Made by a program: the position numbers and the translations under genes. Below, one piece after another: positions 1-64,000 of a DNA stretch of 64,000 nucleotides. The stretch lies in the NCBI GenBank assembly GCA_016791475.1, contig JAEUWI010000018.1, forward strand, positions 49,275 to 113,274, given 5' to 3'. Within the stretch, counting starts at the first letter, position 1. Each line of letters begins with the position of its first letter. A model generated the notes under the pieces. The model saw only the letters and a list, made by a program, of their open reading frames with translations. It did not search any database and was not told where the DNA came from. The stretch comes from Candidatus Hydrogenedentota bacterium. Lineage in GTDB: Bacteria; Hydrogenedentota; Hydrogenedentia; Hydrogenedentales; JAEUWI01.

Positions 1-52
1 CGGAAATTGGAAGCTGACCCAACTCAATACCCATGAAAGCGACGTCCAGAAC

Positions 53-2809
53 ATGAAACCATTCCCCCGCACGCTGCTCACCCTGACCCTCGCCGCCGCC
101 TTTGCGGGCTGCGCCACCTCCGACAAGCTATCGATCATGTCCACTCCCGCGGGCGAGCGCTACGTGGAGCGAGACGTCAACGGCGAAACCATCCTTCCCA
201 ACGGGCGCCTCATCACCCCGGCGGGGCAGATGCATCAGGTACGCCCCCACCCCTACGGCCTCGCCATGAGCCCCGATGGGCGCTGGGTCGTCTCGGTCAG
301 CAGCGACGGCCCCCAGCTTTCCATCCTCGATCTCACCGATCCCGCCTCCCCGAAAATCTCTTACATACCCGAGGAGATCAAGAAGGACGGCGGCGTACTG
401 GATGCCGCCTTCATGGGGGTCGCCATTTCTCCCGACAGCAAGACCGTATACGTGGCTGGCGGACGGGAGTGGAAGGTCTATGCTTTCGCGCTTGAGAATC
501 GCGAGAAACTCTTTGAGATCAACTGCGCCCACACCTCCGAGGGCACGGAGTTCCCCCTCGGCTATCTGGGCGACCTCCGCCTCAGCGCCGACGGCAAGTT
601 CCTCTATGGCGTGGATCAGTTGTTCTTCCGCATGCTGGTGATTGACGTGGAAAAACGCGCCGTAGTCCACTCCGTGCAGGTGGGGCGGTATCCCTTCGGC
701 ATCGCGCTATCTCCGGACGGAACAAAAGCCTTTGTGGCCAATGTGGGCATGTTTGAGTTTTCCTACATGCGCGATAAGGACGGTAATCTCGCCAAGCTCG
801 ATTTCCCGCCCTATGGCGTGCCGTCTGAAGAAGCGGAAAAAGGCGTCACCATCGATGGCGTCATCGCGCCCCCGCTGGGCGATCCGAACGACATTCGCGC
901 CATGTCCGTCTGGACCGCGGACATCACCAATCCCGTCGCCGCGACGATTGTGAACCGCCACAAGACGGGCCACCTTGTGGGGGAGGAATTGGAGGACTTC
1001 CCGGCCGTGGGCGGCAGCAGCCCGAACAGCATGGCCGCAACGAAGGACCACGTCTACATTTCCAACGGCAGCAACGACAGTATCAGCGTCATCAACCTGA
1101 AAACCGGCGAACGTGAGCCGGATATCGACCTCATTCTGGACCAGCGGGTGTCCAATTTTCGCGGTATGATCCCCTTCGGCGTGGCCCTTTCGCCCGATCA
1201 AAAAACGCTCTATGTGGCCGAGGCCGGCATCAACGCCATCGGCGTCGTGCGTCTCGCTGATCGCAAGGTTTTGGGACACCTGCCCACCGCCTGGTTCCCC
1301 AGCAAGCTCGCCGTGTCTCCCGACGGAAAGACCCTGTACGTCGCCTGCGCCAAGGGCATCGGCTCCGGCCCGAGCGGCGGCAAGAACCACAATCCCAACG
1401 ACCCCACCGGTATTGGCGCGCTGATGCGCGGCTATATCAACATCATGCCGATACCCGAAGGCCGGGAGGCCCTCGTCGCATCGACGAAGCAGGTCCTCGA
1501 CAACAACGTGCGCTTTACCCCGCCCGTCGCGGCGCGACCGGTAAATCACCCCGTTCCCGAACCCGCCGGCGCCTGGCCCAGCCCTATCAAGCATGTGATT
1601 TACGTGGCGAAGGAAAACCGCACCTATGACGAAGTCTTTGGCGCCCTTCCCGGGGGCCGCGGTGATGCGGAACTGGCCCGCCTCGGCAAAGCGGGCGATG
1701 TGGTAAATAAAGACGGCACGCGCACTGTGAAGGATGTGGTCCTCATGCCAAACCACATCGCCCTCGCGCGCCGCTTTGCGATCAACGACAACTTCTACTG
1801 CGATTCGGATCACAGCACCGACGGCCACCGCTGGCTCGTGGGCACCTACCCGAACGAATTCATGGAATCGAAAATCGGCGAATCCTCCAAAGGCGAGGGG
1901 CCGGGCGACTTCGCCTTTATCGGCTCCTCCGGCGCCATCTATCCCGAGGATTACAACGAGGGCGGCGCGATTTGGGAACATCTCGAACGCAACGGGATGA
2001 GCTTCTATAACTTCGGCCTGGGCTTCGAGTTCAAGCCGGGTGACGAGGAGCAGGAATACAAGTACACGGGCATCAAGCTCCCCATCAATTATCCCATGCC
2101 CCAGTCACTGTTCGAACGCACCTCGCGAAAGTTTGCCACCTACAACACGAACATCCCTGACCAGTTCCGTATGGACATGTTCATCGAAGAGTTCAACGAG
2201 AAGTGGGCCTCCGGCAAGGAGCCCCTTCCCCGCTTCCTCAGCGTCATGCTGCCCAACGACCACGGCTCCGGCGAACGACCCGACGACGGCTACCCCTTCT
2301 GGGGCTCCTACATGAGCGACAACGACCTGGCGCTCGGTCGCCTCGTAGAACTCATCAGCCACAGCCCCTGGTGGAAGGAAACGGTCATCCTGGTCACCGA
2401 AGACGACGCCCAGGGTTACGTTGACTCCGTGGACGCTCACCGCTCCATCGCCATGGTCATCAGCCCCTACGCGAAGCGGGACTACATCTCCCACACCCAC
2501 ACGAGCCAGGCGAGCATGATTAAAACCTTCTTTGCCATCCTCGGCCTGCCGCCGCTCAACCAATACGACGCCTTCACATCCGACCTGGGCGACGCGTTTA
2601 CACTTGAACCCGAAAACGCCGCGCCCTATAACGCCGTGCCCGTCAATGCGGAAGTCTTCGATCCCGTCAAGGCCTTCGACCCCTTCGACCGCGAATTCAA
2701 TTGGAAGGCCATTAACGATTTCGTGGCCATGGACGATCCGGAATTCCTGGAGAGCGACGAGTATGGTCATTCGAGTGAAAAGGCACACACGCCGCGCGAG
2801 CAGGAGTAA
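53..2809 (+). CDS. Lipoprotein with an N-terminal YVTN/lactonase-type beta-propeller fused to a C-terminal phosphoesterase domain (phospholipase C / AcpA-like)
   Basis: Lipobox-type signal peptide (LAAAFAGC). Repeated SPDGK/SPDS..YV blades. C-terminal HVIYVAKENRTYDEVFG, MLPNDHGSGE and VTEDDAQGYVD motifs typical of the phosphoesterase (PLC / acid phosphatase) family. ORF of 918 aa. Confidence 0.8.
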   Translation: MKPFPRTLLTLTLAAAFAGCATSDKLSIMSTPAGERYVERDVNGETILPNGRLITPAGQMHQVRPHPYGLAMSPDGRWVVSVSSDGPQLSILDLTDPASPKISYIPEEIKKDGGVLDAAFMGVAISPDSKTVYVAGGREWKVYAFALENREKLFEINCAHTSEGTEFPLGYLGDLRLSADGKFLYGVDQLFFRMLVIDVEKRAVVHSVQVGRYPFGIALSPDGTKAFVANVGMFEFSYMRDKDGNLAKLDFPPYGVPSEEAEKGVTIDGVIAPPLGDPNDIRAMSVWTADITNPVAATIVNRHKTGHLVGEELEDFPAVGGSSPNSMAATKDHVYISNGSNDSISVINLKTGEREPDIDLILDQRVSNFRGMIPFGVALSPDQKTLYVAEAGINAIGVVRLADRKVLGHLPTAWFPSKLAVSPDGKTLYVACAKGIGSGPSGGKNHNPNDPTGIGALMRGYINIMPIPEGREALVASTKQVLDNNVRFTPPVAARPVNHPVPEPAGAWPSPIKHVIYVAKENRTYDEVFGALPGGRGDAELARLGKAGDVVNKDGTRTVKDVVLMPNHIALARRFAINDNFYCDSDHSTDGHRWLVGTYPNEFMESKIGESSKGEGPGDFAFIGSSGAIYPEDYNEGGAIWEHLERNGMSFYNFGLGFEFKPGDEEQEYKYTGIKLPINYPMPQSLFERTSRKFATYNTNIPDQFRMDMFIEEFNEKWASGKEPLPRFLSVMLPNDHGSGERPDDGYPFWGSYMSDNDLALGRLVELISHSPWWKETVILVTEDDAQGYVDSVDAHRSIAMVISPYAKRDYISHTHTSQASMIKTFFAILGLPPLNQYDAFTSDLGDAFTLEPENAAPYNAVPVNAEVFDPVKAFDPFDREFNWKAINDFVAMDDPEFLESDEYGHSSEKAHTPREQE

Positions 2810-2876
2810 TCGAATCGTTCGGGTATGGCCCATATCGGTCCCGTAGCACGTTGGTCATCGAGTGCCGAGGAATTTT

Positions 2877-3066
2877 AACCACGAATGGACACGAATCCAC
2901 ACAAATAAGAAAGACAAATTCAACGCACGATTTCGCTCTTTGTAAGCATTGTAGCAACCTAAATATTGGTTCCTGACCCGGCAATCACGAGTCGCGGTAT
3001 GTAGTATGGCGACAAGCTGCACTAAGCTTCCCTCTTATTCGTGTGAATTCGTGTCCATTCGTGGTT
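2877..3066. repeat. Perfect 20-bp inverted repeat (AACCACGAATGGACACGAAT / ATTCGTGTCCATTCGTGGTT) enclosing about 150 bp of AT-rich DNA; imperfect extension to about 35 bp per arm
   Basis: Seen directly at 2877-2896 and 3047-3066. The arms resemble the hairpin downstream of the next gene at 4430-4562. Confidence 0.7.
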
Positions 3067-3169
3067 GGTTCGTTCAGACATCGTGAAGCCAGATTACTGC
3101 TCAACGCGAATTTTTCGGATGGCTGCGTCGTGCAGGGGCATGAAACCGTCAACGTGGAGATTGGTCTCA

Positions 3170-4372
3170 ATGGATACCACCTTTCAATCGCATCGATTCC
3201 TTCTTCACTGCACCTTGGTGGTGGCGGCCATCTTGTTCCCACTTCACCGGGCCAGCGCGGAGCCAAACGAATACCTCATCGGTTACTACGGCGTGGGCGC
3301 TTCGGGTAGTAAGGTCGCCCATGTGATCGGGTTGATCCGGCCCGACGGCACGGACGAGCAGTTTCCGGCTTTTGATAAGCCCAACCAGCACAGTTGGGTC
3401 TTTGGACCGCAGTTCTCCAACGGGCGCCGCATCTTCCTCGGCAGCTCGGAAGAATTGGATGTCGCCAAAGTGCGCGCCGGCAAGGCCATGACGCGGGATT
3501 GGATTTACGATCTCCACACGAGCACCCTCGAAGCCGCCTGCGAAAAAGACCGTCAGGCGGATCAGCTCCGGCCTTACGCCCTTATTGCGGATGATACACG
3601 CCTTATCGAGACCGCGTATATCGGTAGCGAGGAACGTATCTTTATCAAGGATCTGGATGGTGCCAATGCGGTCGAACTCACCCACGAAAACGGCGGCTTT
3701 CACTACGCGCTGGAACTCAGCCACGACAAGTCGCGCATCGCCTGCCACGTCACCGGCGGCAAACCCGATTTCTACAATCCAGGGATGTACTCCATCAATG
3801 TGTTCGACCTCGAATCCGGAAAGCGCACTTTCGTTGCGGGCCAGCCGGAGCATCTGATGTTCGGGCCCCACTGGTCGCCCGACGATACCCGACTCGTTTA
3901 CCTCGATTGCCTCGCCGCGCAGGACCCTGCCCACTTCCGCGCCGCCCTTGCGGTGGGAAAGGCGGACGGCTCGGAGCATCGCGCGATCACCCCCGGCCAG
4001 ACCCACTGGTTCGGCACCCCCTACGGATCCAACATGTCCGAATGGTCGCCCGACGGCCAGACCGTGACCTATACCCGCCTCTCGGAGAATGCGACGAGAG
4101 ACATGAGCGCGGGCGGCTCCCAACTCTGCCTGCTGAATCCGGACACCGGCGCGATTACGGAATTGACACCCGCCGAAGAAGGGACGTGGGACTACCGGGC
4201 CGCCTGGGCGCCCGACGGTAGCGTCATCGCCTTCGCGCGCGTCAAGAACGGCGGCGTCCGCGAACTCTGGCTCATGAACCCCGACGGATCCAATCCCCGG
4301 CGCCTCACCGATGGCTACGAACACCGGGGCGCGGATCACTTCCGTTGGTTGAAGGTGGCGCGCAGGGACTGA
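3170..4372 (+). CDS. TolB-like periplasmic beta-propeller protein (PD40 / WD40-like beta-propeller repeats)
   Basis: Signal-like hydrophobic N-terminus after M at 3170 (MDTTFQSHRFLLHCTLVVAAILFPLHRASA). Repeated WSPDD/WSPDG/WAPDG blades. The long ORF starts at 3065, but its N-terminal 35 aa look non-coding. Confidence 0.7.
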   Translation: MDTTFQSHRFLLHCTLVVAAILFPLHRASAEPNEYLIGYYGVGASGSKVAHVIGLIRPDGTDEQFPAFDKPNQHSWVFGPQFSNGRRIFLGSSEELDVAKVRAGKAMTRDWIYDLHTSTLEAACEKDRQADQLRPYALIADDTRLIETAYIGSEERIFIKDLDGANAVELTHENGGFHYALELSHDKSRIACHVTGGKPDFYNPGMYSINVFDLESGKRTFVAGQPEHLMFGPHWSPDDTRLVYLDCLAAQDPAHFRAALAVGKADGSEHRAITPGQTHWFGTPYGSNMSEWSPDGQTVTYTRLSENATRDMSAGGSQLCLLNPDTGAITELTPAEEGTWDYRAAWAPDGSVIAFARVKNGGVRELWLMNPDGSNPRRLTDGYEHRGADHFRWLKVARRD

Positions 4373-4429
4373 CGCGGGCCAACAATCAAGTGCACCGTGT
4401 ACTGAGTGCATGCTGTTGACCGAAAAAGG

Positions 4430-4524
4430 GATTTTAACCACAAAGAACACAAAGACCTCAAAGGAGAACTATTTGCTGTTCCTATGCGTTCTTTGCGCTC
4501 TTTGTGGTTAAATCTTTTTTATTT
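4430..4524 (+). terminator. Long-stem rho-independent terminator after the TolB-like gene
   Basis: Inverted arms of about 25 bp (GATTTTAACCACAAAGAACACAAAGA ... TCTTTGCGCTCTTTGTGGTTAAATC) followed by TTTTTTATTT. Confidence 0.6.
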
Positions 4525-4611
4525 ACTATTCGCGTAAATTTGCGTCCATTCGCGGTTCAACTCTATTCTGGTCCGTATATTTTTGACACGTTTACACACG
4601 GGAGCGCTGGA

Positions 4612-5922
4612 ATGTCGCAGAAGATTACCGCCATCGGGATACTCGTCACCCTGCTGTGCCTCAGCACCTTCGCCATGGCGCAGGAGGTCCCAACGCCTCC
4701 AACCCCCGAGGCCCTGGCCACCGCAGCCGCCCCATCCCACGAGCCCGTCCCCGTGCCTCAGGCCGACGAACTCACCATGCAGCGTTATCGCTCCGGCAAT
4801 ATCGTCTGGGCGGTCAACCAACTCCTTGGCCTCGGCATCCCCCTGCTCTTCCTCGCCACGGGCTGGTCCGCGCGCCTTCGGGACAAATCCGCCCAGTGGG
4901 GCAAGCGCTGGTATTTCACCCTCGCGATCTACTTCACGCTCCTCAGCCTCGCCATGGGACTGCTCCAGCTTCCCTGGTCCTTCTACGTGGAGTTCGTCCG
5001 CGAACACGCCTACGGTCTCTCCAACCAGACTTTCGGCAAGTGGCTGAAAGACACCGCCATCACCACCCTTCTGGGTATCGTCGTAGGCGTGGCCATCATA
5101 TGGGTACCCTACTTGCTCCTGAATAAAAGTCCCCGCCGCTGGTGGCTCTATACCGGCCTCCTCGTGCTGCCCCTGCTCATCCTCCAGGTCTTTATCACGC
5201 CCATCTGGATCGAGCCCCTCTTTAATAAATTCGACACCATGAAAGATAAAGCGCTGGAAGAAAAAATTCTCGCACTCGCCGCCCGCGCCGGCATCGATGG
5301 CGCCCGCGTCTTCGAAGTGGAAAAGAGCGAAGACACCAAGGCTGTCAACGCCTACGTCAACGGCTTCATGGACACCAAGCGCATCGTCCTCTGGGACACG
5401 GCCATCGAGAAGCTCAAAGAAGACGAGCTTCTCTTCGTCATGGGCCACGAAATGGGCCACTTCGTCATGAACCACGTCGCCCGCTTCATCGTCCTCGGCT
5501 TCGTCCTGACCTTCATCTCCTTCTACCTCGTCCACCGCCTATCCGGTGCCCTCATCCGCCGCTACGGCGCGCGCTGGGGCTTCACCGAACTTTCCGACTT
5601 CGCCTCCCTCCCCCTCATCCTCTTTATGATGAGCGCCATGTCCCTCGTCATCACGCCCGCCATCTTCGGCATCACCCGCTACCACGAACACGAAGCCGAC
5701 CGCTTCGGCCTCGAGCTCACCCATCTCAACCACGCCGCCGCCACCGGCTTCGTCACCCTGCAGCAGGAAAACCTCGCCAACCCCAATCCCGGCTGGTTCT
5801 TCACCCTCTGGCGCGGCAGCCACCCCAGCATCGCCCAGCGCATCGAGTTCTTCAATACCTATCGGCCCTGGGAAACGGGCGAGCCATTGAAGTACGGGGA
5901 GTTGTTTGAGGAGGGGAAGTAG
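4612..5922 (+). CDS. M48-family zinc metallopeptidase (Ste24/HtpX-like), membrane protein
   Basis: HEMGH zinc-binding motif (VMGHEMGHFVMNH), signal peptide and several TM helices. GGGAG Shine-Dalgarno 9 nt upstream of the ATG at 4612. The N-terminal 36 aa of the longer ORF are AT-rich and unlike the rest. Confidence 0.85.
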   Translation: MSQKITAIGILVTLLCLSTFAMAQEVPTPPTPEALATAAAPSHEPVPVPQADELTMQRYRSGNIVWAVNQLLGLGIPLLFLATGWSARLRDKSAQWGKRWYFTLAIYFTLLSLAMGLLQLPWSFYVEFVREHAYGLSNQTFGKWLKDTAITTLLGIVVGVAIIWVPYLLLNKSPRRWWLYTGLLVLPLLILQVFITPIWIEPLFNKFDTMKDKALEEKILALAARAGIDGARVFEVEKSEDTKAVNAYVNGFMDTKRIVLWDTAIEKLKEDELLFVMGHEMGHFVMNHVARFIVLGFVLTFISFYLVHRLSGALIRRYGARWGFTELSDFASLPLILFMMSAMSLVITPAIFGITRYHEHEADRFGLELTHLNHAAATGFVTLQQENLANPNPGWFFTLWRGSHPSIAQRIEFFNTYRPWETGEPLKYGELFEEGK

Positions 5923-6259
5923 TTGGGACACGCGCACAGAATACACCGATTTCCCGGACGTGCCACAGGAATCTGTTCTACGATTTTTTTTTGCAAATCT
6001 GCCGAACCAAAATGCGAATTGAGATCCAATTGCGGGGCGTCTGAAGCTGGTCCATGCGCGAGCCTGATGAGAAGATGGTCTCGCTTTAATGGTCGGATGG
6101 AATCAGCAATACGACGCTTGTGTAACATCAACCACATAGATAAGCCAGAGGCAATCTGGAGTGCCTCCGAGAGTAGTATCGAGGCGATAATTGTTATAGT
6201 ATTGCTTCGAGTTCTCCATCTCTGGGGGCCTTGTATACTTTAGATAACGAGGGAATAAT

Positions 6260-9200
6260 ATGAGTGCGGTGTTGAATCTGAATTCGTTGGAAGACGCTAG
6301 GCTTTGGAAAAAGCTACAAGACGGTTTTGTCAATACAAACCAAAATGATATCGCCGCCGAACTTTCAGGAATTGTCAAGGCTGCATGTACGACTGCTGCA
6401 GACCGGATAAAGAGATTTCCGTACTACCATCCCGAGTTCACTGTGCACGATGAGCGCCATCTCCTCCGAGTGACAGAACTCATGGCTATGATTCTTGGCG
6501 ATGGCATCGATCACCTCAATGCGGTTGAGATTGCTCTGCTTATACTTTCTGCATATTTCCACGATCAAGGAATGGTTCCCGAGTCAGATGAATGGGAGAA
6601 ACTGAAGGAATCGCCAGAGTTTTTGCTCTCCCTAGAGCGATGGAACCAAGACCATCCAAATGTCAGTGATATTCGGCGACAATTAGAAGATCCGCGATTC
6701 ACTGATCAGGAGAAGGACGCGCTATCCGAGAAACTGCAGCAACATTTGGATGCTCATCGCACCAGTTTCCTACGGATGACGCACGGTGAACGAGCGGAGC
6801 AACTTGTCATTCGCCTGTATGGGGCGGCTTCAAGGCTTTCTGTTGCCGGAGTTGAACTTGCCCCATACTTAGGCCGACTATGCGCCTCCCATGCGTGGCC
6901 AGCCGCGAGATTGACGGACGAAAACGGGTTTCGCCCGGATCAATCGATCGGCAGCTTTAGCGTGAATCTTCGATTCCTTGCAGTGGTGTTACGCGTCGCG
7001 GACATACTGGACTTTGATCGGGACCGCACACCGGAACCACTACTGCGCACGATTAACTTTTCCAGTGCGGTTAGCTTCATTGAGTGGTCCAAACACAGAT
7101 CCGTCGAGGGGTGGTCGATTTCAAGTGAGCGAATTCGATTTACTCTGGCATGTGAACATCCGGTGTATCAAAAGGCCGCGTACGAATTCATGGACGCCAT
7201 CGATCACGAACTTCGCGAAGCCCATCGAATCATCGACGAGTTCCCCCGAGGGAGGACGCCTGCGCATTACGTATTGAGTCTCCCGCGCCAGGTGGAACGC
7301 GACCGAATAGAACCTAAAAACAATCAGTATCGGTATGCCGATCTTGAGTTCAGTTTGTCACGAGACGAGATCGTTAAATTGCTGATGACCGACAAACTAT
7401 ACAGCAACAATTCTCTTTTTGTCCGTGAACTCATGCAGAACAGCCTCGACGCATTGCGACACAGGGTCGCTATTTACGGAAAAGGCCAGCCAGATTGGGA
7501 AGGGGGGGAAATATCAATCAAGCATTTTGTTGACTCAGATGGGAATCAGGTCGTTCAGTGCGTCGACAATGGAATCGGAATGGATGAACTATTGATTCGG
7601 AATTTTCTAACCAATGTTGGAAGAAGTTACTACCGCTCTCCTGAGTTTGCTCAGCAACGTGTTGCATTTAGAGAGAAAGGTGTTGATTTCGAGCCTTGTT
7701 CGCAATTCGGTATCGGGTTTATGTCGTGCTTCATGTTTGGCGATCAGATTCTAATAAAGACGCGAAAGGACTATGGTCCTGGTCTCGGATACGGTGAGCC
7801 TCTAGAGATTGAGATTAGTGGCCTAGGTGGACTGCTAGTAATAAGGAATGGAAAGGTTGACCAGCTTGTCGGTACGACGGTCGAGATTACCGGCCCGCGA
7901 AAGCCCGTATTCCTAGACAGTTGGGCGGACGACGTGAGGCTCTGTTCTGTCGTGAATGGCTATGCACTTGCCACGGAGTATCGAATCGTTGCAGAAACGT
8001 CAATCGCGGAAATCGCAGAGAAAATTGAGGTTCCGATGCAGCCGGCTTTTAGACGAACGCTTGTCGAGGTAGCCGGGATTGAGAAAAGGCAGGTAATAGA
8101 ATTCTGTCTGTCGGAAGAAGACTCCAGACTTGGTGGAAAAATAAGAATTGGGCTATTGGTTGATGATCGTGGCGTTCCCTGTATAAAGAACAGCGAAGCT
8201 CACTGGGAGATGCGAAAGACTAGACCAGACCGTGGTCTTCACCTGGTGAAGGGGGCTACAAGCACAAGGTTTCATGGCCCATTCAATGAGTCCGCGATTT
8301 GTATGGACGGTATCCTAATCTGCGGTGACCCCGGGCGCGAAGACGATGGTGATGATCTTGTGGGGCGCCTTGGTTCCAGGGCTAATCCAATTGGGCTTGG
8401 GGACCCATATTTGGTCGACATTCGAGGCGACCTCAAACCAGTAATTACACCCTCCCGAACGCCTCCCGAAAGCTCTCTAGGATATAGAGAAGATCCCACT
8501 TGGGCCCGTGTCGGCGACATTCTTCGGCATTCGCATGCGAAAGCTTGGTGTCCCGTTCTAGAAGCGACCCAGCAGGGTCTCTTGCATCTCGACTTTTGGC
8601 GCTTGTCCCTAATACATCAGATACCTATTCATATAATGCCTGCAGACTTGCTTTGGAAGCATATCCAACTCCCAGCGATTGTTAGCGAGCTCGATAAAAC
8701 GTCAGAATGGATTCCACTATCAGATATTGGCACCTTAGAAGATGGATCCTATGGAGAGAAGGACAAGCGGAGAATAGTGTTTTCCGTAAAGGACGGTAGA
8801 CGGATCGAGTTTGGGGATGATGTGGAATCGTGGAACGTAGGGAGGTCCAGCAGCTTAGATTTGAAGCTTATGAGATTGCTCCTGCGCTTCACGCAAATAA
8901 GTCTCGAAGGGAATGAAGTATTCCTCTCAGTTTCAAAGCTGCAATCGCCGGGTTCGTCGGATGCGGAGTTGGTCCTTGCCGATGGGTTCAGGTCACATAT
9001 ATTCGCAATAGAGTATACGGGCGATGCAAGTAGCTTACTATCGGTGCAACGTGAGTTTTCAAATGTCAATCGGAATCATCCAATAGTTCGATACGTTCAG
9101 CAATTTCGACATATCCCGTATCGTGAACGCACAGACTTGCAGCAGTACTGTGCAAGCGTCTTGTGGGTACTTGCGAATGACGAGAACATGCCCGCCCTTG

Positions 9201-9382
9201 GAATGAGAAACGTGAATGAAGGTAGACAGTACAGACGGCTAGGAACGATCTTCAGGGCGATTGATAGCTCCCGATACCGCGATCTGGCTCCGCCATATAG
9301 TATTTGGACTAAGGATGGCGGAATCGTTGAAATTACCCACGATGATTTAATTCGTTGGTCCGAATTTCCCCCAGATGACTAA
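6260..9382 (+). CDS. Large protein (1040 aa) fusing an HD-type phosphohydrolase motif to an Hsp90/HtpG-like GHKL ATPase, with an uncharacterised C-terminal region of about 500 aa; encoded in a low-GC island
   Basis: HD signature (HPEFTVHDERH ... SAYFHDQG). Hsp90 N-domain signature KLYSNNSLFVRELMQNSLDALRHR (compare [21 protein letters not shown] in Hsp90), plus DNGIGM and GIGFMS Bergerat-fold boxes. Clean 1040-aa ORF whose codon and GC content are markedly lower than the neighbours. Confidence 0.8.
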   Translation: MSAVLNLNSLEDARLWKKLQDGFVNTNQNDIAAELSGIVKAACTTAADRIKRFPYYHPEFTVHDERHLLRVTELMAMILGDGIDHLNAVEIALLILSAYFHDQGMVPESDEWEKLKESPEFLLSLERWNQDHPNVSDIRRQLEDPRFTDQEKDALSEKLQQHLDAHRTSFLRMTHGERAEQLVIRLYGAASRLSVAGVELAPYLGRLCASHAWPAARLTDENGFRPDQSIGSFSVNLRFLAVVLRVADILDFDRDRTPEPLLRTINFSSAVSFIEWSKHRSVEGWSISSERIRFTLACEHPVYQKAAYEFMDAIDHELREAHRIIDEFPRGRTPAHYVLSLPRQVERDRIEPKNNQYRYADLEFSLSRDEIVKLLMTDKLYSNNSLFVRELMQNSLDALRHRVAIYGKGQPDWEGGEISIKHFVDSDGNQVVQCVDNGIGMDELLIRNFLTNVGRSYYRSPEFAQQRVAFREKGVDFEPCSQFGIGFMSCFMFGDQILIKTRKDYGPGLGYGEPLEIEISGLGGLLVIRNGKVDQLVGTTVEITGPRKPVFLDSWADDVRLCSVVNGYALATEYRIVAETSIAEIAEKIEVPMQPAFRRTLVEVAGIEKRQVIEFCLSEEDSRLGGKIRIGLLVDDRGVPCIKNSEAHWEMRKTRPDRGLHLVKGATSTRFHGPFNESAICMDGILICGDPGREDDGDDLVGRLGSRANPIGLGDPYLVDIRGDLKPVITPSRTPPESSLGYREDPTWARVGDILRHSHAKAWCPVLEATQQGLLHLDFWRLSLIHQIPIHIMPADLLWKHIQLPAIVSELDKTSEWIPLSDIGTLEDGSYGEKDKRRIVFSVKDGRRIEFGDDVESWNVGRSSSLDLKLMRLLLRFTQISLEGNEVFLSVSKLQSPGSSDAELVLADGFRSHIFAIEYTGDASSLLSVQREFSNVNRNHPIVRYVQQFRHIPYRERTDLQQYCASVLWVLANDENMPALGMRNVNEGRQYRRLGTIFRAIDSSRYRDLAPPYSIWTKDGGIVEITHDDLIRWSEFPPDD

Positions 9383-9915
9383 GCATATTGCCTGCATGCG
9401 TCATTATGTCCGTCCCAAAGCACCATATCGCGCTTTTTGAGTAGTTCTACAGACATCGATCTACAGATCGCACATCAAACGCCTATCAGTCTTGGAAATC
9501 GAGCGAATTCCTGAGGTACAGCGGCGTCCCAGACTTAGTGCGCGTGCCACACGATTCGGTACTCCAATTCGTGTGCCCTTTGGGAAGAGTTCCTGGTTCC
9601 CGCAAGACGTACCCGCGCGAGCGTTTTGAAGCAAAGTGCACGTCGCTCGCCGCAGGTAAACGTCATGGCCTACCATCCCCTTTCGTCCAGGCACACGAAT
9701 GCCTCCTGCGTCGGCAATCGTGTGGCACGTTTGTTGGGTTGAGGCCACCCTGATCGTCCCTCCCGCTCCAATCCGAAACACCCCCGCTTCACCCTGCAAC
9801 GCCCCTCCCCTCCCACGCATCCATAAGTCCTTTATTTCCAGTCCCGTAAACTTGGCACGACTCTTCCTCCATGTAAACGACAACACCCTATTATAGGGGG
9901 AGAGGAGTTACCACC

Positions 9916-12513
<2,598 letters not shown>

Positions 12514-12530
12514 CGCCTTGGCGGTTACCG

Positions 12531-12553
12531 CGGGGCCCGACCTTCGGGCCCCG
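12531..12553 (+). terminator. GC-rich hairpin directly after clpB
   Basis: CGGGGCCCGA-CCTTC-GGGCCCCG palindrome 18 nt past the stop codon. There is no strong U-tract. Confidence 0.45.
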
Positions 12554-12566
12554 CCCTACGAAAAAA

Positions 12567-12596
12567 GGCCCCCGGCACGCGCCGGGGGCCTCGAAA
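12567..12596 (-). terminator. Rho-independent terminator for the minus-strand gene ending at 12607
   Basis: GGCCCCCGGCACGCGCCGGGGGCC hairpin preceded on the plus strand by AAAAAA, which is a T-tract on the minus strand. Confidence 0.6.
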
Positions 12597-12606
12597 TTTC
12601 AGTGGA

Positions 12607-13755
12607 TTATTTCACCTGCTCCAGGATCGCGAAGTCGCCCGGATTCCACGCCTGCGCGATGATGTAGAACTTGTCCTCTTTTTCCACCATGACCGCATTG
12701 TGAATGTGGACAAACTTCTCCAGGCCCAAATCATCTTTGATCGTGATGGTCGAGATAACGGCGCCATCCTTCACGATGTAGATCGGCGCGCCCTTCGCCT
12801 TGTCCGGCCCTTCCAGACAACCCACGATGGTCAGGCCGCTCTGGTAGTCGATATCGCAGGGCAGCGAACCCTTGGGCAGGGGCAGCGCACCCAGGTGCTT
12901 GCCTTTATTTGTGAAGGATTCGATTTCGCTGTTGGGGCGGTCCGCCACGGTGATGGTCTTGCCATCGGGTGCGACCGTGATACCGTGGCCCGTGCCAAAC
13001 TGGCCGGGGCCATCGCCCTTACCGCCAAAAGCGAAGGGATTCCAGGCGCTGCTGAATTCATCCTTGGACTTCACATCGGCCGTAAGCACGTAGTCGAGCT
13101 TCGAATAGCCGGTGGCCACATAGAAGCGATTGTCCAGCACTTCCACGTCGGTCGGCACGAACTTGTTCTCCGCCACGTCAAAGTACGCGGAAACGGTCGC
13201 GTCGTCAAAGGGCGTATCCGCCGTCGGGGCCTCCAGAATATTCACCAGCGCACCCTGATCCGTCGTGGTCCACACCCGGGCGGAATCGGTTCCGGGAAAG
13301 GTGAGGTAGGCCTGACCATTGTCGCCAACCCAGAACTTGGAATTGTGCATGTTCTTCGTGGCCATCTCGGCGTCCGTCGGAAGGATTTCGATGGTGTTCA
13401 GATCATTGGCGATGCGGATGATGCCGACCTGGGGCAGCGCAAAGTAGATTTCGCCCTTGCCCTCGCGCCGGTCCACGGCGAAACCGCCGTGGGCGGCGTT
13501 AAGCCCGTCCAGCGCCTTCGCAGGGAGCGAGGCCGACGTGTGGAGTAACTTGAACTGCAGATCGCCCTGGCCCGACACCTTGGTCAGATCGCTCGGAAGC
13601 GGCGTGGCAGGGACCGCCTCCGCCACCTTGACCGACTCATTGCCCGTGCTCCAGAGGTGGGTGTGGTGCCCGCCCGGGTGGGCCATCACCGGCCCGGCCG
13701 CCAACAGCGCGGCGCCCGCCGCCATCACGCCAAAGCCCAATTTCTTCTTCGTCAT
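12607..13755 (-). CDS. Secreted beta-propeller protein (NHL/SMP-30-like repeats), function unknown
   Basis: Signal peptide (MTKKKLGFGVMAAGAALLAAGPVMA). Repeated ...VA.DG.... blades. Coherent 382-aa ORF. Confidence 0.6.
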   Translation of the reverse strand: MTKKKLGFGVMAAGAALLAAGPVMAHPGGHHTHLWSTGNESVKVAEAVPATPLPSDLTKVSGQGDLQFKLLHTSASLPAKALDGLNAAHGGFAVDRREGKGEIYFALPQVGIIRIANDLNTIEILPTDAEMATKNMHNSKFWVGDNGQAYLTFPGTDSARVWTTTDQGALVNILEAPTADTPFDDATVSAYFDVAENKFVPTDVEVLDNRFYVATGYSKLDYVLTADVKSKDEFSSAWNPFAFGGKGDGPGQFGTGHGITVAPDGKTITVADRPNSEIESFTNKGKHLGALPLPKGSLPCDIDYQSGLTIVGCLEGPDKAKGAPIYIVKDGAVISTITIKDDLGLEKFVHIHNAVMVEKEDKFYIIAQAWNPGDFAILEQVK

Positions 13756-13830
13756 TGTAAATCTCCCATAAGGTTAATAAATGGACGGAGCGGCCCTGTC
13801 GGCCTCATTGTCCGGTTAATCCCACTGCAC

Positions 13831-14703
13831 TCACGTAAAAGCCAGACCATACTCGCAACAGAAATTCAGCCCGGACTCAAGGCGCATGATACCTTCTTTC
13901 CGCGTCAATTCGCCATTGTGCCCCACATGGTCCGCAATCCCAAACCAGGGTTCCAGGCACATGAAGGGCGCGCCCCCGGGTTTGCTCCAGATACCCAGGT
14001 ACGGCCACCCGTCGAAATCCAGCGTAACCGCGTGCTTGTTCTTGAAACTCCGTATGGAAACCTCGCTGGAAGCGAGCTTCTTGAAGATGAGCGCGTCCTC
14101 GCTGAAGCGATCCAGCGTGTACGGCACCACCGCCGTGTCCATCAGATAATTCTCTTCCGACCGCGCGATGTGACCATTCTCATTGGCGTACCAGCGGGCA
14201 CAGGTCTCCTTCTTTTCAAACTCGATGTAGTAATCGCTGAACGACTCCCCTTCCAGCAGCGGACAGCAGAAGGCCGGGTGACCGCCGATAGAGAAATAAA
14301 GCGTCTCCGCGCCGGGATTCGTCACCGTATGGGCCACCCGCACCCGGTTGCCCCGCAGGGAATAGTCCAATTGAAGTTTGAAGGCAAAGGGGTAGTTCGC
14401 CCGCGTCTCGGGCGAGTCCGCCAATTCATACGAAACCGATGTGGAGGTCTCGCGCTTGAGCCGGAAGGTGCAATCCCGCGCAAAGCCATGTTGCGGCAGC
14501 GAGTACGACCGGCCGCGATACTGGTACGTGTTGTCCAGCAGTCGCCCCACGAAGGGAAACAGAACCGGCGCGTGCCGGTTCCATACCGCTGGATCCGCCT
14601 GCCACAGGCGCTCCAGATTGTTCGCCTTGTCAAAGATGCTGGTCAGCTCCGCCCCCTCAGGCTTGACCGTTACGCGCAGGAATTCATTTTCAAGCGTACT
14701 CAT
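13831..14703 (-). CDS. Aldose 1-epimerase (galactose mutarotase-like) family protein
   Basis: GGHPAF motif and the beta-sandwich pattern of the aldose epimerase family. The start M (MSTLENEF) has a GGGAG Shine-Dalgarno; the longer ORF start at 14745 is less likely. Confidence 0.75.
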   Translation of the reverse strand: MSTLENEFLRVTVKPEGAELTSIFDKANNLERLWQADPAVWNRHAPVLFPFVGRLLDNTYQYRGRSYSLPQHGFARDCTFRLKRETSTSVSYELADSPETRANYPFAFKLQLDYSLRGNRVRVAHTVTNPGAETLYFSIGGHPAFCCPLLEGESFSDYYIEFEKKETCARWYANENGHIARSEENYLMDTAVVPYTLDRFSEDALIFKKLASSEVSIRSFKNKHAVTLDFDGWPYLGIWSKPGGAPFMCLEPWFGIADHVGHNGELTRKEGIMRLESGLNFCCEYGLAFT

Positions 14704-14820
14704 TTCTCCCACCCTTCTATGTTTCACCCCGAACGGTACCAGCATAAGAAAAGTGAACCCGGCATTGCGAATGAGACGTCGGGTGCCATCCGCCGCAGGA
14801 GGATGGCACCCGGGGACACT

Positions 14821-16026
14821 TTACGGTTTTCCAACGTTCTCATAGTATTTTATGTTGTGCGTCGCCCGGCCGAAGGCCACAATGTCCGGCCAGCCGTCGC
14901 TGTTCATGTCGTGAGCGCGGGCATCTTCCGTGGCCATGCCGCCGTCGTCGATGATGTACTTCTCGGCGGTGACTTTGTTCTCCGCATCGATGTGGAGATC
15001 GTAGATATTCAATCCGGGTAATTCCTTCGGACCGGCCTTCTCGCGAAAGCCGACCAGAAGTTCGCTCTCCCCATCGTGGTCGAAGTCGTCAAACCATAGG
15101 GCGTGCCCGGCTTTGAGTTGATCATCGAGGAGAAATCGCTGAAACTCGCCATGCTCCGTGGCGGGGCTGTATACCACGGCCTGGTGACCATGCCACGGTT
15201 CAATGGTAGCCATGAGCTGAACTTGCGTACCCGAGGGACCGCTCGATTTCGAAATGACTGACTTGATTTCTCCCGCGCCTTCGACCGTATTGGATCCGGA
15301 AACTCTCGCGATCTGGTAGTCATGTTTCCCCAAGACAAGACGTGAGATTCCTTCCATCGAAACCATAAGCAGTATCTGTCCCGCGTGCTCGGTGCTGGGC
15401 CAAGGCCACAGGTTGTGAAGCACATGCAAATTGGTATTCAAGATTCGAGAGCGCCACGGCGTCTCGAGCGGCGAGTCTCCCGGATACAATACGCGCAAAG
15501 TCACCCCCACATCCATGAAATCCGGTCCCGCGGAATTCGTGCCTTTGAGCGGCGCAACGACCAACTCCTTCTTGCCATCCCCATCCAGATCCGCCCATTG
15601 AATCCGGTGCAAGGTCGGCTCTTCCTCCACCAGCGTCGTCACTTTCCACGGCTGCTTCACGTCTTCTCCGTGACTTAACAGAAACAGTGCGCCGCCCGAG
15701 GTCGTGTTGTTTGGCTGCCAGTCCGCGCCCAGGGCGAACTCCGGGATGCCATCGCCGTCCAAATCTTCCGCGGCGATGCATACATTCGAGTTGCGAATCG
15801 TGCCCGCGATGAGGTGCCGCTCCCAGGTGGGATTCTCGTACCACGCCACATCATCGGCACTTACCCCCACAATATCAGGCTTGCCGTCCTTGTTCACGTC
15901 CGCCACGGTGATGGCGAGCCCCGTGCCCGCCTCCGCGTTGATGACGTGCTCCTTGAACTCGGGAAACTCGGCCATGGCCTGTGCCGCAATAACCGACGCC
16001 AGAATGGAAATTGCCTTGGTGAACAT
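14821..16026 (-). CDS. Secreted FG-GAP / VCBS-type repeat protein
   Basis: Signal peptide. Repeated DxDGDG..E/D blades (DVNKDGKPDIV, DLDGDGIPEF, DLDGDGKKELVV, DFDHDGESELLVG, DMNSDGWPDIV). Confidence 0.75.
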   Translation of the reverse strand: MFTKAISILASVIAAQAMAEFPEFKEHVINAEAGTGLAITVADVNKDGKPDIVGVSADDVAWYENPTWERHLIAGTIRNSNVCIAAEDLDGDGIPEFALGADWQPNNTTSGGALFLLSHGEDVKQPWKVTTLVEEEPTLHRIQWADLDGDGKKELVVAPLKGTNSAGPDFMDVGVTLRVLYPGDSPLETPWRSRILNTNLHVLHNLWPWPSTEHAGQILLMVSMEGISRLVLGKHDYQIARVSGSNTVEGAGEIKSVISKSSGPSGTQVQLMATIEPWHGHQAVVYSPATEHGEFQRFLLDDQLKAGHALWFDDFDHDGESELLVGFREKAGPKELPGLNIYDLHIDAENKVTAEKYIIDDGGMATEDARAHDMNSDGWPDIVAFGRATHNIKYYENVGKP

Positions 16027-16140
16027 GGTGCTGCTCCTTTGCCTGTCTGGAGTATACGACGCTCAGGGACAGCGGCGCCACGTGGTGGCACGGATGGAAG
16101 TGCAGGTTGTTCGTTGCCATCAGGGCGCATACCCCCCTGG

Positions 16141-16217
16141 CCCCCCGCAAGCGGGGGAAACCCTTCATGTCAAAGTGAACCTCTTGGTCCCCCCCGCTTG
16201 CGGGGGGGTAGGGGGGG
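16141..16217. repeat. Pair of mutually complementary G/C hairpins (CCCCCCGCAAGCGGGGG and CCCCCCCGCTTGCGGGGGGG) followed by a G7-TA-G7 tract, in the divergent promoter region
   Basis: Seen directly in the sequence. The two hairpins are reverse complements of each other and lie 30 bp apart. Confidence 0.6.
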
Positions 16218-16477
16218 TTGGAATCTGCATCGACTTTCATCTTCTACCGGTGACGCGACGTGACTCCCGTAGAGGATAAAAAACTTGGTTGCCACGCAAC
16301 CAAACACCGCCGAGACGGCTGTGCCACATTCGCTGCGAAAGTGACGTTCCGGGTCAACGGCAAGTGCGAGAGGCATGTTGCATTTTCCCCTTCCCATGGT
16401 ATGGTAGAGGGATGTTTCCGCGAAACTGCGGGATCACGCTATTACCGGGCACTCAGACCATCTTGGAAGTGACTATA

Positions 16478-19400
16478 ATGCGATTCTCACTCTATTCCAG
16501 GCCGCTTGCCATTGCCGTTCTCGTTGTTCTTCTCGGCGCGGTGTCGGTTCCGGCCCAGCCGAAGCAGGCGACCAGCGAAAATGCCCTGAGTGGTTCCTAC
16601 TTTGCCCACGACCTCTTTGAGATCAACGACGACTCCCAGCACCTCGGACGGGGCTTTCGCGTGTTTACGGCCAATGGCGTCATGAGCCGCCTTTCCACGT
16701 ACCCGAGTTCCACGTCGCTGGACTTCGAAATTAAGACCGACGCCACCTTCCGCCTTTTCACCACATCTTTCAACAGCGGCTTCAATGGCACCGTAGGCCT
16801 CGGTGGCGATCTGGCCGTATTCACCTATGAGGCCGCTCCCAACGCCGACGCGCAGGTGCGCGATGGCTACGCCAGTCTCCAGATCTCCGTGAAGCAGTCC
16901 TCGGGTCTGGACGACGACGTATTTGAGAGCCATTACAGTTATCACGCGCTCCTTCGCACAAGCAACGACGCCTACCGAACGAGTTTCGGCGGGGCCACTG
17001 CGGATGGCTCTGGCCAGGTGCTCGTCGTCCGGGAATCCGAAACGGCGCGCATTTTTAACTACAACGTAACCTCCGACGGCCGGGTCGCCCTGATGGGGCA
17101 GGACAGCGGCAATGCGGCAATTGTCGACAGCGGAGCGCTGATCGTGAATACGGCCGACGTTGCCGCCGGGGACGACGGGGAGATCAACGGCGGCTACACC
17201 GGGCTGGCCCTCTATGTGCGCCGTTTCCCCGCCAACGACGGCGCCACCACCGATGATTTTCGCGGCACGTATCGCGTTCACCGGATCCGCGCCAATGGCA
17301 GCGCCACCCCCGCCTCCGACGTGGGCACCGTGATCGCCGGGGGCAACGGAATCTTTATTGGCGAACTCGGCGGGCAGGACTACGGCGGCCAGATCGACCT
17401 GAACGCCAGCGGCACCTTCACTTTGGTGGGCAGCAACGCATTCCAGGGCACCCTCGGCGCCGGAGGCGACCTTGCGGTCATCACCACCATCGGCGGATCC
17501 AATCCCTTTCTGGAAATCTGGGTGCGCACGGCCGGCGGCGCGGGCAACGCCCTCGACAGCGACGGCGACGGCCTGACCGATGATGAAGAAGGTGAACTCG
17601 ATACCGATCCGGATGACGCCGACAGCGACAACGACGGTCTCCTCGACAATGCCGATGAACGTCCGAACACGGCGGACAACGTGGTGGATGCGACCCTCAG
17701 CCGCAACAATATCATCGTCGACGAGGGCGCGTCGGCCATTACCAATGTGACCCTCACGCTGGATTCTGATGACTTCCCCTTCTTCGAGTGGGAGGTTTCC
17801 TCCGCCGCGGACTGGATCAGCTTCGACCCGGATTCCGGGATTGGCGACGAGACCATCAGTCTCGAAATAGACATCCCCGCACTGGAGGCTTCCCCGACGC
17901 CCTACGAAGCCTTGATCAATATCGATGCCCTCGAAATGCGCGACGTGCCACCCCTGACCCTCTCGGTCACGGTCAACGCTACCCAGGTCGATCTCGCCCT
18001 CAATCCCGAAGCCCTCAACTTCACCGTGGAGGAAGGAGGCGCCAAGGCTTCGGGCACGGTTCGACTTTCCAGTCCCGATGCCAATGTCTTCGCCTGGACC
18101 GCCGCGACGGAGTACCCCTGGATCACCGTCACCCCCCGTCTCGGCGGCGCCGCCACCGACGTCACGATCGAAGTAAACCCCGAGTCTCTCCTCGCCGAAA
18201 ACTCTCCCTATATCGGGACGGTCATTTTCCGCCCCGGCGGCGCCGGCCCCAAGCAGAAGGCGCTCACCGTCACGGCGAATGTTGTCCCAGAGCGCGATAT
18301 CGACGTGCCCTTCTATGTCGCCGAGTCCAACGTCGCCCAGTCGCGCCCAGCCGCCGCCTTTGATGAAAGCACGAGCATCTGGACCATCGCCTGGGTGGAA
18401 GACCAGCAGATCCATGCCGCCCTCTTCGACGAGAACCTCGTTCCCCTTACCCAGCCCGCCCAAGTTTCCCTGACGGCCTTTGGCATAGCAACCAACCCCA
18501 CCGTGGTTGCGGTTTCTGAAGAGGGCGAGTCCTGGGTCATCTGGGAGCAATACGCCACAGGAAGCACCTCGGCGCTTCTCCAGGCCAAGGCCTACAATCT
18601 GGATTCGCGGAGTCCCGGCAATGTCTTTGGCTTCTCCGCGAGCCCCGGCAGCAAGACCATGCCACAGGCGGTCTACAACATCGCCGCCAACGAAGTTGCC
18701 ATCGCCTTTGGCCAGGAAGTGGAAAACGATGCCTTCGCCGGCCTGATCCGCGTGAACGCCGCCTCCCGGGGCGTCCTTTCCAGCGGATTCGCCGCGCCCA
18801 GCAACGATCCCCAGAGTGTTCCCGCCATCGCGTGGCTCGAAGACGTAAACGAATATCTCATCGCCTGGCGTGAGGACATCCCGGTCGACGACACGACGAG
18901 CACCCAGGTGCGCGCGGCACGACTCGCGGGGAATACGGGTGCGGTGCTCGGTGAGGTCATCGTGATTGACGAGGACGCACCCAGCGCTGCCAATATCGCC
19001 GTGGCAGCGTCCACCGGGCTGAATCGCTGGATCGTGGCATGGGCGGAAGAGCCGTCCACGCTGAATACCGTGGCGGTAGACGCCGCCGGCACGGCATCTT
19101 CCCCCGCCCCTTTCGACGGAGTACAGCAGTCCGAAACACCCGTCGCGCTGGGTTACAATGGCAACTCGAAACAGGCCATTCTTCTCTGGAGCCGCGATCC
19201 GGCCGCAGGCGATCCTGTGGCCGTGTATCGGACCGCCGCGGGCAACGGCCGGGCCCTGGGCGAAATCGTTCCCCTGCCCGATGGCCCAGCGACAGTCAAC
19301 AGCGTTGCCGCCAGCGCCAATGCCGCCGCCAACGAGTTCCTCCTGATCTGGGAGGACCCCGAAACAATCCCGCGCCAGCTTCGCGCCCTCCGCGTCGCAG

Positions 19401-21895
19401 GCGGCTCGGATGATGTGGATGAAGACGGCCTTCCGAATGACTGGGAACTGGAGTATGGCCTTGATCCGGCCAGCGCCGAGGGCGATGACGGCCCGGCGGG
19501 TGATCCCGATCGCGATGGGCTCAACAATCTGGCCGAATTTACCCTCGGCACCGACCCCACCAATCCAGATTCGGATGGGGACGGCCTCTTCGATGGCCAG
19601 GAAGATCGCGACAGCGATGGGACCATCGGCGACGGCGAGACCAGCCCGCTGAATACGGATTCCGACGGCGATGGCGCCACCGACGACGTGGAATGGTTCC
19701 TCGGCAGCGACGGCTCCGACGAATCAAGTCATCCCGACTCAGGCATCTATCGTGTAAGCTATGGCGCCTGGACTCCCGGACAGACGGGCGAATTGTCCGT
19801 CTCGTTTTACATCGCCGAGGCGGGCGATTACGCCCTGACGGCAAACGCGGAAGGCGGCGCACCGGACGGATGGACCGTGACTTCCGAAGTCGATGGCGAA
19901 GCCCACGCCTATGCCGTCGGCGCACACACCATCGTCTATGCGATCACTCCGGCCGCGGAACTCACCCCCGCAACGGCCTATGCCCCGTTCGCATTCCGAT
20001 TGAGCGGCGACGGCGTGAGCAGCGAAAGAACCAGCGTGCTCGTGGCCGATTTGCTCGAGACCCTGCGGGAGACAACATCGGTTTCGGCTGAAACGCTGGC
20101 CCAGACTTACGCCCCCGTGCTGCGACTCCACCGTGACGCCATCTTCAGCCCCATGCCCGTCGAGGTCTCACTGGGCACGGCCACGCTGGATCTGGGCAAC
20201 ACCATGACCCTCGTCGCCCAGCCCCGCGACTTCGATCTGGGCCAATCGACCCACCGCGAGGCTTTCATCGATCTTCCCGGAACGAACACGGAGGCCCTCT
20301 TCGACGCCTATCCGCCGGCGGAATCGCTACCCGAGCCCCGGCTCTATTACACCGTAACTACGCTGGGAGACCGGTCCTCCGAAGCAGGCGCGGATCCGGA
20401 TCACATTTCCATCCAGTACTACCTGCACTTCTTCGCCGACGTGTGGGGCCTCGATCAGCAAGGCGGGCACCGTCACGAGGGGGACTGGGAAGTCTTCCAG
20501 ATCCTGCTTGATGAGGATCAGGTCCCTTACCGCGCCGCCACGACTCAACAATGGCAGCTCGCGAACCTCGACGAGACCGTGCCCGGCGGTGAAGGACGCG
20601 ACTGGGCGGATGTGGAAGTCACGGAGGGCGCACGCCCCGTACTCTATGTGGGCCAGGGCGGCAACTCCCTGTATTTCGAACCCGGCGCCACGCGCTACGA
20701 GGCCGGTAGCGAGCTCCACGACGGCATGGGCCACTGGCTCCTCCCCGAGGGCTTGGAAGGCACCGACTACGGCTTGCAAATACCCCTAAACCTTTCCCCC
20801 CTGGGTCGTCTCCACGAAGCCGATACGCCCCGATGGCTCCCCTTTGCGGGCGCATGGGGCCAGCCCAATTTCCCCATACCCGACACAGACGACGGCGATC
20901 CGGCCATCAACGATGGTCCCCTGGGTCCGGTATTCCTCGGTACCACCCTCGACCCGAACAGCGAAAATGGTGTTGCCCGAATCTGGTCCGACCCCTTCGC
21001 CTTTGCAAACCGTATGCCCGCGCTGCCCCAGGGACTCACCACCCAGGTGCGGGGTACCGTCCCCGAGCCCTTCTGGGGCAAGACCCTGCTGCTCCTCGAT
21101 TCCCGTGGCCGGGTATACTCGGGCGAAATTGTGATGGGCAATGGCGCCTTCGATATTACCGTACCGCTCCAGCCCTTGCTGCTCGCTGTGGTGGACTATG
21201 ACGATTACCTACGCCCAACGCTCCTCGCGGCATCACGATTTACCGCGGGCAGCCGACAGACGCCCCTCTTCCCCACCGTACCCGATATCACGTCCATCGG
21301 TGCGCTGGCACTGACGGATGGTGTACTCACCGGCGAGGCCAATTATCCATTCGTCGATTCCGATGGCGATGGCACGCCCAATGCCGACGACCTCGATATG
21401 GATGAAGATGGAATCGACAACGGGAATGATCTGGACGTCCTGGGCGACGGCTGGGATGATGGCTTCCAGGCTCAGGACCCCGATGAGGACGGCATACCAA
21501 GCTATCTTGATGGCGACGATGACGGCGATGGTACCGCCGACGCCGAGGATGCCGATCGCGACGGCAGCGGCACGCCTGATGTGGATGAGGCCGCGGATGT
21601 GGATGGCGACGGGTTTGTGGATGCGTTGGATCTGGATATAGACAACGACGGCTTCGACAATGCCACCGAGGAGGCGGCCGGGAGCGATCCGCGGCATTAT
21701 CTCGATACGCCCACGAGCCAGGTGGGCGACTTGGATGAGGACGGCGAAGTGGATGCCGCCGACGGCCAGCAGTTGATCAACCTGGGCCTCGGTCGTAGCG
21801 CTTATACGCCCAGAGCCGACTACAACCTTAACGGTTACATCGACGCGGTCGACCTCCAGTCGCTCATCAACGAGATCCTGGCGGGCGGCAAGTAG
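16478..21895 (+). CDS. Giant secreted multidomain protein: Ig/beta-sandwich-rich N-terminal region, thrombospondin type-3 Ca-binding repeats, a Vps62/DUF946-like domain and C-terminal dockerin-type repeats
   Basis: Signal peptide at M64 of the ORF (MRFSLYSRPLAIAVLVVLLGAVSVPAQ). Many D-x-D-x-DG TSP3 motifs. HEGDWEVFQIL motif characteristic of Vps62/DUF946. The C-terminus DEDGEVDAADGQQLINLGLG ... DYNLNGYIDAVDLQSLINEIL matches dockerin EF-hand pairs. Confidence 0.85.
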   Translation: MRFSLYSRPLAIAVLVVLLGAVSVPAQPKQATSENALSGSYFAHDLFEINDDSQHLGRGFRVFTANGVMSRLSTYPSSTSLDFEIKTDATFRLFTTSFNSGFNGTVGLGGDLAVFTYEAAPNADAQVRDGYASLQISVKQSSGLDDDVFESHYSYHALLRTSNDAYRTSFGGATADGSGQVLVVRESETARIFNYNVTSDGRVALMGQDSGNAAIVDSGALIVNTADVAAGDDGEINGGYTGLALYVRRFPANDGATTDDFRGTYRVHRIRANGSATPASDVGTVIAGGNGIFIGELGGQDYGGQIDLNASGTFTLVGSNAFQGTLGAGGDLAVITTIGGSNPFLEIWVRTAGGAGNALDSDGDGLTDDEEGELDTDPDDADSDNDGLLDNADERPNTADNVVDATLSRNNIIVDEGASAITNVTLTLDSDDFPFFEWEVSSAADWISFDPDSGIGDETISLEIDIPALEASPTPYEALINIDALEMRDVPPLTLSVTVNATQVDLALNPEALNFTVEEGGAKASGTVRLSSPDANVFAWTAATEYPWITVTPRLGGAATDVTIEVNPESLLAENSPYIGTVIFRPGGAGPKQKALTVTANVVPERDIDVPFYVAESNVAQSRPAAAFDESTSIWTIAWVEDQQIHAALFDENLVPLTQPAQVSLTAFGIATNPTVVAVSEEGESWVIWEQYATGSTSALLQAKAYNLDSRSPGNVFGFSASPGSKTMPQAVYNIAANEVAIAFGQEVENDAFAGLIRVNAASRGVLSSGFAAPSNDPQSVPAIAWLEDVNEYLIAWREDIPVDDTTSTQVRAARLAGNTGAVLGEVIVIDEDAPSAANIAVAASTGLNRWIVAWAEEPSTLNTVAVDAAGTASSPAPFDGVQQSETPVALGYNGNSKQAILLWSRDPAAGDPVAVYRTAAGNGRALGEIVPLPDGPATVNSVAASANAAANEFLLIWEDPETIPRQLRALRVAGGSDDVDEDGLPNDWELEYGLDPASAEGDDGPAGDPDRDGLNNLAEFTLGTDPTNPDSDGDGLFDGQEDRDSDGTIGDGETSPLNTDSDGDGATDDVEWFLGSDGSDESSHPDSGIYRVSYGAWTPGQTGELSVSFYIAEAGDYALTANAEGGAPDGWTVTSEVDGEAHAYAVGAHTIVYAITPAAELTPATAYAPFAFRLSGDGVSSERTSVLVADLLETLRETTSVSAETLAQTYAPVLRLHRDAIFSPMPVEVSLGTATLDLGNTMTLVAQPRDFDLGQSTHREAFIDLPGTNTEALFDAYPPAESLPEPRLYYTVTTLGDRSSEAGADPDHISIQYYLHFFADVWGLDQQGGHRHEGDWEVFQILLDEDQVPYRAATTQQWQLANLDETVPGGEGRDWADVEVTEGARPVLYVGQGGNSLYFEPGATRYEAGSELHDGMGHWLLPEGLEGTDYGLQIPLNLSPLGRLHEADTPRWLPFAGAWGQPNFPIPDTDDGDPAINDGPLGPVFLGTTLDPNSENGVARIWSDPFAFANRMPALPQGLTTQVRGTVPEPFWGKTLLLLDSRGRVYSGEIVMGNGAFDITVPLQPLLLAVVDYDDYLRPTLLAASRFTAGSRQTPLFPTVPDITSIGALALTDGVLTGEANYPFVDSDGDGTPNADDLDMDEDGIDNGNDLDVLGDGWDDGFQAQDPDEDGIPSYLDGDDDGDGTADAEDADRDGSGTPDVDEAADVDGDGFVDALDLDIDNDGFDNATEEAAGSDPRHYLDTPTSQVGDLDEDGEVDAADGQQLINLGLGRSAYTPRADYNLNGYIDAVDLQSLINEILAGGK

Positions 21896-21916
21896 CGAAT
21901 ACGCTCCATACAAAAC

Positions 21917-21946
21917 GGGCGCCCGATCATCTTCGATCAGGCGCCC
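21917..21946. terminator. Hairpin between convergent genes (GGGCGCC-loop-GGCGCCC)
   Basis: 7-bp GC stem with a 16-nt loop, 22 nt after the stop of the giant gene. No clear U-tract. Confidence 0.4.
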
Positions 21947-21970
21947 GTCATCTTCGGGGTTAACGAGACC

Positions 21971-22189
21971 TCAGGGTCCCACCACCTCGGGCTCGGGAAG
22001 CTTCTTCACCTCGCCCTTGGCCAGTATCTGCTCGGAACGGTCGTACAACACATACTTTGTGCTGCCCTCTTCCCGGGCATCATCCTCCACCACCCCCACC
22101 ATCGAATCACGCCAGCCCTGCATATCCTCCATCTCCCAACGCGCCTGCTGCTTCTCCGTCAAGGTGTACCGGTAAATTTTTCGTGACAT
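21971..22189 (-). CDS. Small hypothetical protein (72 aa)
   Basis: Strong AGGAG Shine-Dalgarno 8 nt upstream. Non-repetitive, charged sequence. A sigma70-like promoter lies about 200 bp upstream on the same strand. Confidence 0.4.
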   Translation of the reverse strand: MSRKIYRYTLTEKQQARWEMEDMQGWRDSMVGVVEDDAREEGSTKYVLYDRSEQILAKGEVKKLPEPEVVGP

Positions 22190-22390
22190 TTCAACGCTCC
22201 TAAGCTGGCAGGGCTGACCACCTCGAGGAGACGGACTCAGACCACTGCAAAAAAAAGATGCACAAGTTCCAATGAAACTCGGACTACAAGAGTTACTGCA
22301 ATCTCAGCGGACGGCAGGTGTGACCTGCCCGTGAGACCTCGCAAACGCCCCGCATACGCGAACTTAGTGGTTGCCCATACCGCAGGGCGA

Positions 22391-22420
22391 TTATAGCAGA
22401 GGGGGCTTTTTTTTACAATA
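22391..22420 (-). promoter_or_regulatory. Sigma70-like promoter (TTGTAA-N17-TATAAT) on the minus strand, driving the leader and small ORF at 22189
   Basis: The plus strand reads ATTATAGC...TTACAA, so the minus strand carries -35 TTGTAA and -10 TATAAT with a 17-nt spacer. Confidence 0.45.
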
Positions 22421-22613
22421 CCATGCCGCCGCAACCGAAAAAGTTCCCGGTCCGGAAGCACGAAACAGGCGACTTGCACAGCTTTGACCGGGACCATCAA
22501 CCGGCGGTTTCCATCCAGGAAGGGCTCCGAAGGCGCCGATGGCGAATTGCCGCCGCCGCACCTCCCAAGGTACTATGGACACCCCCTCAAACCACCCTAC
22601 CCCGGAGGCCCGG

Positions 22614-24737
22614 ATGAACACCTTTCCGATGAATAACCAGACGCTGCGCGGACCCCGTCCCCTGCTCCTGGCCATCGCCGCCACCCTGCTCCTGGTCAAC
22701 GTCGCGAGCGCTCAGCTCTATCGCCCCGAACGAGCCCGGCGTACGATCAAGGCGGGCCCGTACGAACTCGTCATCCAGAAGAACAGCCAGATTGATCTCC
22801 TGACCCCGGAGGGACAGCCCCTCCTGGACAATGCTTTTCCCTCGTTGATTCTGGAAGGCGGCGAAGAGGTACCCCTGAAAATCGACTACCGGAACACCAA
22901 TCGCTACAGCGTTGACAATCCCATCGGCAAGGGCAACGGCTTTCACTATGCCTCCGCGGAATGCGAATGGCGCATCGCCACCTACCCCTCGGAAAACTTC
23001 CTGACCTTTGACCTTACCTACACAAATAACTCAAAGAAGCCGGTCGCCGTTGCTGGACTTTCCCCGCTCGGCGTCGGGAGAAAAGAAAAAGGCGGCATTT
23101 ATCCAGGTGGAAAACTAAGCCAAGTGCTTATCCTGAAGGCCCCTTCCGCAGGCCAACCCTTCGTGCGGATCGGGCACGAGGCCGGGGAAAGTCGGGGACA
23201 CATCGCCGCCTGGTCGCCCGCGTCTGGACGGACGCTTGTGGCGGGATTTCTGACCCATCGCTTGAGTCTGGGCAAGATTGAACTGGGCCATAGTGCGCCA
23301 ATGGGCGATCTGTCTTTTGATGTATTTTTATCGGTTTGTGTCTTTTCGTCGCCGGTTGTCGTCGAACCTGGTGGGCGACTCAACGCGGAAACCCTCTTCT
23401 TTTCAATGGGCCAGGAAAACCCAACCCGCAGCCTCGAAACTTTCGTTCGCGCTTCCCAGGCCCTCGAGCCCTTTCCCAGCCGGGCTCAACTCCACGGATG
23501 GTTGCCAGTCTCGGCCATCGAGTCCAACGCCGCATCCCTGCTCGACCAGGTGACGGCGGCGCGACCGATGATCCCACTCGGCTGGACCAACCTTAACCTT
23601 GGAAGCCACTGGTCGGTCTCGCCGGGAAGTGCGGATGCGGACCCCAGTCGCTTTCCTCAAGGCCTTTCGGCGGTCACTATTGCGGCCCATGCCGCCGACT
23701 TGAGCGTTTCGCTTGGCATGGAGCAGCACATTACCGACACTTCAACAATAGAAACCACCCTAAACAAACTAAAAACAACTGGGGCGGACACTATAGCGCT
23801 TATTCCGACGCCCGGCATCGGGACCTTTGATATACCCGCTCCTCATCCGCTCACCGTCTTACAGACCATTCATGCATCAACTATGGATCTGCCAAAAGTC
23901 GTCTATACCCACCCTGTGGCACAGGGACCCTTCACCTTGAAAGATTGGGCCCTCGATTCGCGAAGTTACTACCTCCCCAGCGTGGGTAATCCCCTGCTGG
24001 CCCCTGGAAAGCGGGAACTCGCCCAGGACACCACCCAATTCAACGACACGCAGTTTATCGCCGCCTGCACCCTCGCTGCGATTCAAGGAAAGCCCCTGCG
24101 CCCCACGTTGCCCTGGACGCAACTGAGCCCCCTCCGGCAACGCGTTCTCGCGTGCCTCTTGCCTGCTCCGGCCCATGCCGGTCACCCGCTGGACCTTTTT
24201 CAGGAAGGCCCGCCGCAACGCTGGTCCCTTCCTCTACGCACGAAGGTCGGCGAGTGGGCGATTGCCGCCCTCTTCAACTGGGAGCCCGGCGCGGGGGTGG
24301 AGTTGAACACGCCCCTGACGGATCTCGGCCTCAACAACGACAACCTCTATACCGTCTACGACTTCTGGGCGGGCCAATATCTCGGCTTGATTGAGAAGAC
24401 CCTTCGGGTCGAGGTTCCCCCGGAAAGCGTCCGGTTGCTGGGACTCCGTCGTTATGAACGGCGGCCTATGTTGGTGGCCAGCAGCCGCCACTACACCCAG
24501 GGCGCCTCCGATCATACGGCCCTCGACTGGGCGCACGAGACCCGCACCCTGACGGGCACCTTTGCTGCCGTGCCCGGACAGCCCTGCACCCTGTCCATCC
24601 TGGTCCCGGAGCCTTACACCGTGGGGCAGTGCTCATCCACGGCTGAAATCGTCGGACAGAAGCAAACCGATAGCGTGCTGGAGTTGACCATTCGCGCATT
24701 GGCCGGGGGCGAGGTACAATGGAAGGTAACTTTCTAA
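22614..24737 (+). CDS. Secreted hypothetical protein (about 707 aa), possibly a glycoside-hydrolase-like fold
   Basis: Signal peptide (MNTFPMNNQTLRGPRPLLLAIAATLLLVNVASA). Long coherent ORF. I recognise no diagnostic motif. Confidence 0.55.
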   Translation: MNTFPMNNQTLRGPRPLLLAIAATLLLVNVASAQLYRPERARRTIKAGPYELVIQKNSQIDLLTPEGQPLLDNAFPSLILEGGEEVPLKIDYRNTNRYSVDNPIGKGNGFHYASAECEWRIATYPSENFLTFDLTYTNNSKKPVAVAGLSPLGVGRKEKGGIYPGGKLSQVLILKAPSAGQPFVRIGHEAGESRGHIAAWSPASGRTLVAGFLTHRLSLGKIELGHSAPMGDLSFDVFLSVCVFSSPVVVEPGGRLNAETLFFSMGQENPTRSLETFVRASQALEPFPSRAQLHGWLPVSAIESNAASLLDQVTAARPMIPLGWTNLNLGSHWSVSPGSADADPSRFPQGLSAVTIAAHAADLSVSLGMEQHITDTSTIETTLNKLKTTGADTIALIPTPGIGTFDIPAPHPLTVLQTIHASTMDLPKVVYTHPVAQGPFTLKDWALDSRSYYLPSVGNPLLAPGKRELAQDTTQFNDTQFIAACTLAAIQGKPLRPTLPWTQLSPLRQRVLACLLPAPAHAGHPLDLFQEGPPQRWSLPLRTKVGEWAIAALFNWEPGAGVELNTPLTDLGLNNDNLYTVYDFWAGQYLGLIEKTLRVEVPPESVRLLGLRRYERRPMLVASSRHYTQGASDHTALDWAHETRTLTGTFAAVPGQPCTLSILVPEPYTVGQCSSTAEIVGQKQTDSVLELTIRALAGGEVQWKVTF

Positions 24738-24787
24738 GCGCGGGTATTTCGCCCCACCGAAGGGCCCCAGTCCGTCACAGGGAATTC

Positions 24788-25615
24788 ATGCACTTGCTTT
24801 TGTATTCGACTTCGAGCCTCCAGAAGCTCCCCTTTCGAGTGGCGGCGCTCCTGCTTCTGTTCACCTCAGCCGCGCCGGCGGAAACCTATCGATTCGAACA
24901 GGGGGCCGATGGCTATGCCGGCTTTCGGGACACGACCCTGTTCCAGGACTTGCCCACCAATGCGGGTGGGGGCATTGACGGTATCTTCTCCGGCACCATC
25001 CGCACCAGTTTCCTGCGCCGGGCCCTGATTTCGGCCGATCTATCCTCGATTCCCGCCGATGCGGTGGTCACGTCGGCGCGCCTGGAGATGGTGGTGGAGC
25101 GGAGCGGCGGCAACTTCGGGGACATCGTGTATGGCCTGCACCGCGTGCTGCGAAGCTGGGGCGAAGGCGAGGCGGTCATTCCGAACGACCCCGGCGGCCT
25201 GGGCGCAACGGCGGCGACCGGCGACGCCACTTGGAACGACGCCTTCCTCACCCAGGAATCATGGTCTACACCCGGTGGCGATTTTGAGGCCACGGCCAGC
25301 GCCACCGCCAACGCGGGACAGCAGGGCGCCACGGTGACCTGGGAAAGTCCCGGCCTCACCGCCGACGTCCAGGCCTGGGTCAACAACCCCGCGTCCAACT
25401 TCGGGTGGATTATCATTACGCCCGAAGAAGGCATTATTCAGCGCGTAAAGAAGTTCTTTTCCTCCGAGGCGCAGGTAAATCGGCCCGTACTGGTGGTGGA
25501 GACCGAGGGTCCACCCTCGACGGAAGAACCGATTCCGCTCCATCTCGTTCTGCTGCTTTTCTTCGTCCTGCGTCTTTGGTGGCGCCATTTCCGCTTTCTC
25601 ACGTTCCTGACGTAG
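24788..25615 (+). CDS. Secreted protein with a C-terminal PEP-CTERM-like hydrophobic anchor
   Basis: Signal peptide (MHLLLYSTSSLQKLPFRVAALLLLFTSAAPA). The C-terminus TEEPIPLHLVLLLFFVLRLWWRHFRF resembles a PEP motif followed by a TM helix and a basic tail. Confidence 0.5.
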   Translation: MHLLLYSTSSLQKLPFRVAALLLLFTSAAPAETYRFEQGADGYAGFRDTTLFQDLPTNAGGGIDGIFSGTIRTSFLRRALISADLSSIPADAVVTSARLEMVVERSGGNFGDIVYGLHRVLRSWGEGEAVIPNDPGGLGATAATGDATWNDAFLTQESWSTPGGDFEATASATANAGQQGATVTWESPGLTADVQAWVNNPASNFGWIIITPEEGIIQRVKKFFSSEAQVNRPVLVVETEGPPSTEEPIPLHLVLLLFFVLRLWWRHFRFLTFLT

Positions 25616-25736
25616 ACCGAGCGTACACTCCGAGGGGCCGTGAATAAGTTGGGCCACCGCGCTGTAGTTGTCGTGCCGGTCCACTTCGGGATAAGCTGAT
25701 TGAATGGAACGGACATCGGGAAGGGAGCCTCTGTAC

Positions 25737-26189
25737 ATGTCAATCACCGCGTTTATCTTCGTTCTCCTGCCATTGGGCGGTTGCTTCATCGTCTTTGGCG
25801 CGCTGATCATGCTGCTTGTATTGAACGCGCGCCGCCGCGCAAACGGGCGTTCGGTATCCGTTACGCCGCGTTCACGGAGGATAGAAAGTGCAGCGAATCT
25901 GCACGCGGCAACAAAAATGGGCAGCGACCATTCCGGGTATGACGGCTTCACGCCGCTGGGTGTGGGGATGCTCGCTACCCAGATGATGGAGCAACCATCG
26001 TCGGCCAGTGGATTAGTACCCCCTTCAACGGAGACTGGCCCGGTGAACAGTGATACTGGCGCGCCCCCTGATTTCGATATGGGGGGCGCTACTCCAGATT
26101 CTGGAAACGCCGGATTCGATAGTGGCGGGGGAGGTTTCAGCGACGGAGGGGGTTTCAGCGACGGAGGCGGCGCCACCGGCTCGTGGTAG
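25737..26189 (+). CDS. Small membrane protein (150 aa) with a Gly-rich C-terminal tail ending GGGATGSW
   Basis: GGGAAGGGAG Shine-Dalgarno. One TM helix (ITAFIFVLLPLGGCFIVFGALIMLLVL). The C-terminal tail is shared with the two downstream TPM proteins. Confidence 0.5.
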   Translation: MSITAFIFVLLPLGGCFIVFGALIMLLVLNARRRANGRSVSVTPRSRRIESAANLHAATKMGSDHSGYDGFTPLGVGMLATQMMEQPSSASGLVPPSTETGPVNSDTGAPPDFDMGGATPDSGNAGFDSGGGGFSDGGGFSDGGGATGSW

Positions 26190-26239
26190 TACGCGAACTT
26201 CGTTCATTTCGGCAGAACCGTACCTGGGAGTTGACTCGA

Positions 26240-27286
26240 TTGAAAGCACAACTACTCAAACTGAGCGTGGTATGCACGCTGCTCAACGTCCTGTGGACGA
26301 TACCTTCCGTTGCGCGGGCGACCACGTTCGACATCGTGCCTCCCGAAGTCGGCACCCATATTCGGGACCTGGCGGATCTCATTACGGCAGACGATGAAGC
26401 AGTAATCAACGAATGGTGCGCGGCGCTGCGGTTGGAGCATACGGTGCCCTTCGCGGTGGTGACTATCGAATCGATGGCCCGTTACGGTGCTGACGACATG
26501 CATATAGAGACGTTTGCGCGCTGCCTTTATGAGCAGTGGGGCAACGACCCCGCGTTCAATGCCTCGGACGACTGGCGACGCGGCGTGTTGCTTTTGATTT
26601 CCAAAGGCGACCGGAAGGCCCGAATCGAACTGGGGGGCACGTGGCCGCCGGATTACATCGCTCGCTGCGTTGGAATCATGAATGCCGTGATCGTGCCCCA
26701 ATTCAAGCAGGGCAATTCTTCTCGGGGCGCCGTTGCGGGGGTTGAAGCCCTGGTAAGAATGGTGCGCGGAGAAATGCCCGCGGCGCCGACCGACGATTCC
26801 CAAGCCGCAGAGGCAACCGGGGCTGCCGCAACGGAGGAGTCGACAGACAATGCGACGCCGGTCCCCGCCAGCACCACGACCACGCCCCCTTCTCAGGCCA
26901 CGCAGATTCACGTGCCCTCGAACACCCCCACGCCGATTCGCACGATTCCCTATCCAACTCAACAGGTCTACTACGAACGACCGACATCCCGTCAGCCAAT
27001 AGCGTTCGGCTGCGCGATCTTCTTCGTGGTCATACTGATGATCGTGAAGGCAATCGGCGGTGGGATGGGCGGGTCCGGCTATCCGGGTGGCTCAGGATAT
27101 TTTTCCAATCGCCACCATCATCATCACCATTTTCACGGCGGAGGCTATTTGGAATCTCGCCATACGGTTGGCCATTCGACCGGCGGACATCACCATGGTG
27201 GAGTCAGTTCCGGGGGACACCATCACGGCGGTGGATCCAGTGGTATCAGCCACGGCGGCGGCGGCGGAGCAACGGGATCCTGGTAA
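26240..27286 (+). CDS. TPM-domain (TLP18.3/Psb32/MOLO-1, DUF477) membrane protein with a His/Gly-rich tail ending GGGGGATGSW
   Basis: TPM consensus (LADLITADDEAVINEW ... VVTIESMARYG ... WRRGVLLLISKGDRKARIELGG ... VPQFKQGN). Signal peptide after a TTG start at 26240; the earlier GTG at 26183 overlaps the upstream gene. One TM helix, then HHHHHH and GGxHHHGG repeats. Confidence 0.8.
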   Translation: MKAQLLKLSVVCTLLNVLWTIPSVARATTFDIVPPEVGTHIRDLADLITADDEAVINEWCAALRLEHTVPFAVVTIESMARYGADDMHIETFARCLYEQWGNDPAFNASDDWRRGVLLLISKGDRKARIELGGTWPPDYIARCVGIMNAVIVPQFKQGNSSRGAVAGVEALVRMVRGEMPAAPTDDSQAAEATGAAATEESTDNATPVPASTTTTPPSQATQIHVPSNTPTPIRTIPYPTQQVYYERPTSRQPIAFGCAIFFVVILMIVKAIGGGMGGSGYPGGSGYFSNRHHHHHHFHGGGYLESRHTVGHSTGGHHHGGVSSGGHHHGGGSSGISHGGGGGATGSW

Positions 27287-27329
27287 CCCGGGGAACACAC
27301 GAATTCCCTGAAGAAAGGAGAAGCACACA

Positions 27330-28271
27330 GTGAACCTGAAAATGCGGCGACCTTGGATTTGCCTGGCCACTTCCATTCTCTGGCTGATACCCGGCATGTC
27401 AATCGCACAGAATCTCACCATCGACCCGCCGGGAGAACGCGCCTTCGTGCAGGATCTCGCACGGATGGTGCAACCGGACGATGTGATGGCCATCCGCGCC
27501 ATCGGCGAGAAGCTCCTCACGGAGCAGGCGATTCCGATCATCGTGGTGACGATCGACTCCATGGCCCAACATGGCGGCGCGGGGTGGCGCATCGAAACCT
27601 TTGCCCGGGTGCTCTTCGACCAGTGGGGCATCGGCTATGAGACCATCGAAGGCCAGCCCTGGAACCGGGGCGTGCTCCTCCTTGTGTCGAAAGACGACCG
27701 CAAGGCGCGCATTGAGCTTGGCAACGACTGGGCGGGCGCCTATGACCCGATTTGCCGGAAGATCATGGACAACCAGATCATCCCCAACTTCAAAAAGGGC
27801 AAGTATTCCGAAGGCATCCTCGCGGGCGTGCGGGAGCTCGACAAGATGTGCCGGAGCATTCCCGTACCCGCCGAGATCGCAGGCGGCGGGACGCCGGCGG
27901 GCAGCTCGGGAAACAGCGCGCAAGGGCCATCCTCCGCGCACGGCTCCAATCTTAGCCTGGTGAATCGAGACCTCAAACTGTCCCCCCCGGTGCGGCCCGA
28001 CTGGTACTGGCCTGCCGTGGGTGTGACGGTGTTTCTCGCTATCTTCACCGCCGTCTCCATGATTCGCAGCGGCACCAGTGGCTGGGCCTGGGCCCTGTGG
28101 ACCGTGGTCTTTGGCGTGCTGGGCGTCATTCTTTTCGTGCTGGGGAGTTCCTCGCGTCGCCACTACGGAAGTAGAGGGGGCGGACTCTTCGGTGGTGGCG
28201 GCGGCGGGTTCTCGGGTGGAAGTTTTGGCGGCGGATTCGGTGGTGGCGGCGGCGCAACGGGATCGTGGTAA
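27330..28271 (+). CDS. TPM-domain membrane protein, paralog of the preceding gene, with a Gly-rich tail ending GGGGGATGSW
   Basis: AAAGGAG Shine-Dalgarno and GTG start. Signal peptide. TPM consensus (VTIDSMAQHGG ... NRGVLLLVSKDDRKARIELGNDW ... IPNFKKGKYSEG). Two TM helices. GGGGGFSGGSFGGGFGGGGGATGSW tail. Confidence 0.8.
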   Translation: MNLKMRRPWICLATSILWLIPGMSIAQNLTIDPPGERAFVQDLARMVQPDDVMAIRAIGEKLLTEQAIPIIVVTIDSMAQHGGAGWRIETFARVLFDQWGIGYETIEGQPWNRGVLLLVSKDDRKARIELGNDWAGAYDPICRKIMDNQIIPNFKKGKYSEGILAGVRELDKMCRSIPVPAEIAGGGTPAGSSGNSAQGPSSAHGSNLSLVNRDLKLSPPVRPDWYWPAVGVTVFLAIFTAVSMIRSGTSGWAWALWTVVFGVLGVILFVLGSSSRRHYGSRGGGLFGGGGGGFSGGSFGGGFGGGGGATGSW

Positions 28272-28281
28272 CAAGGAGCAC

Positions 28282-28956
28282 ATGATGGTCACTGCAAGTG
28301 AGTTTTTGACAAAAGAAGAGCTGGAAAATGTCGGCCAGGCCGTTGCCGCCGCCGAGAAGAAGACGTCCGTGGAAATTGTGCCGGTTATCGCCACGGTTTC
28401 GGGCCGCTACGACCGCGCGGAGGACCTGGCGGGCCTGTGGCTCGGCATCGTGCTCATGGTGGCGCTGTGGCTCGCCTGGCCCGTAAAGCCCGTCGAGCCC
28501 GGCGACTGGGGCGCCGCCTTCCCCCTCAACTACGCGGGCTGGCTCACCGCGCTCATCGGCGGTTTCATCCTGGGCGCATTCATCTGCGCACGCATTCCCG
28601 TCCTGCGCCGCCTCATGACCAGCCGCAAGGAGCTGGCCGCCGAGGTACAGCGGCGGGCCCGGGAGGTCTTCTTCGACCAGCGTATCCACCACACCGGCGG
28701 CGGCACGGGTGTGCTGATCTATGTTTCGCTCTTCGAGCGCACCGTGTGCATCCTGGCGGATGAAAACGCGACCAAGGCCTTGCCCGAAGGCGAAGTTGCG
28801 CGCCTTTGCGCCGCCCTCACGAAGCAACTGGGCAGCACCCCGGCGCGGGGACTCACGGAATGCATCGGAGCGCTCGGCGATAAACTCGCCGCCCCACTCC
28901 CCCGCGACGCTCAAGATCGCGATGAGCTGGCCAATGCCGTGGTGTTGATTGACTAA
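28282..28956 (+). CDS. Divergent TPM-like membrane protein (TPM fold split by a membrane hairpin), without the GSW tail
   Basis: AAGGAG Shine-Dalgarno 7 nt upstream of the ATG at 28282. N-terminal half LTKEELENVGQAVAAAEKKTSVEIVPVIA and C-terminal half HHTGGGTGVLIYVSLFERTVCILADE resemble the two halves of the TPM domain, separated by two TM helices. Confidence 0.6.
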   Translation: MMVTASEFLTKEELENVGQAVAAAEKKTSVEIVPVIATVSGRYDRAEDLAGLWLGIVLMVALWLAWPVKPVEPGDWGAAFPLNYAGWLTALIGGFILGAFICARIPVLRRLMTSRKELAAEVQRRAREVFFDQRIHHTGGGTGVLIYVSLFERTVCILADENATKALPEGEVARLCAALTKQLGSTPARGLTECIGALGDKLAAPLPRDAQDRDELANAVVLID

Positions 28957-28968
28957 AGCGGTGATGGG

Positions 28969-29035
28969 CCTCGTGGGGCCAAGGGGTCGCATCGGTATTA
29001 TGATAACGACTCCTCTCCCATGAGGCCCATCAGAT
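28969..29035 (+). terminator. Hairpin (11-bp stem TGATGGGCCTC / GAGGCCCATCA, 43-nt loop) 13 nt after the TPM gene cluster
   Basis: Inverted repeat seen directly. No U-tract. Confidence 0.35.
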
Positions 29036-29181
29036 TTACTCGGCAACCGTCACATTTGCGAGCCGGGGCACTTTGTATCATGTTGCGCCGATCAGGCCAT
29101 TGCGCGTGGCGACGGCGTAAGCGCATTGGTTTCAATCAGTTGACGGACTTTCGCAGGCACCCTTGTATCTGGCCACCAAAC

Positions 29182-29197
29182 TGGCACGTCCCCTGCT
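29182..29197 (+). promoter_or_regulatory. Candidate sigma54 (-24/-12) promoter TGGCAC-N5-CTGC upstream of the DUF1559 gene
   Basis: TGGCACGTCCCCTGCT matches the GG-N10-GC spacing of RpoN promoters. It lies 120 nt upstream of the ATG at 29317. Confidence 0.35.
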
Positions 29198-29316
29198 CTC
29201 TTCAGCAAGTCTACTCACGCCTGCCGTACACTCGGTGGCCATCCCTCAACAGCAAGAACCCATAAGGAATCAACCGACCGGAACGCCGGAGGCCTCCAGG
29301 AATCAGGAGACCTGAA

Positions 29317-30438
29317 ATGAAAAGAACCAACAGAAGAGGCTTCACGCTGATCGAACTGCTCGTCGTGATTGCCATCATCGGCATCCTTGCCGCCATCCTC
29401 CTTCCGGCTCTGGCCCGAGCCCGCGAAGCCGCCCGCCGCGCAAGCTGCCAGAACAATCTGAAACAGTTTGGCGTGATCTTCAAGATGTACGCCAACGAGT
29501 CCAAAGGCGAGACGTATCCCGCCGGGGCGGATACCTACGACACCGTGCATATCGCAGCAGGCTTTCGCGGACAGGACCTTTATCCGAACTACTTGACCGA
29601 CCTGAACATTAAAATCTGCCCATCGGCCTCGCGCGCCGCGCAGCCCTCCGGATATAAGACGGATATCAACGAGCAATTCCGGCAGATCACCGATTGTCAG
29701 GCGGCCGCGGGCTATGGTGGCGACTTCGAGAGCAAGCAGATTCAATGGGCTTTTCTCTCCAAATCCAACACCTACGCCTACGTGCCCCATGCAACACGGA
29801 CGGTTTCCCAATTGCTGGACGTGCTCCACATCAACGGTGCATGGTTCTACTATGGCGTGTGGGCCGGTCGTCCAAATGAGACGGACCGCACGCTGATCAA
29901 CAATGCGGCGCTCTATGATCGTTGCGCCCCGGCGGAGTGGCCCATGGTGCGTCACTTCACGTATCCGGGCCACCGCAACGCGGATATCAACATACCGAAT
30001 CGCGGTGCGGGCGCTTCCCGCCCCACCCAGGGCTTCTCGGGAGAAGTGCGCTTCGACACCTACTTCCTGGATGACGACGGTTCCCCGTTGCCCAGCACCT
30101 ATCTTCGTCTGCGCGAGGGGGTGGAGCGTTTCCTGATCACGGACGTAAACAATGCCGGCGCCAGTGCCCTGGCCCAGAGTGACATCACGGTGCTCTTCGA
30201 CGCCTGGAGTACCGGTAGCCAGGGCGCCGTGCGCGTGGGCCGGATCAATCCGCCCAGCACCTTGAACTTCAACCACCTCCCCGGTGGCTCGAACGTGCTC
30301 TATCTCGATGGCCACGTGAGCTTCGTGAAGTACGGCGCAGAGTACCCGGTGAAGTGGCTTCAGCCCGAGAGCAATTACCCGAACGTGATGGGCACCCAGG
30401 CCCACAACATCCTGCCCTACGTCGTGGGTATCGGCTGA
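29317..30438 (+). CDS. Prepilin-type N-terminal cleavage/methylation domain protein of the H-X9-DG (DUF1559) family
   Basis: [50 protein letters not shown] leader, which is family-defining. C-terminal [17 protein letters not shown] (H-X9-DG) motif. Confidence 0.85.
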
Positions 30439-30487
30439 CGGGACGGCGGCCGGAGCGGCGGGTAATCCCGCTCCGGCCGTCGGCTCA

Positions 30488-30537
30488 GACGGATCAGATC
30501 AGTCCGATCAGTCCGATCCGTCCGATCCGTCCGATGG
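30488..30537. repeat. Tandem 9-bp repeat (GATCAGTCC/GATCCGTCC, about 5 copies), same family as the large repeat at 49.2 kb
   Basis: Seen directly, between the convergent 3' ends of the genes at 30438 and 30547. Each unit contains GATC. Confidence 0.7.
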
Positions 30538-30546
30538 CCTGCGCGC

Positions 30547-32376
30547 TCAGGGTTCGGTCACAAACTCCACAAACACCGCCTCACCCGGCGGCACGATCAC
30601 GTCCAGCGCCGGATCGATCTCCACGGATTCGCCAAGGGTCCACCGCCGGGCCTTTACAAAAGGGAACTTCGGCTGCAACCGCACCCCGGCGACCTTTTCC
30701 GGCTCCACGATGGCGGGCTGGTCCTTGGTCTTGATCACCCCGTCGTTGTTTATCAACTCGATGACCCATCCCGCGCCATTGCGGTTAATCTGGTACTGGA
30801 TGGCGTCCCCTTCGACGGCGATCGGGCTGTGCGCGGTCACGAGCCCCGCCAGGCGTTCGTTGGCAACGGCGGCGGACTTGCCCGTGTCGGGGTTGGTCCA
30901 GGGCTCCAGTATTTCCACCGTTCCGGTGCCCTGGAGCCTGGCCAGATCCGCGCCCAGGGCCGCCGCGTGGCGCGGATGCAGCAGCAGTGTACCGCCCGCG
31001 CGCACCGCGTCGTAGAGCGACTTCACGAAAAGCCCGTCGAACTCGTGGTCACCCGCGAGAAGGATGACCGGATAGTCTGCAAGCGCTTCCGCGTCGGCGG
31101 TGGACAGGAGCACATCGAAAAGTTCCCCGTAGGGTGTCGGGCGGAGGAAAGACGCCTCCGGGTTCGCCTTGTCTGTGGGGAAGTGCCAATGGTTGGAGCC
31201 GGGGAAGAGCTGGTGCTCCAGCAGGTCGCGAATCTCACCATCGCCCTCGGTTGGCTCGAGGATTCCCCAGGGCTTGCCCATGAAACCGTTGTAACCCGAG
31301 AATTCATCGAGCACAATAGCGATGGGCGTGAAGGGTGTGCCCCGATCGTGGGCGCGCATGAATGCAAAGGTCTCCCGTGCCCGCACACCGTGGCTTGTCA
31401 AACGCCAGCGCGGTTCGCCGGGCTCAAAGAAGATGGCGAGGCTGTTCTCCGGCGTCACCATGGCCGCGCCCGCGAACCAGCCATACAGCCACATCCGCGT
31501 GTAAAAGCTCAGCGAGTGGCCCGCGTCCAGGCCGCGCGCGTCTTTACCCTCCAGGCGCAGGGGACCCGCCATCGTTACGGCCCCAAACATCCAGGGGCTC
31601 ACCTGGGCCGACCAGGGAATACCCGACTGGCGGGAGGCGCCCCGCGCAAACGCGAACTTGGACTGGGCAAAGGCGATGTTCTCGCCGACCTCCAGACCGA
31701 TGAGCCGCGCGCCCCAGTCGGCCACGTAGGCTTCATAGTGCGAGTGGCCGGTAACGCTGATGTTGCGTCCGCGCATCGCCCGATTCCGCGTGAGGAAATA
31801 GTTCCGGATGATGTCGTGGGCCTCGCGCTTGCTCCCGGGCTTCGCATCGTAGCCGAAGAGGCCTTGAGGCTTCATGCGGTGTTTGTGCGCGTCGAAGTCC
31901 GCGCCGTAGAGGCCCCGCCAGTAGCCTTCGTTCATCGACAGGTTGTGGAAGTAGTAGCCCCACTCGCCCAACTGGATTCCCATGAATTCGCCGTGTGCGT
32001 CAAAGCGCTTAAATACGGCTTCATCCTCGTCCTTAAGCACGTTGAGCCCGTCTATCACCTGCATGTCCGGTGCGGCCGGATAGGCGATGACGGGCCAGCC
32101 CTGCGCGGCAATGTAGTCGAAGGCGTCCGCCGCGGCGGCATAGGCGGGCGGGCCCGGATCGAATCCGTTGCCGAGGCCCTCGGCCTTCATGACATCCACC
32201 AGCTCCTTCAGCCCGGCGAGGTCTGGGGGGCAACTGTACATGGTGAAAACGACGCCCTCCTGGCCCGGAAGCAAGACTGGCGTCCACCGGGGAGGCATTT
32301 CGGGGGTGGGGGGGCCTGCGAAGGTCGCGAAAGGGCATAGCAGAAGAAGGGCAAGGGGTACTGCAAGTCTGATCAT
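30547..32376 (-). CDS. Secreted hypothetical protein (609 aa)
   Basis: Signal peptide (MIRLAVPLALLLLCPFATFAGP). Long coherent ORF with normal codon bias. I recognise no diagnostic motif. Confidence 0.6.
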   Translation of the reverse strand: MIRLAVPLALLLLCPFATFAGPPTPEMPPRWTPVLLPGQEGVVFTMYSCPPDLAGLKELVDVMKAEGLGNGFDPGPPAYAAAADAFDYIAAQGWPVIAYPAAPDMQVIDGLNVLKDEDEAVFKRFDAHGEFMGIQLGEWGYYFHNLSMNEGYWRGLYGADFDAHKHRMKPQGLFGYDAKPGSKREAHDIIRNYFLTRNRAMRGRNISVTGHSHYEAYVADWGARLIGLEVGENIAFAQSKFAFARGASRQSGIPWSAQVSPWMFGAVTMAGPLRLEGKDARGLDAGHSLSFYTRMWLYGWFAGAAMVTPENSLAIFFEPGEPRWRLTSHGVRARETFAFMRAHDRGTPFTPIAIVLDEFSGYNGFMGKPWGILEPTEGDGEIRDLLEHQLFPGSNHWHFPTDKANPEASFLRPTPYGELFDVLLSTADAEALADYPVILLAGDHEFDGLFVKSLYDAVRAGGTLLLHPRHAAALGADLARLQGTGTVEILEPWTNPDTGKSAAVANERLAGLVTAHSPIAVEGDAIQYQINRNGAGWVIELINNDGVIKTKDQPAIVEPEKVAGVRLQPKFPFVKARRWTLGESVEIDPALDVIVPPGEAVFVEFVTEP

Positions 32377-32554
32377 GATACTTCCCGCGGCGGAGCGGCG
32401 GAGACTCCGCCCGTTGAATCAGGTGGTGGGTCGCGCGCGGTACGTCATGCGCGCCGGACCCCGTGGAAAGGTGAAACCGCGCCCACATCATCCGCTGTCG
32501 GGGGGAGGAATCGCAACCACAAAGTTCGCGACCCGCCGTCTCCCACCCCCGCCA

Positions 32555-34711
32555 TCAGGCGGGAACGGGAAGCCAGAGCAGGATCCGCGCGCCGCCCCCC
32601 TCGGCACTCAGGAATTCGATACCGCCCCAGTGCTCTTCCAGGATGGCGTTGGCCAGCGGGAGCCCCAGACCGATCCCCATGGGTTTCGTGCTGAAGAGGG
32701 GCTCCAGAATCTGAGAGAGCACTTCCGTTGTAATCCCCGGACCGGTATCGGAAATGCTAATCTCGGCCCGCGCCTTCGAACGGCGGGTCTCCACGGTGAT
32801 GGTTCCGCCATCGGTCTGAGTTTCCTCAATGGCCTGAACCGCGTTGAGCAGTACGCAATCCACGGCCTGGCGCATGCGCTCGCGATCCACAAGGATCACG
32901 AGTTCCGACCGCAACAGCGCGACCACCCGAACCGACGCAGGGAACTCGAACTTCTCCAGGAGGCTCCCCATCCAGGAATCAAGCGGTGTTGGTTGCAGCA
33001 CGGGAGCCTGGCGATCGGAAAAGGTGAAGAGTTCATTCACAATGCGATCACATCGTTTGATGCTTCGGTCCGCCCGGCTCAGTACCCCCTCGATGCGCTC
33101 ATCGGTCTTTCCCCGCAATGATGTCCGCAGCACGTACAACGAGGCGGCCACCGTGCCCAGCGGGCTCCGAATTTCCTGGGCGATCTTCTCGGTAAGCTGG
33201 CCCAGCGTGGAGAGCTTCTCCTGCCGCATCAATTCGGCCTGGGCCTCTTCCAACTCACGTGTACGCTCGTCGATGCGCTCCTCCAACTGGTCGCGGTAGT
33301 GCCGCAACTCCTGCTCCGCGCGGATCCGGTCCCGGACTTCGCGCGTGAGCGATGCGTTGGTCTCGCTAATCTCTCGGGAACGGGCCTCCACCGAGGCAAT
33401 GAGCTTCTGTAACCGTTCCGCCATGATGGCGAAGTTCTCGGTAAGATCACAGATCTCCCCGCCATAGGGCCGCGGCAGAGGGGTGTCGAGGTGTCCCTGA
33501 CCCATGGCTTCGGCGGCGGCGCTCAGGCGCTTGAGCGGTGTGGTGACGACGCGCGCCGCCAGAAGGGCGATGCCTATGGAAGCGACCACGGCGATGCCCA
33601 GGGCGGTGCGGCCGGAGGCGGCGATGGCGCTGACCGTGGACAGGGCTTCTGCCCGTTCCTGTCGCACGATGGTGATCAACCCCAGGCCGGTAACGGCTTC
33701 GGCGACGGCGCCGTCGAGGGCGCTCAGGGCGCCAAAATCGAAATTCTCGCGCGCGAGGCGGGCATGGGCGATGATAGCTTCGGAATCCACATTGACGCCC
33801 GAGGGGGCGGAAAGGCCGGTGCTGAGGATGTCACTGACCCCCGACTCCGACTCGCTGCTGACGCCCGGACCGCCGAAGATATCCCCGGCATCGTCGGTCA
33901 GGTAGGCATAACCCGTCGTACCGATCTTCACGCTCGAAATGACGCTCAGCACGTCGGTCACATTCAATGTGGAGCGTATTATACCGGTGGGCTCTTTCCC
34001 GCCGTTAAACACGGGCACGGCGATCAGCATGGCCGTGATGCCCGCGCTTTCATCGTAGCGGGGCGGCGACATGTAGACGTGGCCCTTGCCGTCGTTCCAG
34101 GCCGACTTCCACCAGTCTTCGTCCGCCTGGTAGTAGTCCGTAAGTCGGCCCGTGGCGGCGATGGTCGCGCCCCGGCGATCCGTCAGAAGCAATTCGGTGT
34201 GCTCGTCAAAGGATTTCAGGAAGCGGGCCAACTGAAAGGCGGCCAGATTGCTTTCCCGGTCGGGTGTGATCGTCTTCTGAATCAAAGGCGTCATACCGGG
34301 CGCCTCCACCCAGGCGCGATCAAGCGCATCGATCTCCGCCTGAATCGCTTCTTCCGTCCCGGTGTACGATTCGCTCTTCGCCATCGCCGGCACGATGATA
34401 TCGTCCGAAGTGGCCAGCACCCGCAGGTCGCTGATCTTGTCCAGGAGGAAAAAGGCCGTCAGGTTGTTCAGGCTCTGCGCCTGCGCCTGAAGCTGGCGCC
34501 CGATCTGGCCCGTAAGCTCGTGCCGCGCCCGCCCCATGCTCACGATCGTCAAGAGCGTCAAGGTCACCGCCGCAAGCCCCACCATGGTCAACGCCAGGTA
34601 GACCGCAAACGACCAACGCCGGGGCCGCAGATAGGAGAACTCCGCCGGCGTGCTCCCGGCCGCTGCCTGATTTTCCGCCACAATCCTCGCTCCGATCATG
34701 TCAAGCTGCAA
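32555..34711 (-). CDS. Sensor histidine kinase (N-terminal TM, periplasmic Cache-like sensor, HAMP, coiled coil, HisKA, HATPase_c)
   Basis: Phosphorylatable His box (IAQEIRSPLGTV) and a C-terminal G-box (ISDTGPGI...GIGLGL). A TTG start at 34711 has AAGGAAG 5 nt upstream; an alternative ATG lies at 34699. Confidence 0.85.
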   Translation of the reverse strand: MQLDMIGARIVAENQAAAGSTPAEFSYLRPRRWSFAVYLALTMVGLAAVTLTLLTIVSMGRARHELTGQIGRQLQAQAQSLNNLTAFFLLDKISDLRVLATSDDIIVPAMAKSESYTGTEEAIQAEIDALDRAWVEAPGMTPLIQKTITPDRESNLAAFQLARFLKSFDEHTELLLTDRRGATIAATGRLTDYYQADEDWWKSAWNDGKGHVYMSPPRYDESAGITAMLIAVPVFNGGKEPTGIIRSTLNVTDVLSVISSVKIGTTGYAYLTDDAGDIFGGPGVSSESESGVSDILSTGLSAPSGVNVDSEAIIAHARLARENFDFGALSALDGAVAEAVTGLGLITIVRQERAEALSTVSAIAASGRTALGIAVVASIGIALLAARVVTTPLKRLSAAAEAMGQGHLDTPLPRPYGGEICDLTENFAIMAERLQKLIASVEARSREISETNASLTREVRDRIRAEQELRHYRDQLEERIDERTRELEEAQAELMRQEKLSTLGQLTEKIAQEIRSPLGTVAASLYVLRTSLRGKTDERIEGVLSRADRSIKRCDRIVNELFTFSDRQAPVLQPTPLDSWMGSLLEKFEFPASVRVVALLRSELVILVDRERMRQAVDCVLLNAVQAIEETQTDGGTITVETRRSKARAEISISDTGPGITTEVLSQILEPLFSTKPMGIGLGLPLANAILEEHWGGIEFLSAEGGGARILLWLPVPA

Positions 34712-34853
34712 TTCGCTTCCTTAAAAGTATACACGAATTGGCGACGAAGCATAGCTATTGCAGCGACACAATTTGACGCCTGTCGAATCCCCTCCCGCGC
34801 CTGCGCTATGATAGCGCCGCAAAAAGCTCAGCCTCCCTCGGAATTTCCCATCT

Positions 34854-36365
34854 ATGGCAACTGGAATCGTGTATCTGGTCGGCGCCGGCCCCGGCGACCC
34901 CGGCCTCCTCACTTTGCGCGGCCTGCGCTCCCTTCAGGCCGCGGGCGTGGTGGTCTATGATGCCCTGGTCAACCCCGCACTGCTGCGGCACGCCCCCCGG
35001 GCTGAACACGTCTTTGTGGGGAAGCAGTCCGACCGCCACAGCCTGCCCCAGGAGGAAATTCAGCAACTGCTGATTGCGTATGCCCGGCGCGGCCTGACCG
35101 TCGTGCGGCTTAAAGGCGGCGACCCCTTTGTTTTCGGTCGCGGCGGCGAAGAGGCGCTGGCGCTTGCGGAAGCGGGCATTTCCTTTGAGATCGTTCCCGG
35201 TGTCACGGCGGGCATCGCGGCCCCGGCCTATGCGGGCATCCCGGTGACCCAGCGCGGCCTGGCCACCAGCGTCACCTTTATCACCGGTCACTTCGCCGGC
35301 GAAAGCAAGACGCTCGACATCGACTTTGAGCACTTGAGCCCCCAGGGCACCCTCGTGTTTTACATGGGCCTCGCGGCCTTGCCCGAGATCTGCACGGCGC
35401 TGGTCCAGCACGGCTGGCCGGACGACACCCCCTGCGCGGTCGTCGAATGGGCGACCTATGCGCGGCAACGCACCGTCTCCGGCACCCTCCTCGATCTGCC
35501 CGAGGCCGTAAACGCGGCGGGTATTGGCGCGCCATCCATCATTGTGGTCGGCCCGGTGGCCGCGTTGCGCGATCAACTCGCCTGGTTCGAAAACCGGCCC
35601 CTATTCGGCCTCCGCATCGCCGTTACGCACGCGGAGCAGCGCAAGGGCCCCCTCGAAGAGCGGCTCGCCTCGCTGGGCGCGGGCGTTTTCTCCTTTCCCA
35701 CCCTCGAAGTGGAGCCGGAAAGGACACCGGGCGTCCTGCTCGACGCCGGGCGACACGACTGGATCGTACTAACCAGCGCCAACGCCGCCGACATGCTCTT
35801 CGCCAGCCTGGACCATGAGGGAAAGGACGCGCGCGCCCTGGCGGGGGTCCGCCTCTGCGCCGTGGGCGCGTCCACGATGGACGCGCTGGCCGCGCGCTAT
35901 CTGAAGGCCGATATCGTGCCCGAAAACTACACAAGTGAAGCCATCGTTACCGCCATGATGCGGGCCGGCAATCTGAAGGGCGCGTCCGTGCTCGTTCCCC
36001 GGGCCGATGTAGGGCGCGCTTCCCTCGCACAGGCCCTCGCCGAGGCGGGTGCGGTGGTGGATGAGGCCGTCGCCTATCACACGCGATTGCCCGCGACATC
36101 CGGCGCGCTGAAAGAGGAACTCCTGGCCTACCAGCCCCACCTGCTCGTTTTCACCAACGCGGCGGCTGTGCGAAACCTCTGCGAAATTCTCACGCCCGGA
36201 GAGCTCGCGACCTTGCGCGAGAGCGCGTCCGCCGCATCCATCGGCCCCGTCACCAGCCGGGCTTTGGACGGCGCGGGATTCCGCATCGCGGTCGAGCCCA
36301 CACGGCACGATGTGGCGCACCTGGTGGAGGCGATTTGCGATTGGTGGGCAGAGCAGAAGGATTGA
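34854..36365 (+). CDS. cobA: Bifunctional uroporphyrinogen-III C-methyltransferase / uroporphyrinogen-III synthase (CobA-HemD fusion)
   Basis: N-terminal VYLVGAGPGDPGLLTLRG ... GGDPFVFGRGGEE SUMT motifs. C-terminal HemD-like half. 503 aa. Confidence 0.9.
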   Translation: MATGIVYLVGAGPGDPGLLTLRGLRSLQAAGVVVYDALVNPALLRHAPRAEHVFVGKQSDRHSLPQEEIQQLLIAYARRGLTVVRLKGGDPFVFGRGGEEALALAEAGISFEIVPGVTAGIAAPAYAGIPVTQRGLATSVTFITGHFAGESKTLDIDFEHLSPQGTLVFYMGLAALPEICTALVQHGWPDDTPCAVVEWATYARQRTVSGTLLDLPEAVNAAGIGAPSIIVVGPVAALRDQLAWFENRPLFGLRIAVTHAEQRKGPLEERLASLGAGVFSFPTLEVEPERTPGVLLDAGRHDWIVLTSANAADMLFASLDHEGKDARALAGVRLCAVGASTMDALAARYLKADIVPENYTSEAIVTAMMRAGNLKGASVLVPRADVGRASLAQALAEAGAVVDEAVAYHTRLPATSGALKEELLAYQPHLLVFTNAAAVRNLCEILTPGELATLRESASAASIGPVTSRALDGAGFRIAVEPTRHDVAHLVEAICDWWAEQKD

Positions 36366-36410
36366 CCCGCTGCTCCCTGTACCACGCCGGTGAAAGACGT
36401 CGCGAGTAAC

Positions 36411-37589
36411 TTAAAATCCCAACTGTCGCTCGGTATCGCCGCTGGTAATTTCCTCGATCTTGTTCGGGTCCCAGATGGTCGCGCCGATGTAGCGTTCGGG
36501 TCCCGTCTCCGCTTCGTCGATGTAGTAGGTCGTCACCACCTTGCCATCGGGGCGCACGATGCTGCGCACATAGCCGATATCCCGGTCGGTGCCGTCGCTG
36601 CGCAGCAAGATGGTGGGTCCCCAGGTCTTGCCCTTGTCGTCGCTCAGTTTCGCGCGGATGCTGTACGGGTATGCCCGAAAGCCGTAAGTCAGGCAGAGGC
36701 GGCCGTCGGGCAGTTGATTCAGCATGGGCGGGTTGCCCTCGCCCAGGTAATCCACCGGGTTTGCTTCCTGCACCCATGTCTTCGCGCCGTCGGTGCTGCG
36801 CCACTGCTCCATCCAGCGAAAGGTTCCCTCGCGACAACGGAGCGTCGTCAGGAATTCATTTTCTGACAAGCGCAGCGTGGAGGGCATGATCGCAAAGCCC
36901 GCGGGCTCCGGGCCTATCCACGAGACGAAGTCCCACGTCACCCCGCCGTCCTGCGTCCGCGCCACCATGGGGCGCCCCTCCTTCTTGTTCGCCTTCGCCA
37001 CCGTGATGAAGATGAACATGTCGTGCTTGCCGTTGATAATGTAGTCCGTCCGCGCCGCGGTGCCCACCGTGCCGAAATTCGGCAAAGCGAAGGGTCCCGT
37101 CCAGGTCTTACCGCGATCATAGGAATACTCATAGCGCGACAGGCCGCCGTGGTAGTCGTCCATGCGGAACGTCAGGGCGAAATCCGGGTTGGAAAAATCC
37201 ATCGGCTCCGTCTGGTCAATGATCTCCGGCAGCGCCAGCCCCGGCGTCTCCGTGCCATGAAGCGCCTTTCCCCGAGGGATCAAGTGGCCCTGCTCAGCAG
37301 GATGCTCGTGCGTCCACGTCTTCCCGCCGTCCACACTCCGCGCCAGCCAGAACTCCTCCGGTTTCTCCCGGTCGATGTGGTGGGACGTCGGCCCGAGATC
37401 CTTATAGGTCCCGCGACTGTAGCCCACCAGGAGCTCGTTGTCCCAGTTCCACATCCCATAATTCGCCGGCCACCCCCCGAACATGCCTTTCTCGTAGTAC
37501 ACCTTCACATGCTCCGCGCCGACGGCTTGAAACATGGGCTCGCCCGGCAGACCGGCCAGGGCGGATATAGCGATTAATATGGACAGCAT
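36411..37589 (-). CDS. Secreted BNR/Asp-box repeat glycosidase (sialidase-like)
   Basis: Five S-x-D-x-G-x-T-W Asp-boxes (SVDGGKTWT, SYDRGKTWT, TQDGGVTWD, STDGAKTWV, SDDKGKTWG). Signal peptide. Confidence 0.8.
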   Translation of the reverse strand: MLSILIAISALAGLPGEPMFQAVGAEHVKVYYEKGMFGGWPANYGMWNWDNELLVGYSRGTYKDLGPTSHHIDREKPEEFWLARSVDGGKTWTHEHPAEQGHLIPRGKALHGTETPGLALPEIIDQTEPMDFSNPDFALTFRMDDYHGGLSRYEYSYDRGKTWTGPFALPNFGTVGTAARTDYIINGKHDMFIFITVAKANKKEGRPMVARTQDGGVTWDFVSWIGPEPAGFAIMPSTLRLSENEFLTTLRCREGTFRWMEQWRSTDGAKTWVQEANPVDYLGEGNPPMLNQLPDGRLCLTYGFRAYPYSIRAKLSDDKGKTWGPTILLRSDGTDRDIGYVRSIVRPDGKVVTTYYIDEAETGPERYIGATIWDPNKIEEITSGDTERQLGF

Positions 37590-37929
37590 GGGGTTCTCTC
37601 TCTCCTTGACCGTAGTGCGCGGCGATATTGCCGCAGCGTGGTACCACTCTAAACACAGGAAACGCTACGGTTCAATAAACCCACCAAGCGAAAGCCGAAC
37701 CCCCCAAGGCGTGCCACGCGCTCCGACAACGCCGGTTCGTGTGCCAGTCGAACTGAAAACTCGATACACCAAAGAGTGAACGAGCAAGCGGTTCGTCGAA
37801 GTCCCCGGATCGTTTGGTACGACTAGGCTGTTTGTTTGTGTTTATATTCAGATGACGTGCCAAGAGGTATACTCGCGCCCCGCACAAGTCTTTCTGTATA
37901 ATACCCTTACGTTTAAAACCGCCCCATAC

Positions 37930-37958
37930 TTGACTTAGTTGATAAAGTATGTAATAAT
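37930..37958 (+). promoter_or_regulatory. Sigma70-like promoter (TTGACT-N17-AATAAT) upstream of cysI
   Basis: Good -35 and -10 hexamers in an AT-rich stretch, about 140 nt upstream of the ATG at 38095. Confidence 0.45.
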
Positions 37959-38094
37959 TAAACCATGCCGTCTCGCTACGGATGTACCTCATCCACGCGG
38001 CCGGGTGCTTCACGACGTACGTGCGCATGCCCCGGAATCAGTAGATTGGCAACAGCACCGGGCCCGTTCCCGGCCACAAGGATTCACGAGCATC

Positions 38095-39861
38095 ATGGTA
38101 AATTGGATTGAGAGCAACGGCGACCTGGAACAGCTTTCGGGCGTGGAAACCTTCAAGAATCGCTCGGGCGGCCTGTATGGGCCGGTGGGCGATGAACTGG
38201 CCCAGCCGACCGACCATTTCTCGGACGAGAGTGTTCAGATCCTCAAGTTTCACGGCTCTTACCAGCAGGACAACCGGGACACGCGCAAGGCGCGCCAGAA
38301 GGCGGGTCTGGACAAAGAGTATTCCATGATGCTCCGGACGAAGTTCCCCGGCGGCGACCTTACGGCGGAGCAGTTCCTTTTCTGCCTTGATATGGCGGCC
38401 AAGTATGGCCAGGACGATTTCCGCGTGACCTCGCGCCAGGACTTTCAGTTCCACGGCGTGATCAAGAAAAATTTCCGCCCGCTCATTTCCGATCTGAACA
38501 AGCTGGCGAAGATTACTTCCATCGGCGGTTGCGGCGACATTGTGCGCAACACGATGGCGAATCCCGTGGCCGATATTGATCTGCGGTACAAGGATTGCGG
38601 CGCGGACCTGGTCAAGATAGCCCACGACATCGCCACGGCGACGCTCCCGACCACGAAAGCCTATTACGACCTGTGGCTGAATGACGAGAAGGCCACGGTA
38701 CACGAAGACGGCACGGTCTCCTTCGGCGAAGACCTGCGCGAAGAGACGGTGGACCCGCTCTACGGCACCCAGTATCTCCCCCGCAAGTTCAAGATCGGCG
38801 TGGCTATCGACTTTGACAACAGCACGGACGTGTACACGCAAGACGTGGGCATCGTCGGTGTAACGGAAAACGGCAAGATCGTCGGCTATGAAATTCTCGC
38901 GGGCGGCGGCCTCGGTTTCTCCCACGGGCGCAAGGACACCTACGCGCGCGCGGCCTCGCACCTGGCCTTCGTTCAAGAAGAAGATGTGCTGCCGATCACC
39001 CTCGCGATTGTGAAAGTCCAGCGCGACTACGGTGATCGCACGGACCGCAAGCTTGCGCGCCTGAAATACACCATCGACCGCCTGGGTCTGGAAGCCTTCA
39101 AGGCGAAGGTGGACGAGTATGCGGGCAAAGTCTTCGATGGACCACGCAATGTTAAGCCCACGGATCAGCCCGACTACCTCGGCTGGCACAAGCAAATCCA
39201 ACCCGGCCTGAACTATGTGGGCGTGTGGGTGGAAAACGGCCGCGTGAAGGATTTCGAGGGCAGCCACCAGTTCAAGACCGGCCTCCGCGCCGTGGTGGAT
39301 CGCTTCAAGATGAGCGTCCGCGTCACGGCCCACCACAACCTCGTTCTCGCCAATATCAAGGACGAAGACGTGGACGCGGTGCAGGCGATGCTGGACCAGT
39401 ACAAGCTGCCCACGGACAAAGGCATCTCCACCATCCGCCGGCTGGAAATGGCCTGCCCGGCCCTCCCCCTCTGCGGCCTGGCCCAGTCGGAAGCCGAGCG
39501 TTACCTGCCCACGTTGATGGACGCCATCGAAGCGGGCGGCCACGGTGATTCGGATGTCATCATCCGCATGACGGGCTGCCCCAATGGCTGCGCGCGCTCG
39601 TCCAGCTCGGAAATCGGGTTGGTGGGCAAGGGCGTGGGCCGCTACACGCTGATGACGGGCGGCTGCTACAACGGCACCCGCCTCAATGAGCAGTTTATCG
39701 CCACCGTAAAGGAAGAAGATCTTGCGGGCATTATGTGCGGTCTGCTCAAGCTGTGGAAGACCCACCGCGCCGAGGGCGAGCGCTTCGGCGACTGGTCGAA
39801 AAAGGTCGGAGTTGAAAAGCTGCAGGAACTGCTCGACGCCGAGTTGGGCGCGCAGGTCTAA
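38095..39861 (+). CDS. cysI: Assimilatory sulfite reductase hemoprotein (siroheme/4Fe-4S; CysI/Sir type)
   Basis: KFHGSYQQDNRDTR motif. Two nitrite/sulfite-reductase ferredoxin-like half-domains. C-terminal Cys cluster (CPALPLCGLAQSE ... TGCPNGCARS). The start was moved to M53 of the ORF on the basis of the AAGGA Shine-Dalgarno and the typical protein length. Confidence 0.9.
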   Translation: MVNWIESNGDLEQLSGVETFKNRSGGLYGPVGDELAQPTDHFSDESVQILKFHGSYQQDNRDTRKARQKAGLDKEYSMMLRTKFPGGDLTAEQFLFCLDMAAKYGQDDFRVTSRQDFQFHGVIKKNFRPLISDLNKLAKITSIGGCGDIVRNTMANPVADIDLRYKDCGADLVKIAHDIATATLPTTKAYYDLWLNDEKATVHEDGTVSFGEDLREETVDPLYGTQYLPRKFKIGVAIDFDNSTDVYTQDVGIVGVTENGKIVGYEILAGGGLGFSHGRKDTYARAASHLAFVQEEDVLPITLAIVKVQRDYGDRTDRKLARLKYTIDRLGLEAFKAKVDEYAGKVFDGPRNVKPTDQPDYLGWHKQIQPGLNYVGVWVENGRVKDFEGSHQFKTGLRAVVDRFKMSVRVTAHHNLVLANIKDEDVDAVQAMLDQYKLPTDKGISTIRRLEMACPALPLCGLAQSEAERYLPTLMDAIEAGGHGDSDVIIRMTGCPNGCARSSSSEIGLVGKGVGRYTLMTGGCYNGTRLNEQFIATVKEEDLAGIMCGLLKLWKTHRAEGERFGDWSKKVGVEKLQELLDAELGAQV

Positions 39862-39999
39862 AGATAGTAGAAGTTTAATCCGACTTGAAGATTTTTTGCT
39901 GCGCCTGTCGTATTGACTGCCATGTGATGCGACGGATGAACGCGAGTTGGCTCACAAAAAATGCAGTGCTCTATTGAGCGTAAAAGTTGTAAATGCTTT

Positions 40000-40236
40000 T
40001 AGCCCCGGAGGGGCTGAGGAACTTAGCCCAGGGTGAAGCGAGGCACGAGCGAAACCCTGGGTAGACGCCCGTTGAAATTCGAATAAACCCGCGAAGCGGG
40101 TGACGGAAGACTTGGAAATTCAATCTCCGGTTTTCCGTCGCCCCCTTCGGGGCTGTTATCTATAGAACAATAATCCCAGGGTTCCGTTCGTACCTCACTC
40201 CACCCTGGGCTAAGTTCCGCGGCCCCTACGGGGCCA
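40000..40236. other. Quasi-palindromic multi-hairpin element (about 240 bp) between cysI and cysH
   Basis: Perfect 18-bp long-range inverted repeat GGAACTTAGCCCAGGGTG (40018-40035 and 40201-40218). Two internal CCCAGGGT...ACCCTGGG hairpins. Four short GC hairpins with tight loops (AGCCCCGGAGGGGCT, CCCGCGAAGCGGG, GCCCCCTTCGGGGC, GGCCCCTACGGGGCC). Confidence 0.6.
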
Positions 40237-40325
40237 AGAGGCACGTTAGCAGCCGTGAAAACGTGTCGAAACTACACAAATCGCGCTCGCCCCTGATGAA
40301 CTAGAAAGAAGCTGGAGGTCATTCC

Positions 40326-41063
40326 ATGGCCGTTGCGGAAACAGAAGAATTGCTGCTTGATCGCTTGAATGCGATGGAGGCGGAAGAGATCCTCGCCTGG
40401 GCCCTGGAGACCCATGGGGATCGCGCCGCCATCATCACCAGCTTTCAGGACACGGGCTGCGTGATGATCGACCTGATGTCGAAGGTCGCGCCGGGCATGC
40501 GTGTGCTTACCGTGGACACGCTGCGGCTCCACCCGGAGACCTATGCCCACATGGACGCCATGGAAGCGCGCTACGGGAAAATCGAGCGATTCCAGCCGGA
40601 CCCCGCGCGGCTCAGGAAGATGGTGAATCAGCACGGCGAGTACCTTTTCTTCGACAGCAAGGCGAAGCAGGAGTATTGCTGCAACATCCGCAAGACGGAG
40701 CCGAACCAACGCGCGCTGGACAGCGTGGATGTGTGGTTCACGGGGCTGCGCCGGGACCACTCCGAGTTCCGGGGTAAGACGCCGAAGGCCCAGTACGTGG
40801 ATCGCGCGGGTCGGCCCCTGCTGAAGATCGCCCCGCTGGCGGATTGGGATCAGGCGCGGATCAATGCGTATCTGGAAGAGAACCAAGTGCCGAAAAACGC
40901 CCTCTACGAGCAGGGTTACACCAGCATCGGCTGCATGATCTGCTCCACCCCCACCCTGCCCCACGAGGACAAGCGCGCGGGTCGCTGGCGCTGGTTCAAC
41001 GCGCTGCCCGACGGTGAAAACAACAAGGAATGCGGTATTCACATCGGCGGCAGCGGTATCTGA
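40326..41063 (+). CDS. cysH: Phosphoadenosine-phosphosulfate / adenylyl-sulfate reductase (thioredoxin-dependent; Fe-S type with CC...CxxC)
   Basis: PAPS-reductase fold motifs (IITSFQDTGCVMIDL), the KQEYCCNIRK and GCMICS cysteine pairs, and the C-terminal ECGIH catalytic motif. Confidence 0.9.
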   Translation: MAVAETEELLLDRLNAMEAEEILAWALETHGDRAAIITSFQDTGCVMIDLMSKVAPGMRVLTVDTLRLHPETYAHMDAMEARYGKIERFQPDPARLRKMVNQHGEYLFFDSKAKQEYCCNIRKTEPNQRALDSVDVWFTGLRRDHSEFRGKTPKAQYVDRAGRPLLKIAPLADWDQARINAYLEENQVPKNALYEQGYTSIGCMICSTPTLPHEDKRAGRWRWFNALPDGENNKECGIHIGGSGI

Positions 41064-41089
41064 CCGCCCGAAACACACCAACAACACGA

Positions 41090-41128
41090 TGCCGGGCATC
41101 CCAATCGGGGTACCCGGCATTTTTTGTT
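41090..41128 (+). terminator. Rho-independent terminator after cysH
   Basis: TGCCGGG...CCCGGCA stem followed by TTTTTTGTTG. Confidence 0.65.
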
Positions 41129-41150
41129 GTGGTCGCTAAAGTATAGGCGC

Positions 41151-43607
41151 CTACTGAATTACCGTTCGCTGGATTCCGGTCGGCACGCTGCCCTGGCCCG
41201 CGCCCAACTTGTCACGGCGGGCCTTGATCTCTTCGGGAGTCGCGCCGCGCTTCTCCGCTTCGTCCAGTTGGCCCCGCGCACGGGCGAAATCCTCCGCCAC
41301 GATATTCATGTCCGCCATCTGAAGCCAGGGCAGGGGGCTGTCCGGGTACGCCTTCTGGGCCGCCTCGAAATAGGCCACCGCGCGCTGGGGCTGCTTCACC
41401 TGGATAGCGACTTCCGCCAGCCTCAACTCCGGCATGGCGCCCGGCGTCCCCGAGAGTCCGTGGCGCAGGTAGAGTTCAGCCGCCTCCCAGGCGCCCGTCA
41501 CGGCGCAACGCCCGGACAACTGCTCCCAGGCCGTGGCGTTGCCGGCGCGGCTGGCGCCCCATTCCGCAAGAAAGTTCTCGCTTCCTTTGATGCGCGCGCT
41601 GACCATACCCAGCGTCGCCCAGGCTGCATCGCTCGACGGGGCCTGCTCCATCACCACTTGCAGCAGATAGAAGGCGGACATCAGATGTCCCTCGGCCAGC
41701 AGCAGGTCGACGCGGGCCAGAAGCCCTTCGATGCCCGCCGGATTCTGGCTCACGGCCGTATCCACACGCTGGCGCATGGTCTGAACCTGTTCCGCCATCT
41801 TGGTAAACTGATCGAACGGCGCCTTCAGCGGAGACTCCGCATCATCGCCCATGGCCGCCTTTACGAGGGGCAGGCCGGTTTCAAATTCGCCGAAGCTGGC
41901 CGCCAGCATTCCATAGCGCGCTTGCGCATCCACCGGGAGCGCCCCCAGACGCGCGGCCCTGCGGAAAGCCCGCAGCGCCCCGATGAGGAGATCCCGCTCC
42001 CCCGAATTGCGACCCACCTGTTCGAGACTGTAGCCCAGGTAGAGCGCCAGCTCCTGATCCTCGGGCAGGCGCGTGCTGGCCGTCTCCAGGAGCGGGCGCG
42101 CTTCGTCAAACTTGCCGAGGTTCACGGCCATGATACCCAGATTCTTCTCCGCCTCCGGGTCGCCCGGAATACGCTCCAGAACGGTCTTCCAGGTATTCGA
42201 GGCCGCGGTGAAGAGCTTCTCCCGGACCTGAAGGTTGTCGAGGGGAGCGAGTTCGGCCGCCGCCGACTGGAAGCGTCCCAGGGCCTGGAGGGGTTCCACG
42301 GATTCCGGGTGGCGTTCCAGCTCCTCGCCCCATAGCACCTCGGGCTGCTTCCACGCTTCGGTGCGTTGAAAGGCGAGGAAACCCAGCGCCAGAATCAACA
42401 CCGCGACAACGCCGCTGGCCACGCGAAACGCGGACGGCGCCTGGATACGCACCAGGATCCAGGGCAACAGAATGGCCAATCCCGCGAAGGGCAGGTAGAG
42501 GTAGCGTGTCGTCTCCACGACCTCGGCCGGCGCGTAGCAGGCCGCGCTGAAGAGCCCCAGCAGCGCGAGCGCGATTGCATGGACAACGGCCCATTGGCGT
42601 CCCAGAAGCCCGAAGCCCAGTGCGACAATCAGCAAGAGCAGTCCGGCAATCCCGGCGATGAGGCCCGGCGCGAGGGGCAGAACCGAACTGCGCAGTGGCC
42701 ATAACGTGGAAAGCAGTAAATTGCCGCTCAAATCGAGGAAAGCGTCCAGTCGCGCGCCCATTCCGTGGCTGATGACCGCCGGAGCAAAAAGTCCACTGGC
42801 CTCGCCGACCACCCAAAGCGCTACCGTCGTCAACACCATCGCGGACGTTGACACACGAAGATACGCCTGACTTCCAGAACCCGGGGAGCGCATTTGCAGC
42901 AGGGCAATCCCGACAACCGGAAGGAGCAGCGCGGTGGTGTCACTGCCAAAGGCGAGCACAAACGCGACCACCGCCCCCGCGAGACTCGCCAGGCAGAAAT
43001 TGGCCTGGGCCGCCCCGCGGAGCAGGAGATTAAGCGCGAGCAAACCAAAGAACGTGGACTGGAGCACCGGAAAAGCTACCAGGTAGTTCACTGTTCCGGT
43101 AAGCAACGGATGGGCGACGAAAAACATGCCCGCCACCATGGCCACCGCCTCCGGAGTACCCGCGGGCAGCATTCGGCGCGCAAGCAGAAAAACCAGAATC
43201 GCGCAGCACAGGTGCAGCAGGATACTGAGTCCGTGGAGACCATCCACATTCCCACCCGTCACCGCATAACCCATGGCGAGCCCAACCACCGAAAGAGGTG
43301 AAGTGGGCAACTGTTCCAAGGCGCCCGTGGACGTTACCACCCGGTGAAGGGACTGGGACTCGTGAAACAGCTCCAAGTCGTCGCCTTGAAAGGGAATGCT
43401 GAAACTCCCCAGGTAGACTATAAAGCCCAGGGCCGCGATCAGAAAAGCGCTGATCCATACCTGAGCCGTCTCCGTACCCGTGTCCCCCTTCAACACCCCA
43501 GTCGCCAGGCGCTTGTCCAGCGCGGCGTTGCCGGAGCTTTCTTCATCCTGTCCTGCGGACTCCATGAACGGGGATTCTAACTGTTTATCCAATGCGCTCT
43601 GCTCCAT
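41151..43607 (-). CDS. Polytopic membrane protein with C-terminal TPR repeats (glycosyltransferase-39/PMT-like architecture)
   Basis: At least 10 predicted TM helices in the N-terminal 430 aa, followed by TPR-like helical repeats. 818 aa. Confidence 0.6.
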   Translation of the reverse strand: MEQSALDKQLESPFMESAGQDEESSGNAALDKRLATGVLKGDTGTETAQVWISAFLIAALGFIVYLGSFSIPFQGDDLELFHESQSLHRVVTSTGALEQLPTSPLSVVGLAMGYAVTGGNVDGLHGLSILLHLCCAILVFLLARRMLPAGTPEAVAMVAGMFFVAHPLLTGTVNYLVAFPVLQSTFFGLLALNLLLRGAAQANFCLASLAGAVVAFVLAFGSDTTALLLPVVGIALLQMRSPGSGSQAYLRVSTSAMVLTTVALWVVGEASGLFAPAVISHGMGARLDAFLDLSGNLLLSTLWPLRSSVLPLAPGLIAGIAGLLLLIVALGFGLLGRQWAVVHAIALALLGLFSAACYAPAEVVETTRYLYLPFAGLAILLPWILVRIQAPSAFRVASGVVAVLILALGFLAFQRTEAWKQPEVLWGEELERHPESVEPLQALGRFQSAAAELAPLDNLQVREKLFTAASNTWKTVLERIPGDPEAEKNLGIMAVNLGKFDEARPLLETASTRLPEDQELALYLGYSLEQVGRNSGERDLLIGALRAFRRAARLGALPVDAQARYGMLAASFGEFETGLPLVKAAMGDDAESPLKAPFDQFTKMAEQVQTMRQRVDTAVSQNPAGIEGLLARVDLLLAEGHLMSAFYLLQVVMEQAPSSDAAWATLGMVSARIKGSENFLAEWGASRAGNATAWEQLSGRCAVTGAWEAAELYLRHGLSGTPGAMPELRLAEVAIQVKQPQRAVAYFEAAQKAYPDSPLPWLQMADMNIVAEDFARARGQLDEAEKRGATPEEIKARRDKLGAGQGSVPTGIQRTVIQ

Positions 43608-43858
43608 TCTGGTTACCAGACCTCATGCCGAGATTATAGGACAAAGGAGTGGCGCCATGGAAATACTCCGGCCACTCGAGGTTACCAGTCCTGCAAAAAG
43701 CAACTGCGCCTGCCCATGGTGGCAGGCGCACAAGTTGCTCCATCCTCTGAATCCGTGATGCTAAGTACATGCAGGGCGACCGGAGGCGACTAGTATACTC
43801 TCAGTCGGCCCCTTCTCGGAGGACGTCGGAAAGTGAACCGTCCACTAACCCGTCGTCA

Positions 43859-44242
43859 TCACTCCGTGGCGCCAAGCTGGAGCAGAAGGTCCACGGCTTC
43901 CTGCTTGCCTGCATCCTTTGCATAGGCCAGGGGCTTCTTGCCGTGGCTGTCCGCATAATTCACGTCAGCCCCGGCCTGTACCATGAGCGTTATTACATCC
44001 ACATTCCCGCCCTTTGCCGCGGCGCATAACGGTGTCAACCCTTCATGGCTGGGAACAATTGGATCCCATGAGTAGTCCGAGACATAGAACTGAATGGCCT
44101 CCACGTCGCCCGCCTCTGCCGCCTGGAATACATCGTAGGCGGGTTGGAACAGCGGGTCATCCTTAATCTCCGAACCGCAACCCGGCATCATGAACGCCGC
44201 AGCAAGACAAACCACCCAGCACAACCCAGAACGTCGTATCAT
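43859..44242 (-). CDS. Ankyrin-repeat lipoprotein
   Basis: Lipobox (AAAFMMPGC). Two to three ankyrin repeats (GLTPLCAAAKGGNVDVITLMVQAGADVN..HGKKPL). Confidence 0.7.
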   Translation of the reverse strand: MIRRSGLCWVVCLAAAFMMPGCGSEIKDDPLFQPAYDVFQAAEAGDVEAIQFYVSDYSWDPIVPSHEGLTPLCAAAKGGNVDVITLMVQAGADVNYADSHGKKPLAYAKDAGKQEAVDLLLQLGATE

Positions 44243-44388
44243 TCTCCACCTTTCCTGTCCAGTCATTCAGGGGCCGTCCCCTTCAATGGCACAAATGCAA
44301 CGTGTGCGCTTGTGGTTGGCACAAGCGCACACGACGAATCTTCTACCCGCCGCAGCCACCCGGTGACTGCGGCAGGCGTGGAGTGCTA

Positions 44389-45429
44389 TCAGGTGGCGCG
44401 GCCGACAACTGCCGTGCGCGGATCGCCAAGCTCGCCCAGCGGAGCCGGGTACTTGACGAATTCTACGTGGCCGTCCATGTGAAGGAGGTTGATGCCGCCG
44501 GGAATGTGGGCGAAGCCATTCTTGCTGCGACCACTGACACCGAGACGGTCCCACATCACCGGAACATCGGTCTGGGCGCGGGCGCTCGCACCGGCATTGT
44601 TGATGTCCGTGATCAGGAAACGTTCCACACCTTCGCGAAGCACGAGAATGGTGTTGCTGTTCACGCCCGTGCTGCCCTGCGCGATGGACTTGGTCACACC
44701 CCAGGGGGTATATTCCGTCGCCTCGCGGGAATCAAAATTGGCCTGCAACTGCGCCTGCGTCGCCCCGGTAATGCTTTGTGAACCAAAGGACTTCCCGGAA
44801 CCGAAAACGATATCGCCGTCCGAAAGCGCGAGCCAGAGGCCCTTTGTATCGGGCGTCACCGTGCCGGATCCGCCATTGACCTTCGACCTCCAGTCGGCCC
44901 AAACCCAGCGCATCGTATCAAGCACATGGGAGTTGGTCGCCATGTAGTTGATGTAGATGTAGTTGCGGTCGTCAAAAAGGGAGGCGTTCAACCCCGCACC
45001 CTGTGTGCCGTCCTGAGGGGAGCGGCACCAGCTACCCAACGGGCACAGGAAGCGCTCGGGCTGCTGGTCAGAGTCGGTACCGGACGGGCAGAAATAGATA
45101 TTCAAGTCCGTAACATATTCCGGATAAACCAAGGTACCGTTCGGTGCGGTCAACATTTTGTGTGGTCCGCAGGCATTACCGACGCCCAGGCCCACATTCT
45201 GGCAAGGCAGACGCTCTGGACCGGTCGCCATGCGCGGAAACTTTTCACCCTTCGACTCATTGGAGTACATCTTGTAGACGAGACCCCACTGCTTCAGATT
45301 GTTCTGGCAGCTTGCGCGGCGCGCGGCTTCCCGGGCGCGTGCAAGTGCCGGCAGCAGAATCGCCGCCAGGATTCCGATGATGGCGATAACCACCAATAAT
45401 TCAATAAGTGTAAAGCCCTTCTTTCTCAT
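44389..45429 (-). CDS. Prepilin-leader H-X9-DG (DUF1559) family protein, paralog 2
   Basis: [47 protein letters not shown] leader and C-terminal [23 protein letters not shown] Shine-Dalgarno. The upstream part of the longer ORF is non-coding-like. Confidence 0.85.
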
Positions 45430-46346
45430 GCGTTCTCTCCTTGTTAGGATTGCGATTTCAGTCGTTTCACTGCAATAAATCACCGACACATAAGACCAAA
45501 TCTTAAAGTTCGACCTGCACGGGCTTCTCACGCACTGCCTTAAGATTCGCTCCGAAACCCTAGCACTGTTAGATCCGGACTTATCTCCCTTGATTTCCAA
45601 ACTAGCATGCCGTGCCTGTTTCGTCAAGACTTTTTTGATAAACCGGCCATCAATGGACCATTCGACGGAGGCCGACCCGGCCGAGGAGACCGTTGCCCCA
45701 CCCTCTCAATACGGCGCACCCACCGGAAACTATTGCGAGGCAACGACTTTCGTAAACATGGAATACACAGAATACGAGTTCTGCCCTTCCGCGTTACAGG
45801 CGGCATCCGGATGTCGTGGTTCACCCGGTCAAAGAACTGCTCCAAGTTCATGTCCACGACCCAACAGCGCCCCGAAGCAACATGAGCGCGTGCAGCGCGC
45901 AGCCTGTCATGGGCGCTCCGGCCCGGTTGGAATCCATAGCTCGACTCGGAATAGTCCCGGTCAAAGAGCGGCTCATTGGGGAACCGACAGGAGAAGGCAG
46001 GTCGGCAGACCGCCCTGGGCCACCTTCACGATTATGACCGCCGCGTGTACGCCCACACTTTCCGTGCTGCTGCCGGACTTTGGGTATATTGGTCTTCTCA
46101 TCCGGCGTGGAAGGCTCCTGCGCGATTTTTGTTCGTCGGGCCAGCGCTTGCCCCCGGCTTCCTTCAGATTCCACCTGGCCATGGACTCCCTTGCCGCCCG
46201 GCTGACAGTCCCCACTGCCGGGTCCGTAGAGGACTTGCAACTCCAGGTGATTGTGCCCCGCCGGGTAAACACAAAGAACCGCGCCTGCCGGGGAGGCAGG
46301 CGCGGCTCATTCAACAGGACCTTACATACTCCGTGTGATACTCAAC

Positions 46347-47318
46347 TCAGGTCGCACGCCCCACGAAGGCGCTCAACTTGTCGACCGGATACTGTTCCGC
46401 CGGGTACTTCTTGAACTCGACATGGCCGTCCATGAAGAGAACATTGCAGCCTCCGGGAATGTGGGCGAAGCCGCGAAGCGACGATCCGCTCGTGCCAATA
46501 CGATCCCACATGTAGGCTACCGTGCTCTGCGCCTTGGCCGACGCACCGGCATTGTTGATGTCGGTGATCAGGAAGCGTTCAACACCTTCACGCAAACGCT
46601 GAATGGAGGTGCCGGTTACGCCGCCGTTACCGTGCGCCACGGGAACGGGAAGTCCAATGCTCGTAAAGGAGGCGGCAACTGACGCGAAGTATGCGTTCAA
46701 CCCGCCAATCTGGGTGCCGCTGAGCGTGATATCCGCATCGGCCAGTGCGGGAGTTGCACCGAGCGGCGTGTCACCAAAGCTGTTGTTTCGCCAGGCGCTC
46801 CACAGGGTGCTGGTCGTTATGAAGACCTCGCTGCTGTCGTTCAGCCACGCATTGTAGATGTACGTGCGATCATCGAACCAGGTCGGATTCAGATAGTAAC
46901 CGCCGTTCGCCGGAAGGGAATATACCCCGCCAGCCTGGGTTCCACTGCACCAGAATCCTCCTGGACACTTGATGAAGTCATCCGCGCGGTTATCGGGCTG
47001 CGAAGGACAGAAGTACACATTCATATCGGTAAGATATTCCGGATAAATCTGAATGCCGCTCGGTGCGGAAAGAACCTTATTCGGACCCGGATTCGGATTG
47101 CGGTCTACGCCAAGCGCGTTCCGCGGGAACTTCTCCCCCTTGGATTCGCCTGCGTACATCTTGAACACCAAACCCCACTGTTTCAGATTATTCTGGCAAC
47201 TTGCACGGCGGGCGGCTTCCCGCGCGCGAGACAGAGCCGGAAGCAGGATTGCCGCAAGTATGCCAATGATGGCAATTACAACCAGCAACTCAATCAACGT
47301 AAAGCCTTTTTTCCTCAT
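46347..47318 (-). CDS. Prepilin-leader H-X9-DG (DUF1559) family protein, paralog 3
   Basis: Same leader ([20 protein letters not shown]) and C-terminal [26 protein letters not shown] Shine-Dalgarno. Confidence 0.85.
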
Positions 47319-47766
47319 TGCTTTTCTCTCCTTTAAATATTCCCGAAAATTTGACTATCAACACGACGGATTAACATTCACCTTGCTGAAGCTCGACCTT
47401 TTAGGACCCTTCCACTGCTCAATCGGTGGCGCTGCTCCTGCTCCACGTTAGGATGACTTGTTGCTCCAACGGCAGTCTAACACCAACGTCATGAATCGTC
47501 AACGACAATATTTCGGTCGCGAATGCACGGATTCGAGCTGAATCCCGGTCGATTCTTGCGCCCTATTCCAGCATTTACCTGCCTTGATTCCAAGCGCGCC
47601 ACCGATGGCGGCTTTCTCAGGGGAGGAGGCTCTCATTCTGGCGCGTGGCGATGAATAATCGAGATTGCAATGGCTGCCAGTCTGCGGCTAGGATTGGGGG
47701 GTGGACCCTGAACTGGCTACTTCAGATGGTCAGTCACCTACCGGGAATGGACGGAGAGACCAGTAA

Positions 47767-48243
47767 ATGAACGCACTGAAAACATTTTTGACCTGCCTGA
47801 CGGTTTCAATACATCTGGCTGGCTGCGGGGGAATTGAAGGTGTTTCACAGAGCAAGGCTCTGGCCCTGTTAGACGACTTTGGCCGTGCGGTCGTCGCGCA
47901 GGACTGGGAAGGACTCGCGGCACTGCACGCATCGACGAGTGGTGTGACTGCAGAGGCCTTGGCTGCGGAGTTCGGCGGCTACTCGAATATGATCGGCAGC
48001 ATCACGGACGTGACCAGTACTGGGATTGACGAGATTGAGGGGGCCGCTAAGTCTGAATTGGTTTCATCTCTGGGATTAGCCAGTTCTGCGGATTCTATTC
48101 GGTGCATCGGGCGCGTTATTGTAGGTAACGGTCCGGAATCGAAGTCTCCAGCCTTTGAGGGCGTTAGGGTAGAAGTGATTATTGGCGAGGAAAACGGTCG
48201 CTACGTTGTCTTAACCATCTCCAGCGCCTCCGTGATCGACTAG
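47767..48243 (+). CDS. Small lipoprotein, function unknown
   Basis: Lipobox (SIHLAGC). 158 aa. Preceded by an AT-rich region. Confidence 0.55.
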   Translation: MNALKTFLTCLTVSIHLAGCGGIEGVSQSKALALLDDFGRAVVAQDWEGLAALHASTSGVTAEALAAEFGGYSNMIGSITDVTSTGIDEIEGAAKSELVSSLGLASSADSIRCIGRVIVGNGPESKSPAFEGVRVEVIIGEENGRYVVLTISSASVID

Positions 48244-48272
48244 TCTGGCAGTATCGGGACGTATTCCAGCAA

Positions 48273-48317
48273 GGAGAGCCCGGACCCATCAGTCCAGGCT
48301 CTCCAGAAATCCTTTTG
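48273..48317 (+). terminator. Hairpin (GGAGAGCC...GGCTCTCC) followed by CCTTTTGT after the lipoprotein gene
   Basis: 8-bp stem and T-rich tail, seen directly. Confidence 0.5.
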
Positions 48318-48332
48318 TCGACGCGCTTCGGA

Positions 48333-48848
48333 TCAGTGCCCGTGTCCGCAGCCGCAGCCGTGGTCATGGCAATGATCGTCGTCGTCGCCATGGATGTGGC
48401 CGTGGGCCAACTCCTCGGCCGTGGCCTCGCGGATGCTGTCGATGGTGACGGAAAAGTGGAGGCGCTCTCCGGCCAGCTCGTGGTTTCCGTCCACCGTGAT
48501 CACGTCGTCGGAAATTTCCATGACCGTGATGGGGACGATACCGTCTTCCGTGTCGGCGTGGAACTGCATGCCCACCTCCAGGGTGTCGATGCCCTCAAAG
48601 GCGCTGCGGGGCACTTCCTGAACAAGCTCGTCATCGTACTCGCCGTAACCGTCCGCCGGCTCGACCACCACCACCTTGGAGTCGCCCACCTTCAGCCCCG
48701 CAAGGGCGCTTTCCAGGCCGTGAATGATGTTGCCATGGCCCTGGATGAAGACGAGCGGTGTACCGCCCTCGGAGGAGTCGATGACCTCGCCATCGTCGTT
48801 CTTCAGGGTGTAGTGCATGCCCACGACGGCGTTGTGTTGGATTTCCAT
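48333..48848 (-). CDS. slyD: FKBP-type peptidyl-prolyl isomerase SlyD with a His/Cys-rich metal-binding tail
   Basis: FKBP core with an IF-domain insert. C-terminus HGHIHGDDDDHCHDHGCGCGHGH. Confidence 0.85.
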   Translation of the reverse strand: MEIQHNAVVGMHYTLKNDDGEVIDSSEGGTPLVFIQGHGNIIHGLESALAGLKVGDSKVVVVEPADGYGEYDDELVQEVPRSAFEGIDTLEVGMQFHADTEDGIVPITVMEISDDVITVDGNHELAGERLHFSVTIDSIREATAEELAHGHIHGDDDDHCHDHGCGCGHGH

Positions 48849-49164
48849 GGTGACTCCTCTCAGGGTTTGGCAATCGGGTGGGTGAAAAAGTATCCAAGTA
48901 TAGCACGGGGAGCGGGATGACTGTGAATTGTTGCGCGGAGAGATGCGGCAGTCTGGGGTCTATGGTCTCCGAGTTTTCATTTCGACCTATAGTCCGATTC
49001 ATCAGACTTCAGACTCTAGACTCGCGATTTAGACCCGCGTTTGTCACGCAATAGATGAGCGGGTAACGGTCAGAGAATCGATTGTTCGGCGCTTTTCGCA
49101 TCGTCTGCCTTCTCCAGGTCCTCAATGTTGTGTCACAGGGCCGATGGTGTCGTTTCGGACGGAT

Positions 49165-49335
49165 TGGACTGATCCGACTGATCTGACTGATCTGACTGAT
49201 CTGACTGATCTGATCGGTCTGATCGGTCTGATCGGTCTGATCGGTCTGATCGGTCTGATCGGTCTGATCCGTCTGATCCGTCTGATCCGTCTGATCCGTC
49301 TGATCCGTCTGATCCGTCTGATCCGTCCGATTGGT
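49165..49335. repeat. VNTR of about 19 tandem 9-bp units arranged in three blocks (GACTGATCT x4, GATCGGTCT x6, GATCCGTCT x7), each unit containing GATC
   Basis: Seen directly. It lies immediately 3' of the gene ending at 49342, on the same transcript strand, and upstream of slyD. Confidence 0.85.
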
Positions 49336-49341
49336 CGCCCA

Positions 49342-51093
49342 TCACTTTGCCGCCAGCGCCGCAATCTCGCCCGCGTCCAGCGCTCTGGCGTGGACCATCA
49401 AGTCCTTCATACGGCCATTGAAATAGTCGTGCTGGCCGAGGCCAATCTTGAGCGACGCTTCGTTGTCGATGTTCAGGTTTGCGTGGGACGCCTCGTTGAC
49501 GTGCTTGCCGTTGACGTACAGGTTCAGCATGCCGCCCTTGCGCTGCGCCGCGAGGTGCACCCAGCCCGAGGGCAGCTCGTAGTCGCGGCTAATGCAGCGG
49601 CCCGTTTCGTAGCTCAGCACGCGCCCGGAAGGGAGCACGCCGCAAAACAGCTTGCCCTGAAACACGGCCATGCTCCAGGCCCGGCGATACTGCACGTCGG
49701 GCGTCAGGTCCAGGCGGCCCGTATCGGTCCAGGTGGTCCCGCCGTCATAGCGGTAGACGTTGGCCAGGGGCAGGGTACCGGCGTAGAGCTTGCCGTTGTA
49801 CACCGCCATGCCCATGCTTTCCTTCTCCACGCCCAGCGCGCCCGTGTCGCGCCATTGGCCCGGGGCCTCCAGCACGAAGACATTGCCGATGGGCCAAGTC
49901 CCCACGAAGAGCTCCCCCTGATGCTGCATGAAGGAGTAGGTCTGGGTCGTTTCCCGTGGCGTGCCGCAGTCGGTCCAGCCGGGATTGTCGTAGCGATAGA
50001 CACCAGAGTAGCCCAGATCGAAGCCCGTGCCGTAAAGGTGGCCATTGTGAACGCCGAGGGCCTCTACTCGGCCGCCGGGATTGCCCAGATCGGTCCAGGT
50101 GGTGCCGCCGTCGTAGCGGAAGAGGCCCGCCGGGGCATAGAGCGAGGAAGCGTAAAGTTCGCCTTTGAACGAAGCCAGCCCATAGATGGCCTCGATCTCG
50201 CCAAGCCGGCCGCAGTCCTCCCATTCCTTCCCCCCTTTGTAGCGATAGACGCGCCCACCGGGCACTTCATTGCCCGAGTCGCCCAGGGCGGAGCCACCGG
50301 AGCGGTAATGGGACGCGGCGGCGTAGAGCTGGCCTTTATGAACGGCCAGCGCCGAAATCGCGTTGCTGTTGAAGGGCGCACCGCAGTCTTCCCACTCGGC
50401 GCCACCGGCGTAGCGGTACACATGGCCCGTCTCGTCCTTGGCGAACTCAAAGGTGCCCGCATAGAGATTGCCCTCGAACACGCAAAGAGACATGGGATAA
50501 ACGGCATTGCCCGGCTTGCCCGCGTCTTTCCACCCTTCCGATTCCGCGCCGTTGTCCAGGCCGAAAAACAAGTTGCGATAGTTCGACTGGGCGTTAACGA
50601 CGCCGTGGTAATTCATAATGCCGAAGTTGAGTCCCTTGCGCGAGGCCGGGTCGTACTTGGTGACCAGATCGCCCAGGGTGTCATCAAGAACCGCTTCGGT
50701 GTGGATCCAGGCGCTTATCGTGAAATCGCCCTCCCCCAGATTCAGTCCATCCGCGTGGGGCACTTCGATGTACGACGTGCGGCCGTCGAACTGCGCCCCT
50801 TCTTTGGCGTCGAATGTGACGCCGCGCACCGCGCCGTCGTGACCATTGCCGGATGCGTCTCTTCCATCCACCGTGAGCGGCCAGTGGGCGATGGGCCCCT
50901 GCGCCTGGTCCTGGGCAAGTGCCGGGCAGGCCATGAGGCCCAGCGCAACAAGGCATTGAATGGGGGTGCGAAGCACGGGGAATCTCCTTCTTGTGGTTCC
51001 TTCCCGTCGAGCAACGCGATCGGGAATTTCGTCATGGTTGTCTTGCAAGTCCCCGCACCTCCCTCGATGGATACGCAGGGCAGGGAATATCAC
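49342..51093 (-). CDS. Secreted protein with LamG/concanavalin-like lectin domains flanking a Kelch-type beta-propeller; possible Tat signal
   Basis: TTRRRFPVL...ACPALAQ (an RRxF-type signal). Repeated YRYDGGTTWTD blades. C-terminal LNLYVNGKHV LamG motif. Confidence 0.7.
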   Translation of the reverse strand: MIFPALRIHRGRCGDLQDNHDEIPDRVARREGTTRRRFPVLRTPIQCLVALGLMACPALAQDQAQGPIAHWPLTVDGRDASGNGHDGAVRGVTFDAKEGAQFDGRTSYIEVPHADGLNLGEGDFTISAWIHTEAVLDDTLGDLVTKYDPASRKGLNFGIMNYHGVVNAQSNYRNLFFGLDNGAESEGWKDAGKPGNAVYPMSLCVFEGNLYAGTFEFAKDETGHVYRYAGGAEWEDCGAPFNSNAISALAVHKGQLYAAASHYRSGGSALGDSGNEVPGGRVYRYKGGKEWEDCGRLGEIEAIYGLASFKGELYASSLYAPAGLFRYDGGTTWTDLGNPGGRVEALGVHNGHLYGTGFDLGYSGVYRYDNPGWTDCGTPRETTQTYSFMQHQGELFVGTWPIGNVFVLEAPGQWRDTGALGVEKESMGMAVYNGKLYAGTLPLANVYRYDGGTTWTDTGRLDLTPDVQYRRAWSMAVFQGKLFCGVLPSGRVLSYETGRCISRDYELPSGWVHLAAQRKGGMLNLYVNGKHVNEASHANLNIDNEASLKIGLGQHDYFNGRMKDLMVHARALDAGEIAALAAK

Positions 51094-51172
51094 GAAATCT
51101 GCGCGGTCGGTTCGCAGGCGCCGCGCTCAACCAAATTGGATTGTAGCCGAGTCGCTTTATGCGAATACAACC

Positions 51173-52585
51173 TCAGGCCCTCGGCGCGAAGCGCGCCACG
51201 ACCAGCCCGAAGCTGCCCAGCACGAAGAGCGAAATCCCAATCGTCTGGCTCCACCCGCCGGGACGCCGCACCACCGTCAAGGCCACCCCCTGGGGGGCGA
51301 AGGGATTCTCTGCCGACAGGGCAAGGACCCATGCGCCGACGCGGACTTCCCTGGTCCCTTCGAGGGCGAAGGTCTGGATCTCCGTCCCCCGTGCATCAAT
51401 CGCGGCCAGATGATAGCGCGCTTCGGGCGGGACCGGTTCCATCTGATAACGGAGGCGGAAGTCACCCAGGGTCTCGCCCGAGCCTTCGCGTAATGCGATG
51501 GCGCCCTCACCCTGGCGCACACGGGCCGCGCGCACCGTATCACCCGGCACGGCGATGGCCTGGGCCATGACCTGCTTCAACACCACGGGAGCCTCAGTCG
51601 CCCCATCCCCCGTCATCTCAAATTCCCGGATGGCCCCGCCCCGCTGAAGGAGGCGACCAATGGCCCGGTTCTCACGCCAGGCGTGGAGGTAAAAGACGCG
51701 GCCCGTGGCCGCCGGATCTTCGTAGATGAACTGGTCCTCGGGCGTGGCGGCGTTCGCCAGCAACGGCCTGCGTTCGCGGCCGACACTGCGCTGAATCTCC
51801 AGTAAAATCCGCCCTTCCTCACGATTAACCTCACCGACGGTAACCTGCGTGCCGTCGCGCAATACAAGACCCGAGCCGGGAACCACGTTCTCAAACCACT
51901 GAATCGCCTTGTCCTCCCGGACGCCCCAGCGCACGCCGCGCACCTGGTCGAGGGAGGAGACGAAGGCTTGTCGCGCCTCCTGCTCGCTCCCGTGCCAGAG
52001 AAAGCAGAGGGCGAGATCGGGCCGGACGATGCTGATGCCGCCGGATTCGAGAAACACCAGGGGGCGTGACGCGCCGGTATCGGAATCGCCCGCCAACTCA
52101 ACAGTCGCCATGGGCGCGCCCCGGGGATCGCGCATGAGTCCTTCCCAGGGCCCCACATCCAGAATTTCCAGCAGCTCACCTTCCAGTTCGACTCGCTGGC
52201 CGGGCACGATCACTTCCCGGCGGGGCTCCCCCGTACCCTCGATAAAAAGTATATCCTTCGGGGGATATTCCCGGACGATTTCTACGCGATCAAGCCGCAG
52301 TGAAAAGGGTAGAACGAGGCCGTCGTATCGTTGCTCGGCCCGCAAGGCCCGGGCGCTTCGCGGATTGTCGAAGAGCAATAGATCCGGCGCCACGGCCCGC
52401 TGGGCAACACCTGGACGAAAGGCGCCGCCGGCCGGACTGAAGGCCAGGCTCTCCGCCGCTCCGGGCAGTAGAAAGACGGAGCCGCTGAATCGCTGGACGT
52501 AGTGAAACACGCCGCCCGCAATGATAAAGAGCGCGCCCAGGTACAGCGTTGATAGAAGGAGCCGCTTTTTTCCTTTGGAAGCCAT
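51173..52585 (-). CDS. Bitopic membrane protein with a large extracytoplasmic domain, function unknown
   Basis: N-terminal and C-terminal TM helices flanking about 400 aa. Coherent ORF. Confidence 0.55.
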   Translation of the reverse strand: MASKGKKRLLLSTLYLGALFIIAGGVFHYVQRFSGSVFLLPGAAESLAFSPAGGAFRPGVAQRAVAPDLLLFDNPRSARALRAEQRYDGLVLPFSLRLDRVEIVREYPPKDILFIEGTGEPRREVIVPGQRVELEGELLEILDVGPWEGLMRDPRGAPMATVELAGDSDTGASRPLVFLESGGISIVRPDLALCFLWHGSEQEARQAFVSSLDQVRGVRWGVREDKAIQWFENVVPGSGLVLRDGTQVTVGEVNREEGRILLEIQRSVGRERRPLLANAATPEDQFIYEDPAATGRVFYLHAWRENRAIGRLLQRGGAIREFEMTGDGATEAPVVLKQVMAQAIAVPGDTVRAARVRQGEGAIALREGSGETLGDFRLRYQMEPVPPEARYHLAAIDARGTEIQTFALEGTREVRVGAWVLALSAENPFAPQGVALTVVRRPGGWSQTIGISLFVLGSFGLVVARFAPRA

Positions 52586-52630
52586 GGGACGGATTATGGC
52601 AGTGTCACAGGCGCGATGACAATTGCCCCC

Positions 52631-53269
52631 TCAGGTGGCGTAGGGACTGACCAGACTCACCTCGGGTTTGTCCCGGTACTTTGCGCCATATACAAAAAAG
52701 TCCACGAGGGAGGCCGCGAGCTCCGGGGAGAGGTGGGTGTCGAGCCGGTTGGACTTCGCCATCATGTGGAAGTCCATGATCCCCAGGAAAACCAGTGTCA
52801 GGCTCTGGCTGCTGCCGCCGGAAAGCTCCTTGTTCTTGAGGCCGTCGCGTATTACATACTCCACCACTTTGAAGCGCTGGCGGATCAGCTTGTCCCGATC
52901 CAGGGGCGGACCCTGCAGGGGGGGCGCAAAGAGCACCTGAAGGATCAGCCGCACCGCCTGTACATTTTCTTCGGCCAGAGCAAACGCCGCGCTGATGATG
53001 CCTTTGAGTCGGGGCACGCAGTGACCCTCCCCCTGGCTGCCCTGATCGATGCGCTGGATCAAATCGCTGAAGGTGGTCTCGAAAAGGCGGCGGAACAGAT
53101 CTTCCTTGTTCTCGAAGTAGTAATACAGCACGGGCCGGGTGACCCCCGCGCCTTCGATGATTTCGCGAATACTGGTACCCTCGTACCCCTTTTCGCTGAA
53201 CAGGGTGAGTGCGCTGCGAAGAAGTTTGGTCTCCGCCTCGTTTACTTGTTGTGCTTCGCCGACCGCCAT
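52631..53269 (-). CDS. TetR/AcrR-family transcriptional regulator
   Basis: N-terminal HTH LLRSALTLFSEKGYEGTSIREIIEGAGVTRPVLYYYFENKEDLF. Confidence 0.85.
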   Translation of the reverse strand: MAVGEAQQVNEAETKLLRSALTLFSEKGYEGTSIREIIEGAGVTRPVLYYYFENKEDLFRRLFETTFSDLIQRIDQGSQGEGHCVPRLKGIISAAFALAEENVQAVRLILQVLFAPPLQGPPLDRDKLIRQRFKVVEYVIRDGLKNKELSGGSSQSLTLVFLGIMDFHMMAKSNRLDTHLSPELAASLVDFFVYGAKYRDKPEVSLVSPYAT

Positions 53270-53363
53270 GGAACCCTCCGCAAGCTACCTACCGTTCGTT
53301 ACTGAATATGTGCGTATTCCGACGGTCGCACAACGCCTTCACGCCGCGATACCAGCCGGTTGG

Positions 53364-53957
53364 TCAGGGGTACAGGCGATCATGATGCCACGCACCCTCC
53401 ACAAGAGTATAGCGCAGTCGGTCGTGAAGCCGGTAGGGTTGTTTCAGCCAGAATTCGATGTGGCTCGGCACCACGCGGAATCCCGACCAGAAGGGCGGGC
53501 GGGGCACCTTGCCGATGGCATACTTGGCGCTGTATTTGGCGATGCGCCGCTCAAACTCCAGGCGCTCGGTATAGGGCTGGGACTGCTTGGACGCCCAGGC
53601 GCCGATCTGGCTCTGTTTTGGTCGGCTGGCAAAGTATTCATCCGCCTCCGCCTCGGTGACGGGCTCCACCCGACCGCGCACGCGCACCTGTTTGTCCAGC
53701 GGCATCCAGTGAAAGTTCAACGCGGCCTTGGGAATCTCCTCCAGCTCTCGGGACTTCGCACTGGTGAGGTTGGTGAAGAAGACAAAGCCCCGGTCGGAGA
53801 AGTCTTTCAGCAGCACCACGCGGGAATCGGGCAACAGGTCGCGATCCACCGTGGAGAGGATCATGGCGTCGGGCTCGGTGATGGCGGCGCATTGCTTCGC
53901 CTCGTCAAACCAGGCGGCGAATAACGTATAGGGATTGGGTTCTTTGGGGATGGACAT
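53364..53957 (-). CDS. pdxH: Pyridoxamine 5'-phosphate oxidase
   Basis: FFTNLTSAKSREL ... RVRGRVEPV ... SRPKQSQIGAWASKQS ... FWLKQPYRLHDR, all PdxH hallmark motifs. Confidence 0.9.
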   Translation of the reverse strand: MSIPKEPNPYTLFAAWFDEAKQCAAITEPDAMILSTVDRDLLPDSRVVLLKDFSDRGFVFFTNLTSAKSRELEEIPKAALNFHWMPLDKQVRVRGRVEPVTEAEADEYFASRPKQSQIGAWASKQSQPYTERLEFERRIAKYSAKYAIGKVPRPPFWSGFRVVPSHIEFWLKQPYRLHDRLRYTLVEGAWHHDRLYP

Positions 53958-54115
53958 GAGAATCCTTGTTGTGGAAGCTTAATTCCGGGTCGCGCGACGA
54001 TCACGGGCTCGTTCAAATGGTTCCGTTTGATGCACGAGGCGGAATCAAGAAGGGCTTCAGGAGCGCAACGGTTTCATCGTGACGACGCAACACTTGCGGC
54101 GCTGGTCCGTTTGCC

Positions 54116-54928
54116 TCAAACAAATTGCTTCATGTATTCGAGGCTCTTGCGTGCGATGGTCTCGGGGCCGGGATCGAAGTTGAATACTTCCACCGAAACG
54201 TACCCGCCGAAGTTTACGTCTTTCAAGGCCTGGAAGATGGGCGCAAAATCGACTTCGCCAAAGCCTGGACCATGGAGGTTCTCGTCGTTGGCGTGATAGT
54301 GCTTCATATGGTTCGCGTGGCGGCGGATGAGCGTTGCCCGGTCGTCCTTTTCAAAGGTCATGGCCTTCGTATCCAGGATCAATTGAAAATTGGGATGGCC
54401 GACCGCATCAATCAGCGTCACCGCCTCCGCCGCGCTCTGGAGAAAATTGGTCTCCATGTGGGTCAGCGGCTCGATGCAGATGGTCACATCGCGGGCTTCG
54501 CAGACCGGCATGGCCGCTTCGAATACCGAGCGGGCATAACCGAAGGCTTCGTCGTAGGTCACGCCTTCCTCAACGTTGCGCTGTTTGGGCGAACCGAAGA
54601 TGATCACCTTGCCGCCGATGTCGCCGCAGAAATTGACCAGCGCCTTGAGGTAATCCGTGGTGAAGGCCCGCACGGCGGGATCGGGGTGGGTGAGGTGAAC
54701 ACCCTGAGGGCCCACGAAAACCCAATGGATTCCCAGAATATCCAGATCCGCCTCGGCGGCGCGCTTCACGATTTCCCCGCGTGTGGCCGTCGATATGTCC
54801 GTAACATATTCTGAAAAGGTAAAGGGAGCGATTTCCAGGCCATCATAACCCGTCTCTTTGACGAAATTAATGGTGCGGCCTATATCGTTCCAGTCTTTGA
54901 AAATTTCGCTGCAGATTCCGAACTTCAC
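54116..54928 (-). CDS. Sugar phosphate isomerase/epimerase (xylose-isomerase-like TIM barrel)
   Basis: MKFGICSEIF ... GYDGLEIAP start and the overall AP-endonuclease-2 / TIM-barrel pattern. Confidence 0.8.
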   Translation of the reverse strand: MKFGICSEIFKDWNDIGRTINFVKETGYDGLEIAPFTFSEYVTDISTATRGEIVKRAAEADLDILGIHWVFVGPQGVHLTHPDPAVRAFTTDYLKALVNFCGDIGGKVIIFGSPKQRNVEEGVTYDEAFGYARSVFEAAMPVCEARDVTICIEPLTHMETNFLQSAAEAVTLIDAVGHPNFQLILDTKAMTFEKDDRATLIRRHANHMKHYHANDENLHGPGFGEVDFAPIFQALKDVNFGGYVSVEVFNFDPGPETIARKSLEYMKQFV

Positions 54929-54940
54929 GTGAACTACTTT

Positions 54941-56296
54941 CTAATTGTCCGCCGCGACCGCTTCGCTGTCGGGCGCTTCTTCCGGTCGGTAGACGTATAC
55001 CTGGTTGCCGCCCGACCGCTTCGCATCGTACATCATGGCATCCGCAAATCGGATGAAGGAGCGCAGGGTACTGCCGGGGCGGTACTCCATCAGGCCCACG
55101 CTCAGGGTCAGGCGATCAAAACGACGCGCCTCGAAAGAGGAACGGATACGTTCGGCGATCACATGGGCCTGTTTCTCGTCGGCTTCCGGCAGGATGACGG
55201 TAAACTCGTCGCCGCCATAGCGGAAACCAATATCCACGTGCTCGCGCGTGCACTCCATGACCACTTCACCCGCGGCCCGGAGCACGCGATCGCCCTCCAG
55301 ATGGCCGTGGCCGTCGTTGTAGGGCTTGAACTTGTCCACATCGAAGAGCAAGAGCGACAGGGGGTGGCCCTGGCGGGTTGCGCGCTCTATTTCCGCGTCC
55401 AATCGATCATAAAAATAGCGCTGATTGTACAGGCAGGTCAGGCTGTCCTTGATGGACATTTCCTTCAGCTCGTTTTCCAGCCGTTTCTGCTGGGTAATGT
55501 CCTTGCAGATCGCCAGCGTGGATATGGTCGCGCCGTCCGGATCGTGAACTTGAGACAGCGACATATTAATCGGAATCAGGGAACCGCCCTTATGGGTGAT
55601 CTCCGTCTCATAGTTCTGCAGGGGCTTGTCGTGGCCGAGCATGCGGAAGATATAAATAAGTTCATCCTGCCCGCCATTGAGCAACTGCTGGAGCGTCATT
55701 CCCAGCAGGGTCTCGCGGTCGTAGCCGAACATGTGCACCGCGCCCTGATTCGCGAAAGAAACACGGTAATCGGGGCCCACCGTGACAATGGCGTCCACGG
55801 TACTGTTGAAAAGACTTTCGAGGTACTCCTTGGTGGCCAGAAGCTCGCGATTCGTCCGCTCCAGATCCACCGTGGCCTCTTTCACCCGGGACTCGAGCTC
55901 GCGCTTGTAGTTCCGATTCTCAATCAGCAGACGGCGGCGATCAAGCGCCTTTTCCACGGCCAGCGAAATCTCAGAGAGATTGAAGGGCTTCAGGAGGTAG
56001 TCGTCCGCCCCCGCGCGCATGGCCTCAATCGCGTTGGTGACCTCGAGCAAGGCCGTCACCACGATGACGGCCATTTCCTCATCCGTACGCTTGGCTTGAA
56101 TGACCACATCGATGCCGTGCAACTCGGGCATTTTCAGATCGGTGATCAACAGATCGAAGCGACGCGCTTTTACCGTTTCGAGTGCCGCCACCGCCGAGGT
56201 GAAGAGTTCACACTCATACCCCTCCTCGGTCAGATGCTGCCCCAGGAGCTCAAGAATGCTCGACTCGTCGTCGAGCACCAGAATACGCTGTTTCAC
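54941..56296 (-). CDS. Response regulator receiver-PAS-GGDEF diguanylate cyclase
   Basis: REC domain (ILVLDDE ... LLITDLKMP). PAS-like middle region. RYGGDEFTVIL GGDEF active site. Confidence 0.85.
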   Translation of the reverse strand: MKQRILVLDDESSILELLGQHLTEEGYECELFTSAVAALETVKARRFDLLITDLKMPELHGIDVVIQAKRTDEEMAVIVVTALLEVTNAIEAMRAGADDYLLKPFNLSEISLAVEKALDRRRLLIENRNYKRELESRVKEATVDLERTNRELLATKEYLESLFNSTVDAIVTVGPDYRVSFANQGAVHMFGYDRETLLGMTLQQLLNGGQDELIYIFRMLGHDKPLQNYETEITHKGGSLIPINMSLSQVHDPDGATISTLAICKDITQQKRLENELKEMSIKDSLTCLYNQRYFYDRLDAEIERATRQGHPLSLLLFDVDKFKPYNDGHGHLEGDRVLRAAGEVVMECTREHVDIGFRYGGDEFTVILPEADEKQAHVIAERIRSSFEARRFDRLTLSVGLMEYRPGSTLRSFIRFADAMMYDAKRSGGNQVYVYRPEEAPDSEAVAADN

Positions 56297-56375
56297 GTGT
56301 TCGTGCTCCCGTTATTCGTGTGCCTGTTGACCGTTAACCGGGACCCATTCCGCCCGGGAATGTTGGCAGGCATGG

Positions 56376-56603
56376 TCAGGCATACTTCAGAACGGCGATC
56401 ATCACGAAAATGGACCCGACCCCCAGACTCATTTCGAGTTTGCTGGGTAGCTTGTCCTTGTCGAACTCCTTGTTGCCCAACTCCCCATCCTTCTTCATCG
56501 CCATCTCCTGGCCCTGAGCGTGGACCTCCTCGGTGCACAGTCCCACCCCAAGGCAAGACCCCAGACACAACAACCCCGCAATCGCCAAATATTTCTTAGC
56601 CAT
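56376..56603 (-). CDS. Small exported/membrane protein (75 aa), probably co-transcribed with the GGDEF regulator
   Basis: AAGGAGA Shine-Dalgarno 11 nt upstream. Signal peptide with a Cys-rich n-region. C-terminal hydrophobic helix. Confidence 0.5.
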   Translation of the reverse strand: MAKKYLAIAGLLCLGSCLGVGLCTEEVHAQGQEMAMKKDGELGNKEFDKDKLPSKLEMSLGVGSIFVMIAVLKYA

Positions 56604-56720
56604 AGTAGTTGGTCTCCTTGTTGAAGCTTCGCCTGCATTGTAAACAGTTGCGAATAAAAGTGCAATCTATTTGACGCGCCATTCTCCTTCCCGGGCCCCG
56701 AAAGGGGGCTCAACTTATTT

Positions 56721-56749
56721 GTTGTCTGTATTTGCCTGTTTTTGTATAA
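56721..56749 (+). promoter_or_regulatory. Sigma70 promoter with extended -10 (TTGTCT-N17-TATAAT, TG at -14)
   Basis: Seen directly, about 55 nt upstream of the ATG at 56803. Confidence 0.5.
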
Positions 56750-56802
56750 TCACCCCACATGCTTTACACCGATTCGCTTAGCTTCACATAGGGCCCTCCT
56801 AC

Positions 56803-57186
56803 ATGGAAAAAATTCTCACTGTCAACGACGTTGCCAACGTGCTTCAGGTCAAGGCCATTACCGTCCGGGAAATGTTTCGCGAAAAGCGACTTCGCGGTTT
56901 CAAGGTTGGCAAGTCCTGGCGCACAACGGAGGTCATGTTGCAGGAGGATATCAACGCCCTCGCGCGCGGGGAAGCCCCCGCCGAACTTCCCGCCCCCGCT
57001 GAAGCACCCGAACGCCCGGCCTCAGCTCCCGTAAAGGTCACCAATACGACCGAAAAACCCGCACCGAAGCCCGCACCCGCCGCGCCAGAGGCTACACCGG
57101 CCCCGCGGACTCCCCGCAAGCCTCCCTCAAGCCCGGCAAAAGAGGGCGAAGACTCGGGCGAAGACACCCAGCAGTTGCTCTTTTAA
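56803..57186 (+). CDS. Excisionase/MerR-like helix-turn-helix DNA-binding protein with a Pro/Ala-rich tail
   Basis: LTVNDVANVLQVKAITVREMFREKRLRGFKVGKSWR matches the excisionase-family HTH (TIGR01764-like). There is no adjacent integrase. Confidence 0.7.
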   Translation: MEKILTVNDVANVLQVKAITVREMFREKRLRGFKVGKSWRTTEVMLQEDINALARGEAPAELPAPAEAPERPASAPVKVTNTTEKPAPKPAPAAPEATPAPRTPRKPPSSPAKEGEDSGEDTQQLLF

Positions 57187-57507
57187 CCGACCGGCTCCGG
57201 GCTGGAGCCGATCCAGCCTTCGGTCCCAGCCGTTTGCACGTGGGACGGCCCGCTCCCGGTCCGCAGCGGCGGCACGCTACCTTGTCGGGCCACGCCATCT
57301 TTTTTCTCGCTCCCGATTGAGAATTGACAAAACTGCGCAAAGCATCTACTATGATGCCCGGTCAACAACGATTCCATCAGGGGTCGAGGCCGCGTTGCGC
57401 CCGGCACCAGCCCAGCGACGCCGGCCCTGGGGAGGTTCAAGTCGAGTGCTCCCCCACCGCTGCATTGGTGATTCTTCACCTGCACCACGAAAACGAAAGG
57501 GAGTGTA

Positions 57508-58359
57508 ATGCGTATTCTGGAGTTCCTGAAAGATTCCAAGGGCGATGTGGAAGCCTCCGGCCTGATACACGAATGCGGGCTGTTCGCCATGTACCACCGG
57601 GTATTCACCCTGGAAGAGCAACAGCGCATTGAGTCCCGCCAGGCGGACTTCCCGTTCACCCGGGGAGAATACATTGCATCGCGCCTCGGCGAGATCGACA
57701 TGATCAGCGATCTCGCCATTTTTTCCCAGCGTTTCAGCGGTTCCCTGGAAGATCGCTTCATTGCGGTCCGACTGAAATATGTCGGGGCTTGCTTTCTTAT
57801 TGAGGCGGGCGACTGGTACGCCCTCCACCTCTTCATACAGGAGATTATCCGGGATGCGGACCATCTCCGGATGCAGTTGCCCGCCGCCCGCGCCTTCACC
57901 AAAGAGTGCTGCGAGCAGCACATCAAGTATTCGCAGCAGATCCTCCACAGCGTGCCCGCCGGCAACCTTCAGGGCGAGCACCTGGGTTACTGGGTCATGT
58001 CTCACCTGCTGGAAGAAGAAACGAACTATGACCGTGCGCTCCACTACGCCGAGCAGGGACTTCACCTCGGCTGGCAGGGCAACTGGGAGGCGCGGATCAA
58101 GCACCTTCAGAAACTTGCGCCACCCCGAAGCACCAAATCCACCATCATCAACACGAGCGGTGGTCGCGCGTCGTCGCTGCCAACTCCGCCCCCCCGTTCC
58201 CTCCATGGCGCGGCGCCCACGCCCCCGCCCCAGTCGAGCGAGCGGAATGTGATGTGTGGGCAGTGCGGCCAGAAGATGCGAATTCCGGCCACATTTACCA
58301 AGGCCTTCGGCGCGTGCGTCAAGTGCGGGAGCCGGGTCGACATTCCCGAGCTCTCGTAA
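57508..58359 (+). CDS. Hypothetical protein with a C-terminal zinc-ribbon (CGQCGQ ... CVKCG)
   Basis: Coherent 283-aa ORF. Pro-rich linker. CxxC...CxxC near the C-terminus. Confidence 0.55.
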   Translation: MRILEFLKDSKGDVEASGLIHECGLFAMYHRVFTLEEQQRIESRQADFPFTRGEYIASRLGEIDMISDLAIFSQRFSGSLEDRFIAVRLKYVGACFLIEAGDWYALHLFIQEIIRDADHLRMQLPAARAFTKECCEQHIKYSQQILHSVPAGNLQGEHLGYWVMSHLLEEETNYDRALHYAEQGLHLGWQGNWEARIKHLQKLAPPRSTKSTIINTSGGRASSLPTPPPRSLHGAAPTPPPQSSERNVMCGQCGQKMRIPATFTKAFGACVKCGSRVDIPELS

Positions 58360-58725
58360 CCCGCTCTTTTCCATTGTTCCATTTCAGCGCATTGTTATCA
58401 GTATTTTTATCTTGCGCATAGCCATCTTTTCTGATAGTCTGAAATCGCAGCACGTATGATGGTAACCTCAGCGTGCTGGGTAGGGCCGCCGCGCGGTGTA
58501 TTCACCCACGGCGGCTGAGCTTTTTCAGGGGGATCAATCTGGCCCTCGCCGACTTTCTCCCCGAAACTCGGTTCGACCTTTGCAGGTCCTACTGGCATCA
58601 AGGCAACTCGGGCATGCCGGGTAGCCCCTCGAATAAACGGGTACGGTCGACCCTGCGACGTCCCCATGGGGCACCTGCCTGGCATGGACCAAACCCCAAC
58701 GTATTATCGAGAGGAAAGAGGAATC

Positions 58726-59265
58726 ATGAAGTCTTCGTACACCCACATCGCCGTGGCGGTCGTGATGGCCGCCGGAGCCGTCTTTGCGGGCGGCGCACTG
58801 GTCAGCGCCCAGAATTCCGTAGACACGGAGCTGACTACCGCAATCACGAAGCTGAATCCGGAGCAGAAAGCGGCGCTCCTGGTGCTGGTCAACAGTATCG
58901 TTCAAGCCGCGACCCCACAGGAGTCCCCGGAAGAAGGGGCGATGAAGACGGTCAAGGCCTATGTGAAGGCCGCCGAAGACGCGGATGTGGAAGGCCTGAT
59001 GGCCCAGATTTCCGATAACTTCAACCACTATGAAGTCGGCGACAAAGCGGCGCTGCGGGGCTTCGTGGACCAGGTAAAGACCGAAGGGATGCTGGAAGAC
59101 ATCACGGGCAACACCGAAGAAGCCACGACCAAAGTCGAAGGGGATATCGTTACCGTGTATCCCGTGGAGCTTGAGGGCATATTCGGCACGGTTACCTATG
59201 AATTCAAGCTGAAGAAAGAGGGCGACACCTGGAAAATTGTCGGTTTTGACATGACCGGGGTCTGA
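58726..59265 (+). CDS. Secreted hypothetical protein (about 180 aa)
   Basis: GAGG Shine-Dalgarno. Signal peptide (MKSSYTHIAVAVVMAAGAVFAGGALVSAQ). Confidence 0.55.
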   Translation: MKSSYTHIAVAVVMAAGAVFAGGALVSAQNSVDTELTTAITKLNPEQKAALLVLVNSIVQAATPQESPEEGAMKTVKAYVKAAEDADVEGLMAQISDNFNHYEVGDKAALRGFVDQVKTEGMLEDITGNTEEATTKVEGDIVTVYPVELEGIFGTVTYEFKLKKEGDTWKIVGFDMTGV

Positions 59266-59352
59266 CCCGACATCGGGGTTTATCGCCGGAGGGTGGCGCG
59301 CCGCCCTCCGGCGTTTTCACAGTCGCCCGGCGGGAGAGGAGACAGTGGGCGC

Positions 59353-59916
59353 TCATTGATCGAGCGCCTCCATTGCGACGCGATGGCCGTCGCTGCCCTC
59401 GGGGAAGACTTCAAGCATGTGGCGATAGAGCTGGCGGAGATCCTGGTGCCTTTCAAGCGCCTCATAACATGAAATCAGCTCGCGGTAGGCGCCAAGTATC
59501 CCCTCCCAGTCGGGATAGCGCTCGATCAGGATCTCATAGTAGCCTGCGGCTGCCCGATAGTCGCCCTTTTTCTGCCGGAGTAGATTGCCCAGCGCGCTGA
59601 GCCGCGCCGCGGCCTCGTCGGGCTCCAGTTCCTTATCGAGTTGGACCAGATGGTCGGCAATAACGGGATCGGCGTCCGGGGCGGGCGCGGCGACCCCAGG
59701 CCCGCGTTTCGCGGCCAGTGCGGCGTCGAGGGCGCTGCGGAGCGCGCGCTGATCACGTTCCTTCTGATCCGTAGCCGCTTCCCCCGCGTCGGTGGGGGTA
59801 ATCGCGCTGGAAAGCTCGCCGCGCGGCCCCAGGACCAGGGCGATGATGATTGCGAGGGCCAACAGCGCTATCGCGCCGTTCCACGGGTTCCAGGCCCCCG
59901 CGAGCGTCCATTTCAC
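59353..59916 (-). CDS. Membrane-anchored TPR-like protein, last gene of the pseudopilin operon
   Basis: N-terminal TM helix. Helical repeat C-terminus. Its start overlaps the stop of the upstream gene by 4 nt. Confidence 0.55.
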   Translation of the reverse strand: MKWTLAGAWNPWNGAIALLALAIIIALVLGPRGELSSAITPTDAGEAATDQKERDQRALRSALDAALAAKRGPGVAAPAPDADPVIADHLVQLDKELEPDEAAARLSALGNLLRQKKGDYRAAAGYYEILIERYPDWEGILGAYRELISCYEALERHQDLRQLYRHMLEVFPEGSDGHRVAMEALDQ

Positions 59917-61655
59917 AAGTCGCGCTCCCGCCAGGAGATCTGCTTGAGCGCGGTGACCGGAACGTCGCCGACCATGCCTTCGGGGAGGTTGTCTCCGAGC
60001 GTCGGAACCTGAAAAACGTCGGGAGCCGTGAGACCCAGATTGAACTGATTGGACACCAGCGTGCCCGCAACCTGGGCCTGCTTCAGGGAAACGACCTGCT
60101 TTTCGGCATAGAATGCGCCCATCAGCTTAAGTTTTGAATTAAAGACGAGATCGAGCAGCGACGAACCGATGGTGATGTTCTCCGTCGCCATGATGCCTAG
60201 AACATTCTTCACGGGAAAGCTCATGACGCTATCTGCGGGATTGCCCTTGTTGCAGGTCAACAGGTTCGCGTCGAGGCGCACGTTTCCGTCGACCAGGATC
60301 GCGCCCCGGCCCGTGTAGTTGATGGTTTTCTCGTTGCCCCGGCCGGTGATCGTCAGGTTGCCGTCGATGGCGATCTGACCGTTGATATCCAGCACGTCGC
60401 GCGTCTTGTCGAAGAGGATGTAGTCATCCGTCTTGGGTGGCGCGACCGTAGGCAAAGAACCCTGGCGCTGTTCGCCCGTGGTGGCGTTCCAGTAGAAATG
60501 ATCGCCGCGCGCATCGATGGTGACGTTGCCCGTGTACTGGCCGTCGTCGGGATCGTCCGCCGCCCCCACAAGGACCTCTCGGAAATACTCACCGTGGGTG
60601 TAGGGCGCGCCGGTGTCGGGGTTTTGCTGGGGCTCGCCCCCAATCGGATTGCGCCAGGCCCCGCCCAACAGGGGGAAGACGACGCGGTCGGCCAGATCAT
60701 ACAGCGCGTCCCAGCCGTTGTCGCTGAACACATTCTGCGGATCGCCGCGATCACCGTCGGGCGTTACCGCGTCGCCGATCCAGCCCCCGGTCACGAAGAC
60801 GCCGTCGAGGGTTTCCTTGACGCCGTTGCCGAAGGCCTGGGCATCGCCGAGCGTCGAACCACCCGCCAGCCCAATGACGCCGTTGCGCGCGCGGAACTCC
60901 GCACCCAGCGTCTCCACGGTTTCTCCCGCCACGACGGTCTCGGGCAGATTGGGAATCCGATTGCGCAATTCGTTTGGAATTCCCTGATAATAATTCCGGA
61001 CCTGGTTTCCGCCGCCCAGTCCGAGGGAGGAGGTCAGGCCGAGCACGCCGCCGAGCAGATTGTCGCCCAGCAGGTGAACCGAGCCCCGGGCGTTAATGCT
61101 GCCGTTGATTAGCCCGCCCAACACGCCGGGGCCGGCGAATACGGCGTTTTCCCAGACCCCCACTTTCTTCGCCTGGCACACGACCTCCAGTTCGCGCGTG
61201 ACGGCGCCGTTGCGCCCGATCGCGTAGACCGTGTACATCCGGGTCTCCGACGGATCGTCCACGGAACCATCGCCGTTGTTGTCGCGCTCGTCCGCCGCCC
61301 AATCCACGGAGTACGCGGCATACTCCACGTCTTCCTTGGAGGGCATGGTCCGGGGCGTAACCCCGTCGGCGTCCAGGTCGGGCATGAGGAAATTGTTGTC
61401 GTCGTCCCATTGGGGCTTCCACCCGTCCATCCCGATGATGCCATCGCCACCGGACTCCAACTCCACCCAGGCCGCGGCCAGCGCCGCGTCGGCTCCCAGT
61501 TGGGCCGCGCTCACGTCGCCATATTGCTCGACAACTTTTCGCTGCTGCATGGCCCGCGACGCGAGGAGCCCCGTGACCAGGAGCGCGATACCGATAAAAA
61601 ACAACGCCATGAGGAGCGCCATCCCGCGCTCCCTCTTGTTTGTTGGATCCGCCAT
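59913..61655 (-). CDS. GspK-like minor pseudopilin with a large beta-helix-like C-terminal domain
   Basis: N-terminus KRERGMALLMALFFIGIALLVTGLL (GspK-type: RG then a hydrophobic helix, lacking the conserved Glu+5). The C-terminal region is rich in G-N/T-x-T repeats. Confidence 0.65.
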   Translation of the reverse strand: MADPTNKRERGMALLMALFFIGIALLVTGLLASRAMQQRKVVEQYGDVSAAQLGADAALAAAWVELESGGDGIIGMDGWKPQWDDDNNFLMPDLDADGVTPRTMPSKEDVEYAAYSVDWAADERDNNGDGSVDDPSETRMYTVYAIGRNGAVTRELEVVCQAKKVGVWENAVFAGPGVLGGLINGSINARGSVHLLGDNLLGGVLGLTSSLGLGGGNQVRNYYQGIPNELRNRIPNLPETVVAGETVETLGAEFRARNGVIGLAGGSTLGDAQAFGNGVKETLDGVFVTGGWIGDAVTPDGDRGDPQNVFSDNGWDALYDLADRVVFPLLGGAWRNPIGGEPQQNPDTGAPYTHGEYFREVLVGAADDPDDGQYTGNVTIDARGDHFYWNATTGEQRQGSLPTVAPPKTDDYILFDKTRDVLDINGQIAIDGNLTITGRGNEKTINYTGRGAILVDGNVRLDANLLTCNKGNPADSVMSFPVKNVLGIMATENITIGSSLLDLVFNSKLKLMGAFYAEKQVVSLKQAQVAGTLVSNQFNLGLTAPDVFQVPTLGDNLPEGMVGDVPVTALKQISWRERDL

Positions 61656-61657
61656 GC

Positions 61658-62284
61658 TCAGTTCCTCGGTGCGATGAGTTGGTTGAATTCCTGAAGAATC
61701 TCGTGGCCCCGGCGGGAGGTGCTCAGGGTCCGGATGGTCACCCGGATGCCGCCTTCTTCCTCCGCGACCCAGAATCCCGCCGTGTTTTCGGCGGACTGTG
61801 CCGTCCCTTTTGCCGATGCCGGAGAGGGTGTTGGTCCCGGGGCCGGTGAGAGGCCGTTGGCCAGTACGCGAATCGACTCGCCGCTGATCATGATCAACTG
61901 GGACTGGGACATCCCGTCCTTGTTCTGATCGTGCTTATCGCGCCGGATCTCTACTTCAGGGCCGAGCTCCAGGGCATTCGCGCCGTTCACCGCGAGGCCA
62001 TTGCCGTCGAGATCCTCCGGCATGCGAAAAGTCAGTATGTCCGTCGGCATCTGCTCCAGATTGATGGTTTCCCGGACGGCCTGGCGGAGGCGGGGCGCGA
62101 CGGCGAGGAGGCCCCGACGCGCCTCATCGTTTCCCCTGATTTTCAGGTCCTGGATGGCCGCCGTATCGCCAATGCCCAGGGATAGGGAGAAAAGCACCCC
62201 CATGAGCACCACAAGAATCGCCACGGCGACCGTGAGTTCGACCAGAGTGAAGCCATTTTCGCGGTCGATGTTGCTGGCCGCCAT
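61658..62284 (-). CDS. Type II secretion / type IV pilus-like pseudopilin (prepilin-type N-terminus)
   Basis: MAASNIDRENG|FTLVELTVAVAILVVL, a class III signal with Glu+5. Confidence 0.75.
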   Translation of the reverse strand: MAASNIDRENGFTLVELTVAVAILVVLMGVLFSLSLGIGDTAAIQDLKIRGNDEARRGLLAVAPRLRQAVRETINLEQMPTDILTFRMPEDLDGNGLAVNGANALELGPEVEIRRDKHDQNKDGMSQSQLIMISGESIRVLANGLSPAPGPTPSPASAKGTAQSAENTAGFWVAEEEGGIRVTIRTLSTSRRGHEILQEFNQLIAPRN

Positions 62285-62285
62285 A

Positions 62286-62744
62286 TCAGTGGGGCACCAG
62301 GGTCGTGGCGGTTGACTGAAATACGTGACCGTTTGGCGCGCTCCACAGCAATACCGCCTGCACTTCCAGGGGGTTGGGAAGGTCGGGTAATTCTGCGGCT
62401 TCGCCGTCTTCTTGCGGCAGCGGGAGGTTTACCGGGGCGCCCTCGCGATCAAAGCACACGAGCGATATGGCCCGTTTCACGCCCGGCCGCGCCGGGCTGG
62501 GTGGCTGATAGACCAGCAAAGTTTCCAAAGGCATGCGACCGACCTTTTCCATGACGCTGGAAAGCTCCGTGTCCGCAAGGGCCCGATCCTCGTTGATTCG
62601 CGCAACGAGGGTGATGCTGATGAGGGACCCGAACAGGAGTGAAAGGGCCATGGCGAGAATGCCGGATGCGAAGGTGACTTCCAGGAGGGTCATCCCGTCG
62701 TCTGGTCGCAGGAGCGCGCGAAAATGTTGAAAGACACACTTCAT
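62286..62744 (-). CDS. Pseudopilin-like protein (GspI/J-like)
   Basis: ..RPDDG|MTLLEVTFASGILAMALSLLF prepilin-type leader. The ATG is at 62744; an alternative TTG lies at 62762. Confidence 0.6.
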   Translation of the reverse strand: MKCVFQHFRALLRPDDGMTLLEVTFASGILAMALSLLFGSLISITLVARINEDRALADTELSSVMEKVGRMPLETLLVYQPPSPARPGVKRAISLVCFDREGAPVNLPLPQEDGEAAELPDLPNPLEVQAVLLWSAPNGHVFQSTATTLVPH

Positions 62745-62980
62745 CTGCCCAATTCCTGTCAAGATCGTTCACTGTTGCCATTGCTATCGTACCACGCATT
62801 CGTAGAAACACCAAAGGCACCCGCAATATTCTCTATTTAGGCAAGAATTTTCTACAGTAATACGAGCGGACAAAAATGACCCAAATGTGACTGAAAGCAG
62901 AAGGGCTCCGGGAGGGCCGGAGCCGGAGGGTGAACGTTCTGATCCGAGACGGACCGCACGCCTCAAATGTAAACTTTACC

Positions 62981-64000
62981 TTACAGGTAGCCCAGGCCTT
63001 CGAGGCGCGCCCGCAATTCCTCTTCCTCGTCGTCGGTCAGACCGCCGCCCGTCGTGCTGCTGGAGCCGGTGGTGTCCAGCAGGGTAATGGGATTTGCCGT
63101 GAGCACGGCGGGATCGATGATTTCCTCGATCACGCGCCCGTCCATGTCGTCGGGAACGGGCAGACCGAGCAGATACAGGATCGTGGGGGCCATATCGATC
63201 AGACAGGCGTGGGTCTCGCCGCCGGGGCGGGCGCCGTTGCCGTTGGCCATGACGATACCCTCCATGAGGTGGTTGCCATAGAGGGTATTGTTCGGATAAA
63301 CCGGCTCTTTAGACTGGAACCCGAAGAAACACACGGGCATGTGCTTCTTCTCCAGCGGAAGGGGCATGATGTCGGGACCCCAGGGGGTATAGGGGCCTTT
63401 GTACATGTCTTTTTTCAGGTGGATCGGATGGGCCACACACTCGCCGGTCACGGGATTCTTCAAGTGCTCCAGACGCGCCACAATGGCGTCGCGCACGGTT
63501 TCATATTCCGATTCCGGCACGGAGCCGTGGGGGCGGATGCCCTCCGAGTTAATGAAAATGCCGCTCCAACCAAAGGGCGCATAGGCCCGGGTCTTCGCCC
63601 AGTCGACATCGCGGTTCAAGTCGAGCATGCCGGGGATGCGCAGGGAGCCGGAAGACTTCTGTAGCGTGGCTTCGGGGGCGGTGGCCTTGAGCTTCATGGC
63701 GAATTTCAGGAAGGGGTAGACCAGGCGGGTGGCGTTCTGCGGCGTGACGCCCAGATCCCACAGCAGCTTCTTGAAGCGGACCTTCGGCGTGTTTTTCAGC
63801 ACGATAAAGCCTTCTTTAAGCAGCCAACTGTTCAGATCGATGAAATAGTGGGTAGGACCGAATCCGTGATCGGAAATGACGAAGGTGAGGCCGTCCTCCC
63901 CCACTTTTTCGGCCAGACGGCCAATGTAGGTATCGCAGAGGGTGTAGTACGCATCAATCCGGGGGCCGAATTTGGCCGCCATGGCCGCGTCGTATTTCGG
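62981..64000 (-). CDS. Alkaline-phosphatase-superfamily enzyme (nucleotide pyrophosphatase/phosphodiesterase-like); the 5' end runs off the window
   Basis: FVISDHGFGP metal-ligand motif. The ORF is open to the window edge. Confidence 0.7.
   Translation of the reverse strand, partial: PKYDAAMAAKFGPRIDAYYTLCDTYIGRLAEKVGEDGLTFVISDHGFGPTHYFIDLNSWLLKEGFIVLKNTPKVRFKKLLWDLGVTPQNATRLVYPFLKFAMKLKATAPEATLQKSSGSLRIPGMLDLNRDVDWAKTRAYAPFGWSGIFINSEGIRPHGSVPESEYETVRDAIVARLEHLKNPVTGECVAHPIHLKKDMYKGPYTPWGPDIMPLPLEKKHMPVCFFGFQSKEPVYPNNTLYGNHLMEGIVMANGNGARPGGETHACLIDMAPTILYLLGLPVPDDMDGRVIEEIIDPAVLTANPITLLDTTGSSSTTGGGLTDDEEEELRARLEGLGYL

What the first reader, a model, noticed from the sequence alone, without database searches (positions are those of the whole stretch)
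25737..28956. Four-gene array: small membrane protein + two TPM-domain proteins + one divergent TPM-like protein; the first three share an identical C-terminal GGGATGSW tail
Three consecutive ORFs end in ...GGGATGSW-stop: 25737-26189, 26240-27286 and 27330-28271. In each, the tail follows a TM helix and a low-complexity Gly-rich region; in the second gene it is His/Gly-rich (HHHHHH, GGHHHGG). Genes two and three are TPM (TLP18.3/Psb32/MOLO-1, DUF477) proteins, each with a signal peptide followed by one or two TM helices. Gene four (28282-28956) looks like a TPM fold split by a membrane hairpin and lacks the tail. Gene one is only a TM helix plus the same tail. That suggests the GSW tail is a portable C-terminal module, perhaps a sorting, anchoring, metal-binding or degradation signal, and not just a feature of the TPM domain. 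I recall that Gly-rich tails ending in GSW occur on some enterobacterial TPM proteins (YgcG-like), but I know of no assigned function. Tandem triplication with a shared extreme C-terminal octapeptide is unusual.
Basis: partly seen in the sequence, partly recalled or inferred. Interest (0 to 1): 0.55.

Follow-up and report, generated by a model that had tools for sequence, protein, structure and literature searches.

The report
Portable glycine-rich GSW tail motif
Three neighbouring membrane-protein genes end in the same glycine-rich "…GGGATGSW" peptide, which is the deeply conserved, function-unknown hallmark of a membrane protein family found across Gram-negative-type bacteria and which also appears on many unrelated phage proteins, so it behaves as a portable interaction motif and not as a local curiosity.

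Summary
Three consecutive + strand ORFs (25737-26189, 26240-27286, 27330-28271) end in GGGATGSW. Genes 2 and 3 are TPM-domain proteins. Gene 4 (28282-28956) is a TPM fold interrupted by a membrane hairpin.

The shared tail is not a local oddity. 119 of 120 closest homologues of gene 3 end in GSW. An unbiased DNA scan of species-representative genomes found the tail in essentially all diderm phyla, on TPM genes in 107 of 107 evaluable cases. The conserved part is about 17 residues: [FW][SG][GF]GGG[SGRD][FS]GGGGASG[SR]W.

The locus is a Hydrogenedentota variant of the widespread LemA/TPM/TPM cluster, structurally BA41/BA42-like. It has no LemA, it has tandem TPM copies, and gene 1 is a TPM-less derivative consisting of a TM helix, a disordered linker and the tail.

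Unexpectedly, the same motif occurs on dozens of unrelated phage proteins: tail-tube-like, portal-nuclease, tape-measure, pIII-like and small lysis-cassette proteins. It sits at their C-termini, internally or N-terminally.

Best reading, at moderate confidence: a short linear interaction motif on a flexible glycine tether, mostly cytoplasmic, which phages copy. Its partner is unknown.

The parts
25737..26189 (+). Gene 1: 150-aa protein with an N-terminal TM helix (residues ~3-29, followed by RRR), a ~100-residue disordered linker and an acidic Gly-rich tail ending GFSDGGGFSDGGGATGSW. It is a TPM-less carrier of the tail.
   Evidence: ORF and translation. No family hit. Orthologues P0001 (67% id) and P0002 (34% id) have the same length and a tail conserved almost exactly. 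P0002 is syntenic in L001. In the last 19 codons against L001, 9 codons differ but only 2 residues differ. Residues 13-150 align with the TM+linker+tail part of the gene-2 orthologue in L179.
26133..26186 (+). Gene 1 C-terminal motif (last 18 codons).
   Evidence: The upstream, unconstrained part scores like genuine TPM tails (p = 2.5e-4).
26240..27286 (+). Gene 2: signal peptide + TPM domain + one TM helix + His/Gly-rich tail ending GGGGGATGSW.
   Evidence: Pfam PF04536 3e-18. One hydrophobic segment at residues ~249-280. The orthologues in L179 and L180 also carry His-rich tails.
26363..26758 (+). TPM domain of gene 2.
   Evidence: Pfam match covers residues 61-192 of the 26183-start translation.
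27330..28271 (+). Gene 3: signal peptide + TPM domain + two-helix membrane segment + Gly-rich tail ending GGSFGGGFGGGGGATGSW.
   Evidence: Pfam 2.6e-24. 100% identical to a 'TPM domain-containing protein' of a Candidatus Hydrogenedentes MAG. AlphaFold2 pLDDT 80, pTM 0.72. Foldseek best hits are TPM structures 7tbr, BA41 (5anp), TLP18.3 (3pvh) and Psb32 (8c7i).
27447..27845 (+). TPM domain of gene 3.
   Evidence: Pfam residues 40-172. This region of the model has pLDDT >90.
28005..28160 (+). Gene 3 helical hairpin (residues 226-246 and 251-277) with the conserved loop R-x-G-S-S-G-W-A-W.
   Evidence: AlphaFold2 secondary structure. Conserved in 107 homologues.
28161..28268 (+). Gene 3 disordered Gly-rich tail with the terminal motif.
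   Evidence: pLDDT <50 for residues 277-313. Motif score p = 4e-5.
28282..28956 (+). Gene 4: TPM fold without a signal peptide, interrupted by a membrane hairpin, with no GSW tail. It carries the conserved C-terminal ...D-x-D-E-L-A-N... segment of its family.
   Evidence: In 10 of 10 evaluable metagenomic relatives a tail-bearing TPM gene lies directly upstream.
28411..28593 (+). Membrane hairpin inserted in the TPM fold of gene 4 (residues ~44-104).
   Evidence: Hydrophobic segments 46-71 and 84-109. Helices 44-65 and 82-104 in the model. The soluble subtype of the family lacks this region.

Best explanation
The four genes form one operon-like array. It is a Hydrogenedentota-specific elaboration of the widespread bacterial pair of (i) an exported TPM protein anchored by TM helices and (ii) a TPM protein that has no signal peptide and is therefore inferred to face the cytoplasm. 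This pair is usually accompanied by LemA.

The shared ending is the family-wide C-terminal motif [FW][SG][GF]GGG[SGRD][FS]GGGGASG[SR]W, carried at the end of a 30-170-residue disordered, ~43% glycine tether.

I propose that it works as a short linear interaction motif presented on a flexible leash at the inner-membrane surface. In most family members, and in genes 1 and 2, that is the cytoplasmic face. The motif would let tail-bearing proteins dock to a common partner or to each other. Gene 1, which has lost the TPM domain, then acts as an extra presenter (adaptor or competitor) of the same motif. Phages have copied the motif onto virion, ejection and lysis-cassette proteins to engage the same target.

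Shown: the motif's extent, conservation, selection at peptide level, predicted disorder, portability, gene neighbourhoods, and the folds of genes 3 and 4.
Inferred: that it is a binding motif, the compartment, and mimicry by phages.
Unknown: the partner. Candidates are the gene-4/BA42-type TPM protein, LemA, like-with-like association of tails, or a Tol-type envelope protein.
For: Conservation:
- 119/120 homologues end in GSW.
- In a genome-wide DNA scan, positions -14 to -12, which the search pattern did not constrain, are Gly in 97/97 tails, and an aromatic residue recurs at -17/-15 and -10.
- Third codon positions vary freely, and both Ser codon families are used at the same positions.

Tether:
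- The tail is predicted disordered.
- Its length varies from 30 to 171 residues.

Portability:
- The gene-1 family is conserved in synteny at 34% identity while its tail stays almost unchanged.
- P0125 is another carrier.
- At least 5 unrelated small phage proteins and 2 tail-tube-like families carry it at the C-terminus, with upstream scores like TPM tails (p <= 3e-4).
- It is internal or N-terminal in portal-nuclease fusions, tape-measure proteins, a virion protein and a pIII/TspB-like protein.
- A permuted control pattern gives 26 stretches against >=120 (capped) for the real one, and 0 against 19 distinct peptides with the extended signature.

Compartment:
- 59/97 tails follow a single TM helix, with 3.0 K+R and 0.08 D+E in the next 15 residues.
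- Gene 1 and P0125 have Arg/Lys clusters after an N-terminal TM helix.
- Several phage carriers have neither a signal peptide nor a TM helix.

Partners:
- LemA is adjacent in 70% and a gene-4-like TPM in 44% of 61 well-flanked loci, with start/stop overlaps of 4-7 nt.
- 10/10 hairpin-type gene-4 relatives have a tail-bearing TPM directly upstream.
Against: - No binding partner has been identified, and no complex prediction could be run.
- The gene-3 subfamily has two post-domain helices. If both span the membrane, its tail is on the periplasmic side, opposite to genes 1 and 2.
- One phage carrier (L219) presents the motif right after a signal peptide, i.e. outside the cytoplasm.
- A motif that works on both sides of the membrane fits an intrinsic physical property, or like-with-like association, better than one fixed receptor.
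- In phages the motif is often internal, so a free C-terminal carboxylate cannot be essential.
- Neither LemA nor a gene-4-like gene is adjacent in 18% of well-flanked loci.
- My topology calls rest on hydropathy and charge counts, not on a dedicated predictor.
Confidence: 0.45

Rival explanations
1. Intrinsic physical element rather than a receptor-binding motif. The Gly tract with spaced aromatic residues and a terminal Trp sits on the membrane interface ('glycine loops' pinned by Phe/Trp), or forms reversible like-with-like contacts of the low-complexity aromatic kinked-segment type. Either would cluster tail-bearing proteins on either leaflet.
For: - The motif appears in predicted cytoplasmic, periplasmic and virion contexts.
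- It is nearly always close to TM helices or on proteins that deal with membranes: tape measure, pIII-like, and neighbours of endolysin and TM-coiled-coil genes.
- Three paralogues with the same tail are co-encoded here, and up to three in relatives.
- Composition is 43% G, 14% S, 6% F, 4% W.
Against: - Near-invariance of A-S-G-S-W across phyla is stricter than expected for a purely physicochemical anchor.
- The motif is very polar and Gly-rich for membrane insertion.
- There is no experimental or modelling support.
Confidence: 0.2
2. Proteolysis-control element. The exposed tail is a degron, or, through its glycine tract, a stop signal for a membrane-proximal AAA+ protease such as FtsH or ClpXP. 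It would set the level of unassembled TPM proteins and of phage proteins.
For: - Predicted cytoplasmic, disordered tails of >=30 residues are what FtsH is known to need to start degradation of membrane proteins (established knowledge; tail lengths).
- Carriers include phage proteins whose dosage matters, such as tube-like and lysis-cassette proteins.
Against: - Internal and N-terminal occurrences in phage proteins do not fit a C-terminal degron.
- Glycine tracts are poor handles for unfoldases.
- No protease gene co-occurs with the motif.
Confidence: 0.1
3. Periplasmic import/Tol-type epitope. The motif is a relative of the colicin TolB box (ColE9 GASDGSGWSSENNPW) in a glycine-rich unstructured domain, used by phage ejection proteins to engage the Tol-Pal system. 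The host TPM tail would be an endogenous ligand.
For: - Sequence resemblance: GASGSW against GAS-DGSGW, both in Gly-rich disordered context (PMC2821528).
- True carriers were found only in diderm phyla plus one candidate-phylum genome, and none in Firmicutes or Actinobacteria.
- Carriers include a pIII/TspB-like protein and virion proteins that enter the envelope.
- The gene-3 subfamily may expose the tail to the periplasm.
Against: - The colicin core DG[ST]GWSSE is not matched.
- The residues after W are not SSE.
- The majority 1-TM class puts the tail in the cytoplasm.
- Many phage carriers lack export signals.
- Binding to TolB was not tested.
Confidence: 0.08
4. C-terminal sorting or processing signal recognised by a dedicated peptidase or sortase, or a cleavage site that releases downstream domains in phage proteins.
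For: - Extreme C-terminal position in all cellular carriers.
- In phage proteins the motif lies in linkers between domains, e.g. between portal and nuclease.
Against: - The architecture is the reverse of LPXTG, PEP-CTERM and GlyGly-CTERM, in which the motif precedes the TM helix and basic tail.
- No recurrent peptidase or sortase neighbour: the top neighbour clusters are LemA, a second TPM and a minor nucleotidyltransferase-like family.
- No NCBIfam sorting-signal model matches.
- Predicted cytoplasmic location.
Confidence: 0.07
5. No specific function. The tail is only a low-complexity spacer kept similar among paralogues by gene conversion or by a DNA-level element, or, for gene 2, a metal-binding His tract.
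For: - Low-complexity composition.
- Genes 2 and 3 differ by a single base in the last 20 nt.
- His-rich tracts occur in the gene-2 lineage.
Against: - The peptide is identical across phyla while codons vary freely, including switches between TCN and AGY serine codons.
- The gene-1 tail differs from genes 2 and 3 at synonymous sites.
- Between gene-1 orthologues, 9 of 19 codons differ but only 2 residues differ.
- The permuted control is far rarer.
- His tracts are absent from most tails.
Confidence: 0.03

Closest known systems
BA41 / BA42 of Bizionia argentinensis (solved TPM-domain proteins; PDB 5anp and 2lt2/4oa3), which I take, from memory, to represent the COG1512 (YgcG-type) and stand-alone TPM proteins usually encoded next to LemA
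   Same: - The gene-3 model superposes on BA41 (TM-score to target 0.83-0.84) and the gene-4 model on BA42 (0.81-0.82).
- The gene order, exported tail-bearing TPM followed by a TPM without a signal peptide, recurs across phyla.
   Different: - No LemA anywhere in the 64-kb window.
- The exported TPM is present in two copies, plus a TPM-less derivative. 0 of 103 sampled loci from other phyla had a second adjacent copy.
- Gene 4 carries a membrane hairpin that BA42 and most relatives lack.
- The solved structures cover only the TPM domains (142-157-residue chains), so they do not include the tail.
- That BA41 and BA42 are adjacent genes is inferred from their names and was not checked.
Psb32 / TLP18.3 (photosystem II repair and assembly factors), AscF (mycobacterial CIII-CIV supercomplex) and MOLO-1: TPM-domain proteins that act as auxiliary subunits of membrane complexes
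   Same: - Same fold.
- Exported TPM domain followed by a TM helix.
[quoted passage not shown]
   Different: - Psb32 itself lacks the extension (same preprint).
- No photosynthetic or respiratory partner is evident in this locus.
- The preprint, as read, notes the extension without defining a terminal motif or any occurrence outside TPM proteins.
Colicin translocation domains with TolB/TolA boxes (ColE9 32-GASDGSGWSSENNPW-46)
   Same: Both are short Trp-containing epitopes embedded in a glycine-rich, natively disordered region, used by an invading agent to bind a host envelope protein. The core resembles GASGSW (PMC2821528). This is a model for how the motif might work.
   Different: - The defining core DG[ST]GWSSE is not present.
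- Most TPM tails are predicted cytoplasmic.
- TolB binding is untested.
- This is a resemblance, not membership.
Disordered linker plus conserved C-terminal tip of bacterial SSB (…DDDIPF) and FtsZ (C-terminal peptide)
   Same: The architecture is the same: an anchor domain, a variable low-complexity linker, and a short, highly conserved terminal peptide that recruits partners (established knowledge).
   Different: - Unrelated sequences.
- Here the anchor is a membrane helix.
- The motif also functions at internal positions in phage proteins.
C-terminal sorting signals (LPXTG/sortase, PEP-CTERM/exosortase, GlyGly-CTERM/rhombosortase)
   Same: A conserved short motif at the C-terminal end of many proteins.
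   Different: - Reverse order of elements.
- No dedicated enzyme gene nearby.
- Carriers include proteins with no signal peptide.

Membership tests
TPM domain (Pfam PF04536, TLP18.3/Psb32/MOLO-1) | Sequence match to the family profile above the curated cut-off | tested here: met
   Gene 2 scores 66.5 bits, gene 3 86.1 bits and gene 4 29.9 bits against a 22.1-bit cut-off. Gene 1 has no match, so gene 1 is not a member.
TPM domain (Pfam PF04536, TLP18.3/Psb32/MOLO-1) | Alpha/beta sandwich fold superposable on solved TPM structures | tested here: met
   The gene-3 model matches 7tbr, 5anp, 3pvh and 8c7i (E 1e-8 to 1e-6). The gene-4 model matches 2lt2/4oa3 (E 2e-6). hhalign gives 97.9%.
TPM domain (Pfam PF04536, TLP18.3/Psb32/MOLO-1) | Phosphatase or nucleotidase activity reported for some members | not testable with these tools
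   The activity is known only from in-vitro work on TLP18.3, BA41 and BA42 (cited in PMC11237479).
Exported, membrane-anchored TPM proteins with Gly-rich tail (YgcG/BA41 type) | N-terminal signal peptide, TPM domain, 1-3 TM helices, Gly-rich tail ending in G[SR]W | tested here: met
   Genes 2 and 3. The family pattern is shown. E. coli YgcG itself was not examined.
LemA-TPM-TPM gene cluster | LemA-family gene adjacent to the tail-bearing TPM gene | tested here: not met
   A LemA profile built from 69 neighbour ORFs finds nothing in the window's six frames. LemA is also absent next to the 10 metagenomic relatives. LemA is adjacent in 70% of other loci.
LemA-TPM-TPM gene cluster | Second TPM gene without a signal peptide, directly adjacent to the tail-bearing TPM gene | tested here: met
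   Gene 4 starts 10 nt after gene 3. The same pairing occurs in 44% of well-flanked loci and in 10/10 close relatives.
Sortase-type C-terminal sorting signals (LPXTG, PEP-CTERM, GlyGly-CTERM) | Tripartite signal: motif, then TM helix, then a basic cluster at the extreme C-terminus | tested here: not met
   The order here is TM helix, basic residues, Gly tract, motif.
Sortase-type C-terminal sorting signals (LPXTG, PEP-CTERM, GlyGly-CTERM) | A dedicated processing enzyme gene that co-occurs with the carriers | tested here: inconclusive
   None is among the recurrent neighbours within 3 kb on the same strand. Whole-genome co-occurrence could not be computed.
Colicin TolB box | Core sequence DG[ST]GWSSE | tested here: not met
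   The motif is GASGSW with variable following residues. Definition taken from PMC2821528.
Colicin TolB box | Binds the TolB beta-propeller in the periplasm | not testable with these tools
   No complex prediction or binding assay is available. The predicted cytoplasmic location of most tails argues against it.

The most novel reading that the evidence does not exclude
GGGG[SD]F-GGGGASGSW is a universal docking epitope of diderm bacteria. The tail of the near-ubiquitous TPM/YgcG-type membrane protein uses it to bind a conserved envelope partner: its operon-mate TPM or LemA, other tails, or a Tol-like machine. Phages of many kinds have independently grafted the same peptide onto portal extensions, tape-measure, tube, pIII-like and lysis-cassette proteins to plug into that host module during entry, assembly or lysis. 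This would be a bacterial counterpart of viral mimicry of host short linear motifs and of colicin Tol boxes.
Probability: 0.2. Interest if true: 0.85.

Novelty: new variant of a known kind. Interest (0 to 1): 0.6.

Why it matters
TPM/YgcG-type proteins and their LemA and second-TPM partners are among the most widespread bacterial membrane proteins with no assigned function.

This work defines an almost invariant ~15-residue peptide at their end. It shows that the peptide can exist without the TPM domain (gene 1) and that it is shared with dozens of unrelated phage proteins. That gives a concrete handle: a peptide that can be synthesised, mutated and used as bait.

If phages copy the motif to reach the same target, the host module would be a hub that phages exploit. 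The motif could then serve to predict phage proteins that act at the envelope.

For this window specifically, the array is a natural experiment. Three proteins present the same motif on tethers of different length and chemistry, next to one TPM protein that lacks an export signal and is anchored in the membrane by a hairpin.

Tried and rejected
- P0003 (E 4e-5 to gene 1) was rejected as a homologue. It has no GSW ending, lies in a different gene context (L002) and matches only through low-complexity sequence.
- The four 'non-TPM' full-length carriers in the genome scan (L029, L039, L087, L119) were rejected as independent carriers. A TPM domain lies upstream in another frame, so these are frameshifts.
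- L024, L031 and L045 are chance matches.
- Among viral matches, I treat L129, L132, L134, L137, L144 and L152 as chance. L141, L151, L153 and L159 are undecided because their upstream scores are not significant.
- Considered: the phage ORFs might be attP copies of a host TPM 3' end. Rejected because the carriers are conserved structural proteins, or tightly packed genes, with amino-acid variation in the motif. The only adjacent recombinase (L133) is a serine recombinase-type protein (PHROG integrase/invertase), a class that, to my knowledge, does not need long att homology.
- Considered: a DNA-level element (repeat, G-quadruplex, Chi-like). Rejected on codon diversity.
- PADLOC found no defence-system match for any of the four proteins. 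NCBIfam found no match.
- Cultured-phage collection: no relatives of the TM-coiled-coil proteins that precede the small motif ORFs. The 249-aa tube-like family has only distant gp19-like relatives without the tail region.
- The diverse gene-4 alignment (A4) could not be used for the metagenome scan, so P(tail-bearing TPM | gene-4-like) was measured only for the hairpin subtype.
- The portal-nuclease fusions are not polymorphic in their C-terminal domain in this sample.
- Literature: the strings GASGSW, GATGSW, GGASGSW and GASGRW gave no relevant paper. 'LemA' with 'TPM domain' or 'DUF477' gave only expression lists.
- Promoter and terminator scans of the array were uninformative.

Full report
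**1. Observation.**
The window holds four co-directional ORFs with 10-50 nt gaps: 25737-26189, 26240-27286, 27330-28271 and 28282-28956.
- A six-frame scan shows that the first three are the only ORFs in 64 kb that end in G[ST]W, and all three end in GGGATGSW.
- At DNA level the tails differ at synonymous positions: gene 1 has GCC ACC GGC TCG, and genes 2 and 3 have GCA ACG GGA TC[C/G].
- Pfam assigns TPM_phosphatase to genes 2, 3 and, weakly, 4. Gene 1 matches nothing in Pfam, NCBIfam, PHROGs or PADLOC.
- Gene 3 is 100% identical to a 'TPM domain-containing protein' of a Candidatus Hydrogenedentes MAG, which identifies the source lineage.

**2. The tail is the hallmark of the family, not of this locus.**
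- Among the 120 best homologues of gene 3, 119 end in GSW and 81 end in exactly GGGATGSW.
- I back-translated GGGA[ST]G[SR..]W-stop into a degenerate DNA pattern and scanned one genome per bacterial species.
- The hits span Acidobacteriota, Bacteroidota, Ignavibacteria, alpha-, beta-, gamma- and 'delta'-proteobacteria, Myxococcota, Verrucomicrobia, Planctomycetota, Omnitrophota, Nitrospirota, Fibrobacteres, Cyanobacteria/Melainabacteria, Eremiobacterota, Calditrichota and one Saccharibacteria genome.
- Of 119 ORFs ending at a match, 103 contain a TPM domain by a profile I built.
  - Four more have the domain upstream in another frame (frameshifts).
  - Nine are cut by the locus end.
  - Three are chance matches; two of these are the only Actinobacteria in the list.
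- So 107 of 107 evaluable cellular carriers are TPM genes, and all true carriers come from diderm phyla or the candidate phyla radiation.
- Positions the pattern did not fix are also conserved. Gly is found at -14, -13 and -12 in 97/97 tails. Phe/Trp or Gly is found at -17 and -15, and Phe or Ser at -10.
- The motif is therefore about 17 residues: [FW][SG][GF]GGG[SGRD][FS]GGGGASG[SR]W.
- I found no paper in the held library that prints or defines the motif.

**3. Anatomy and topology.**
- The tail after the last hydrophobic helix is 30-171 residues long (median about 60). It is 43% Gly, 14% Ser, 6% Phe, 6% Arg and 4% Trp.
- AlphaFold2 with 107 homologues models gene 3's TPM domain with high confidence, then two helices (226-246 and 251-277), and leaves residues 277-313 below pLDDT 50.
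- In the phylum-wide sample, 59 of 97 proteins have one post-domain helix. It is followed by 3.0 Lys+Arg and 0.08 Asp+Glu in the next 15 residues. The rest have two or three helices.
- Given an N-terminal signal peptide and the known lumenal or extracellular location of TPM domains (established knowledge for TLP18.3, Psb32 and MOLO-1), the tail is cytoplasmic in the 1-helix and 3-helix classes.
- Gene 2 has one helix. Gene 1 has an N-terminal helix without preceding charge, followed by RRR. Both should place the tail in the cytoplasm.
- The gene-3 subfamily is the exception. Two conserved helices are joined by R-x-G-S-S-G-W-A-W. If both span the membrane, the tail returns to the periplasm.
- I could not settle this. 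It is the main uncertainty for any single-receptor model.

**4. Gene neighbourhood.**
- Clustering same-strand neighbours of the 103 genomic TPM genes gives two dominant families:
  - a ~200-aa single-TM helical protein whose sequence I recognise as LemA (assigned by eye; no Pfam scan was run on it), in 67 loci;
  - a ~165-aa TPM-like protein without a signal peptide, in 42-44 loci. It lies directly up- or downstream, often with 4-7 nt overlaps.
- In 61 loci with at least 1.5 kb on both sides, LemA is adjacent in 70%, the second TPM in 44%, either in 82%, and a second tail-bearing TPM in none.
- Gene 4 belongs to the second-TPM family.
  - Profile-profile comparison aligns it with the whole TPM domain, with the membrane hairpin as an insertion after the first strand.
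  - Its model (pLDDT 92) matches the stand-alone TPM protein BA42 best. The gene-3 model matches Rhom172_1776 and BA41.
  - About a quarter of gene-4 relatives carry the hairpin.
- The window has no LemA.
- Ten of ten evaluable metagenomic relatives of gene 4 have a tail-bearing TPM gene directly upstream and no LemA.
- Within Hydrogenedentota the exported TPM gene is present in one to three tandem copies (L182: one; L180: two; L179, L181, L168: three). L179 is fully syntenic with the window: melibiase-like, DNRLRE-domain, TPM x3, gene 4, DUF1559.
- So the tandem array is a lineage-specific expansion of a common module.

**5. Gene 1.**
- Searches of 5.8 billion proteins and of 1.8 billion cluster representatives find only two clear relatives.
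- P0002 is 34% identical and sits in the same place: DNRLRE gene, gene-1 homologue, gene-2 homologue.
- Conservation is concentrated in the TM helix and the last ~25 residues, and FSDGGGATGSW is invariant.
- In the last 19 codons, 9 codons differ but only 2 residues differ.
- Residues 13-150 align (29% identity) with the TM, linker and tail portion of the gene-2 orthologue of L179.
- Gene 1 is therefore best read as a maintained derivative of a TPM paralogue that lost its signal peptide and TPM domain. It is a membrane-anchored tail on its own.

**6. Portability: the unexpected part.**
- The representative search also returned P0125 (180 aa): a weak TM helix, a highly charged helical stretch and GGGGRFGGGGATGSW. 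It lies in a phage-like context.
- Scanning the viral contig collection with the same pattern gave 40 loci. Only 5 of the 31 ORFs ending there are TPM proteins.
- Carriers at the C-terminus include:
  - two tail-tube-like families: 249 aa in seven contigs and 423 aa in three contigs, PHROG 'tail tube';
  - a protein encoded right after a tape-measure gene;
  - small proteins with a zinc ribbon, a Cys-rich region or no recognisable feature.
- I scored the ten residues upstream of the searched octapeptide with a matrix from TPM tails.
  - Five unrelated small phage proteins, P0125 and gene 1 fall in the range of genuine tails (p <= 3e-4).
  - The tube families are intermediate.
  - Obvious chance hits score at p 0.1-0.7.
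- Two of the small carriers (L139, L155) follow homologous TM-plus-coiled-coil genes (38% identity) next to large terminase and endolysin genes, with overlapping stop and start codons.
- Dropping the stop requirement gave at least 120 viral stretches (capped). The motif GGGG[SD]F-GGGGASGSW then appears inside or at the start of many proteins:
  - ten portal proteins, between the portal domain and a C-terminal Endonuclease_NS_2 domain;
  - tape-measure proteins;
  - a 900-aa virion protein, at residue 16;
  - a TspB/pIII-like protein, immediately after its signal peptide;
  - many 110-270-aa proteins in which a Ser/Asp-rich stretch follows.
- A permuted control pattern of equal information content gave 26 stretches. 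None of its 19 distinct peptides had the extended signature, against 19 of 86 for the real motif.
- Third codon positions vary, and both serine codon families are used at the same sites in viral and cellular instances. Selection therefore acts on the peptide.

**7. Mechanism.**
The features are those of a short linear motif on a disordered tether: strict conservation of about 9-15 residues inside otherwise free-running low-complexity sequence, variable linker length, independence from the attached domain, and reuse by viruses.
- I therefore favour an interaction motif presented at the membrane surface. Gene 1 would act as an additional presenter, either competing with the TPM proteins or bridging them. 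Phage proteins would exploit the same contact.
- The partner is not identified.
  - The operon mates (gene 4/BA42-type TPM, LemA) are the obvious candidates from co-occurrence.
  - Like-with-like association would explain the co-encoded paralogues and the function on both membrane faces.
  - Resemblance to the colicin TolB box (GASDGSGWSSENNPW) and the restriction to diderms suggest a Tol-type target, but the core is not matched and most tails are cytoplasmic.
- A sortase-like sorting signal is unlikely: the element order is reversed, no enzyme gene recurs nearby, and some carriers have no export signal.
- A degron does not fit the internal occurrences.
- Metal binding applies at most to the His tract of the gene-2 lineage.

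**8. Novelty and limits.**
- The array itself is a new variant of a known but uncharacterised gene cluster.
- I did not find the following described: the sharp definition of the terminal motif, its existence without the TPM domain, and its spread over phage virion and lysis-associated proteins. The held library is incomplete, so this is not proof of absence.
- Limits:
  - topology rests on hydropathy and charge;
  - viral contigs are predictions;
  - both large scans were capped, so frequencies are lower bounds;
  - E. coli YgcG was not examined;
  - no complex modelling was possible.

Noticed in passing
L142, L145, L146, L157, L160, L163, L166 (249-aa ORFs, e.g. L160:8143-8892); L131, L136, L148 (423-aa ORFs, e.g. 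L148:2013-3284, - strand): Two families of phage tail-tube-like proteins (PHROG 45 and related) carry a Pro-rich linker and end in GGGG[GTK]FAGGGATG[SR]W or GGTFGGGGASGTW. Cultured phages have only distant gp19-like relatives, which lack this ending.
   Followed up: partly
L184, L190, L197, L214, L220, L244, L247, L249, L257, L279 (e.g. L257:1520-3529): Phage portal proteins are fused to a C-terminal Endonuclease_NS_2 domain. The linker has the conserved string NPWHDTE-G-FTF-GQG-...GGGGSFGGGGASG[ST]W followed by a Lys/Pro-rich spacer. Two contigs have the motif twice. The C-terminal domain is the same in all ten, so this sample is not polymorphic.
   Followed up: partly
L139:4027-4233 (- strand) and L155:915-1181 (+ strand), with their upstream genes L139:4233-4559 and L155:493-918: This is a conserved phage gene pair. 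A TM-plus-coiled-coil protein (38% identical between the two contigs) is immediately followed, with overlapping codons, by an otherwise unrelated 68- or 88-aa protein ending GGGG[S]SGGGGASGSW or GGGSFGGGGASGSW. The pair lies next to large terminase and, in L139, an endolysin. It looks like part of a lysis cassette.
   Followed up: partly
L125:825-1367, L126:366-908, L127:365-907 (protein P0125): A 180-aa protein with a weak N-terminal TM helix, a very charged Lys/Arg/Glu/Ala stretch and the canonical tail GGGGRFGGGGATGSW. It is preceded by ORFs with a weak holin-like hit and followed by a PHROG 'cytidyltransferase' fragment. Like gene 1, it carries the tail without a TPM domain, in a mobile-element context.
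   Followed up: partly
L219:3223-4677: A 484-aa TspB/pIII-like protein (filamentous-phage adsorption-protein type, Cys-rich, C-terminal TM helix) has the motif GGSFGGGGASGSW directly after its signal peptide. This is the clearest case of the motif outside the cytoplasm.
   Followed up: no
L029, L039, L087, L119 (genome-contig loci): In 4 of 107 species-representative genomes, the TPM domain and the Gly-rich tail are in different reading frames. These may be assembly errors in the G-rich tract, or real frameshifts or slippage-prone sites.
   Followed up: partly
L210 and L272 (viral contigs), ORFs of >=423-499 aa: TPM-domain proteins in viral contigs have the motif internal (around residue 203-204: ...NPGGGEFGGGGASGSWG[EA]GSTDPNFS) and not C-terminal.
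   Followed up: no
window 27080-27283; L179:2014-3114; L180:3031-3990: The His-rich tract in the gene-2 tail (HHHHHH, GGHHHGG) is semi-conserved in the orthologous paralogue of related Hydrogenedentota (GHHHD..., HHGGHHGH). It is absent from the other paralogues and from tails of other phyla. It may give this paralogue metal- or pH-dependent behaviour.
   Followed up: partly
window 28282-28956 and alignment A4/A5: The gene-4 family has its own conserved C-terminal segment (F-P-x4-D-x-N-E-L-P-D-x-V/I) and an invariant S-G-R-Y-D-R-x-E-D just before the hairpin in the hairpin subtype. LemA is adjacent to 77% of soluble-type members but to only 45% of hairpin-type members in the genome sample, and to none of the 10 hairpin-type metagenomic relatives of gene 4.
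   Followed up: partly
window 22539-25615 and 29317-30438: The array is flanked by a melibiase-like glycosidase (C-terminal Melibiase_C hit), a DNRLRE-domain protein with a C-terminal hydrophobic tail, and a prepilin-type N-methylation/DUF1559 protein. The upstream pair and the DUF1559 gene are syntenic in L179 and L001, so the block is conserved within the lineage. No functional link to the TPM genes is evident.
   Followed up: partly
P0126, P0128 (proteins): These ~330-aa proteins have an N-terminal TPM-like region without a signal peptide (judged from the sequence by eye; Pfam gave no significant TPM hit), one TM helix, a long linker and an acidic Ser/Asp/Gly tail ending in GGDF or GGDSW. 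This may be a parallel 'acidic' version of an aromatic-terminated Gly tail.
   Followed up: no
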